A DNA stretch of 60,769 bases, counting the filler, from Basidioascus undulatus (taxonomy: Eukaryota), in assembly GCA_000826855.1 (NCBI GenBank). It is 7 parts of 7 records of this genome, joined end to end, with 100 filler letters (N's around TTAATTAATTAA, not from the genome) between each part and the next. Parts side by side here need not be neighbours in the genome. Positions count along the whole stretch, not along the records: positions 15,549 to 45,240 come from JTLS01000201.1; 6 more parts are not named here. One strand, 5' to 3'. Each line of letters starts with the position of its first letter. Position 1 is the first letter of the stretch. The notes under the pieces were generated by a model that saw only the letters and a program-made list of their open reading frames with translations, did not search any database and was not told where the DNA came from. A program made the position numbers and the translations under genes. Below, in pieces: positions 1 through 60,769 of this stretch.

Positions 1-945
1 GGGGGAAGGGGGATGGGAGAAGTGGAGGTGGAGAGAGGGGAGGAGGGGGAGATGGGGAAGAGGAACGGACCTCGAGACGCATGATGGAGGAGACGTGCTG
101 GATCAGGCGCGGGATGCGGAAGAGCATGTCGGAGGTGACGCCTTTTTGGCGGTAGGCGTCGTTGAGCTGCGAAACGTGTGAAGCGGCATCAGGAAGGAAG
201 GAGAATGGTATGGCTGTGTTGGGGGAGAAGAGATGCAGACCTTGAGCCACAGCCCCAGCTGATGCGGGTCCTTGATAATGTCTTTAGGGATGAAGTCGCT
301 GTTTTCCAGGCCCAAGGGTCAGTGGAGCGAGAGGTGTGGAATGACGGGGCGATGAGACGTACGAGACCGGCGTGAACGTGTCGAACCCCTTTGCCGCCGA
401 CCAAGGCAGCCCCTTCTTCTTCACCGCGTCCTGGACATTGCGAGCGGTCATATCAATCGCGAGCGCTGTCCTCACCCCACCCTAATCAGCCTTCCCACCC
501 AACCCCACATCACCTCTTCCTCCTCCTTCATCAACACACCATACCCAGCCACATGCGCCTCCGCATCGCCCTCCGCAATGTCCCTTCCCGTCTTTCCAAT
601 AACCACGCCCAGCTCAACTATTCCGCTCCCCTCCCCTTCAGCGCGTGCCCACCTGAGAGAGAGTTGGGAGGGTGGGGGAAGGGAAGCGCACCTTCGTGGT
701 GCACGACCGTCCCGCGAGGGATCTCGACCTTCCCGCCGTTGTAGACGAACGAGGACGTCGGCTTGAGGAAGAAGAACGGCTCGGTCGGGACGGCGTTCTT
801 GAGCTCCTTCGCGTGCTCCGCGTAGTTGCTGTTTCCTCCAGACGCGTCAGGATCTCGGCGGGAGGGTACCGCGCGCGCTGGGGGAAGGGATGCACCGCCC
901 GATGGCAACGATCTTGCGCGCGGTGGAGTGGAAGCGCTGGGCCAT
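1..945 (-). CDS. Fumarylacetoacetate hydrolase domain protein (FAHD1/Fmp41-like), multi-exon, 3' end outside the window
   Basis: Spliced reading MAQRFHSTARKIVAIGRNYAEHAKEL..PFFFLKPTSS..VHHE..ALAIDMTARNVQDAVKKKGLPWSAAKGFDTFTPVS matches FAHD1 signatures; ATG at 945. Confidence 0.92.
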
Positions 946-1709
946 GTCTGTGTGTGTATGGGTGTGACGGTACGAAGGAAGACCGGAGATAGGAGCTTTA
1001 TGTGGTTTGGAGGTGGGAGAAGAACATCAGGCCTGAGGGCCCGACAGCGCGATAACCTGGTCAGTGACGGCTATACGGCACGTCGGCAGGGTGCCTGATA
1101 GCCAGTTGCAGCGCTCGGAAATATCGGGGGTGCTCGGTCTGGGTGTTGAGATGGCAACATCGCATTGTGAGATTACATTTGAGTCGTATGGAGGGATGCA
1201 TATGCCCGCGTTGAGATGGACTCTTGCTGTGGAGAAGCCATGCGGAGAGCCAGAGGCGAGTCATCTGCTGCCTATTGATGAGGCCCGCGTGGGTCAGAGA
1301 GATGAAAGTGCAGGGGACTACAGCGGAGATCACCGGCCTTATTTCTTGATCGGATGGGTGAGATGGAGTGAGTGAATGAGTAGAAGGAGAGGCAGCTCGG
1401 GCAGACTGCCGAAGGCGAACTGGGATTCCTACGCAGTAGGGAGTGCCCGGTGAAAGGAGACTGCAGCTGCAACACGTGTTGAGCTGCCTAGCAGCTTTGG
1501 TTCCATGTGTGCAAAAAAGAAAATCAGGGACTCATAAAAAAAAGAGAAGGACCTTGAGGCCTTTCAGATTGCTCTCGCCTCGGCGATGTGAAGGGAAATC
1601 CACGGTCCATGGACTGTCGTGAGTGGATGCTTTTTCCAGACTGCGTGCCGGAAAAGACACCTCACTCTGCAGCAGTGCCCGACGCGAACAGCGTAGAAAG
1701 TATACCACA

Positions 1710-2308
1710 TTAAGTCCGCTCGAGCTCAATGTCCCGGCTGACGACTTCGGCCAGAGGCCTGTCGTCCTTTCGGGTACCGCAGTCAAGGCAGCTGTCACCC
1801 AAGAAACAGTCAGGGACAGAGACCGATGGAATGGTCGAGGAGATTTCCTTAGATTTTTTATAAAGGCGGGTGAATATATCGATCGTTTCGCTTCCTGCAA
1901 GCCATACGAAGCGGTAACGTAAGGGCTTGGAGATGATCTGGGACGCCCAATGGATTTGAATGCGAAGCTCTTTGACGACATCTTGGGTAAACTCTCCCCA
2001 TTTCTATTTGGGATATCTCCTCATAAATTTTTGAAAACGATAAAATGCAGGCGCAGGTGTGGACAACTGGTAGGAGGAAGAGGCTGACGCACGTTCACGT
2101 CCCCCGCCGCCATCAGGACCAACGGGCGAGCAATGCTGCCGATGACCACGCTGATGATAATAAGGGGTCGAGCATAAGGGCGGAGCGGACCTCTCACCTG
2201 GTGTGTATCAAGCTCCACACCGCTGACCGGAGGCGCAGGCAGCGCGATGGACATGCCCGCGAGCGCGATGACCGATGCGGCAAAGGTGAAGCAGGTGGAG
2301 AACTTCAT
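1710..2308 (-). CDS. Putative small secreted protein; downstream exon structure uncertain
   Basis: MKFSTCFTFAASVIALAGMSIALPAP is a typical signal peptide; GTGAGA donor after LDTHQ; the 3' end is only inferred. Confidence 0.5.
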
Positions 2309-3013
2309 GTTCGACTGTTGAAGGTATGTATTTGAAGAGGTGTTAAATATGGGGTTTTCGTGAAGAGGAAACTTGCGGCTAATGGGAAAGTGAAAAAAGG
2401 CAAGCGAGGCTGGTATTTATTCTGTTCGCAGTGCAGGTGGATAGGCCAAGGCAGGTCGGAACCACGGCCAGTGCTGTTGCACATGGCTCGAGGTCGTGTG
2501 CTCTGCAACATGAACATGGACATATTCCTAGGAGGTGCATTGCCAAAGGTCAAAGGAAGCCAGTTTGCCCGCGCAAGTGGTCCACAAGCGGTTTGCACTG
2601 CCACTGCTCGCTGCGTATGTGCAGCCGCAGACGCTCAAGTCCGGCTTACGCGTGCCGCATGCTGCAACTGGCGACTCGATTGAGGTATGAAGATTTCCAC
2701 AATTCCATCGCATCAGTACGAAACAAAAAGCAACGTCGCCCGGCCTGGGGCTGTGCTGCCATGCGCCTGCTGAGCTCCTCAGGATCGTGGCTTATGCCCG
2801 ACCGCCCGGCACTCACGCATCCCACGCAAGAGCTCTGGCCATTGTGTTTCGAAGTGAAGGCGGTGCAACAGTCATCAGAAGATAGAGAAGAGTACATGCT
2901 ATCAATCATCAAGTCCCGAAGCGGCAACCCCCCAAAGCACCTCACTCAGAAGAAGCGTCCCCGTCCTACCCCATCCATCCCAGCGCTCTTCCCCATCCGC
3001 CCGACTCAGACCC

Positions 3014-5083
3014 TCAAGCCAGCTTCTCGTACTCCTCGCAAAGCTTGACGAGCGCCGCGGTGCCCGCCTTGAAGTCGACGGGCGACGCGCGCGTGACCTG
3101 GTGGCGGACGCGGGTGTTGTCCTGTTGTGGCCGCGAGTAAAGTTAGCGCCAGGCAGGGGGATAGCGTTCAAGGTGTGAGAGAGACGGACGTTGAAGGTGT
3201 CTTGCCGTGCGCGGCAGTTCCAGTTGAACGTCTGGCCGACGGCCTTGCTGAGGATGTTGGTGTACTGCGCCTCGTCCTCGTTCTGCAGCGGTGAGGGGGG
3301 CCCGTCGGAAAGGTAAGCAATCGCACTCAAGGAAGGGAGGGACAAGAAGCGATGATGAGAAGGGGGAGGGAGGATGGACGTGCCTTGATGTTCATGAGCT
3401 CACCCGCGGTCATGCCGATCAGCTGTTGGCCGATGTCGTTGAACCCGCTCAGCCACAGCTGGCCGGTGTGGTCCTGCGCCGAGACGCTGATGACGTAGCT
3501 GTTCGTGTGTCCACGCCCATGTCAGTCAGCAATGAGAATAGGATCAGGCTGGACAAGAATATGCGATCCGGGGATGGCGAAAGAAGGGAGGAGGCTCAAC
3601 GCACCGCCACTCGCACTCCGGGTACGTCTTGTCGCACTTCTCGCACCTCCAGCCGTCGCCCTCCTCGACGACCTTCTTCCCATCCGTGGGGCACGCCGGG
3701 TACGCGATGTTCTCCTTCTTGACGTAGATGACGGTCGCCTTGGCGTTGTAGTAGTCGGGCTTGTCGCCCATGCCGAGGTTCTCGTCCTTGACCTGCGTGA
3801 GCGTGCGCGTCTCCGCGGGGCTGAACGAAGCCGCGCCGGCGCTGCTGCCCGTGTTGGTGTACGCGTGAAAGGACGTCGACTGGCCCTCCGAGTCGTACCT
3901 ATCCCATCCCATCCCATCCCAAAGTAAGGACCACACTCAAGGGAGTCCAGCGCCGATGCAGGTGAAGTGAGGTCGCGCGTACCATCCGCGCAGACCGTGC
4001 GCTTCCGGCACATCCGGGTTGACGTTCATGGTGCTCGAGCTGAGCATGCTGAGCGAGCGCCCGCCAAAGTCGCTGACCTTGACTCCCTTGAACGCGATCA
4101 CGGGCTGGTCCGTGTGCGCAAAGTTCTCGGCCAGCTTGCCCCAGAGCGTGAGGCGCACGCTCTGCTGGCTCCGGTCGACGATCGTCAACTCGCGCTTGGA
4201 GAACTGCGTGGGAAGGGAAACTCAAGAGGTGAGCGCCGAGTCTCTCGTGAGGAAGCAAGAGAACGAGGGCATACCGGTTTTTGGGTCGCCTTCGACACGA
4301 TTTGCGACGTCTCGCCAATTTCCGTTACCACGCCGAGGACGTCTGCGAACAGGAAGGAAGTGTGAGCTCGAGACGACGAACCTTTCAGTCGCGCACGACG
4401 GTCACGTACCGCAAGTGCTGTCCTTGGGAATGCTCTCGAGGTTGTTGAGGTCCACAAAGTTGTACTTGATCTCGGGCACGTTGGTGGTGTCGGTGCACTA
4501 CAGGACTCGTCGTCAGCATCGCTTTCATCTCTCATCGCGGGCGGACGAACGGGTTGGATCTCCGTCGCGCGGTCGAACGTGATCTCGTATTCGTTGGCTG
4601 CTCGTCCTCTCAAGATCAGCGATCAAACTCGAGTACGGAGTTACCCAGGCAGACAAGACGCACAGAGGTTGGAGAACTGTTTCTTGGCGATGGTGACGCG
4701 AGCGCGGGAGATGAGGTAGACGCTGCCCTCCTGGAGGAGCTCGTAGAAGTCGTCGACGGCGTCGTTGAAGCCCGTCGCGCGGATCTCGCCCGACTCGTCC
4801 ATGAGGGTGACGCTAAAGAGCTTGCCCTCCCCGCGCTGGTTCGACCAGTGCTTGACGTCCGACTTCTGCGTCACGCGCGCCCTGATCGTCCACCTGCGCG
4901 CGTGCGTGCCGCATCAGCAACGACCGTCTCGAAACACTAAGCGGTCACATCCAAGAAACGTACTTGTTCTGGTAAGGGCTGAGGCCCTCGATGGGGTAGA
5001 TCACCGGGGTACCCGCACCACCACGCGCGCCCGCCGCGCTCCCGCCACGTCCACCACGCGCCGCGGCACCGCCGCCCCGACCG
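3014..5083 (-). CDS. RFA1: Replication protein A 70 kDa subunit, 5'-truncated by contig end
   Basis: [78 protein letters not shown], zinc ribbon YPACP..WRCEKC; last exon [13 protein letters not shown] ends at 3014. Confidence 0.97.
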
Positions 5084-5183
5084 NNNNNNNNNNNNNNNNN
5101 NNNNNNNNNNNNNNNNNNNNNNNNNNNTTAATTAATTAANNNNNNNNNNNNNNNNNNNNNNNNNNNNNNNNNNNNNNNNNNNN
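5084..5183. other. Artificial contig linker N44-TTAATTAATTAA-N44
   Basis: Stops in all six frames flanked by Ns; identical to five other junctions. Confidence 0.98.
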
Positions 5184-6614
5184 CCGGCGGGCGAGTCAGG
5201 GAAGTCCTCGCCGAAGCGCGTGCCGGGGCTGTCGAGCATGGGCGGGGGGAAGTTTCCGGTAGTGCGGCGTCTGGTCGACCCTCCGCCCTCCCCTCCAAGC
5301 GGGCCGTCGTCGCCATACTCGTCGCCCTCCTCGTCGCTGGCGCCCGGGCCGAGCCCGGCGCCCGCGCGCATGGGCGTCCCTCGGCGGATCGCGCGGCTCG
5401 CGCGCTCGGACTCCTTGCGCGCGTCGTTGAGCTGCGTCTGCAGCGTCGAGTTGTCCCGTTGCAGCGTCGCCTTCTCCTTGCGCGCCTGCGCCTGGTCCGT
5501 CTCGTGCTTGATGCGCAGCGAGTCGTGCGCCGCCTGGAGCCGCTCGAGCTCCTGCCGCTTCTCGTCCAGCCCGTCGCGCGTGGCAGTGAACTGCTTGGCG
5601 AGGCGCGCGCGCTCGACATCTGCTTTGGTCAGGTTGTCCTGGAGTTCTGAAAGCTTGTTCTGGAGCTCTTGCGTCTGCACTTCGAGGTTCCAGTTCTCCT
5701 CCTTGTAGCGCTCTGTTTCCAATGCACCACATTGGTTAGCATCGCCGTGACGTCGACAATCAGAGCGTGAATGGCATGAAGACGCACCGACGCTCTCCTG
5801 CTCCCCGCGCAAGCGCGCATGGAGAGCCTCTTCGCGCTGCACGCCCGTGTCGCGCTCGCCTATGAGCGTCCTGATCTCCTCGTCGCGCTCTTGCAGGAGC
5901 GCTTGGAGTCGTCGGACCTCGCCGAGGAGCGACTGGCCAATCTCGGTCGCGAACTCGATGTCGTTCGTGCGGTGAGCCGCATTGCGTGTACGGCGCGACG
6001 ACTGGGTTGTAGACGCGCCGTTGGCGGAAGCGTAGGGTTGGGGAGAGGTGCGGATCGAGGAGGTAGACTCGGAGGCGGAGATAGACTCGTTGGCCTGTGG
6101 TTGCAACACAGAGTGTGAGTCAACCGTGCATGGTGCGGGTCGCGCGAAGAACTGGAGGGTGAGGACGCACAGGTTCAAAGCCTCGCAGCAGCCCATTCTT
6201 CTCCTTCTCCCAACCCGATTGGACCTCCTGCAGCTCCTGCAGACGCGCCCGCATCTCCGCGCCCTGCTCGCCGCCCTCCTCCTCGGCGCGCCGCTCGAGA
6301 TCTTCGAGCTCCGCGACGCGCTGATCGAGCTCGGCCTGCTGACTGAGGAGGTTCTCGCCCAGCCGGCCGGCGAGCATGATCTGGTGGTGCTTTTGCTGCC
6401 GCAGCGCGTGGAGGTGCGCCTTCATGTTGCCGCTGAGAGAAGTGGGAGTGGCAGAGGGAGGCGGTGGGCGGAGATTGTAGGAGGTGGAGGTGGATGCCGG
6501 GAGGGAAGGCTTGGCGAAGCCCGAGGAACCGGCGGGGGCGGCGGAGGAGGTAGGGAGCGCGAAGGGATCGTCGGCCATGATGGGATCGATGGTGGCTCCT
6601 GGAGATGGCGGCAA
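5184..6614 (-). CDS. ApsA/Num1-like cortical nuclear-migration protein, N-terminal coiled coil, 3'-truncated
   Basis: RRTRNAAHRTNDIEFATEIGQSLLGEVRRLQALLQERD and ERYKEENWNLEV resemble the conserved ApsA/Num1 N-terminal blocks; start at 6614 or at the downstream MADDPF. Confidence 0.75.
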
Positions 6615-7189
6615 GGAGGCAGGAGATTGTCAGTTCGTGGCTGGTGCAACGCACGGACGCCGCCTCGACCGCGTGCCGCCCGTCAAGTCGCGGTCCTCGC
6701 GGAACGAGACCAGATGAGGGCCTTACCGGTTAGAACAGCGAGGGGTTCACGAAAAGATACAATACGCTAGGGGATGCTGTTGTAAGGAGTGGGTGGTGTT
6801 CTGCACATGCGAAAGGATGGTTAGTATTGAGCGCAAGCAGTGCCGGACAGGAGACTGCGATCCGACCAGGTCCTCGCAGCGGAACAGCCCCAAGACGCGT
6901 CGAACACCCCGTTGCCTTTCGCGCCCAAATGATGTCTACACTGAGTTCATCCCCCTCAAGCCGTACACATCCCTCGAGGAGGCGAAGGCCGCCGGTTCGC
7001 CCCCTTCTCCCCTTCCGAGCGGACCAGCTACTCACACGGTTCGACCAGCGCCGGCCTTCGCCCCTTCCAGATACCGGGTCACAATCTCAGCACTGCAAAT
7101 AATCCCAATAAGCCCACTCATCAATATCCCCTCCCCAGCACAGCGAGTCCGGCGGACACTGACGAGATGGCCAGGCGGGGGACGTGCGC

Positions 7190-7395
7190 GGAAGGAAGGA
7201 AAACAACAAACGGTCGCCCACTTGTCGCACGCGCGCGCCGCGCGTTCGGCGGTGGGGAGGGCGGGTCTGCTGCTGTGTTGTCGGGGGACACGGGGGAGAC
7301 GGGGAAAGGAGAGTGGTGGCGTCGGGCGCGGTGTTGATGGGCTGGACGAGGGTTAACACGGCGAGGACGACCGCGTCGGTGAACAAGTTGATGGT
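7190..7395 (-). pseudogene. Degenerate F-box-like fragment
   Basis: NLFTDAVVLAVLTLVQP in one frame and LPTAERAARACDKWATVCCFPSF in another reproduce the F-box pattern across a frameshift. Confidence 0.35.
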
Positions 7396-7658
7396 CGATG
7401 GCTGAGCGGGGGGGCGGCCGTTGCGCTTGGAGGCGGGCGGCCCTTGAAACGCAGACGCGCTCGATTTGCAGCTCGGCCCCCCCTGCTTCAATCTCTGTCA
7501 GGCACGGCGCTCTGTATTTTTCCTGTTATGCCCTGGTAGGACCAGTCCTTCGAGAGCCTGTACAATGGAAATCCAGCTTTTCCGGGAACGGCGAGGAGGG
7601 AGCAATGTGAGATTGAATGCTGACAATTTTCTTTTGCTGCTTTACATTAGCAAGTCAA

Positions 7659-7731
7659 GGTTCTTTAGCTCATCTGGGAGAGCGTCAGATTGAAGTCCTG
7701 AAGGTACCGTGTTCAATCCACGGAAGAACCA
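7659..7731 (+). tRNA. tRNA-Phe(GAA), intronless
   Basis: 73-nt cloverleaf: acceptor GGTTCTT/AAGAACC, D arm GCTC..GAGC, loop TTGAAGT, T arm CCGTG-TTCAATC-CACGG, followed by TTTT. Confidence 0.9.
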
Positions 7732-8163
7732 ATTTTACCCCATCATGCAACAGTCGTCCTTTTTGCTGTGGCGAGTTACAATTAAAAAGGGCCTCCAGGA
7801 GCATATGCAGTGGCAAGCAAGCGAGTTTGAGCAAGTCGCCGTGCCAGCATGCAACTTTTCCAAGCCCGGTTCACTTCGCGAACGGCATGCAGAGAAATGA
7901 CCCAGAACCTGCCAGTTATGCTGGGAGAGGGGTGGCGACGAGAATACAGTCGATCTCAAGGCCATCTGCAGGCCAGAGAGCACCAAAATCGACCGACGTG
8001 AAGTACCTTGTCTAACGGGCAGGCCGCGCGGCAACCAGTCAGCCAGGAGCAAACAGTGTACATTCGACTCAGCGATGCACGAAACACCATTCCTCAACAA
8101 AGCGTCCACACCCATGTAACGCTTCGTTTCCGCCCCCAAATTTCAGGTGATGTTGCCAGATGC

Positions 8164-8928
8164 CTAAGTCACCGCAGCTCCGGACCCGCCTTGGGCTACA
8201 CAGCCCTCTAAGGCTTTCCGAAGCTCCTCGTTCGCCTTGATCGCCTGCTGTGTGTGGTCCCGCTTCTCCGCGTTCAGCTTCCGGAACGCCTCCTCCACAA
8301 ACACCTTCTTTCCCAGATCCGTGAGATTCAGCACCACTGGCGCCTTTGGGTCCTTCGCCGGCGCGTCCCGCATGCTCTTGACGTAGTGCTGCCCCTGCAG
8401 AAAAGGGAATAGTAAGGACCACTAGGCATCTTATGGGAAGAAACAAATACTCACCAAGGACGTAAACAAGCGATTCACGAGCCTGTCCACCTTCCCCTGC
8501 CACTCCTTCCACTTCTCACCCAGCCGGCGAGGGACGTCCTCCGCCGGCGCGCGCTCCAACTCGCCCCTCGTGGGCTCCGCTTCCCGCTTTCAACGCGCCT
8601 TGAATGCGCACATAGGTCCGCACGCTCCCTCGTTCGCCCGCTCCTCAAACAGGCGCCCCGCCCAGTCCGGGTCGTCCAGCGATACGCACGCGTTGTACGC
8701 GGCCGTGTATATGCGCATGTACTCGATGTATGATACTTGCGGGGGGAAGGGGGCGGAGAGGAGGGCTGAGAGACGGTCGAAGAGCTCGTCGGTGGTAGAC
8801 GCATTGATCACCTGCGACCCGTCGATCGCCTGCGGAGGAAAGGTCAGGATGCCGGGGGAACAAGAGGCAAAGAACGACGTGCCTGCGCTTGGGGGGGCGC
8901 CTGGGGCCGGGGAAGAGGTCCAGGACAT
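8164..8928 (-). pseudogene. Stand-alone cullin N-terminal repeat (mini-cullin) with in-frame TGA at 8590-8592
   Basis: SYIEYMRIYTAAYNAC, then same frame past the stop EKWKEWQGKVDRLVNRLFTSL, GTGAGT..CAG intron, GQHYVKSMRD..VLNLTDLGKKVFVEEAF; these resemble the helices of cullin repeat 1. Confidence 0.6.
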
Positions 8929-10180
8929 TATTGTCAAGACTCTAAGCAGGGAAGATGTGGTGAAAGGGGAAGAAACGCACCGGAGAAAGCGCAAGGTCCA
9001 CGCACACGGGACCGCATGGAGAGGCCACCATATGCGGGGTTGGCACTGTCTCAAAAGATTTGCGTTGCCAAAATACAAGCTTGTTCGCCACAGAAGGCCA
9101 TCAAATGTTTGTTTCAAAGGATATATTTAGGTCTGCAGTGAGTGCGCATGTTTGGGATGGGTGTCAAAGGCGGTTCCCGTTGCATCCTATAACTGGCAGC
9201 TCTCCTTGCCGAAGCAGGTGAAGTGGAACGACGATATATATATGGTCTTAGTTATATTTTCCCGAGTTTTCAGAAAAAAAAAATTTCAGGGGGAGGCTGC
9301 CTTTAGGCAGAAGGCCGCCCCTTGGGTGGGGTATTGCGAATGAGGAGTGGCGTGCCAACTCAGCTTTGGAACACCTTCTATTGTGCCTCTGAGAGGGAAA
9401 GTACATTGAAGTACCTTTTTGGCGGTCTTTGAAAAGATCTTCTTAAGTCCAAATCGGACTCCTGAAGTATGGAGGCGAAGACTGAGTGTACATAGCTGAG
9501 CCTCATGGCGGTAAGGACTGATTGCGCGGACGTCGCTCAGCGTCGTCGCGCCATACAGAGATTGGGAATGCCACGAACGAGAGATCATCCCACCTTCCCT
9601 TATATATTTTGACTAAATAGTCCTGGTAAAGCTTCAACTGCACAACGTTTGAGCAACAGCGGGCGCCTGAGAAACCTGCAGACAGAACATGTCAGTCCTC
9701 TTTTCCTTCAGGGCGTACGCGAGCACAAGCACATCGCTCGTTGGGGACGAGTACTCCTCATTCTGAGAGTATGGAAAGGGTATGAACTTTTCTAATATAA
9801 GCGACATGTATTGCTTGGAAGCCTAGACCAGCTGCAGATAACGTTTGGATCATCGTTGCAGTGAGACGAATGTCGGAAGTGGGACACGGGCAGAACGGGC
9901 AGACCTCCCACTGTCCCCGTCCTGACCGCTAGCAACAGGACAATTAACAAAATTTGTGCGGTCTGTTTTCCACTCTCCCCTATCTCGTCCCTTCGTCCTT
10001 GGAAAGTGATGTTCGGCAACTCTCAAACTGCTTCACAGGTTCCTAGGGCATAAGTGCCTTTCCTGCCTGTAGTGATCCCCGGCAAGTAGCATCCTGCGGG
10101 TGCATCAACCCGAAGCTCTTGATGTTAGGGCGATGTCAGTTAAATTGGAAATCAAAAAATACGTCGAGAAAATGCATGAA

Positions 10181-10253
10181 GGTTCTTTAGCTCATCTGGG
10201 AGAGCGTCAGATTGAAGTCCTGAAGGTACCGTGTCCAATCCACGGAAGAACCA
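10181..10253 (+). tRNA. tRNA-Phe(GAA) second copy with T-loop variant (possible pseudogene)
   Basis: Identical to 7659-7731 except T to C at 10235 (GTCCAATC instead of GTTCAATC). Confidence 0.8.
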
Positions 10254-10266
10254 ACTCTTTCCAAGG

Positions 10267-10366
10267 NNNNNNNNNNNNNNNNNNNNNNNNNNNNNNNNNN
10301 NNNNNNNNNNTTAATTAATTAANNNNNNNNNNNNNNNNNNNNNNNNNNNNNNNNNNNNNNNNNNNN
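10267..10366. other. Artificial contig linker
   Basis: N44-TTAATTAATTAA-N44. Confidence 0.98.
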
Positions 10367-12110
10367 CCCCCCACTCGCAGCTCTCCCAGATTCGTCCGCT
10401 CCCTCAGATCAGCGTCCACGACCGCCTTGAAGCCCTCGCTCGTAACAGCCTGAACCCTCAAGGGTACACCTTTCCCCCCGCGATCTCAGCGCATGCGTGA
10501 GGAGGGAGGGGATCGGGGGACGGACCATTGACCAACACCTCCCCCCCCTCTCTGAAGTCTCCCCGGCTGTTTGCAGCGCCGTCAGGCGTGGAGGGCAACA
10601 TCAGCTTGCGAATGTGGGCGGAAACAGGCTATTAGCCCAGCTGAGAGTGGCGCACCGCGATCATCTGAAGATCTTCAATGCTCACAGTGGCGAGGAAACT
10701 CTCTTTGCATTTCCCCTCGAACGTGGCAAAGAACAGCCATCCCGCCGAGCGTCGATGTATCGGCTTACCGTCCCCGTCGGCGTCTTGCGGGTTGAACACG
10801 CGCGGATCGTCCGAGTGTCGACTCCCGAGCGCGCAGAGGAGAAGGACCAGAGACCCGAACTTGCGGTCGCTGCGCCGCTTGGCGAGCTCGAACGTGGGGC
10901 GGTGCAGGAACGGGAAGTGACTGTTGATGCGCTCGAAGTAGAGGTCCAGAAGGTGTTGAAGGAGGTCCTCGGGCGGCAGGTCGAATGCGGTGTACGAAGC
11001 CGTCCTGTCGACGAGCCCCACGTCGCTCATCGCGTCCCAGTCGTGGTCATCCCAGAACTCAGGGCGACGCCTCCCCAGCAGCGACTCGGAGAGGCTCGAG
11101 TTACCCGTTCCGAGGAGGGCGGATCGATAGTCGTTGACCATAGCGACTTTAGATGCATCGTCAGAAAACTTATGAAAGTCGTCGGGGAACAACAGAAAAT
11201 GTACGTAGGTGTAGATCCGAGCTCTTGCCCATAAAACGGGATGTCACTGCTCTTGCTATTGGAAAGGAAAATGTGGCTGAGCGCATGAGCGACGTCGTCG
11301 TCGTCCTCGTTAGTCAGTCCGACGCTCGCCCCCGTCGACGCTGCGCTATCATTCTTTGTCCATCTAGACGTATCCATGGGACCGCCCGACTCGAAGGTGT
11401 CACGGCGGACAGACAGACCGATCTCCTGCGTAAATTCGCGGTCGGGATGGAGCTAGGGTGGGTGTAGGGCATCAACCGCGGGAGAGGGGAAGGACGGGCA
11501 ACAACAACAAACCGCCTCAAGAAGCGCTTCCATACGCGCCACACGGTTGTCCAGACTTTCGATGAAACCCTTAGGCGGTTAGCGCCACTTAGCGGCCTCG
11601 ACGTCTGGGAAACGGAATGCCTATTAGATGCATGCTCGGATACGAAGCATCAATGGTGTGCGACTGACTGGACGCACAGCTGCAGTCGATGTTGGCCAGA
11701 GCGCAGTTACCGCATCGGTGACCGAGTGGTTTGCTAGGACCGTCGCACCTGTATGGATTACCGGTATATGTGAGCATCGAACCTGTATGGATTACCGGTA
11801 TATGTGAGCATCTTCTATTTCGACCACCAGCGGTCTGGCAATGGGCACAAAACAAGAGCGTACTTGATCTTCCTTCGCCTGGTAGTGAGCCATTCTTTGC
11901 CCGACTCAGCCTCCGTGTACCCGGTCCACCGCCCTCCCAGCAGTCGTAGCTTACTTACCTGCAGACATCACACTGATAAGGGTTCATGGTGAGGGTTGTC
12001 AGATGCACGAAAAGATCTACTAGGCACAGCAAACTGACCGCCCGAATGACCTCCCGCCGCCTGTTGCTACCATCTGCCACGCCGTCGTAGCCTTCCTCGT
12101 CGTTGGACAA
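10367..12110 (-). CDS. Zn(II)2Cys6 transcription factor with fungal-specific TF domain; possibly pseudogenised; 3'-truncated
   Basis: Spliced RRREVIRA|CDVCR|RRKIK|CDGPSKPLGHRCGNCALANIDCS; LPPEDLLQHLLDLYFERINSHFPFLHRPTFE..LVLLLCALGSRHSDDPRV. No ATG is seen in exon 1 and there is an apparent frameshift before RFMGKSS. Confidence 0.8.
11747..11812. repeat. 34-bp-period tandem duplication of an intron branch site and 3' splice site
   Basis: ACCTGTATGGATTACCGGTATATGTGAGCATC occurs at 11747 and 11781. Confidence 0.9.
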
Positions 12111-12556
12111 ATTGCAGTTGGGGAAATTTGAAGACCGTCTGGGCGGTAAAGGTGGTCACGAAGTGTACAAGAGTGGTCGCGAGAAGACATTTTCCTCACC
12201 AGCGCGTCACACCCGGCCCCGGCCTCGGGCCCCGAGCAGCCTGACAGGACGGCGGCGCGTCAAGCGCGACACCGTTGTGTACTTTGGAAGCCTTGGGAAG
12301 ACTTGAAGTAGGCCAGCTTTGTTGTCGGAAACGCCCGAGAAATACATGCGTTCAGGGTATGGAGTCGAAAAAATCCTCGAGCTGCTCGGCTCAACGGCAG
12401 TGGCAGGCTGCTCCAGAGCTGGCCGTCACACGCCAGCGTCAAAAGTCCTCAGGTTTTTGGTGGGAGGCGATGACCGAAACAAACTCCAATATATGAAGTC
12501 GATGAGCCATCTCATGCTTTAAATGAGCTTCGCCGTCGTGAGGAACCCTTCGCCTG

Positions 12557-12850
12557 CTATGGAATACGACGATGAGCAGCGCAGATCATGGCCGCATGAC
12601 TGCGTGCCGCGGGTTTGCTGCTCAATTTCCCTCTTGACTGCGCTTCCTCGAGGAGGCACGTGTCTATGCGCACATCCTCGACAAGCAGCCTATGGGAAGC
12701 CGCGTGCGTCTTGCTGTGGAGGGTAGCGTACAGCCGCCGCGGCGCGAATGCGTTCCAGGACCTTTTGTTGATGCGCGAGGACACCGCGAGGGTTGGGGCG
12801 TCGAGGTAGGACACGAGGTGGTCGAGGAGCTTGGGGGCCGTCGGAGCATC
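12557..12850 (-). pseudogene. Degenerate F-box-like gene fragment
   Basis: PKLLDHLVSYLDAPTLAVSSRINKRSWNAFAPRRLYATL fits the basidiomycete F-box-like pattern; no full gene evident. Confidence 0.5.
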
Positions 12851-15287
12851 GCGGAAGTGAAGGGGATGGGATGGGCACCGGTGCGCCTTGCTCGAAGCTC
12901 AAGCGAAACGGGGAGTTTCGCGGAGAAGAACGAAGCGGCACCGAAGAGTGACTTAGTTAATGAGAATCAGCCTGGAGGTTCTCTGGACTTTAATTGCGTC
13001 GCACCTCTTAAGATTCAAAATGCAGAAGATAAACAGGCTGAAATGGACGCGTTAAGGTGGAGGAGTGTTGCGGATCGTGAAGGGCACTATGAAGCTAGCC
13101 TGTTTGTTTGAGCGGCTGTAGTTGGTAGGAAACGAACTGCCCTTCCGAACGCAAATTACAGGTAACATCCCTTTCGAGCATGTCCACATCGTGACCACAA
13201 CAAGCCTTAGAGCGTGGTTGCTTTGAAGTTGGATGCGGCGGCTGTGGCGAACTGGCATTGACAATACTAGTCCAGCTGTACTTTGATTTTGGAAGGGATT
13301 ATTTTTACGTTGTTTTACCGCCCTGATAGTCTTAGGAAGTGAAATCACATTATTGCAGACCCTGGATGACTGGCTGGCGACAGCGTGGCGGGTTCTGACA
13401 AGCGGCTTGCTTCACCGAGCGGGATCAAAGGCCATTGTGAGCTGCCCAACGCTCTAGGACAATAGTTCAATTATAGATCATGATGTTACACAGACGTTAT
13501 GATAAAGATAGTGAGGGAGGCACTCGAAAAGGCGTCAAGCGGAAAAGCTTGCGGGGTGCGAGCGGAGAAGCAGGACGAAAGGCAAGAAGACAAGCAAGGA
13601 CGGAGTCATTCGAGTGAAGCACTGTAGACGTCTCAGAGCGAGGCTGTCAAGGGGATCCACATCAGAGAAAATACGTGAACAGGGGACACTGCGGGAACTG
13701 AAGCGCTTGAACGAAGGACGGACCCACGCGGCGGGGGAGGCAAGTTCCGATGCGGGGGTGGGTCCGCAGAGGGTGTAGTAGTAGTGCATGAGCTGGGTAA
13801 AACGGTCGAGGAGGAGATTTGTGTGCGGCAATGGGGTCCTGAGGTGCGGGGGGTGCGGGAGAAGCTTGAAGGGGGTTGTACTGAGGAGGTGGGAGAGGGA
13901 GTCGCTGAGCTGCTCGAACTGCGTTTCTGTGGTTAGGCTGCTGTTCAGGGAAGGCGAGAAACTGTAGAAAAGGCCATTAGGGGGCACGTACGCGGGAGTG
14001 CAGGCAAGTCCCATGCAGCCTGGCGAAGTTGGCTGTGGGCCAAAGGAGAGGACACCGTAAGCAAAAGAAACACACGACCGAGCGCTCATCGAAGGGCGAC
14101 CCTCACAGATCAGCATCAACAAATTGTCCTTCAGAAAGACCGCAGCATGCACCTCATCCAACATCTCCGACACTTCGCCCTTGCGGCTTAACTCCAGCCT
14201 TTCCCAAACGCCACCTCCTCCTGCCGTCCAGCCCACTCCACGTATTCCCCCGTGTCGCGCACGACGTCCCTTGGCAGGCCGTCGAACTCCTCGTCCACCT
14301 CGACCACGAACCGCGCGTTCGGCGGGATGCATTATTGTTGAGGTAGAAGTTGGGACAAGATGTAGAAGTGGGTGTTTAAAGTGTAAGGAAGGAAGGAGAG
14401 GCGAAGGTAGTGAGCGATGCTGTGGGACGTGAGAGGTCGGATACAATTAAGCGCTGGTCGGCGGAATGGGACGGCAGTTTCGATTGCGCAACACCACCCG
14501 GAGCTCCTCTACGTCGCAGCGGGGTTCATGGGTAGTTGATGCCGAATACAGAGTCAAGGCTTTGTAGAAAGGGTCCGAACGATCAAGTGCAGACACCAAG
14601 GGAAGCATTCGCGGACCTCGAGCTCCTCTCGGGATGGAGCTTCGGTACAGGTCCAAACTGGTGCAGTGGATCCTGGCAGATTGCAGGCTTTCATCGTTGT
14701 ATAACTTTCTGAATGATGTGAAGCTCACTGATCTTGAACTTCCTGCAAACAACCGAGAAAGCTATTGTTCGATAAAAAAGCAAAGAAAAGGGGGACCCAC
14801 GGCGATTCGCTGTTTGGTACGTTGGGTGCGTGAGGTCAAGATTGGAAGGCATATGATATGGTGTTGTATGGTCCTAGGCTGTCCTTTTACCAGTGGACGA
14901 TGGACGAAGTACAAGCGAAGAGAAAAAGCAGTTGAAACAGCGAACAAGCAGACTGCGTCTCAGGAACGACGATGCGGTACACCGTGCCTGCTCCTTCATT
15001 CCCCCGCGTCGACCCGTCCTTCCCCTTCCCCTCTCGCACTCATCCCAGCTCACAGCACAATGATTCCCTTCCGAGATTCCATTCCTCCTCTCCGCTCATT
15101 CCCCCCTTCCCTATCCAATCTGGAGCAGCACACAGCCTCGACGCGTCCGCCTCTGACGCCCTATAAATAAATTACGCAACGCGACTGCGACTGCGCATCC
15201 GCAGCGGGCGGCGCCGTTTCTCCTCGACAGGCACTTTCTCCTCCTCCTTGCCCTCTTTCCTTCATCCTCCTTATCCCAGCATAATCA

Positions 15288-15448
15288 TGAGCTTACCAAC
15301 GACCTCCTCGAGCCCCCCACCCCCGCTGTACTCGCCCCCCGCGCACGACACGTCCTTCCTGGGGACGATCAAGCACCGCGCGCTCCCGCTCTCCCTCCCC
15401 CCCGCGCCCGCGTCGCGCGGGCGCGCGAGCCGCCGCGCGCTGATGGGG
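15288..15448 (+). CDS. 5' fragment of an unidentified gene cut by contig end
   Basis: ATG after a CT-rich leader, TATAAA near 15162, GC3-rich codons MSLPTTSSSPPPPLYSPP. Confidence 0.4.
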
Positions 15449-15548
15449 NNNNNNNNNNNNNNNNNNNNNNNNNNNNNNNNNNNNNNNNNNNNTTAATTAA
15501 TTAANNNNNNNNNNNNNNNNNNNNNNNNNNNNNNNNNNNNNNNNNNNN
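15449..15548. other. Artificial contig linker
   Basis: N44-TTAATTAATTAA-N44. Confidence 0.98.
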
Positions 15549-18500
15549 TTTTTTTATAAAAAAATAAAAAAAAAGAAAAAAAAGTCAGGCCAAGGGGCAG
15601 GGAAGAAGAAGCGAGTAGGTCGGATTGAACGTGGTAGACGGAGCATCTATCCAGAATGAAGGGCGCCAGGCTAGGGCATTAGAAGAGTGCGAGGGCGGAC
15701 GGGAAGCAGGCCGTCCGGATCGTCCTGTCCCGCCAGCCGTCGTCCACCAACCCACGTCCCAGAGAATCCGGGTCGTCCCGAGCGCGCTAACAAGTGCAGG
15801 TACTCCAAGCAATCGGTCCTCATGACCCACGTACAACGGCGAGCAGTGGAGGGCCCAATCAAGGGGAGAAGAATACGGTATGGGCGTATGACCATGGTGC
15901 GTCGGACCGGGCGGCAGCGGTTGGGCCGGTTGAGGCTCAGCTAGGGAGAGGGTCAGTTGACATCATGATGCGATTGCACTGCGCCCTATCGGGGCCAAAT
16001 GCGCTCTAGGCGTTTACGCCTTCACATACGGACTATGACTCTGGATGGGGCATTGCCAGAACGCTCGCTGGAGCCCATCAGTTGACATGGACAATCAGAG
16101 GAGGGCGAAGGTCAAGAAAAATGGGGTAAATGTCGAATTGTTCGACGCTTAAGTCAATCCGAACTTCTGCAACTTGTATGAAATGCGTCTAATTGGACAT
16201 ACCAAGACCTGTCGGCGTTACCGTCTTCTCGACTTGCCCGTTGCCCTGCGTCTTCTCTCTCAGCGCTCACCCTCCTCCAACGCACGACACGACCCCGCCC
16301 AAGGTGAGCTTTCGTTTCACTTCCCAGAGCGCGACGCGCACGCTCCGAATCCAAAAGATGCTACTCAATGGTAATTTGCGTCTGATCCGTCCGCGCGGCC
16401 TGCACCAAACCCCGCAACCGCCTTCGTGGGGCTGGGCCGCGCGGGCTTGATGCCAACCTCTTTGTGACTGATACTCCACGATTCGACCACTTTGCGCGTG
16501 ATGGACACTGTTTGGAGTACGGTCGCTGACGGATTTGCGCGTGGGATGACAGGTGCGGGCGCTGGTCTGCATAGGCGTACGAGGGTGGACGTTGGGGGCG
16601 GATAATTTTCTTGGGTCCTACATCAATCTTGCTCTTCCACTGCGTTGGGCGACCGCCCGTGTGTCGTGTGCCATCCCCCGACTTTCAACCCTCCGCCGTC
16701 CGCTGCAGGCGTGGTCGGGCTCCCCTCCCTTGCAAACCGATAAAGAACATTCACGCCGGGCTACTGTCTTCTTTACCTGCTGACTTTCAATAGACCTGTC
16801 TCCTTGTTCCAATTGATCGTTCGCGTTCGCGTTTCAGTTCTCATTCTCATCCTCGTTTCCGTTCATGCATCCAACTATGGCCCTCTCGTCGTCCACATTC
16901 CCGCTCGCCCCTTGGAGCCTATTTTGCCTTTCCATCAAAGTGCTGACGCTTCGGAAGCCGCCGAGTTGTGCCTTTGAACCCAAATACCCAATTCTATCTG
17001 TTTGTTCGCGGTTGTAAGCGCTCCCTTTGGCTCCCTACTCTCCTCGAGCTCGCCTTCCTGCAGTCTTCGTCGAACCTCTGCAAACACGATCGCACAAAGC
17101 ATATCACTCTCTGAAAGCCAGAGGCATTCGTCGATCTTGAACTGTAACGATCAGCAAGATAAATTGTTCATTATTTCGCTGGCGAACGGGCGTCTGACAG
17201 TCTGTCAGTAGCGCTTTTCGGCGCATGTGGCTCCTCCGTCCTTTCCGGGCCAGGCTGCCCTGGCAACCAGAAACAACTCCGAGGTCGCTATTTAACAGTT
17301 TACCTAACTCCAAGTAGCTTACAGAAGTGATAGCGATGCAGACCTCCTCGCCTTCCTTTCTGTTCCCATCCAGCTGACATCTAAATGGCAATACACTCAC
17401 ATCGTTCGTATGCATATTTCCTGCGGCCATGAACGCCATGTGCTTGCATCCCTCTCTTGCGGCACGGCGACGTATCCGCTCGCGTAGTCCTTGTTGGCTT
17501 GTGCTGCGCACAGACCCTGCGCTCGTGCTCCACAGCGACCCTTGACATGAGCCGTTGACTCATAAAGCAAGGCGGAGTTAGGAGTTCTCTGAGCAAGATT
17601 CTACCACCTTGTAAGTTCTGGAAGTCCGCCGGAAGCTACCTTCTGTTTAGCAGACAGTCAGCATTGACCACGGCGGGTCGACTGTCTTTCGTGCCCAGTC
17701 CACAGGACGTTGAACGTGCAGGGTGCCTGATGCTGAGACAGAGGTCCTAAAAGCTCTCCTAAGATTAAAGTGCTGCGGTAGGATTTGTTCCGCGAATGTA
17801 CGACCAGGCTCGTGGTCGCGTGAAGGCCATGGAAGCGACGTCGCTATGCAGACTGTGCAGGGGGTGTGGTGAGAGAAGAAGAAGCGCAAGAGCTCAGGAG
17901 CACTGTCGTGAGTGTGTGTGAGCGATGAGGAAGACTACTGAGCAGCCTGGGGTCACGGTGCGAATGTGCCTGCGGGTGAAATTTAGGCCAGGGGTGTGAG
18001 GCTGTAACAAGTTCCATTAAGGGAGGGTTAGTTGCAAAGTCTGAAAAGCACCAGAAATTGACGAAAGTTTGGACTAGAAAGAAGCGAGGTATAGAGAGAG
18101 GCAGAGAGGGAGTTCGGAAGAAGGATGAAGTGTGCGAAGGCTGCACCGCGATGGGAAACTGAGCTGACGCGCAGTTCAGATGGGAAGTCACAAAAAGGGC
18201 ACGGAAGACTCAGCCATGTGCACTCGAAGAACTCGGGCGGTACGGAACCGGGCAGTGTTGACGGCCGCGCTCAGCGGAGAGGGACCTAGGAAAAGGGACC
18301 TGGGGAGAGCCGGTGGCGGTGAATCAAGACAAGACCGGGAGAAGGAAAAGAACAGGGCGGGAAGTGCCGTAAAGTCGAATTGAGAACGGGAGTCAAGTGT
18401 ACAGAGGCACCGAGATACAAAGAGTGAACTGGTGGCCGGAGGCACCGGTACGAAGGGGGAATTTGAGGAAGTGCGCACCCGAACCAGAAAAAAAAAGGAT

Positions 18501-19646
18501 AGTGTCTAGAAACACCGAAAGAAAAGGTCACAAGTGCGCACCACCAAGGAAGGAAGAGGCAAATGCGCGGAGGCAAGCCGATGAAAAGAAGAGCGGCAGT
18601 GCACAGAGGCACCCGATAGATATGTCTTGTATAGATTGAGGGGATACAGGAGGAGCTAATTGAGCGGCTTGAGGGTTGGAGAGAGAGGTTGTGGAGAGAG
18701 GAAGAGAATCGAGAGAGCGAGTGGGGAAAAGAGGTGGCGAGTGCGGGAGAGGATGAAGGGGAGGATTGGCACGCACTACGCTGGAGGTATCCCGTGGGCG
18801 CGTTCAGACGCGTGTCCGTTTGGTTTTTAGAATTTACCATAAAACAACGATACATACTGAGAGATGACACATAGCGGGCCGTTGAGTTAGCAGCGGTTTG
18901 GGCCGGTGTCGTGTCTGAGCTTAGACTCTCGGGCATCGCATTGCTTGCTGTGTCTGTCTGTCTGTCTGCTGCCACGGTTGCTTTTCCACACCGCGATGCA
19001 AAACAACACCAACAAATCCCTGATATGGTCATGCCCAGTCGGTTGAGGTTTCAAAGTTTCATATAAGCTACAAAGTAACCCTGAAGGATGTTGTTAGTCC
19101 CTGGTCAAAAGAGGGCCCCGCGTGCCTGTTGCAGCTCAGCAGCTATCTCAGTGGAGTGGGTGTCCGGACATCACCGAAGTTTTTTTCCAGGAGTCGCTAA
19201 AGTAATTGGCTTCGGTCAAATGTCTTCCTCGCTGAGCAGGTGGCCTGGGCGACCATGACGGAAGTTCAATGCAGCAGCGTTGGAAGGACTTGAAAATTCT
19301 TGAATGGGCCAGCGTCCATGCTCGCTGAGCACCGTATCTGGTAGAACCTGTTGTCACTTTGAATTTTTATGTATCGTTTCCCTGGCCTTGAGCTCCGAGT
19401 CTCGAAGCCTTGGGGAGTCAATGTTTTACGTTGACTGCAGGAGCTTGGAGAAGCTCTGCACTGGACAGCTGTCTGCAAAAGCATCACTCATACAGGTCAC
19501 ATGAATAACACACTTTTGCATAAACTGAATAAAGATAAACTTCAATCACTTACAGCAAGTATATCAGCATGCGGAGCTGGGCGACGCAAATGCACCTCTC
19601 AACGAATTGGGTTTGCAAAAGGTTATTCTTTATAACGACATGTATC

Positions 19647-19720
19647 GGCCGCTTAACTCAGTTGGTTAGAGTGTGGAGCTAATAACTCCAAAGTCGCAGG
19701 TTCGACCCCTGCAGTGGCCA
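19647..19720 (+). tRNA. tRNA-Ile(AAT)
   Basis: GGCCGCT/AGTGGCC acceptor, anticodon arm TGGAG-CTAATAA-CTCCA, T arm GCAGG-TTCGACC-CCTGC. Confidence 0.95.
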
Positions 19721-20126
19721 CTCTCTCTTATTTTGCTGGCCGGTGTGGATAAGCAGATGAGACCGTTGCAAAACGCCTGGGACCCACATCTCCTTTCATT
19801 TTGAGGGCCTACTTTCAATTCTTCGCATACAATTCTCAGTCGTTCGAGACGTGGAAAGGCGTTCAGCTCAGAAGACATTGAACTTATTCAGGATAGAAGA
19901 TAGATGATATGCATTCCCCCACCTCGGGGACATGTTCAGGGAACAGGCATAAACTTTGGGCACCAATCTCAGCGGATTCAAAGTATGGCTGGGGGCCGCG
20001 GAGAGAGCCGATACTTGGTCACTTCAAAACCTATGCACGCTTTCCTTTCCCACCAACTGTCACCTGCACAACTTCCTCGTCTCTCATCATTGGCTCACAT
20101 CTGAAGCTCCACAAACCAGCTCGAAC

Positions 20127-20913
20127 ATGCCGCACGCTGCCGTGCCATTCGATGTTATCGCGCACATCATCCGTCTTCTTGCCGAATCTTTGCACCCACT
20201 CGCCTATGGCCACTCAAGCGACAATCTCGATGCTCTCCTGGCCCTTACTCTCGTTTCGCGCGACGTTCGGGATGCTACCCTGCCCACCTGTACGGCACCC
20301 AGCGCATCAAGTCGCTACCTTGGCTCTTTTCTCTCGCCTCTTCGACCCACCTCGGCCGCGTGGCTTCGCTCACGTTCTGCCATATGTAGGGTCTCGAAGA
20401 CTACCCAGGTATCTTGACGACATCCGAAAAGAGGAAAGCGATGGTGGACGGTCTTATCGGGGTTGTTCAAAGAGCACATTCAATGAGTCTGCTGAGTGCC
20501 ACGTCCTCCTCCACATGCGCAAGCCTTCAGCGGCTGTGCATCGCGGAAGTCGAGCTCACATCATACGACACTGGCATTTTGTGTGCTTTCACTTCGCTCA
20601 CGCATTTGGTTCCGCCGTTCATCTCGAACATCGACTTGGCCGATTTCTTATCGATCCTCCAGGCGCTTCGCGTTTTACGGCGTGTCGTCTTTGTCGCAAT
20701 CAGAAAGGAGCCCGAAGAACTTGGGGACGAGCCGCGTTCACTTTATCATGCCACGAGCGCGCACAAAGTCGCAATATCGGTTCGCATGATTTCCCTTCAC
20801 CAAAGGAACCCTGCTCGGAGCCCTACAACTGGCTACGGGAGCATTTGGTTGATGGTACATTGTGGGAATTGGAGCTCATGGGCTTGGAGGAAGCGAGCAT
20901 GTCGTTGCGATAG
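20127..20913 (+). pseudogene. F-box-like protein pseudogene
   Basis: MPHAAVPFDVIAHIIRLL..LLALTLVSRDVRDATLP then frameshift to LYG; leucine-rich downstream segments (LQRLCIAEVEL..FTSLTHL) are split across frames. Confidence 0.55.
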
Positions 20914-21268
20914 CGGTGGACGGTTGCCGATGTAACAAATAGGGGCAATCCGGCAATGCTTGCCCTTCCTGACCATAGGTCGCTTTGTTGCTCATTTTTA
21001 AAACTATGCCCTCAAAATAACCTGAAAAACAAGCAGCACACGTATGTGTTATGCTCCTTGACATAAGTGTTCAAGGTGTGCCATTACGGGACCAACGCCT
21101 CGAGGCCGCGCTCAAAGCCTGAATAGGCTTTCACTCATTGAACATAAGCTCGTGACATGCGTAAAGCAGGTAACATTCGTATGGAAAGCTTTCAGACATG
21201 TTCGACCAATTGCGAAATCATTAAACTGTTACACATCGGCAGACCATCATCACACCCATCTGCTCCTC

Positions 21269-22176
21269 TCACTGCTCGCCGTCCTGTGCGGCCAGTCTGT
21301 CTGCTCGCTCCTGAATGTACTTCACCTCTTCAGAGAACCCATTCCTCATGAGCTCCTCCAGCTCCTCTCTGATGCCTCCACATAATGTTCCTTCACAATG
21401 TTGGCAAGCCTCGTACTGCTCCCTAAGGACAGCGTTGACTATGGCCTCATCGTCTCCGCGCCGACAAATGACACCTTGGAGGGCTGGCAGATTGCCTTGG
21501 GTGGTTGGAAGGTCATTGCGGGTGGTGTTACCTGCCCCAGGTGACCGGCTCGGCATGGTCGCCAAGAGAATGCTCTGGAGGGGGTTGTGTGCCTAGAGTG
21601 AGCTTGCTTTCACAGAGCTGGGCCATGCTCGACATGAACTCGACTAGCTGTAAAATGGCCGGGTCTCCGAGGAGCTCAACATCCGTCCTGGCCAGCGTCT
21701 TCAAGCCCTTCACCGCGACCGAGAAACGTACGCCCGCTCGAGCGCGTCGTACATGGTCGCAAGGCGCACAATGTCGAGTGCTTCGCATTTAGGGCGGACT
21801 GCTGGGTTAGACTACTTTCCAGAAACTATAGCGTTTAAGGTCAAAGCAGGAGATCAGTCTTTCTAAAGCGCAAACTCACCTTCCAAAGAGGGAACAGAGC
21901 AACGCCTCGAATGCCTCGGCAGTCTCCCCTTCCACCATGATTGGACGCTCGTCCGAACCGCCTTCTCCTTCCTTTCCTTTGGCTGAGCATGTCTTTGAAA
22001 AATCTCGATGCCTGGACCAGGGAATGCTTGGGTACCCGAAACAGCGTCTTCTCGACCTTCATCATTACCAGTCAGCTGCTGCAAGAAGGAAAGACGATAG
22101 CGCGACACGTACTGTGAAGACTATGTGCCCAGTCCCGTCCGGAAAATAGAAGGTCGAACCTCTGAACCTCAGCCAT
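21269..22176 (-). pseudogene. BTB/POZ-domain protein pseudogene
   Basis: STFYFPDGTGHIVFT|VEKTLFRVPKHSLVQASRFFKDML..EGGSDERPIMVEGETAEAFEALL; at least two frameshifts (after MAEVQR and after MLSQ). Confidence 0.7.
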
Positions 22177-24239
22177 CGAGAAGTTTTATTTGATATCAAT
22201 CTTTTCTTGCGCGCTCCCTATCAAAAGAAGCGTCTGAGAAAGGAACCCCGGGCTGAACATGCGCTTATTCGGTCGGAGGTTGTGGTCACACGGCTGGAAC
22301 ATGGCCCACAGTCTCCTGAGAGATACCTGGAAGCTACGAGCTGGGGAAAAGACTTTGGCCTAGTGGAACAGTAACAGCCTTGGTCGCAGTCGCAACGAAC
22401 TGAAAACTTCCCTAAACATCCAGCACTGAGAGCAGACGCTTCACCGTCGCGTCACGCCGCGCTCTGCGGACTGGCCAAATCCAGCGCACTGCAAGTCCAG
22501 AAGGAGTCATAAAGGGCACTCCGAGTAACTAACTGGTAGGAATAGTGCTTTCGTGGAAGGGGACAACTATCAACGGCACACTGGTGAAACGAGTTCTGGC
22601 GTGACCACTTCGTTTCCCGCTGCAAGGTCCACTCTGCTGCTGCAATAGGTGTACCTGGATCTTTCGAATGAGTAGAAACAGTAATCAGAAGCACTCTCGA
22701 AAGGATTCGCTCGTCTCACCCTGCTCAACGTGCAGTCAGCCATCCCGTGCGTGATCCCAACTGCCTCCATCCGCTTCTCGCCGGATCTTGACGTACCTGC
22801 ACTTCATGCCTTGAAAAAAAAAAAAACCCTTGCTGGTTATGGACACTCTGAAGCCGAGCTGAAAGTTCTGCAGGCTGCCAGATCTCATGTGCATACTTCC
22901 TCTTTCTGGAATGAAGGACTTCTCTGTACCTTGGGCTAGGACGCTAGGGCAGGTCCCAGGGATGGGGACAACGACGGTTGGTGGGTTCACGAGGAGTAGC
23001 GGTGGAGGGAGAGAACGTCTTGGGCGCAAATGGCTTGCAGGAGGACTCGTCGTTGGAATGAATGGAATAAGGTCTCTGTCTTTCACACCCAGAGAACGAC
23101 CACCAGCTCTTGTTGTGGCGGCATCACGGTTTCGCTGCGCCAAGTATCCGCATGTCGGAAGAGACGTGCAACGGCAACCAGTGACTGGAACACTTCAATG
23201 TACACAAGATATCTTCAAGTATTGAAGGATTAGGTACTACCGGAGGCTACAAGGCGGAACACTTTCTATTAGTCGTTCACAACTTCCAGTCGCTGGCAGG
23301 CTTGGTAGCGGATAGGGCAACAGGCGCTGAAACGCTCGCCTGTGCACGGGGACTTTACAACGCACAAGGCACCTACTCGGACGTTGCCTATACTTACGGG
23401 TGTTGGGATCGGCCATAATCTAACGAAAAGAAGGAATGTGGCGCCGTGCAACTGATGCTGCACGCGAAAAGAGTAGTTTGAAAAACCTGATAAAACTACA
23501 TTACAGGCGATTACCCAAGGACAGAAAGCAGATCTGGCAGCCCTGGATGCCAGCTACACAGGCGAACGGCAACGGCTGCAGTCCGACATCGGTCTGTCTA
23601 AGATTGTGTCGCAATGAACCCGATTCTCGATGGCTGGCATTGTTTTCCACAACTACAGCTTCAGGTCTGTGATCATGAGCTGAATTGTTCGAGCACGCCC
23701 AGCGTTTCTACTCTTGCCCCGCAGTGCCCTCTCTGCATCGGATACAGAGCAACAACAGACATCGAGTGCGAGTGTGAATGGGGCGGAGGACATCATTCGG
23801 AGGAAGTAGAAGAACAGGATGACTTTTCTGATCCGATTACTACACCGGGCCACGTCGAGGTAACCGACGAAGGGTGGGAGGCCCTGATAGCACGTTCTCC
23901 CGTTCTGATCCAGAATACGATCCAGCCTGCTGAGCGAGCTCCACCTTCTGACCTTTTGCCATCCCGACAAGATGTCTCTGTAATTACTGATTGATCCAAA
24001 AGAACTGCGATTCGAAGAAGCGCCTGCAGCTACCTGCCAGGTACACAGCCTACCAGCATTTGAGTGCCACAGTAGTCCACGTGTCTGAAACGCAGCTGCA
24101 GCGCGCACGCTGGCGTTGTCGATCTGTACTGCGGAATGGATGTGCTCCTCAGGAGAGATGGCAATGGTAAACGCCTTTCATTCTCGCGTGCGCAAGCATA
24201 AACTGATTGTTTGCCCGTCAACAACGTTATCCATTCGTA

Positions 24240-26737
24240 TCACAAAACGCCCCCACCAACTCCCATCTCCGCAAGGACTTCCCCCGCCTGATGCCTCACG
24301 AGCGCATCCGCATCCGTCTCCCACACGTACCGCACGACCGTCAGCAACCTCGGCCCCACCTCCGGCGGGACGAGTGCGCGCGCGACGTCCGTCTTCCCCT
24401 CGTCCTGCGCGTGTGCTGCAGAACGCAAGAGAAGCGCTAGGAGGAGGAGCGCGCTGCGGCGGAGGGTCGGGTGCTTGGGATCCCGTCCGATAGGCTGCGG
24501 CTCCTCGGCGGGTGCGGCGGCGTCTGACTCGGCGTCGCCGGTGGCGGAAGAGGATGCGCGGGGCGGGGCGGGCTGGCGCTGGACGGATTCCAGGGAGAGG
24601 AGGTCGAGCGCGCCGGAGATGAGGGTGGACGAGTAGGGAAGGAGCGCGAGTGCTGAGGTCGACGCTGCTTGGGCGAGAATCGCGAGCGCCGAGGCGCGCA
24701 GGACGGTGGGAAGGCGCTGCGAGCGGAAGACGGCGAGGAGCGGCGGGATGAGGACGTCCGCTGTGGAGTTGCGATGGATGTTCAGAGTGCGAAACCCCGC
24801 GAAAAGAAACGGATAGAAGAGGGAAACGCACCGTACGCCGGGAGTGTCTGCCCGCAGCGCTGGATGACCTGAATGAGCGCCTCTCCGACCCTCAAGCGCT
24901 TGTCCATCTCCGCCCCCACAACATCCCCGCTCTTCTCCACGCCGCCCGCATACACTTTCCCCAGCGAGCTGAGCACCTCCCTTCCCAGCACATCCACCAT
25001 CCCCGCCAGGCCCTTCACCGCGTTCAAAAAGACGAAGCTGTCCTCGGCCTGGACAGCCTGGAGGAAGACATCCAGGATCCCGGGGACGAGCGCTGGGTCG
25101 AGGGTCGCGCCCGCCCGCGACGGGTGTGCGCGTGTGGAGGACACGAGCTGGCGGAGAAGGTGCAGCCCGTGCGCCCGCACGGGGAGAAGCGGGTCTTGCA
25201 CCAGGCGCAGGGCCTCTTGGTAGGTGGCGCGCTGCTGCTCGTACGCGGAGGGAGTGGTCGTGGTTGCGGAGGAGGAGGAGAAGGGCCTGGACGTGGACGT
25301 GGATGCGGACCGGGCTGAGAGGACCAGCCGCGCTTCGCGGGCCAGCTCGGCGAGCGCAGGGTCTCTTGACGAGGCGAGAGGGTCGAGGCGTGAGAAGATT
25401 ACGCCCAGTAGAGGCGCGTTGCGGATGGTGAGGTCCTCGTGTGCTGTGATCCGCTCCGACGCATCAGCTCGCCATTTATCTCACACCTGAATCAGCCCCA
25501 CCATCAACGCACCTTCCAAGATAGCCAACAGCAGCGTCACCGCAGTGGATACGAGCTCGTCCCCGCCAACATCCACATCTTCATCGTCGCTATCCCCCGC
25601 GAGCCCCGCCTCCTCCTCCGCCTCCACGTCCTCGTCGTCCTCATCCACGATCCGAAGCTTCTCGAGCCCTTCCTTTGCGCGTCGCGCAGCGCGGGCGCGC
25701 GGGCCCTGCGGGTCCGCAGACGGGTCGAGCGCGTGGTTGATGAAGGACAGGATCTGCTCGGGCTGCTTCAGGACGGTCGAGCCGAGCTGCTCGGACATCT
25801 GAAGGACCAGTTGGAGGTAGAGCATCGTCCTACGCGAGACAGTACGCCCCCTCATCAGCATCGCCGCTCCGCGAAGGGGGATGATGAGAGGACACGCACC
25901 GCACAGCGTCCCCGCTTCCCTCCACCGCGTACGTCCGCAAGCCCTCGTACTCCTGTAGCGTCCGCACGAACAGGTCCGCGGCGACGTCCTTCCGGTCGAG
26001 GTCCTTGAGGAAGCGCGTGAAGCGGTCCGGGTCCGGGCGGAGCGAGAGGGGGTTGGAGAGCGCGAGGGCTGCGTCCGTCGGGGCAGTGAAGAGGTCGGGG
26101 GCAAGGTCGATCGGGGGTGGGCTGCGTAGCAAAAAAGCGAGTCAGAGGAAGACGCTGCGAATATCGAAGGAAGGCGAGTACATACCACCCGAACCGGATC
26201 TCCGGCCCCTCGATCGTATACCCCCAGAACAGCTCCGCCTCCTCCTCCTCCTGTACCTCCAGCGCGCCGACCCTCCTCACGCCCCATCCCCTCCCACGCC
26301 TCACAACCTCCCACAGCGCCCTCACGCCCTCCTCGCGGCCCACGACGCGCCCCCATCCCCTGAGGAGCGCGCGCACCTCCTCTTTCCGCACCGGGTCCGC
26401 CAGGCGCTCCTCCTCGAGGTGCGACAAGAGTCCAAACAGCGGTGGGATGACGGGCGTGAGGAGCGCCTCGAAGAGCTTTGGGGAGGGCGGGGCGTGCAGA
26501 AGGAAGAGGGACAGGAGGGTGAGGGCGCGCTGGGTCGCGGCTGCGGTAGGGATGGGGGTGGGCAGTGTGGGCAGGGGCGCAGCAGTGGTCTTGGGAGAGG
26601 GGAAGATGGGCGGAGGGTACTCGAAGAGGGGTGTATAGAGGGGTGACACGGGCGCAGAGCGATCGGGTGGCGGCGTTGGCGGAGAGAGGGACGTGGTGAT
26701 TAAAGGTAGCGGTAGGGTGTATTTCGCATCTGAGGGT
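24240..26737 (-). CDS. RTP1: RTP1/TANGO6-family RNA polymerase II assembly/import factor, C-terminal portion without its own start codon
   Basis: QDPLLPVRAHGLHLLRQLV..FLQAVQAEDSFVFLNAVKGL..DKRLRVGEALIQVIQRCG (RTP1 C1 region); terminal VVRYVWETDADALVRHQA; multiple GT-AG introns. Confidence 0.85.
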
Positions 26738-26802
26738 CTGCATGACGGGAAGCAATCGGATTTCAGCCACGGCAGAGAAGAGGCTACTACGCATCTACGC
26801 AC

Positions 26803-28549
26803 ATAAAGCTGTTTCACCGCACCCCGCGGTTAGCCGTACATTCCCTCTCCTCATCTTACGTTCATCCGGCCTACTCACCTAGTTCCCTTAAACTCCTTCC
26901 TCACGCCCGCCCACGCACCGCGCTCCCTCTCCACCTCCTCGCACACCTCCCAAAGCTCGAAGAACCGTCGCCGCGTCCGCCCATCGATGTCGAGCAGGCC
27001 CGCTACGGCAGCGCGCATGCCCTCCGCGCGTGATACCTCGGTTAGCGACGTCTTGACTCGGTGTGCCATGGCTTCGACCGAGCCGTGCGATACGCCGAGG
27101 GGGTAGCGTCGGCCGGTGAGGCACCGAAGCACTGCGAGAACATCAGAACGAGGGTTAGATGAAGTGCCATTGAGGTGTGCGCAGTGCATAAGCTCGAATA
27201 CATACGGGTCACACCGATCGTCCAGATGTCAATTTCGGGTCCCTGTGAAGCCGAAGACATGTTGACCATGGAGCGAAGCCGAGGAGGCGAATGAAACGCA
27301 CCCAATACTTGATTGCGCCGGGCGGATGCGCGAGAGCGAGGACGATCTCAGGCGCATGGTAGGCCGGAGAACTAAAATAAGAGATGTTAGCTAGTGAAGT
27401 CCAGGGAGCTCGTGGAAGCGCACGCACCCGCAGCAAGTTGTGAGTTTCGCCTCGCTCCTGCTGAAGTGGCTCGACAGCCCGAAGTCGAGCAGGACGAGAT
27501 GCAGCGTCTCCGGATGAACGAGGATGTTCTCTGACTTTATATCGCTGTGAACCGCATCCGACCGCGTCAATGCATGAGCCTCTGTTGGTCTGTAGAGTTG
27601 CTTCCCGCACCGGTGGCAGATCGCGATAGGATGATGCAGCGCGTCCCGGACGACGGATACGAGCTGATCGAGCACCAAACGAGCGATGGGCGGTTCAAGC
27701 CGGCCTGTCCGCGTATGCATTGTTACAAGGGTCTCAAGCGTGATGTACCCGTCCAAGAAGTCCTCTGTTCCACCACTCCCCCGGTCAGACCCTACACGTT
27801 CGAGCCACGAGGGAAGAGGAACACGGACCAACAACATAGCAGTGCCCAGGGGTCGTGATAGTTTCGTACACGGCGATGAGGTTCGGGTGTGGAGGGAGTT
27901 GAGCGAGCAGCGTCGGCTCGCGCATTAGGCGCGTCGCGATGAGCGGGTGGTGCGGGTAAAGAGGGGTGTGCTTGATCGCGTACTGTGACCGCGTCCCGCA
28001 CCACTCAGCCCCTTCTCCCGAAGGTCAATCAGCGGCAGCAAGGGAAGAACGCACAGTCTTTGGCCCTTTCCCTGCCAAGTACACCGCAGAGAACTTGCCC
28101 TTGCCCAACGCCGGCACGGGTTGGAAGATGTAATCGCCGATGCCGCGCGTGAGGAGCTCATCGAGCGAGCGCACGGCAACCGGGTCGAACGAGGTCTGGG
28201 AAGGGGGGCAGGCAGTAGTCAGTGATGTTCAGACTGTGTCTCACACATGTCCCAGGGGTCAACGGTACGTGGGCAGGTGCAGTAGGTGCACTTGATAAGC
28301 CAGGCTCAGACGACCACGGCAACCCAAGGCACTGGCCCACCAGCCCTTCCTCGCTAATGACCACCCAAGCTCAAGCTCAAGACTAGGAGCAGGAACAACA
28401 CGTACCGCCTTGCCAAACGCCCATCTCTCCTCCGGTTCCTCCTCCTCGCCGACTCTGGAGCCCGCGCCAGGGGCGGTATCGGCGGCGCTGGCCGTTCCTT
28501 GAGCCTTCTTGTCGCTTGTGCTCGCCCTGCTGCTGGGCGTAGTTGGCAT
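26803..28549 (-). CDS. Ser/Thr protein kinase (CAMK group); last exons splice in frame into the RTP1 sequence
   Basis: LGKGKFSAVY, YAIK, HPNLI, ICHR|DIKSENILV, DFG, CCG|SPAYHAPE, GPEIDIW; the start at 28549 is tentative. Confidence 0.88.
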
Positions 28550-30707
28550 TCGATTCGGCGGTGGGAAACGAAGCCCCGAGAGCGTCGAGCTGAATGATTA
28601 TGAGCAGATGGATGTGGGCAAACGCAGGCAGGCCGTCAAGGCCACCCACCGCTCACTGGTGGACAGCGGGAGATGATAAGGGTGCGCTCGGAAGCAGGCA
28701 GCAATCAAACGGCGGCGTCATGGCGCCACTACAGTTTTGCACGTGTTCATTCTGCGTGTTCCTCCCTATCAAACGAACTCTAAATAGCTACTGCAGCTTC
28801 GAAAGGCACGGACTGATTTTCACTGCGAAAATCAACAGCACCTGCTGCTATCCTCTCTCGACGATATAGCAAGCACGATTCTGAAAGCGTCCTCAATATG
28901 ACTAATATGTAATGGCAAGTCCCGATAGTAGCCAGCCTGCCGCTTCCACCCACGCAATGAGGCTCTGAGCTCCCAAGGCGCTTGACATGCGGGCTGCGAT
29001 TAAGCACATGCGCCGAAGCCATCGAAGCCACACCGATAAGTGTGCACGTCCTGGGCCAAGCACTCATTAATATTCATCTCAACCATCAACCTTATCCAAA
29101 TGAGAACGAACGATCGAGAATAGCGAGAAGCAGGAGGCACCGACGCGTGAGCGATGTGAGCCTTGACAGCTCGCTACTTCCAACGTTGATGCCCACGTTT
29201 AGCCGTAAACTGCAAGCTGTAGTGCGAATGAAGAGGCTCTATAAGTAAACTCATCCAGACACACAAAGAGCCACTGGAAAGAAGATGGGTGTACACAGGC
29301 TGCAGCCGATAGCCAGATTGAGAGGCGGCTGTCTTCTGAAACTGCTGCTCAGCTACATTCCCGAATGAGGGTTGGGAGTACAGGCATGTCACTCACATTA
29401 GCTCTAAATAAATCTTCATCGCACCCCTAGAATTTTCTGACTTATTCCCAATGCTGCCCTTTCTGGGCTGCCTCTCTCGTCTGAACTGTTTTACGCTCTG
29501 CGAGCACGTAGCCTTTCCAATCCCTGCTCCTGGTTCTCTGGTCCTCGGTTGAATACTCCATACAATTTGTTGGAAAAAAATTTAGTACTCAAAAGTAAGC
29601 ACATAAATACACCCGCTGTCACCCCTACTTCTTTCGCTCCATCCGGACTTGCACCCACTCGCGCAACCCTCTCCACCCCAACGGACTCCGCCCATGACCT
29701 CGGAGGTAACGCCCAGAAGGACAGCTTAAGTATTCTTTAGAGCTTTTTTTTTTTTTTGGCTAGACGACCGGTCAGACCGTGATGTCCGGGTCCTACAGAA
29801 TACCAGTGGAATATGGAGAGCGCGCCAGAGGCCCAGAAGTACTCATCGTCCCTGTACATAGCTGTTCGAGCTTGAAACGGAAGCTGTAACAGACTAAAAC
29901 AGATTAGAGGAAAAATATCTCAGTTTCTTGACGATCCAAATACGGGTAGTCGAAAGACGTCGAAGAAACCCTTCGTAGTTACAGTCGCGGGACCATGGAT
30001 CCGTCCCCTTGGAAAATGGAGTAAGCCGTCAGACGTCCTTGCCTCAGTAGTTCAGGGGCCATCGAGGTGTGTGCTACATTTTCTGAAGCTCAATTAATCT
30101 ATCCACAAGCTCATCAGAGGAATGCTACAGCTTTAACATTGATTATAGTCTGTGCCAACGAGGCTCTGCTTCAGAGCTGGAGGATAATATGTGCGATGCA
30201 ACATTCCCGCTTTCAGCCCTATGTCTCGCAAACTGTACTCCGTGACTAATTATTTCGAAAACTTTCATTTTGAGAGGATTTCACATCTTGAGTCTGTGAC
30301 CCAATTTTTTCCAGAAAGTATCATTGCCTGGACTGTCACGGCTTCGCGATGAGGTTCAAGATTCCTATCTTGCTTACCCATCTTATCCACACGTAAGGTG
30401 TCTCTCTGGAAAAAACAACTCCCCTCAAGCGTGAGTCCACCTTTGAACGAGATATGTATCACAGTTGCTCGACAGTCGCCGCATGAGGCTGTCTTCTTTT
30501 GCTGAGTGTGCTTGCTGAGCGAGAACCTCCACCGAGATGGCGTCTTCGCGTCTCCCGGCTTCGCCTTGTGCCGGACTTCGGACGCCGCTGGCTGCCAGCA
30601 TTCTCTTTCTCCTACAACGAGTATCCAGACTGCATCTTAGAGCGATACCCTCGCACTTACTGCCATCACTCATACCCGCACTAACATTCCTGATTCCGGG
30701 ACTCAAA

Positions 30708-32690
30708 ATGTCTTCCACTTCGCCTCCTTCGCTTCTTCCGAACGCGTCGACCCTGGACTCTCTCCTCACCACGCACACGCGCGATCAAAGCTCGCTGGCC
30801 TTCGCCATGCTCCTCGCCTACTCACCCTCCCGCGGCGGGCTCCTCTACAGTGGCAGCGCGGGCGCGCCGCTCCGGCCGAACGAGGAGCCCGTGGCGCCCG
30901 CGGACGAGCCGGACTTGCTCGACGGTCGGATGTGGCTTGCGAGCTGCACCAAACTCGTCACGACCATCGCAGTGTTGCAGCTTGTCGAGCAAGGCAAGAT
31001 TAGCCTTGAAAGCAAGTTGGCGGACTTCGTAGAAGAGGCGAAGGAGGTCCGGTTGTTGAAAGGCTTCGACGGGAACAAGCCGGTGCTGGAGGGGGAGACG
31101 GGGCCCGATGGTATTGGAAGCACCATCACTGTCAAGCAGCTTCTCACTCATACCTGTACGCTTCAATGATCTGCCCTAAATCGAATCTGAATGACGGAAG
31201 CTGACCGGATCGCAACGCTCTCCGCTTACCAGCTGGTTTCTCCTGCACGTCTTCCCTCCGCCTCCAGCTGGGAGACGTTATTCTGGGACTAACCTCCGTT
31301 TCATACGGTCTCTCTCAGACGAGTTCGAGAACAAGAGCCTGCCGCTTTATCGCCAAGCCAAAGGTTTCGAACCCATCGCCGCCGGGACGGTCGATTCCAT
31401 CGCCAAGCTTCCGCTCGTTTACCCGCCCGGCCAAGGCTGGGAGTACAGGTCAGTCTGCGATGCCAAATGCTGATATCCACAATTAGCATGGACGGTACTC
31501 ACTGTGCGAGCTACCAAACGCTTACAGTGTCGCGCTCGATTGGGCTGGCTTCATCGTCGAGCGGATCTCGGGCTTGAAGCTGGGCGAGTACGTCCCGAGA
31601 TGTAATCTCATTCGCCGCTCTCAATCAATCCTCACATCTACCTCAGATATTTCCAGAAGCATGTATTCGATCCCCTCCAAATCACCGACATCAACTTTGG
31701 CCGGCCGCACTCCCCGTCCGACGAGCTGCCACTCGCTTTCCGACCGCGCTCGGCGCCTTCGACGCCATCGACGCCTTCGTTCGAGGCACCTACCCCGCGT
31801 CCACGCCTTCCTCTGAGCGCGGGGCCTTCGCCGCGCCCACGGGATCCCCCCGCAGACCTCGGCGGCGGCGGCCTGCACGGGAGCGCGAGGTCGTACATGC
31901 GAGTCCTCGCGGCGCTGCTTCACGGCGGTGTCAGCCCGGACACCGGCGCTCGCATACTGAAAGAGGAGACGACGCGCGGGATGTGGAAGAGCGCGCTAAG
32001 CGAGGAGCAGGAGAATGCGCTGAACGAGAATCTGAGGACGAAGAGGAAGAGGGAGCATACGTGGATGGCTGAGCATTGGGCGGAGGATAAGGCGGTGGAA
32101 GAGAAGAAGAATCGGTATACCTGGGGGTAAGCCAAGAAGAATTAGCCTTGGGGACTTCGCTGATATGGAGAGGCAACCTATCTGAACACGCAGCATCGGC
32201 GGGATGATTACCAAAGAGGCGTTGCCTAGCGGTCGCGGCGCAGGCTCCTTCTTCTGGGCTGGCCTTGGTAACGTTCGTCTCCTTCCTTTCATTTCCTCCA
32301 TCCTCACTCGAACAAAACATACAGAGTCGTCTGACGCCCGATCCAACAGACGTACTGGTACGCCATGACTCGCCTCGCATGCGTTCGTGCGGCAGCACCC
32401 GACATTCTGGTTTCTGCGCAGGTTCATCGATCCCGTCAACGACCTCGCCGTCTTCCAAGGAACTCAGATTCTGCCTTTTGGTCAGTATTCATCCCCCACC
32501 GAACACCTTGACCGTGTCAGTCTGACGCCCAGATGATACCGCAGCTGACCCGGCATTCTTCGACCTCTGGCGCGAGGTGCGCTTTTCCCGCCTGTTTCAC
32601 CAAATGCTGGCTTATCTTTACTTGCCGTCTTCTCAGCTCGAGGCGGAATTGTATAAAGGACTCGCGCAGGTGCCGCAGCGTAATGATTGA
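30708..32690 (+). CDS. Beta-lactamase-fold serine hydrolase (LovD/EstB-like), multi-exon
   Basis: SxxK motif WLASCTK, LLTHT, PGQGWEYS|VALDWAGFIVERISG, GGGGL, FFWAG, FIDP; stop at 32690. Confidence 0.9.
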
Positions 32691-32891
32691 GACGTCCAGC
32701 TGCGAAGCAGAGAGCGATGGCGAGTAGCAATTGAGCGCGAACTCGGATTCGGACGCGGACAGAGATAGATTTTGTGCTGCACTCTTTCGGGAACAATATC
32801 TTGCAATGTTGGGCAACTATTGGTATGTGCAGGACGCTGTTATTTCCGACAGGCCGTCATCCTCAGAAATTCCGCATCAATCCAACCGTCT

Positions 32892-35049
32892 TTATCCCGA
32901 TCCGACGGATGATACCGAATTTCGAAACGCAGGATTCGCAGCCACCGCCTGTTGTACTTCATACTCGAAAGGTCCCTGTTCAGAACCGGACGCGTGAGGA
33001 AGGACGCGTGAGGAAGGACGCGTGAGGAAGGACGCGTGAGGAAGGACGCGTGAGCAAGGCGACGAATCGCTTGGAGAAACTTGCGCTATTGACTTACCCT
33101 GTTCTCCGCGATCCAGTCGCGAAACAGCTGGTTCTGCTCTGCGGCGTAGGTTGCACGCAGCTCGGCGCACGCGCCAAATTGTTCAGGCCGATCCCGCATA
33201 GCCTTCTCTTGCACTTCCAGAGGCTGTTTTGAAGAGGTTGAACAAGTCAGCATGCGCGATCCGGGAGAGCGAAGGCGGGCATGGATAGCGCAGGGACTCA
33301 CTTGGAGCAGAAACAGTCCCAGTATGCTTCTCGACGGTTCGGGAAGATTCACAAATTGCTCAGGGATAGACAGCGGTGGTGCGATGGAGGGCGGTGGTGG
33401 GGAACGAGGGCGATGCGAGAGAGATAGGGTTGTCGTGAGAGAGGAAAGGTGCTCGAGCGAGTTGGATGCTAGAGTCGTAGCGCGCTCGAGACGTCGCTAT
33501 GCAAAAGGCGAATATCGGTCAGTCGAGTGCTGCCTGCACGGACGCTCGTGGAAGTGAGTGCCGCCTACAAGTCGCTCGTCCTCCTCGGACTCTTCCGGAG
33601 AAACTGGCAGCGGCTGGACTTTCGCGTTGCGCCCTTGCGCGGCGGCGGCCAAGATGGCCAGCGTAAGCGATTCGACGGATTCGAGCTGATTGACTTCAGC
33701 GAGGTAGAATGCTTTGTCGACGCTATCGAGATGCTCGATGGCGGCGGCTCTATCCGTACAAGAAGACGGGTCAGCGGAAACAATACGTCCAGTCGGTGAG
33801 GCGAACGTTCCACGCACATATCAGAAGGTGGAACGGTTACAACAGCGTCAAAGGACGCAGGGGGGACTGGGCGGTGAGGGAAAGGGAGGAGGCCGGGAGG
33901 AGGAAGAGGCGGTGGGGGAGGAGGTGGTGGTGCCGGTGAAGGAAGCGGTTGAGCGGTGGCGACCGAGGATGACGGCGGCGCAGGTGACGGAGTGGGAACG
34001 AGTGAGGGCGGAGCAGGAGGCGGACTGGACGCCAAGTCGACGACCGCGCTCGGCGCAGGTCCATCCCAGCCATCCAAAAGCGGGTCACCTTCGGGCACCC
34101 GACTCACACGGACCGCTCGCAGCTGCTGCAGCTGGACCGTCACGCTCGTCAAGGTGCCTTGCATGTCCCCGCCAATCATGAAACTTCCCACGGTGCGCGC
34201 TGCCTGCGCCGGGTCGGAAAACTCGGCGTATGCGACGCGTCGGTTGGCGGTCCCCATCTTGGTGAGGACACCGATTGGCTCGAAGTGAGCGCGTTGGGCA
34301 AGGAACGCACGCGCGTCGAGGCCGTGGGGCAGGCCGGTGGGTGAGGAGACAAAGACGGTACAGGGATCGAGAAAAGAAGTGGTGGCGGCGGCGGCTACGC
34401 CAGAAGCGCTGCTGTAGAATGCGACCACACCCTTGTAAAGAAACGAGTCTCAGCCGTGCCTCGCGAACATGGAAAGGCCCCGCATTCCTACGTACACAAG
34501 CATTGTTGTCGGCGTCAGGCATACCGCTCCTCCAGACGTACTTCACAGGACTGAAGCGTCGAAACATCGTGTAGATCGATGCTAGGCGGCGCGATTTCGG
34601 GACGCCTGCAAATTGATAGAGGTCGGTGCGTTTGAGGGGGTCTCTTCCTGAAGGGGACCACGAAAGGGAGATCCGAGACTGCGACGGAGGTAAGAGAGTG
34701 AATTTCGTGAGGATGGCGTATGCTCGTTCTGCCTGCGGGAGAAGGTGAACTGTGTTTAACAGAAGACGCGACGCGACGTGAGAACCACTCACATCTGCTA
34801 TCGTCGCAAATGAGAGCTTCGCCCCATGAACGGGCACGTTGTCGTCCGGACCCCACTGCCAATCAAGGCTGCAGAGTCCTTCAGTTTAAGATCGCCTACA
34901 GTGCCCGAGATAAGTGCGAGATAGACACACTCGGTGTTCGGGCACTGTGCATACATCTCGACATGATACCGCACTTGTTGCAAGTCACCCTGCACGACCC
35001 CCGAAAGATAGAGATACGGCGCTTTGGCGAGAGGGTGCGCCAGGCTCAT
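32892..35049 (-). CDS. Divergent Rrm4-like RNA-binding protein (three RRM-like regions, Pro-rich linker, degenerate MLLE-like tail)
   Basis: HPLAKAPYLYLSGV, QAERAYAIL, IYTMFRRFSPV, VVAFYS, FLDPCTVFV, RRVAYAEFSDPAQAAR are collinear with Ustilago Rrm4 blocks as I recall them; GT-AG introns keep the frame to TAA at 32892. Confidence 0.65.
32988..33057. repeat. Minisatellite, 5 x 14 bp GGACGCGTGAGGAA, in the last intron of the Rrm4-like gene
   Basis: Four perfect units and one with a single mismatch, no spacers. Confidence 0.95.
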
Positions 35050-36296
35050 TGCTTGCGCTTCGACGGTGTAACTTGCCTGGCTGTGGCTGAGTGAGAAAGA
35101 CGGTGTGAAGGGTATCGTCGCAGGGTACGTATTTCCAACGCGAAGACGCGGCGTGGACTTGCCGCGGTGAAGGTTGCGTAGAAGCCCCGAGTTCAAAGGT
35201 CCCAAGATCAGCGCCAAATACGCGAGAATAAAAGGCTGCCCGAGATGAGACGAGAACGATACTCATATATTATATCTTAAGACTCTCAACTTCTCGCGGT
35301 AAGCCCAAAACGCCTCATCCTGGATGACGGGCAACAGAGCCTTGAGCCATGCGTGTGCTCCAGAATGTGCAGCTGAGTGATTTTTGCATTAGCCCAGGTA
35401 ACTGCCATATGAGCAAGATGTGTACCTGCATCCTCAAGGTAACGTCTCAAGGGGGGTTTCCAAAACTGTGCCAGTTCACGGCGAAACCAAGGGTCCCCCG
35501 ACAGCGCACCCTCGCCGGCTCACTGCCGGCCTTGGCACCCATCGACTGCGTTTACTTTCGGTCCCTCTGAAGTTTTCATCACCTTGAGGTAGAGTGCAGA
35601 TCTGGTATTTCTTCTAGAAAGATCTCATCCTCCTCCATTTCTGTCCTTGATCCGATCTTCTCATTTGCTGCTCGATTGGCTTGCTGCTGCCCTGCGCGCT
35701 GCCGATGAGTACTCGAACAATTGCACGCCCGCTTTCCGAACCCCTAAATAAAACCTTAACATGGTATTTCAGACGTATATTTGAGAGCTGACAAGAAGCA
35801 TTGAGGCCAGCCGCTTTCGGAAAGGACTGAATAACTACGAGCGATGGCGCGATGCGCTTCGCAGTGTTACACTCGGGAAGCAAGGCGAGAGCCAAAGTGG
35901 GTGAATGGCATGAAACATATAGCCATAATGAAAATAATATTCGAGAAAATTTAGAAGCTACACAGGGCAGCCTCGCCCTGACCCACCAAGCTCGTGGTCT
36001 GCAGTCAATCTTCGTGTTCCTCAGTGAAGGGTCTGGGCTTGTCTCCGAACCTGTCGCTGCATTTCTGGAAAGGTCTTTCCCTTGTGGGCACTTTCCATCA
36101 ATTGTTCTATTATGGCATATCGTTGCAATGGTTTTCAGAGGTCAAAATATCGCCGACACAGCGCCGGCGCGCTTCGCACCTGCATGGCCACCATCTGCTT
36201 CGCCAAACATACATCTCCGACACTCAGATGCCGAAGCCCCGAAAGCTGGCTCAAAAACTCCACAAGTAACAGCGCCACCCTCCCATACACCGCTCC

Positions 36297-37609
36297 TCAA
36301 TTGCCCTTCCCGGACTCGCGCACCGCCGCCCGAGCGCCGCTCTGCACTGTCTCCTTGCGCTCCGCGATCAGCTCGCCCTGCTTGGCGAGGTGTTTGTTCT
36401 CGTCCTGGAGCCTGGAGTGCATATTTCCAAATAGTTCCATGGCGTCCCTAAAAGTCACATGAAGGGAAACAGGTGAGTAACACGCGGCTGGAAAGGGAAG
36501 ACATGAGGGTACCCCGCGCGAAGCACGCACGAGATGTGCTCTACGATCTGCAGATCGCTAGGTGTAAGGCACAAGCTTCTTTCGCCATGTGAATAAAGTT
36601 GGTGGAACTGCTCACATCACCCATGAGCGTCGCGAATCTGTCCACGAGCTCTGCGAACGGAACTCCCCCTTGTCAGCATTTATAGCTAGTTTCGAGTTTC
36701 AAACGCAGGCGCACCTTTCCCGTCCTTCTCCCACTCCTCGCCCAAGCATTTCTTCCACTTCCACTCCAGCTCTTTCACCGCCCTGCGATCCTCCGCCCCG
36801 AGCAGCTGCTTGAGCTGTTCCGGCGTGCAGCTGCCCAAGCCCGTCTCGGCCTCGCGGCTCGCCTGACGCAACACGTGCTGCGAGCGCCCTGGCGCACGCG
36901 TAAGCGGGGAGAGATACAATGCTTTGGGGGCGGAGGGCGGGCGGCAATAATGAGAAGGAGGGCGCTGCGGTCCGCTGGCGTCGTCGTCCACGGGCGGCGA
37001 CGGCAGCGCCTGCCGGGCACGAGCGCGAGGGTCGGCTTTGGTGGACGACGTCTGAGACGACTTATCGTTGTAAGCTATCCTCCCACTAGACCACAGACTC
37101 TGCTGATGGAGAGGACTAACTGCTGCCGGCAGCTCGCCTTTCGCCCGTTTCGCAGCGACCCACTGCGCTTCCCCTCCCGCCGCCCTCTTTCCCTTCGGCT
37201 CCCTCTCCTCCCTCGGCAGCGGCGTAGCCTCAAGCAGCTGCGGCTCTTCCTCCTCTCCCATCCCATCTCCCTCGACGTAGGGTCCGAGCCGCTCCTTCAC
37301 CGCCCCCATCGAAAGCCCCTGCGGCTTCCGCAGCCTCTGCGTAAGCTGCGTCTCCTCGTCGTCCTGATCCTCCTCTCGAGCGCCGAGACCCGATCCTCCC
37401 CCAAGCATCTGAGTGAGCTGGGTTTCATCATCCTCTCTTTCCGACAGATGCGGGCGAAAGCCATGAGAGAGCCCGTCCTCGTCGTCGACGCCGTCGGCAG
37501 CGGCCCAGTCGCCGCCAGAGGCTTGGCGCGCGATCTGGAGCGCAGTGTAGTCGTCGGCCGGGAGCGAGCGGTTAGAGGACGTGGAAGAGCGGCGCTGCTT
37601 GGAGGACAT
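36297..37609 (-). CDS. Ecm11-like protein (disordered N-terminus, C-terminal helical domain)
   Basis: Spliced C-terminus WKKCLGEEWEKDGKELVDRFATLMGDIVEHISDAMELFGNMHSRLQ..AVRESG resembles the Ecm11 C-terminal domain; the N-terminus is rich in ETQLTQ motifs. Confidence 0.5.
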
Positions 37610-38239
37610 GGCGGCGTTGGATGCGGAGGCGGTACAGTGGATGTAGACGGACTGACTCGAAGGGAGATGTGGACGCGGTGTCTGTACGCATCCAAGGTCG
37701 GTCACCTGCGCCCGCCAATCCACAACAAAACAGTCCGAAACCATCTTACATTACTGGATGCGAATGGTGAACGTATGTAAAGCTGCAAGTCGGCGAGGCA
37801 CGGTGTGGTGATGGTCGAAGGCCAAGGTGAACGCAGTGGGCTTTCCGGCTTTCAGCCGCCCCGCCGAGGTCAGCCGCTGCTTCGTTTTCTTCGTTTTCTT
37901 CCGAGTTGTCCCCTCAACCGCTCTCGAATGCATCCGCCGCATCGTTTCGCATCCAAACTCGTTTCCTGCCCTGCAGCTCGTAACGCATCAAGTCCATTAG
38001 CGTTAAACAGGTCATGACAAGAGGGGTATCTTCGTGAGCGGGCGTGCGCGCGCGGAAACCGAAACAGAGGAACCGGGTAACGGCGCAAGGAAGAAGCGGG
38101 TAAATACGGAGTTCAAGGGGGAAAAAAAGGCGCGAAACGTCCAGGGGTATATATATAAAGGAGAAGGTGGAGGCGACAGAACAAGTAAGGGAGGAAGAAG
38201 AAGGAAGACGCGTCCAGCAGTCCATCCCGCGAGCCCCTC

Positions 38240-41200
38240 TCACTCGCGGTTGAATAACTGCGAGATGATGCCGACGAGAGTCAGTCGCGCACGAACAAGA
38301 CATCCGACATGTCAGCGCTGCACGCACCCGCAGAACGAGATAGGTCGTCGCGCCGATGAAGCTGTACATCGCCAAGCCCATCCGTCAGCACACCTGCTTT
38401 GCCATGTTGTTCGGCATAAGCTCGCAAGCACACATACCGGACCAGCGCAAGACCCGCAACCGAGTAGCTGTGCCATAAAGTGCGATCAGCTGCTTGCCCC
38501 GGAAGGCTGCATTTCGAGAAGAAAGAAGAAACGTTGCTCAGACGTACAGGACAAACTTCATGTACACGTTCGTCTTCTCGGGGTATTCTTGGCTCGTTGC
38601 CCGTGCCTGGAGAGCGTTCGTGTCGTTGTTGGAATCGTCCCCAACAGCGAAGAGTCCGGTCGTCGAGAGGATGGCGGCGACGAGGAAGGCCTGCCGGGGT
38701 AGGAAGTCCGTCAGCACCACGATGTTCTGGACCGGTCGCCCATTGTTAAACAACGCACGTTCGACAGCACCCACGCCAGCACGACGTTGGTACGGAAAGT
38801 GGCGCTACAAAGCTCAATCAGCACCAGTGACCCCCAGAACCCGAAAAACAGCGACGCACTAGTAGTCCTTCTGCTTCGTCTCGCTAGATCCCACCACCAC
38901 AGCGCATCAGCACCCCATCCGCAGCTTTTCCGAACGCGCGCTCGTGCACTTACGCATCCTCCTCTTTCTTCATCTTCGGCGGATCAGTCATCATCGTGTG
39001 GAGCGCGTCCTCATACGCGGCGTCGATGTCCTTCTTGTCCGTGGGAACAACGACGTCCACCTTGTCGTCCTTGCCGCCGGGCTTGCTCGCGACGACACCG
39101 AGGTCGGTGTGGACCCGGTTGTCGCCCTTCGTACCCCATCTGCAGGCGCACGCGAGGCATCGTCAGCTGAGGACTCTTTCCCTAGCCTGATCAGCAGACA
39201 AGAAGCAGAAGGAAGGACGCACGAAATGTCGTGCGCTGCATGTCGGTCGATGACAGCTAGTGAGCGTCCGTCCAGGCACCTGCAGTTAGAATACTTAGGC
39301 GTACTGTTGCAGAAGGCTGCGCGACGAACGAACGGAGCGTCAGCACCGTCTTTGTGTTTTCAAATTTCAGAATGCACGCACCGTAACTAAACGAAGCACA
39401 AGTAGCATCGCAAGCGAAATGTCAGTCTCCCCTTTCAAACTGCGGACGAGCGAGAAGAAAAGCTTACACCTGCACAGCGCAAGCACAGAACGTCAGCCAG
39501 GCCGTTTCGTCAAGAACAAAGGACAACAGAGATGAACACACGTTGAGGACATTGATGTAACTGGGCGCCAAGAGCAAGTACTGCAACAGGCATCCAGACG
39601 AACATCAGTGTTCTGCGCCTGCGGGGGCCCCATTCTCTGAACCGAGCGCTCACCTGGAAGAAGCTCGTAATCATGTGCCAGGGCTCGAACTGCACATCAA
39701 GGTTACGGTCAGCATTCCGTCCCCCCGTGGCATTCTGCATCTGAACCGAAGAGGACGTACGAAAAGCAGCGACGAGAGGAGGTACAGCCCCGCGGTGGCG
39801 AGGAGCGAGACGACGATGGTGTTGAAGATCTCGCTCTTGAACAAGTCCGCTGCGGAGGCGCCTTCAGTGTTAATGACGCCCTGGATCCCTCGCACGGCGA
39901 GGAATACTGCCGCGGCAGTCTGATGCAAGCCACCCGCCTCAGCCCCTCGGCGCAAGGGTGGATAGGCGGTAGACGACGAACCATGTAGATGGTAATGACC
40001 GCGAACCCGATGAACGCGACGGCGTATCCGACTTTGCTCCCCTGTGGGCGGTTCCCCATCGCCTGGAGAAAGCAGAGCGCGAGGAGCGCAACGTAGAGGT
40101 ACTGGAGGATGATGTTGACCGCGCGGATGCCCTTGAGTTTGAACGATGGAGACTCCATCGAGCGCGTGAGGACCATCTGGAAACGCTTGCGAGTGAGCAT
40201 TCTTGGCTGACAGCGGAGGAAAGGTGAAGAAAACGTACGAAAGAGATGTAGTAGTTCGCGAGCGCGAACCAGCTGAAAATCAGGTTGTAGACCTGGTACA
40301 GGAGCTCGACGTGGATCCAGAGCTTGCGCCAGAACGAGTGGCTGATCCCTCATGCGCACATCAGCATCTCCCTCTTCCCGCCGCCCCCGCTCTCTCCCAC
40401 TGACTCACGCGCTCCGATAGATATACCCGAAATGCACGGTCGAGTGAATGGCAGCGAAGAAGGAGCCGTTGAGCCAGCGACGGCGCTGGGAGACGAGCTC
40501 GGGGATCTGCGCAACGCAAGCCATTCTGAGTCAGTTCCCTTCCTCCTCTGTCCGTAGGCCCTCGACGCACCTGATCAGGAACGTCCGTGAACGCATACGC
40601 CGACTTGACGTAGTGCAGGACCCAGGACGACTTGCGCTTCGCGACGAGCTCCCAGCAGAGGATGCGGTCCTCGGCGAGGTACTGTTCCGCCACACCCTTT
40701 TCAGCCGCCCGCCAGTGGAAAGGGGAAATACACGCGCACCATGTTAGCAGTAAAGATGCCCGCGTCCCCGCCGTGCATCTTCTCGCCGAGGAAGTACTTC
40801 TCGAGCGGGCCCTGGCCGTTCTCGTCATTCTGGATCGCGTGCCACCTGTACGCGGAGAAGGCACCGGGCAAGACGGTGATGTACCCGAAGACGGACTCGA
40901 GGGGCTCTGGCGTTCCACATCATGTCAGTTTCCTAATCCCTCACCCTCCCTCGGCGGCGCTTGGTCTCTGACGCACTGTCAAGGATGTTCGACCTGTCCC
41001 CACCCCCCCCACGTCATAATCACTCTCCTGGACCCACACAGCCAGGAACACGCACATCTTGTACTCGAAGTTCTGTGCCGCAACAAGCGGGTTGAGCAGC
41101 GCGGACCAGAACCGGCCTTTGTAGGCTACAATCTCTCCGCATGCGCCACCCACGTTCGAGTTGCTGGCATCGCCGACCCCCGCACCCGACAATCAGCCCA

Positions 41201-42962
41201 GAATCCCGGACGAAAGAAAGCGGGCCGGAAACGAGGCACGCACAGGTCAAACGACTTCCACAAGTGGTAGATCGAGCTCGTGCCGGGCGAGGTCCCGACG
41301 TCGAGGAGGACGCAGACGTTGGGCTCCAGGATCTCCGCGAAGGCCGAGCTGCACACGCATGCTGTCAGTCAAAGGAAAGAGAACGGGGAAGTGCGGAACC
41401 NGGGGGGGGGGGGTGGAGAGAGCGACGCACAAGAACCACCGATGCGAGTTGATCTTCTTCTGGTTCTTTTCCTTGAGGCAGAAGATGACCTGGACGGGGA
41501 CGAGGTGCGACCCACGGTCGAGCGTCATATCCGGCTTGACGGAGACTGTTTCCACCCATCAGCGTCACCCAGCCCAACCTCAATCATACAGGACGCACTC
41601 TGGGTGGTGTACTCGTAGATGTCTTTTCGCGGCAGGTGTCAGGAAAGGGAGGTGGTGCAGATGGAAGGGAAGGAGGGAGAAGGACGCACGTGCAGTCACC
41701 TGCTTCCCCTGCACGACGTTCTTTGCCACGCCGTCCTGGTAGATCCCCTGCGCGGCGATGCACGACAGCGTGCGCGAGTTGATCTTTTGCCGGCCATCCG
41801 AGACGATGCAGACGACGACCTGCCATGTCCCCCTAAGTCAGCTGTTGGAAGTGAGAGATGAAGGCGGAGGGGCCGGCGCGCCTTCTTCCAGCCCTCGTCG
41901 CCCCACGTCTTGGAGCGCGAACGCGAGCAGAGGTGTACGACGTTCTGGATGACGGCGTCCATCGTGCGTGCATACAAGAACTCCTCCTCGTTGTACCTGT
42001 CCCCACCCCACTCTCATCAGCCTTCTCCTCCCCTCCTCTTCCAGCCACTCCGACGCACATGGTCAAGACGATAAAGATCTCTGTCCGCCGCGGCGGGCTG
42101 TACAGCTGCTGGCGGAGCGTGTAGTTTTCCTTCTTGAAGTCGTGCGGGTCGCACGTTGCCGCCGTGTAGCGCATGTTGGTGAACTCGCGGTCCGTCGTCT
42201 CGCGGCAGCCGGCGAGAACTTTCGAGGGCACGGGACAGTCGAGGACCAGGTTCCCCTGGAAGAGCGGGATGCGCTTCGTCGTCTTGTACCGGCGGGGAAC
42301 ACGCTGTGGGATCCGCCCGTACCGGATGTTGTTGTCGTCCTGCCCATCCATCCTTCAACACTGTGCCCTGCAACGAGCCGGAGGAAGGAAGACCCACGCT
42401 CTGTTCTGGATCAATAAATCCCCCGGGCATAACCGGCCCGCCGATGCTCTCCGCGCCGGGCGTATGCCCCCTGAGCAAGCCCTGCGCCTCCCACTCCTGG
42501 CTCTGGCGCGGCCCGCCCCCCAGCGGCTCGTCCCCGCCGTAGCCCAGATCGCCAGGGGCAGCGTAGGGCGGGTCGTACAGCTGCGTGCCGCCCGGGCGGG
42601 GCGCGGTCGGGTCTGGGCCATACGACGTGTCCTCGACGACGGGGACGGGGCTGCCTGGCGCTTGGGGGAAGGCGGGCGCCCCGGGCACAGGAGCGAGGTA
42701 GTCTGGGTAGGCGTAGGGCGCGCCGCCTGGGAGAGGAGGTAGGGACGCGGCGTGCGCGTCGGAGAACGGGTGGTCGTACGGGTCGTGTGCGGGCGGAGCG
42801 TGGAACGCGTCGGGCGCGGAGGGGTAGGGGGGCGTGTAGCCTGCGCCGGCAGGGGGGTGCAGCGGGTAGCCGTGCTCGTCGATCTGTGGGGGGAGGTTGA
42901 GCTCGCGTCTGGGGATTTATGAGTATGAGATGTGAACGCACGTCTGGATGGTATCGTGACAT
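38240..42962 (-). CDS. Chitin synthase (division 1), many introns including microexons
   Basis: [90 protein letters not shown]. Confidence 0.97.
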
Positions 42963-43984
42963 GGTGATAGTGGTATGGAGAGAGGGAGCAGAACCTGGAG
43001 AACAAGGGCGGAGTATGAGTGCCGGGTATTGAATGCTGTGCGAGCGCTGTCTTGTGTCAGGGCGGTGCTGCGCGCTCCTAGATGCGACTCAGCAGCATCA
43101 TCGTCGGGTGATCGCAAACGTCCAATATTCCCATCCTCCCAGCAAGCCAATGAAGCTATCTCATCCTTATAGCGGCGCGCACTCCTCCCCGGGCCCTGGC
43201 TGAGCCTTCTCGCTCGCTCGCCCGCACACGCGCAGTGATCGACACGGACGCGCGCGCGATCTGTCGCAAGTCGAAATACCAAAACAACACGACGCGTGAA
43301 GGAGTCGGACTGACCTCGCTCGGCCAGGCGTCCGACACGCGAACGATAAGGAGAAAGGAGGAAGACTGGGGTGCAGAGGATGGAGAGATGGAACGCAGTT
43401 GAAAGGACAGGGGCGGTCGTGCCTTGGACAGCCCCGCCTGCATTCAAACGTTTCAATACGTCAAGAGCGAGATGTTAATGTGGCTTGGGGTTACGGGTGA
43501 AAGGGGATTGAAACGTCCGGCCTCTTTCAGCGACTTTCGGAGGCTAGAATGTGTCACAAGCGTTCGTATTATTTCTTTCAAGACGAAGCAGGTGTACGAA
43601 CTGAGAATCGAAACAAAGAGGAGGCGGTATGCACACCTGCTCGTGTTTGCTGTACGCCGAGGCATCGGCAGCGCCGCAGCCTAATACGCTGAAAGCTGCG
43701 GTACTGCCCGCCGCATTCGAGAAGACAGATCGATTTGGTCGGGCCCATAAAGACCTTGTATTCAATGTGTTGAAAGTAAAACTCGTGGTTGTGCTTCCGC
43801 GGAGCAGCTTCGAGTTCGGACATTCCTGACATTATTTGGCGCTACCAAACCCTTAAATGACGCTGAGACACCTTCTAGCTGCGAGCCCGATCCGCATCGC
43901 CCCCTCCCAACAACCACCACCATCCTCATTATCATCCCAACCGTCCCTCCCACGCAAACCATACACCGTATACAACTACACGAA

Positions 43985-44690
43985 ATGTCCAAGTCTGCCC
44001 GCGCCTCCACCTCCAAGAAGACCACCTCCTCCTCAGGGCCGAGACAAGCCCAGCTCCTCACCGCCGGCTCGTTCAAGTCCAGCCGGCCCTCGCTGTCCTC
44101 CGACCCAAAGAAGAAGAAGTTCACTTCCGCGAAGTCGCCGAGCGTTTCGGCGCCCGTGAAGGAGGAGAAGAAGGGGAACGGGGTGGTGCGAGAGGAGCTG
44201 GACGAGAAGAGCGCGAGGTGGGACGAGCTTTGGGGGTGGGCGAGGGAGAAGATGGATGGGGCGCAGCCGAGTGCGTTTTCCCTTTGGATTATGAGTTTGC
44301 GGTGAGGTGCTAACAGAAAGTGGGCAGTCCACACGGAGCACCAGAGCAAGGTGGACCACATCTTGCGTATCTTCGAGTGCGTCTCTTTCTCCCCTCGCCC
44401 TCTTCCTCTTTCGAACCTCATTGGACGATTGGGACACGCCCACAGCCTCTCGTACGAGTACGGACCCTCCGTCGGCCTCACGCGCCTGCAGCGCTTCGAA
44501 CGGGCGGAGGAGATGGAGCTCGACCCGCCCGCGGGGGTGCGTCCCTCCGTCCCTCCTCTGTCTTTCTCTTCTTTCCCTGCCCCCCCACTCACGTCTTTGT
44601 CCGGGCACGCAGATCAAGGACATCCTCCTCACCAAGCAAGGCGTCGAGGATCCGCGCCTGCGCGAGACGGTCTTCTATGGGAGGGTATAA
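43985..44690 (+). CDS. POLD4: DNA polymerase delta subunit 4 (Cdm1/p12)
   Basis: HQSKVDHILRIF..SYEYGPSVGLTRLQRFERAEEMELDPP|IKDILL with three introns. Confidence 0.9.
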
Positions 44691-45240
44691 GGAGGGAGGC
44701 GGGGGCGTAGATTCCTTCCACTCTCCGCGTTCCCCTCCCGCTGCTGCTGCTGCTGCTTTGACCTTTCTCTCCCCGCCGTCCGCACAATCTGTTGTTGTAT
44801 AACCACCCCCCTTATGACTTACATATGACCCATGACACGCACGACTTATCTCCCCCTCGCGCCCGCGTAGCCGAACCTATTTCTGACCCAGGTCCATGTA
44901 GCTGGGGTGGGTTACAGCACATATGGCATGTTACAGCACATATGGCATGTCGTGACGCGCCTTGTGCAACGCGAAGACATGGTTAACGAGGACAGGTGGG
45001 ACAAGGAAAACGGCGAGGGAGCCCGGCCCGCAGGCGAGGGGGGGAGGGGGGAGGACGCGGACGGCGGGCCTGTGTCGGCTGGCCGCTGACCATCACCATC
45101 ATCGTCGACCAGCTCGCATACACTTGCATTTTGTAGTCACTGAACATCGCTCATCGTTCATCGCATTTACCCTCGAAACATTTCATACACTCCTAAACCT
45201 GCCGTACAGCGGCGTCGCAGACTACCAGTCCTTCAGTGCG

Positions 45241-45340
45241 NNNNNNNNNNNNNNNNNNNNNNNNNNNNNNNNNNNNNNNNNNNNTTAATTAATTAANNNN
45301 NNNNNNNNNNNNNNNNNNNNNNNNNNNNNNNNNNNNNNNN
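45241..45340. other. Artificial contig linker
   Basis: N44-TTAATTAATTAA-N44. Confidence 0.98.
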
Positions 45341-46278
45341 GCAGGGGTGGAGGAAAATGGGCGGCGAGACGGAGAGGGAGAGGCGGAAGTGGGCTTCTAT
45401 GCCTATCAAAATTATAGTATTCATTAGCGAAGATAAGGTGAACATGTACAAATATATTGGGGCAGTCTTGACCAAACCCCAGGAATGAGAATCCTATCAA
45501 AATATGTAAGTGCCCGATGGATTCGAACCCCGAACCGACTCCCGGGGCGCGCTCCTTTGGCCTGGCGGCAAGTTCCCCTTGTCAGAAGCTGCCGCTATTT
45601 TTCACAACCTGCCTCGCTCAAAATATGGGGTAAAAAATAGCAAGGTGACTCATATTCTTGTGAGAAGCTTTCCCCAGAAAGCAGGCGGCTGCAGCTTCAA
45701 ATTTTTAGAAGGGACCGGGGGTCGAGATTGTCCAGCTTACGTAAGCGATTAGTTGAGGCAATCACCCAGAATAGACCAGTCTGTCGATCCGTCTCGAGAT
45801 CCGCTCGGCTAGAGCTTGAACGTCAAGGCAGGGGAGAATTAGCCGCGTGTCGCCAGCGTTCTTCCGAATCAGAGTATGCAAGAGTGTGTGAACGATCGCC
45901 CGTAGTTCAGCCTTGCCATGGCAGAGAGGGCAGCGGGGATAGCTCAGCATGTATACAAACAAATAGTACGCTGGGTGCGCAGTGACGCGCGAAAGTGGTC
46001 TTAAAACGAAGACTCGCCCTGCCATGCTCACGCCCGCACAAAGAAACAACGCTGCGAAACCGCAAAAATGTATATTTTACAAAGTCCATTGGTCAACCTG
46101 ACAAGTCCAGCCCAGATATCGAGTTGTGTTTCTGAAAGGGATAGCCGGACATCAGCATCAAGGTGGGCAAGACAGACGGACGATGGACCGGAACGGAAAC
46201 GCACACAGGCGCCCGGGATTCTCAACCGCCACAGGAACCTGGACAGGGAGGTTGACATCGTCAGGCCTTCCAGGGGCG

Positions 46279-46597
46279 GGGATGGGCTCCTCGCCACCAA
46301 AGATCCCTCTGCCGGGGGCAGGGCGGCCAGTGAGATCCCCAGCGGGCGCAACGAGGTCGACATCGTCCTCGCGTTCGACTTAGAATGAGATCTTGGGTCG
46401 AAAGTCAGCATCGAGGCCTGAAGAAAGCGAAATCCTATAACGGAGCGGGAATGCACTCAGACGGCTGGCGTTGTCAATTGTAGGGAGCCGGAAAGGGATG
46501 GGCTCTTCACCGCCAACGATCCCTCCGCCGGGGGCAGGGAGGCCAGTGAGGTCCCCGGTGGGCGCGACCAGGTTGCCGTCGGCCTCGCGCTCCGCTG
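46279..46597 (-). repeat. Diverged direct repeat of about 100 bp, apparently a duplicated exon of an unidentified gene
   Basis: 46279-46380 and 46495-46597 translate on the minus strand as EREDDVDLVAPAGDLTGRPAPGRGIFGGEEPIP and EREADGNLVAPTGDLTGLPAPGGGIVGGEEPIP. Confidence 0.75.
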
Positions 46598-48684
46598 AAA
46601 ATTAGGTTAGGAGAGTAAAGATAAGTCAGGCGAAACGAAAGCAGATGCTGATGTCTGCAGGGACGGACCCTGCGCTGCGTCGTCGCCGAGGAAGTCCAGC
46701 GGGTCGCGCTCCCTGACGAGCTCCTCGCTTTTCTTGAGCTCGCCTTTGGCCAAACCCCTTAGTGTAGGTGGAAGACTCGAGATATGAATGGGATATACTA
46801 GGGTGGTCAACCACCTGGATCAAGCCCTGCGCTATCTTGACGGAGCCCGCCTGTAGCTCCTTGAGGATATCTGCGTCCGAGGGGACGGGCTGCTCGTCTT
46901 TTGCACAGATCAGTTATAACCCTCGTGGATGGGTGAAGACATGGAAAGAAACCTACTGCGCCGCGTGGGGAGGTTCCTCACCTCCTCGAGCATGGCGAAC
47001 GTGGTTCGCAGTGCACTCGGGCGTGAAGCCGAGTACGTCACGGCGGACTGTAAGAACCCACATAATCAGCACATAAAATACGGTAGGGCTTTGAGGGGAA
47101 GACGAATGACCGTACTGCGCCGGACGCGGACGTCGACTTCGACATCCAAGGAAATGCCCGGAAAGCTTAAGTCGCCGTCGGCGACGATCGGCGCAGCGAT
47201 AGCAGTGGCTGGTAAGTGAGGTTTGGGGTGTGTCACTTTCGTCGGAGTGACCAGAGGACGAGTGGACGGCAGTCACGCGCACGCAGCGAGCGCGAGAGTC
47301 AGGGCGTGCACGAGCGTGGTGAGCGACGATTAGGGTATTAGTAGACGAAGTGAAAGACGGAGAGTTGGATAATAAAGAGGGTGTATTAGCGGCTAAATTT
47401 ATAGAGCTGATTGATCTTTGAAGAGGGGAGAGGAAGGAACGGAGAAAGTGAACCGCTTTTATATGCGCTGCAGACCAAAACAACGGCGACCGCGACTGAC
47501 CACTGACCACTGACCCGAGTCGTTTGGACCTCCAGGCGGAGGCTATTGGCGCTATCGCTGCTTTGACTGATGCTAAGCTGGGTGGTAATTTAATGTTGGC
47601 GAACTTTAAGTAATTAAAGGAACGGGCAGGCACATAGCCGGGGATCCAACCCATCGCTGCCGTGGCAGGCCTCGTACTTGCTCGTACAAGTGTGCGCTGG
47701 TGTGCGTGTGCAAGAGAGCATGCGGAGCTCAGGCTTACACAGGAGGAACGCATGAAAAGGCACCGCATGTAACATTTAATTAGACCAAATATCGATCAAA
47801 CAATCGAGGTTCTGAAAATTGTACTCCGAGCGTCGGTCCCGGACTGCTTGTTGGCTGCAGTCTCCATTCACTCTGACGAGGAACGACTGACCTATCCGGG
47901 CAATGCAGGTAAAAATTGACACTGGATGTTAATGACCATGGAGACTCTCAAGGTAGGTCCCCATCATGCACGAACCTCATGCGCTGTGCGCTGACAAGGC
48001 AGGCAAGGCTGAGCAAACTGGACGTCCGCTGCACCCTCACAGCGCATCTTCTACACAAATGACAATTACGACCGAAAGTTTGATTTTACAGACGCCGTTT
48101 GCTTCTCACAAACCTGCGTGAAACCAGTGTGGCACCCACTTGCATGCTGCGGTCCCTCGCCTCGCTGGGTTCGCTGACACACGAAACCAACGAGATGGTC
48201 CATGACTTTCCGGTCCGGCAGCATTGCGCCACGCTGAGTAACTCAGCGGTTGCATTTACGAGAATGATGCGGCTTCCCGGGCGTCGCCCAAGACCAGGCG
48301 CCGCTAGGCCATGCAGGGAACCCTCGCGGACAAGAGAGAGGGCCGATCTCTTTGGAGTTGGACACAAGGCAAGAGAAACAGCCTCCAGAGATGGATGAAC
48401 CGCCGCGAGTGGCAAGGCCAAAGTGGTGGGCAGGGGAGATGCGATCGATGGTGAAGTGAGCGGGCAAAAGACGAGAAGCGCTGCATTTTGCAGGGAGCCA
48501 TTGTTTGGACGTGAAGTGCTGTTATTGTTGAGATGTACCACGGCCGCGGGGGCAGATGACCGAAGTCGTCAGAGCGAATCAGAAGCGCTCAATATCGTGA
48601 GTCTAGTCGGAGCGCGTCGAGCACACAAACGAACGCTGTGAGTATGCAAATGCGATGTATTGTCCTTCCGCCCGTCGTCCCGCC

Positions 48685-49347
48685 TCAGTGCTTGACGCCT
48701 TCCCCACGCGCGCGCAGTTCGTGCACGAGGCGGACTTTATCGCGAATGAACTCTGCGAACCTCCGCCGGTGGCTGTCATCCCCCATTCCTTTGCATAAGC
48801 ATCCACACATCCCCATTCCAAAAACATGCATGAGAAGGGGGGAGGGGAGACCGACGCACCGCTCGCTCTTCAGCCTCCTCCTCTTCTGCGCGGGCTTCTC
48901 ATACCGTTCCCTCAACTTAAGCTCCCTTCGCACATCGTTCCTCCTCAGTACGCCATTCAGCTTCCTCATTGCGCGCTCCGCCTCCGCCTGCGGGCCGGTC
49001 CCCTCCCCGCGGCCCAGGGGGATCGTCCGCCCCGCGTACAGCGAAAGCGGCTTCTCGCGCTCGAAGCGCGCCGCGTTGAGTGCGTGCGCTTCGGCCCACA
49101 AGCGCTGCGGCGTGCGCGACGCGGCGTCGGAGAAACGGTCGCCTGCGCTGCGCGAGGAGGGCGGCTGGAAGGGGATCATGCCGCCCACGGAAGGGGAGGC
49201 GGAGGAGGAGGAGAGGCGCGACGAGACGGAGGAGATGAGTGCTGCGAGCTGGGCGGGGTCGCCCGGCGCGCCAGAGGGGGTCGAGTAGGCGCGGAGGGGC
49301 GCGGCGAATGGCGGACGCAGGGCCTGCCGGAAGAGCGCGGGGAGCAT
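48685..49347 (-). CDS. MRP21: Mitochondrial ribosomal protein bS21m
   Basis: Presequence-like MLPALFRQALR; YAGRTI..RKLNGVLRRNDVRRELKLRERYEKPAQKRRRLKSER|HRRRFAEFIRDKV; one intron. Confidence 0.85.
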   Translation of the reverse strand: MLPALFRQALRPPFAAPLRAYSTPSGAPGDPAQLAALISSVSSRLSSSSASPSVGGMIPFQPPSSRSAGDRFSDAASRTPQRLWAEAHALNAARFEREKPLSLYAGRTIPLGRGEGTGPQAEAERAMRKLNGVLRRNDVRRELKLRERYEKPAQKRRRLKSERCVGLPSPLLMHVFGMGMCGCLCKGMGDDSHRRRFAEFIRDKVRLVHELRARGEGVKH

Positions 49348-50206
49348 GGCTGGGTGGTTGGGAGGTATATGGGGTGGGTACGTGGTGGGAGGAGGGAAGG
49401 CCGGGGAGAGAAGACGCGGGCCGATCGCTTCAGGGTGGGTTTTCATTGGAGTGGAAACGCCAAAGAATCGCTGGCTGCTCTCAAGGTCGCTTCAACTACA
49501 TGGCTGTTTGATTCTTCCAGCATCACTTCTGATATTTTAAGAGCGTGTTTGATTCAATTTATCTCTATGTATCTAGATGTTGCGTGCCGCGAGCAGCGTT
49601 GTTGTGGCGCTGAGCGCTGCGGAGTTGCCAATTGGCCGAATGCAGGTCTGCACGACGGGTCGAGTACAGGTCTGCAGTACTCTATCTCATTCAATACACG
49701 ACACATTCCTGCACATTGGTGTGCAGAACTAATGTAACAGGCATCCGGGCGAGTTGGTGAGCACGATGCAGTGACTGGGCCTGAGGCTGAGCGTCCCGTA
49801 ATTCAGCAGGTCTCGCTATCTCGACAGTGCAATGCCGTCTCTTCTTTCTAAGTACCTCCAAGCAAAACTTTCTCCAGATGCATAAGCATTCAAAAAAATT
49901 CAAGATCTTCTGCATTCAGTGCTCTTGTAAAATAATGGACGTCAGAGGAATTCGAACGCCCTGCGTCTGCACACGACGCTCGGCTGGGACCGGGTCGGCC
50001 GCGCGTTGTCCGGCAGGCGGCTACTGCTCCACTCGCACGCTCGCGTCGAGGGGCGTCTTCTCTCTGCACCTTCGCCTCGTCGTCGTCCTCTTGCTAGCGC
50101 CGTCCTCCTCCGACCGAGAACAACCTGTTACCTATTCCTCGCGAGCACACGACGGTCCATACACAAGAATCAACAGCGCAGCTCACACGACTCGCTCGCT
50201 CGCAAC

Positions 50207-50419
50207 GATGAGTGCTCTCGTCTCCCAGCGCAGGCGGCTCGGGCTCGTCGGCGGGGTAGGGCTGCGGACGGCAGCGGCGGCGGGGGGCGGGGTATGGGTA
50301 CCGCAGGGGCAGGCAAATGACATGCTAGCGCTGCGTGAGTCCCTTCCCTTCCCATGCGCCCACCTAGCGCTGAAAATACCCCCCCCACCCCACGCACCCG
50401 ACCCTTACACTCCTCCCCC
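50207..50419 (+). CDS. First exon of an unidentified gene cut by contig end
   Basis: ATG at 50207 (MSALVSQRRRLG..) followed by a GTGAGT donor near 50335. Confidence 0.35.
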
Positions 50420-50519
50420 NNNNNNNNNNNNNNNNNNNNNNNNNNNNNNNNNNNNNNNNNNNNTTAATTAATTAANNNNNNNNNNNNNNNNNNNNNNNNN
50501 NNNNNNNNNNNNNNNNNNN
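50420..50519. other. Artificial contig linker
   Basis: N44-TTAATTAATTAA-N44. Confidence 0.98.
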
Positions 50520-52500
50520 CTCGAGCGACCCAAACCGCCTCGAAAGCTTCTGCGTGTACTCGACAAGGCGGCCCACGAGGTAGTCTATGCTCGGCGTGCT
50601 CGAGTACGCGGGCGAGTCTTGACACTCGACAGCGCGATTGACAGAGAGCATCGTGTCGGGCGACTTGGTGCTGTTGAGCTCGACCGAGGGACCCGCTACA
50701 TCGAGGAGCGGAGATGCGTCGCCGGACAGGGCGAAAGAAAGAAGCGAGGCGATAGCCGGCCAATTGCGCGGTGAGTACATTCCCATGAAGACAAGCCCTG
50801 TGGTGAATACAACACCGGTTTTTCAGTCGCCCTATTAGTGTGTAGGGAGCTGTTCCATCGCACCTCGTACTTGTGCGGAAGTAAGTACGCCCGGCCTTTG
50901 TGCATTCGGCACCGCCAGAGGCTCTACGAACAGGCGATCGGCGAAATCATCGATGAGCTGTGCCAGATCAGCCGCGCTTTGTCCATACGCCGCGAGGGCG
51001 CAGCGCTCCGGGCCGGCCTCGAAACAGGACGAGACGAAGCCATCGAACGCTTTGTCTGTGTCGGCCTGGAAGGCTTATTGCGAAGTTTGATGTTAGCAAC
51101 ATCGCTTAGCAAAGAGAAAACCGTATCGCACTTGGCAGCCAGTCTTCGTAATGCACCGACGTCCAGAGTTCGGGGTTTGCGACACCGTCAATGAGGACAC
51201 GGCCGATCTGCACATTCGCCGCCAGCATAAATGCCATGGAGATGGACTTCGGACCTGGCGACAAACCCGGTCGGGGAACCTGCGAAAACACGCCGTCAGC
51301 GTCGAGCGGAACATCGAAATGCGGATATCAATAGAACCCACATGTTGACGAGTGTGCTACCCAGAATAGTCCCGTACGAGAAGCCGGCGTAATTGCTGGC
51401 AAGAATTTCCGTCAGCTTCGCCCCTCGCAGTCAAACAGTGATACGGAACTCACATCAACGCGCCATGCCCATCCAATACCTCTGCGACGTGCGCAAAGTC
51501 TTTTGCGACATAGTACGTACCGATGTATGGGAGAAGGTTCCCAGAGCGCTGCAAGCAGAGCTCAGCCTCGACGGCGGACGAGGCGTTGAGGCGCCTGACT
51601 TGCGCGACGACGACCTCGCGCACGTCCGCCGTGAGATTCAACGGCGCGTCGAGATCGGGGTTGGACGCGGAGAAGACGTCGAGCTCAGTTTGGGAGCCGA
51701 AGCATTCGAGACGTGGACTGGCGCAAATTGGAGTTCCGGTGAGCTGCGAGTTGCAAAAAGCGAGAGGACGACGTACATGGTCAAGTTGACGCCTCTGCAA
51801 TAAATGGCCGGGTAAGATCTGTTGGCATATCCGAAATCAGAACAAAAGATGCGCACCGTGGATCAATGCCCACAACGTCGTATTGCCCCTTGAAGAGCTC
51901 CCCGAGCGCCTTGCCGAAGCGATACGTTGCGCCAGAGCCGGAGCCGCCGGGTCCACCTGCGTATCACGAAAACAGCCAGTGCTCAGCAAGCAGTCCTAGC
52001 ATCTTACTAAACGCATATTGACCCGGGTTGATGAGGAGCGTCCCCTTGTAATGCTTCCTGTCGGTTGCCTTGAAGCGCGACAGGAACAGACTGACGTGCT
52101 CGTCGTGCGAAGGGTCGTCCCAGTCGAGAGGAACCCTATGAGACGGAGGGTAGGCAATCAGCCCTATCCTACCCAAGGAGTATCATCGATTTGCATACTG
52201 CAGACGACCACAGTCGAAGCCGTCCCCGCACGGCTGCCAGTCGATCGGGCCTTTCGGATGGTGAGGCCTGACCGCGTTGAATAGTCTGTGCTGAGATAGA
52301 AGCATCAGTCGAGAGCGAGTTACATGTGGAAGGTGTGGTGATTCACCCAGAATGGACAGCACGACGCGAACAGGTAGGCGCCGAGCGCGAAAGGCACGAG
52401 GACGCGAAGGAGAGATCGAAGGCCTACCCTCGGACGGAGCGCTCGAAGTGCGAGCGTCAGCTTGGGGCAGCAGAGCCGCCTCCGCTTTCTCGAGTGGCAT
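50520..52500 (-). CDS. Alpha/beta hydrolase, peptidase S33 / TAP-like family, 3'-truncated
   Basis: WQPCGDGFDCGRLQ|VPLDW, LLINP|GGPGGSG, YDVVGIDPR|GV, nucleophile motif GFSYG, FPDR|IGRVLIDGV. Confidence 0.9.
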
Positions 52501-53958
52501 GAGTAAGTATTGAATGGTAGAGCAACTTCGAATTTGGATGAACTTTGGCAGTGAAGGAGGTGTGGTGAGGAAGAAGAGGAGGTCCGTCACGTGGACGCGT
52601 GGCACCCCCTCCCTTATCGGTCACGTGTGTTGCATGCGATATTCAAAGGCAGACAGCTCGAGATCCTAACCGGAGTCCTCTTCGGAGGGAAAGTACGATG
52701 TATCTGTGAAAGCAGTGGTATTTACACAAGGCCAGAAGACAGAATGGCAGATGCGCTGGCAGCCGTCTCGACAGCCAGTGCATGGTCCGTGACTCCGTCC
52801 GATGTTTCTCAAGCTGCGCTCGCTCCTCACATATTCTCGTTTCAAGGTATAACACTAGACAGGGATGACGATTATTGCTTAACGAGAGGCATCCGGTGGC
52901 CTTCATAACGATACTACTTAAGTGCGACTTCCAGTGGCATGGCACGACCCGCCGCTAAATAAAACTCTGCAGGCTTTCATCGTCCAATGCTGTTTTGTGA
53001 TCCCGCTTCTCGTGGTGGTTGTACTTCCTAGTGTACTGTAACGGTATGATTGTGTTGGGACACACCGCATATGTTGGGGTGTACGGTTGGGCTAGACTAC
53101 GTAGCCAACAGTCGCTGCGCAGCGAACTTTTCTGTCTTTCCGGCAATGCGTGTTTCCTGTGCGCTCAGCGCCCTTCGTCACGGTAAACACGCATTGAAGA
53201 AGAAGTTCTCCGGAACAGGAGGACAAAAAAGTCTGAACATTCTGAACACACGAACGAAACAGCGAAGCCCAACAAAGTACGGGTCATGAATGACAGACAG
53301 ACGGAGAAACTCGAGGCGAGGGGGTGTAGCAGTACAACGACGAAGACGAACGACAAAGACGAAAACTGTTCTGAAGCGAATATAGAACGGGACCTATGCG
53401 AGACGGGAGTGCGTGCGGGACAAAGACAAAGACAAAGTACATAGAGACGAGAGCGGATGGTATGCTATGAAGACTGGAGAGCGGCGGACGAGAAAAGTAC
53501 TGTGCGGAGTGTGAGTGTGCGTAACGGTCGTGGCGCGGTCATGTGCGGGGGTATTGGGTGTCTGAGATGTATGTATGGGTGTGTGGTGAGGTGCATGCCG
53601 AAGGATGATGATGCGTGTGTATGCGAGCGGGGGATGTGTGTGCGAGGAATGGGAAACGTCTGAACGGAGCGGAACGGAAGCGGACTGGACGAAACGGAAC
53701 TTTGCGAGAACTATATAAGACGAGACGACAAAGCCCAAGAATAAAGAAGAGGAAATTTCGGAAGGGAGACGCGGTGGGGTCGGCGTCTGGCCTCCTTTTG
53801 GTGGTGAGACGACCGCGGCGAGGGGAGGCGGAGCGTCGCCCGTGCGGGAGAATGGGATTGGAGGCACGGAGGGCAAGGGGTAAAGAATGAAGGCGGGACG
53901 TGTGTAGCAGCCGGAGGTCCAGCGCCCGCTGAGCGTGGCGGGCGGCCGTGCGACCGCC

Positions 53959-55596
53959 TCAGCACAAGTACCGCTCGTTCAGCGCGCTGATGTCCCCCTC
54001 TCTCCAATCAGCATCCATCCTCGCATACCGCAAACCAAATCAAAGAAGGCGACGCACGCGATCTCCCTGCACAGATATGCCCAGCTGAGCTCGCGCCCCA
54101 GCGGTCCGTCCTCGCCGGCTTCGGCACGTGCACGACGGAGGTCGACCTCCCCCCCGCCGAGCTCGTGCATAAACTTGAGGTTGGGCTGCGGTGTGGGCGG
54201 GGGGTTGGTCAGATAAGGGAGAACGGGCGGACGGGAGGGAGGGGAATGGGGGCGGCGGGACGGATTAGAGCGTTGGGAAAGGAGGAGAAGGGGAGAGAAG
54301 GGAGAGGAGGAGGGGAACCAACACACCTGGATGAGGACGTTGAGCCTCCTCGCGCGCGTGTAGAGGTACGCGTCCGCGAGGCTCATCCCGCAGTACTTCA
54401 TGATGTACCCGATCTGACCCCGCCACGCCTCATCCGGGTTAGACTTGCCTTCCGCTCCGGAAAAGAGAAGGAAACGCAACGCACCACAATCGAAGCTGAC
54501 CTCGACACGCCCACCCGACAATGGACCAGCACCTTCCCTCCCTCCCTGCGCGCGTCCTCGATCCACTCGACCGCCTGCGGAAGTTGAGGACGCTATCCAA
54601 CCCCGCCCCCCCCACACACACACGCACATCAGCTCCATCCCCGCATCCCCTCCTCTCTCCGCCCCTCAGTCGCAAACGCACCAGCTGGTCCTTCCCATCG
54701 TCCGACACGCCGTTGATCTCGAGCAGCTTGAGCGCGCCGCGGCGGACCTCGTCCGCGAAGCTGGGGGCGCGCGGGCGGCCGTTCGCTGCGTAGGAGGAGC
54801 TGGCGTTGAACATGCCCGAGGCGGTGGCGGAAGCGGAGTGGTTCGTCTGCTTCTGCATCGGCGTCTGCGTCTGCGCCTGCGTGTGTGGAAAGATATGGAG
54901 CGGCGGGAGCGCGAGAGGAGAATGAGAGGCCGTGATGCGATGAGGAGGGCGCTTCGTGAGATGGGGGACCAGCGCGCGCGCGGGAGGTGCGCGGCGAGAG
55001 CCGATGCAGCGACGTGGAAGGCTGTTCGTCTGCGCCTGCGTCTCCATCTGCGTGGCGCGGTGCCTGTGCGCGCGGTGAGGCACGCCGGAGCGACGAGGAT
55101 GGGGGCGGCGGTGGTGGAGGAGCGCGAGGCGGTAAAGGCGGTGGGTCTGCTTCCTCTTCCTCTTCCACCTCCTCTCCTCCCTCTTCTTCTTCTTCCCCCT
55201 CTTCTTCTTGCCCGGGCCCCACCTCCGCCTCGTCGTTGCCCTCCTCCTCCTCCTCCTCATCATCATCATCAAACGAGAACCGCACGCTCGCGCCCGCGCT
55301 CCTCCGCATCCCCCGCGCAGCCGCAGCCGCGGGGGTGCTAGGGAACCCGCCAGGCGGATGTGGCGTGCGCGGCAGGAGAGTCCCATTCGCGCGTGCGGGA
55401 GCGGGAGCGGGAGCCGGGGCAGGAGCGGGAGTGGGCGGCACCGGTCCCCTCGGCGTGCTCGTGAACGCGCCGGGAAAGCGGGGCGTCTTGGGCGTCTTGG
55501 GCGTCAGAGAGCGCCAGAGGCGCGGGGGCGGGGGCTTGGCGGGGGAGATGCCACCTGGTGAGGGGCGCACACCGCCTGGGGACCCTGCACCGCCGC
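53959..55596 (-). CDS. Pps1-like dual-specificity protein phosphatase, 5'-truncated
   Basis: GVSDDG, VLVHCRVGVSRSA, YLYTRARRLNVLIQ|PNL, RELSWAYLCREI..LNERYLC*. Confidence 0.85.
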
Positions 55597-55696
55597 NNNN
55601 NNNNNNNNNNNNNNNNNNNNNNNNNNNNNNNNNNNNNNNNTTAATTAATTAANNNNNNNNNNNNNNNNNNNNNNNNNNNNNNNNNNNNNNNNNNNN
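55597..55696. other. Artificial contig linker
   Basis: N44-TTAATTAATTAA-N44. Confidence 0.98.
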
Positions 55697-55990
55697 CGAG
55701 CTCGACGGCGGTGCGGCGGTATGCAAGGGAGGGGAGGGAGGACGGGGCGGAGAATGTGGGAATGGAGAGGTAGGGGGTTAGGAGCATGGGGGGGTTAGGA
55801 GCATGGGGGGGAGGAGAGGACGTGCTTGTGAAGAGAAGTTCTCCAGCGTAAGCGCTGCGGTGAGGGTCGAGCGGACAGCGGCGAGGTAGGGCCGGAGCGT
55901 GTTGGACTGCCGGGGCCACAAACGACCCAACCACGCCGAGGATCAGCGATGCGCACGAGTGTGAGGCAGCGAGATGGCGGCGCAGACCAT
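55697..55990 (-). CDS. ARPC4: Arp2/3 complex subunit 4, 5' portion only
   Basis: ATG-only first coding exon at 55988-55990, then exon 55906-55826 [27 protein letters not shown]; missed by the ORF track. Confidence 0.92.
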
Positions 55991-56303
55991 CTTTGACGGC
56001 GATGGGACCGGGTCAGTATAAGAGAGGACAGGGAGCAAGGAGAAGGAGGTGTAGCTGATGAGGGTGAGCGCGAGAGCCATGGAGAGCATGGGGAGCTTGG
56101 TGGTGACGCGGACCGCCCGCGCATTGGCTTACATAATTGAGTCGCAAGAGAGAAGGAGTTGAATGAATTCGGCACAAAGGGTTATCGCCGAGCGGATGCA
56201 AAGCAGCGAGGGAAAGTCTCACAACTTTCGTCTTCTCTCCTTCTCTCCCAGGACCCCACTCACCCTTCCACACTCCCTCCCACCACTTTTTATATCCACT
56301 AAA

Positions 56304-58140
56304 ATGCCTCCTCTCGGTCTTTGGTACGCCACGTTTTCTTATTGTATTCCCCCAGAAAATGCCCTCTAAACGCCGTGTCTGTTTTCCAGGTCGATCAAGC
56401 TCCTCCCGAACCAGCTGCACGTCCTCGAAGTGGACGAGGACATCCGCGTGACAAACGTCGCGCTCGCGGAAAACGCGACGTCGACCCAGCGCAGCGTGGT
56501 CAAGATCACGTACACGCCGCAGGACGACGACGATGAGGACGACGAGGACGAGACGACTGAGCCGCCCGCGGCAAGGGAGATCGTGCTCTGCTCGCTTATT
56601 CCAGGGCAGGTGCGTGGAGAGGGTGTGGGGTGGGGGAAAGAGGCTGATTGAGGGTGGATTTTGTGTGGGTGGGCGAATAGGTCGAGCAGCGCCAGGTGGA
56701 CATCACTTTCTCTGTGGAGGACCTTGTGTCGCTGTCGGTGACGGGCAACAAGTGCGTCTTCCTGTTCCCACCTCCCATATCATTTTCCTTTTTCCCTTTA
56801 ACTCCCCCTTCCCTTCCGCGCTCTATTCTTCCTATCCTGTCGCGGAAACTGACTCAAACCTCCCCCTCCCCCTCCCTCCTCCACAGCGAGGTCCACCTCG
56901 TCGGGAACCTCGTCGCGCCCGACGTTCCCCAGTACCCCGAGTCGGACTACTCCGGCTCGGACGACGCGTCCGACGCAGACTCCGAGGAGCTCCGGCTCAT
57001 GTACGGCGGGGACATGATGGACGAGGATGACGAGTCCGAGGAGGAGGACGCTGCTGGGTACGTCTCCTTCCCTTTCCTTCTCCCCTTCCCTTCCCTTCTC
57101 CCGTTCTCTTTTTTTGCGATATCGCGTTGTTTTGGAAAGAAGAAGCTGATGAGGTGGATGGGACAGCCGCATCACCGAGATCGTCGACGAGCGCGCGCCG
57201 TCCAAGGCCGCGAAGCGCGCGGCCGAGGAGCCCACGCCGAATAAGGCGGAGAAGAAGCAGAAGGTCGCTGAGGGGAAGGTGCGTCCCACATCTCTACCCC
57301 CTCTACCCCTCTCGTCTTCGCGACCCCACTCTGTTTTATTTGGCATGGAACTGATTGTGCGGGTGTGTGTGCACAGGCGGTAGAGAAGAAGGCGGAGAAG
57401 AAGGAGAAGAAGGAGAAGAAGGAGAAGGAAGCTGCCTCGACGCCCGAGGCTAAGAAGACCAAGGTCCGTCTTTCCCCCTTCCCTCTCCCGTTCCTCCTTC
57501 CCCTTCTGTCCCTCTTCCCTTTCTCTCCCCTCGCGCTACGTTATGAGAAGCTAACGCACAAAACTGGACCCCACTAGCGCGTCACCCTCCCCTCCGGCGT
57601 CTCCTACGAGGACGGCAAGGTCGGGACCGGCCAGACGGCGAAGGCGGGCAAGAAGGTCGGCATGCGCTACATCGGGAAGATCCTCAAGAACGGCCAGCCC
57701 GTTGGCAAGCCGTTTGACTCGAACACGAGCGGGAAGCCGGTGCGTCCTCCGTCTTCCTTTCCCTATTTCCCCCACCCCACCCGCCTTCCTCTTCTTCTCC
57801 TCCTCGCCATATTCTCCCTCCCTTAAGAAGAGACTGGAGAAAAAAAAAGGAGCCCAAAGCTAACGTACGCGGTTCGCGCAGTTCTCCTTCCTCCTAGGCC
57901 GGGGCGAAGTCATCGCAGGGTGGGACCAGGGTGTGGCCGGGATGCAAGTCGGCGGCGAGCGCAAGCTCTTCATCCCGTCCAAGCACGCGTACGGCAACAA
58001 GCGTATCCCCGGCATTCCCGCCGGGTCGGACTTATACTTCGGTGTGTTCGAGCCCCATCTTTCGCGTTCTTCACGCATGCCAGCTGATGTGAGCGTATGC
58101 GTGCGCGGGGACAGAGGTCAAGCTCGTCGAGATCCGCTGA
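56304..58140 (+). CDS. FPR4: Nucleolar FK506-binding protein (nucleoplasmin-like domain, acidic/basic tracts, FKBP domain)
   Basis: [25 protein letters not shown]-terminal [55 protein letters not shown]3 versus FPR4 orthology cannot be resolved. Confidence 0.9.
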
Positions 58141-58857
58141 GCTTTGCGTGCGGTGGGGGCTGGGTGTTCATTTACGCTTGTTCGGTTATTATCCAGGGGA
58201 TGCATTCGTGTCTGCATGCAGTTTCTACCATGTTACTGTGCAGTACGAGTGCCTTTATGCGAACCGTGGAGTCTCAAGACTAGAACAAGTCCAGTCTTCA
58301 CGACCGCGCACGACCCAACTGCGTGCATATCTCATCGCACGCGTGCAACCAGAGACAGGCCAGGTAATAAACCAGGAATGCAATTCGGCGTGTATGTGGA
58401 GTTGCAGATCATAAGCCTAGGGAAAGCCTTCATGAAGCGAGCCAATGCAGAGGGCGAGCGAGCAAGTTGAAAAGGCGAGACAGGAACGAATGGGGCATCG
58501 AGCGGTATAGACAAGGTGGATGGGTAAAGTACCGAAGTTTAGATTGGAATGAGAAAAAGGGTAACGGTTGGCCGGAAGAATAGGGGGGCATGCACGGAGA
58601 AAGCGGGTAAAAGGTAGGTTGAGTAGGTGGACAGGACGGGAGGAGAGGGGGCGGTAACAACATGCGGCGTTGGGCCGGGGGAGGGACTATAAAGAATCAA
58701 GAAGGAGGAATGAAGGAAGACGGAGAGAAAAGGTGGATGGGCGTAAGTCGACCGGCGGGCAAAAGAGATGTGATCGATGCGACAGGGCAAAGGTATGAAC
58801 GGGAAGGAAGGGAGGGGGCGTCCAGCGCGTCTACCGTAGCGTCCGAACCGTGCGTCT

Positions 58858-60769
58858 CTAGATCTGCGCGGGGGCGGACTCAGCCTCGCGAAGCGGCAGG
58901 CTCACCAGGTCCGCCGCGGGGGCGGGTGCGTCGTCGGCGGCCGCTGCAGCGCCCGCCTCGGGTGCGGGGGGCGCCGAGTCCGGGCGGTCCGCGGCGGCGC
59001 TGCCGAGCGGGAGAGGCGCGCCCTTGCGGCGGAAGAGGGCCTTGTCGACCCACCCGGCCATGTTGACCTCTGCTACGGCCGAGCACGCGAGCCACGGGTG
59101 CTCCAGCAGCTGCGAGTACTGCGGTCGGTCTTTGGGGTTCTTGCTCATGCTGGTTCCATCCCGACCCCCACACATCAATCCCTGTTCCTGTCCCTGTTCC
59201 TTTTCCTGTTCCTCCTCCCCTCCGACTTGCGCGACTGAGGATGGCGACTTACCATTGCCGCACGAAATCCTTCGCCGTCTCGCTGTACCCCTCCGGCAAG
59301 TCCGGCGCGTCGCCCTTGACGATCGCCTGGAGCTGGTCGAACACGTTCGCAAAGTTGAGCGGGTACTCTCCATGAGCGAGCTCGACGAGCGAGAGGCCCA
59401 GCGACCACACGTCCGACGAGGCGCTGTACGTCCCTGCGTTGGACGAGTTCTGGCCCTCGATGCGTTCAGGCTATGGGAGAGGGGCAGGTGATCAGCTCGC
59501 GGCTCGTTGGGAGAGAGGATGCAGGTGGGTTGAAAGAGAAGGAGGGAAAGGCTGCAATCGGGCTGGGAAGAGAAGAGAACGAAACGCACAGCCATGTATG
59601 ATTGGCAGCCGATGTTCGTCTTCGCTAACGACTTCTCGAGCTGGCCCGACACGCCAAAGTCGCAGAGTTTGATCGCTCCGGATCGGTTAACGAGGACGTT
59701 CGTCGGCTTGACGTCTGCGCGATCCCACCACACACCTCCTGTCAGCCTCCACCCCCCTCCTCCCAGTTCGCACATCGCTGCCAACTCACCGCGGTGCATG
59801 ATGTGCATCTCGTCCTTCAAGAACTTGAGGCCCTTAACGACCTCGCTCGTGACGCGGGCCATGACGTCCTCAGGTACGCCCTCCCCCGGCGCGTAGAGCT
59901 TGTCGAGCGACCCGGCGTCCATGTACTCCATGCAATAGTAGATGCACCCTTCGGTGAAGAACGCGCCGTAGAACTCGATGATCTGCGGCGCGACGGCGCG
60001 GTGCAGGATGTCGAGCTCCATCGCGATCCCCGCCAGCTTCGCTTGGTCCAGCTCGAGGCGGATTTCCTGCGTACCCACGCAAATCAAGGCATTAGCGCCT
60101 TCGCTCGTAATTGGATAGCAGCAATGAGGGAGAGGGACGGTGGAAATGGTAGGATGGAAAAGGAAGCAAGACGCACCTTAATGGCCATAACGACCTTCGT
60201 CACGCGGTGCTCAGCGCACCGGACCGTGCCGTAGTTGCCCCGGCCGAGCTCTTGCTTGAGCTCGAGGTCGTCGATGTGGATGGCGAAACTCTGGCCGTTG
60301 GAGAAGTCGACGCCCTTGGCATGCAGGATCGCCTTGCCGTTCCCGAAGTTGAGCTTGCCCGTCGGGTCGCTGTGGCACGCCATCCCACCTCAATCAGTCC
60401 CGAGATTCTCCCACCCATATCCTCAATAGCAATCAAAGGAATAAGGGCTCGGTACGCACACAATGCTCCCAAAGTTCGCGAACGGCGTGCTCATCACGTC
60501 CCCGCCCCCAGCCCCATGCGCGTCGCTCAGGCGCCCGGGCGGTCCGCGCCGAGCAGACAAGCCGCCGCCCGGCCCGCCTGCGCCTGCGCCTGCGGAGAAG
60601 CCCGCAGCGGCGAGGGACATGCCGGGCGGTTTGCGGCGCGCGCCGAGGCCGCCCGAGGGCGTCGGCATCGCCGCCATGCGCGCCGCAAGCGAGTTGCCGG
60701 ATGGTGCGGGCGCGGAGGGCGGTGAGCGAGAGGGAATCGGACCGGAGGGGTTGGGGGAGGCGCGCGGGG
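58858..60769 (-). CDS. PBS2: MAP kinase kinase Pbs2/Wis1 (HOG pathway), 5'-truncated
   Basis: GVDFSNGQSFAI..ELGRGNYGTV, EIRLELD..MELDILH, CMEYMDAGSLDKL, KLCDFGVSGQLEKSLAKTNIGCQSYMA. Confidence 0.95.

What the first reader, a model, noticed from the sequence alone, without database searches (positions are those of the whole stretch)
24240..28549. In-frame fusion of a Ser/Thr kinase to an N-terminally truncated RTP1/TANGO6
Seen: the kinase exon ending KEFKGT-AG|gtgagt (70-nt intron with GCTAAC), a 6-nt exon CTTTAT and a 65-nt intron lead into PSDAKYTLPLPL..PVSPLYTPLFEYP..QRALTLLSLFLLHAPPSP, which continues without a stop into RTP1. RTP1 has no ATG or promoter space of its own and gives roughly 700 aa, versus about 1000 in typical Rtp1. 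A 9-bp direct repeat AGAGGGGTG (26625, 26637) sits near the likely junction. Inference: a chimeric kinase plus Pol II import factor formed by deletion between neighbouring genes, or a misassembly.
Basis: partly seen in the sequence, partly recalled or inferred. Interest (0 to 1): 0.75.

Follow-up and report, generated by a model that had tools for sequence, protein, structure and literature searches.

The report
False kinase–RTP1 fusion from chimeric assembly
The apparent fusion of a protein kinase with an RNA polymerase II import factor in this fungal genome is most likely an assembly error that joined halves of two ordinary, separate genes at a hard-to-sequence G-rich spot.

Summary
The open frame is real: 14 exons, 1,099 aa, kinase then RTP1. 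All 13 introns, including the 6-nt exon, are spliced in cDNA-like contigs. The join is at 26537-26540 (4-nt overlap), not at the 9-bp repeat.

In sample S1, DNA contigs run through that point into different sequence on each side, and spliced kinase and RTP1 lie on separate contigs. The 'lost' RTP1 N-terminus is intact on contig C743 of the same assembly. C743's RTP1 end carries 27-39 bases of 28S rDNA, a second chimeric join about 50 nt away. G-quadruplex motifs flank the join and are enriched at this assembly's contig ends (18 of 69 vs 18 of 632 interior tiles).

Against: a 2014 run (X2) holds the join in its contig graph, with unknown read support, and the kinase 3' half was not found in the assembly.

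Verdict: chimeric-fragment misjoin about 0.88; real rearranged allele in one culture about 0.10.

The parts
26541..28549 (-). 5' part of an ordinary Ser/Thr protein kinase gene (exons 1-9 and the start of exon 10; aa 1-424, whole catalytic domain)
   Evidence: Model; Gly loop, YAIK, HRD, DFG, APE motifs; Pkinase E 1.9e-7 on one frame (31.2 bits, cut-off 31.7); splicing in X3 record 14
26803..26808 (-). 6-nt micro-exon of the kinase gene
   Evidence: X3 joint 26737-26879 with these 6 letters between (table 5c)
26625..26645 (+).
   Evidence: covered by X1 record 3 and X3 record 14
26549..26617 (+). Two canonical G-quadruplex motifs (26549-26577, 26593-26617) on the kinase side of the join
26537..26540 (.). 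The join: 4 letters that fit both genes; exact base uncertain because five laid pieces each show one unlisted mismatch near an alignment end
   Evidence: X1 record 1 fits 22000-26540 then 2,406 other letters; X1 record 3 fits 26537-31000 after 5,390 other letters; X3 records 13 and 14 split at the same places
26508..26534 (+). Canonical G-quadruplex motif on the RTP1 side of the join
24240..26536 (-). 3' part of an ordinary RTP1/TANGO6 gene (5 exons, about 675 aa); its 5' part is on contig G000:C743 (ATG at 1685, minus strand, running to the contig start)
   Evidence: RTP1_C1 E 2.7e-33 and RTP1_C2 E 5.4e-6; profile positions 374-1026 here and 23-367 on C743; splicing in X3 record 13

Best explanation
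Two normal, separate single-copy genes were misjoined in this short-contig assembly. Shown: both genes continue into their own sequence at 26537/26540 in sample S1; the RTP1 5' half is in this assembly on C743; C743's RTP1 end is itself joined to rDNA; G4 motifs flank the join and mark many contig ends. Inferred: (1) read depth drops at the G4 tracts in both exons, so the true paths break; (2) rare chimeric library fragments, made by mis-priming or template switching between G-rich tracts with a few matching bases, are what remains; (3) the assembler extended the RTP1 3' half through one such fragment into the kinase and the RTP1 5' half through another into rDNA; (4) the join is in frame by chance (one in six for two exons, counting strand and frame). 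The real genes encode an RTP1 of about 1,091 aa (length inferred) and a kinase with up to about 390 further residues.
For:: X1 (depth 41-42) has unbroken contigs through both sides of the join and no junction contig; its bin depth of 44.4 is fully explained by the listed pieces. X3 has separate spliced contigs, the kinase one running 1,192 letters past the join. RTP1 5' half on C743 (409 aa open, E 2e-57, hit by 81 of 120 homologues); the halves fill profile positions 23-367 and 374-1026 without overlap. C743 bases 1-27 equal LSU rRNA exactly, followed by 2 mismatches and 10 matches. X1 record 1's length fits a 48-nt in-frame gap plus C743 up to 30 nt into its tRNA-Arg (one-in-three chance on its own); its other end lies inside tRNA-Ile; 3 of 7 G4 motifs in the 29.7-kb contig cluster at the join; 1.3% of the contig lies within 15 nt of one. 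G4 at 18 of 69 contig ends vs 18 of 632 interior tiles (P 2e-10). X2's graph breaks with an exact 30-nt overlap where the normal kinase diverges, which suggests a second exit in that library too (inference).
Against: X2 (2014, another study) holds the joined sequence in a contig, with 26 kinase-only letters (under the tool's 31-letter rule for bridging). No normal RTP1 or kinase continuation was laid from X2. So the join is in sequence data and not only an assembler slip; how many independent fragments support it is unknown. The kinase 3' half was not found in the assembly, and no relative's tail was available to search with. G4 motifs are also sites of real recombination (PMC5773480, search listing only). 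Three runs are at most two samples, and both X1 and X2 are flagged as possible sources. Library method is not on record.
Confidence: 0.88

Rival explanations
1. A real G4-associated rearrangement in the culture sequenced in 2014, or in some of its nuclei, joined kinase 5' to RTP1 3' in frame. It would give a kinase-driven protein with RTP1's C-terminal repeats; sample S1 is the unrearranged form.
For: X2 record 6 carries the join as the main path of the RTP1 3' half. The 24- and 26-nt normal continuations are absent from the assembly. A 4-nt overlap arises at 2.2% of random pairs and suits microhomology-mediated repair (established knowledge).
Against: It needs a third partner, because RTP1 5' is joined to rDNA and not to the kinase tail. 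X2's graph breaks exactly where the normal kinase leaves. S1 shows no listed difference from the window over 9 kb yet lacks the join. G4 tracts end contigs throughout this assembly. Loss of the gene is costly elsewhere: Rpb1/Rpb2 stay cytoplasmic in yeast (PMC8136413) and mice die as early embryos (PMC10943085).
Confidence: 0.1
2. One reading: a deletion between neighbouring kinase and RTP1 genes, perhaps at the 9-bp repeat, removed the kinase tail and the RTP1 N-terminus.
For: Same strand and in frame; kinase 3' half not found in the assembly.
Against: The RTP1 5' half and upstream DNA are in the same assembly. Upstream of RTP1 lie tRNA-Arg, an amidinotransferase-like gene and a further gene start, with no kinase tail recognised. 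The repeat is 85-105 nt from the join.
Confidence: 0.015
3. A fixed, lineage-level kinase-RTP1 fusion gene.
For: Open spliced frame in the window.
Against: None of 120 listed RTP1 homologues (of 147 found) carries a kinase Pfam domain. The kinase part hits 0 of 259 fetched proteins. Sample S1 has both genes intact.
Confidence: 0.005

Closest known systems
RTP1 / TANGO6 family (Pfam RTP1_C1 PF10363, RTP1_C2 PF10304, ARM_TANGO6 PF23565)
   Same: C-terminal domains above cut-off. The two halves together cover profile positions 23-1026 of 1036. Best exon identity 57%, to Agaricomycotina proteins.
   Different: In the assembly the gene is split over two contigs with a gap of about 48 nt. Nothing indicates a different protein.
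Eukaryotic Ser/Thr protein kinase (Pkinase PF00069)
   Same: All canonical motifs lie before the join; exon-level Pfam hits.
   Different: Subfamily not assigned: no close relative returned, and Atlas hits were generic kinases. The C-terminal tail is missing from the window.
Chimeric-read misjoins and G4-associated gaps in short-read assemblies
   Same: G4 motifs are depleted from Illumina assemblies and linked to polymerase errors (PMC7757076, passages). Chimeric molecules give many misassemblies in amplified libraries (10.64898/2026.06.11.730069, passages). Here contig ends are G4-enriched and one carries an rDNA tip.
   Different: Neither paper's passages describe this pairing of G4 dropout with chimeric rescue; that step is my inference. 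Whether this library was amplified is not on record.

Membership tests
Real gene fusion | Join present in independent DNA data | tested here: inconclusive
   Absent from X1 (depth 41-42); present in X2 with 26 kinase-only letters; X2 may be the source of the assembly
Real gene fusion | Fused spliced transcript | tested here: not met
   X3 gives separate contigs that leave the window at 26537 and 26540; contigs drop rare forms, and X3 is sample S1 only
Real gene fusion by deletion | Intervening DNA lost from the genome | tested here: not met
   RTP1 5' half, promoter and upstream genes on C743
Real gene fusion | Same architecture in relatives | tested here: not met
   0 of 120 listed RTP1 homologues with a kinase domain; kinase part vs 259 proteins, 0 hits; closest relatives were only 57% identical
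Chimeric-fragment misjoin | Both partner loci intact in other data from a near-identical genome | tested here: met
   X1 records 1 and 3, X3 records 13 and 14; no listed difference from the window in X1
Chimeric-fragment misjoin | Orphaned halves elsewhere in the assembly | tested here: inconclusive
   Met for RTP1 (C743); kinase tail not found
Chimeric-fragment misjoin | Short homology at a hard-to-sequence site, with other chimeric tips nearby | tested here: met
   4-nt overlap; G4 motifs on both sides; rDNA tip on C743
Chimeric-fragment misjoin | Few or duplicate raw reads across the join | not testable with these tools
   All three runs are held as contigs only
RTP1/TANGO6 | RTP1_C1 and RTP1_C2 domains | tested here: met
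   114.9 bits vs cut-off 25.9; 26.4 vs 21.1
RTP1/TANGO6 | N-terminal helical-repeat region | tested here: met
   On C743, profile positions 23-367, E 2e-57; not in the window. The PF23565 genome search rang nowhere, controls included
RTP1/TANGO6 | Role in Pol II assembly and nuclear import | not testable with these tools
   From literature only (PMC8136413, PMC10943085)
Eukaryotic Ser/Thr kinase | Gly loop, catalytic Lys, HRD, DFG, APE motifs | tested here: met
   aa 79, 96, 197, 218, 243

The most novel reading that the evidence does not exclude
A real G4-associated rearrangement in the culture sequenced in 2014 made an in-frame kinase-RTP1 allele (with RTP1 5' joined to rDNA), placing an intact kinase domain on the C-terminal two-thirds of a Pol II import factor. 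It would show G4 tracts in fungal exons acting as spontaneous translocation sites.
Probability: 0.08. Interest if true: 0.4.

Novelty: not a real feature. Interest (0 to 1): 0.06.

Why it matters
As biology it most likely does not matter: two ordinary genes. Practically, a cleanly spliced, in-frame fusion can be an assembly product, and in this assembly joins or contig ends at G-rich tracts should be distrusted; annotation here would create a false domain architecture. If the allele were real, it would be a one-culture mutation of modest interest for G4-driven rearrangement and for RTP1 domain requirements.

Tried and rejected
The 9-bp repeat as junction: rejected. Kinase stopping unspliced at 26875-26877: rejected. 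Second copies of either half in the assembly: one match each.

Homologue searches with the junction exon and with kinase exon 8 found nothing (weak evidence). The junction exon found 172 proteins in the representative library, 150 listed, nearly all matching through the RTP1 stretch. The metagenome scan gave 5 distant kinases of 533 candidates, no use for gene order. No PDB sequence hit. PF23565 genome search uninformative. No RNA holder is listed on record; X3 is treated as cDNA only because it skips introns.

X3 contig depths (214.7 vs 25.9) are not used as expression evidence. The X2 difference at 24513 lies in a G-rich context and may be a sequencing error (inference). An idea that this contig was merged after numbering, from its out-of-order length, was dropped: lengths form interleaved series. 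One other of the 69 ends (C2800) matches 25 nt of the rDNA contig's spacer; low complexity, not counted as a chimera.

Earlier scan notes: none found. One literature search for Rtp1 + kinase + gene fusion + fungi gave 2 papers, neither relevant by title and abstract start; this is not an exhaustive test of print.

Full report
Setting. Window places 15549-45240 are one 29.7-kb contig (C1124) of a 32.1-Mb assembly in 2,992 contigs. RTP1 homologues point to a basidiomycete fungus, best exon identity 57%. I did not identify it further.

The observation. A minus-strand model from 28549 to 24240 has 14 exons and one terminal stop, 1,099 aa. Residues 1-424 hold all canonical kinase motifs. RTP1_C1 and RTP1_C2 pass their Pfam cut-offs in the last two exons. 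A profile from 53 of the 120 listed RTP1 homologues (those of 900-1,100 aa) matches from aa 423 at profile position 374 of 1,036 and does not match aa 1-424. Of the 88 homologues of at least 850 aa, 85 begin aligning before aa 480. So the window does show a kinase joined in frame to an RTP1 that lacks about 370-400 N-terminal residues.

Other sequence data. Three public runs hold the stretch, from at most two samples and two studies, all kept as contigs; X1 and X2 are both flagged as possible sources of this DNA. X3, from the same sample as X1, skips all 13 predicted introns in 12 joints and keeps the 6-nt exon, so it behaves as cDNA. In X1, one contig fits 22000-26540 and then has 2,406 other letters; another fits 26537-31000 after 5,390 other letters. 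The depth in the join's bin is fully accounted for by the listed pieces, so no junction contig was laid. In X3, the kinase contig leaves the window at 26537 and runs 1,192 further letters, and the RTP1 contig leaves at 26540 and runs 19. X1 shows no listed difference from the window over 9 kb. The join is therefore at 26537-26540, and in S1 both genes are intact and separate.

The result against this reading. X2 (2014) has a contig covering 22000-26566, with 26 kinase-only letters beyond the overlap, and a second contig covering 26537-30292; they overlap by exactly 30 letters. The joined words are thus in X2's data, though below the tool's 31-letter rule for bridging. The break falls exactly where the normal kinase diverges, which suggests a second exit in X2's graph, but no such contig was laid, and the tool warns that some records are filtered out. 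Contig depth is one figure per contig, so support at the join is unknown. Five laid pieces each carry one unlisted mismatch near an alignment end; I could not place it, so the exact base of the join is uncertain.

The missing N-terminus. A full-length homologue finds it on contig C743: six exons from an ATG at 1685 to the contig start, 409 aa open, profile positions 23-367, E 2e-57, hit by 81 of 120 homologues. Upstream lie tRNA-Arg, an amidinotransferase-like gene and a further gene start; I recognised no kinase tail there. This contradicts a clean deletion between neighbours. The first 39 bases of C743 match contig C68, inside the LSU rRNA gene: 27 exact, 2 mismatches, 10 matches. So the RTP1 5' half ends in a chimeric rDNA tip. 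If X1's contig ends 30 nt into tRNA-Arg, as its other end lies inside tRNA-Ile, the gap between the halves is 48 nt, in frame, giving 1,091 aa. This is an inference, and the frame fit alone has a one-in-three chance. The 24- and 26-nt normal continuations are absent from the assembly, and the kinase tail was not located.

Why here. C1124 has seven canonical G-quadruplex motifs; three lie at 26508-26534, 26549-26577 and 26593-26617, and 1.3% of the contig is within 15 nt of one. By eye, the normal RTP1 continuation printed is also a run of G tracts. G4 motifs occur in 18 of 69 contig ends (60 starts that I picked at spaced numbers plus 9 ends already held; C743's start left out) against 18 of 632 interior 100-nt tiles, P 2e-10. 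Passages of PMC7757076 report fewer G4 motifs in Illumina assemblies and polymerase errors at them; passages of 10.64898/2026.06.11.730069 report many misassemblies from chimeric molecules in amplified libraries. No supplements were read.

Mechanism. Shown: intact genes in S1, the orphan RTP1 half, the rDNA tip, the G4 context, and the join in X2. Inferred: true paths drop out at the G4 tracts, rare chimeric fragments formed between G-rich tracts with a few matching bases survive, and the assembler follows them, once into the kinase and once into rDNA, usually among the most abundant templates. An in-frame result needs only a one-in-six chance between two exons. I put this at 0.88. A real rearrangement in the 2014 culture (0.10) explains X2 but needs three partners and leaves the graph break unexplained. 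It also disrupts a gene whose loss mislocalises Rpb1/Rpb2 in yeast (PMC8136413, passages) and kills mouse embryos (PMC10943085, passages). G4 sites can be real recombination sites (PMC5773480, search listing only), so it is not excluded. Deletion between neighbours (0.015) and a lineage-level fusion (0.005) are contradicted: none of 120 listed homologues has a kinase domain, and the kinase part hits none of 259 fetched proteins.

Verdict. Most likely not a real feature. Both genes are ordinary members of known families; the kinase subfamily was not assigned. One literature search found no such fusion, and earlier scan notes held nothing. Interest 0.06. Raw-read counts at the join in X2, or junction PCR, would settle the remainder.

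Noticed in passing
L012 (G000:C743) 1-39: The contig starts with 27 exact bases of LSU rRNA, then 2 mismatches and 10 matches, running into the RTP1 exon: a chimeric tip.
   Followed up: yes
contig ends across G000 (L018-L037, L042-L081, window segments): G-quadruplex motifs are strongly enriched at contig ends (18 of 69 vs 18 of 632 interior tiles).
   Followed up: yes
L081 (G000:C2800) 1-25: 25-nt, 96% match to the spacer part of the rDNA contig C68; low complexity, either chance or another chimeric tip.
   Followed up: no
window 28196-28405: The first kinase intron is 210 nt, against 56-74 nt for the other twelve; X3 skips it with 'between: not known', so a micro-exon inside is not excluded.
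   Followed up: no
window 28689: The spliced kinase contig of X3 runs 997 letters beyond 28689 that were not shown laid there; possibly upstream untranslated exons.
   Followed up: no
window 24513: X2 reads G where the window, X1 and X3 read T, in a G-rich context; possibly a sequencing error.
   Followed up: partly
L012 2356-2427 and 2968-3942: tRNA-Arg(CCG) and an amidinotransferase (ADI/DDAH-like) gene lie upstream of RTP1.
   Followed up: partly
window 19647-19721; about 32990-33050; 41401: A tRNA-Ile gene and a short tandem repeat coincide with the far ends of the run contigs; a single N sits before a G run at 41401.
   Followed up: partly
table (P0002, P0007, P0010, P0048 and others): Several database RTP1 proteins are annotated joined to Myb-domain or eRF3-like neighbours; whether these are gene-calling merges was not tested.
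   Followed up: no
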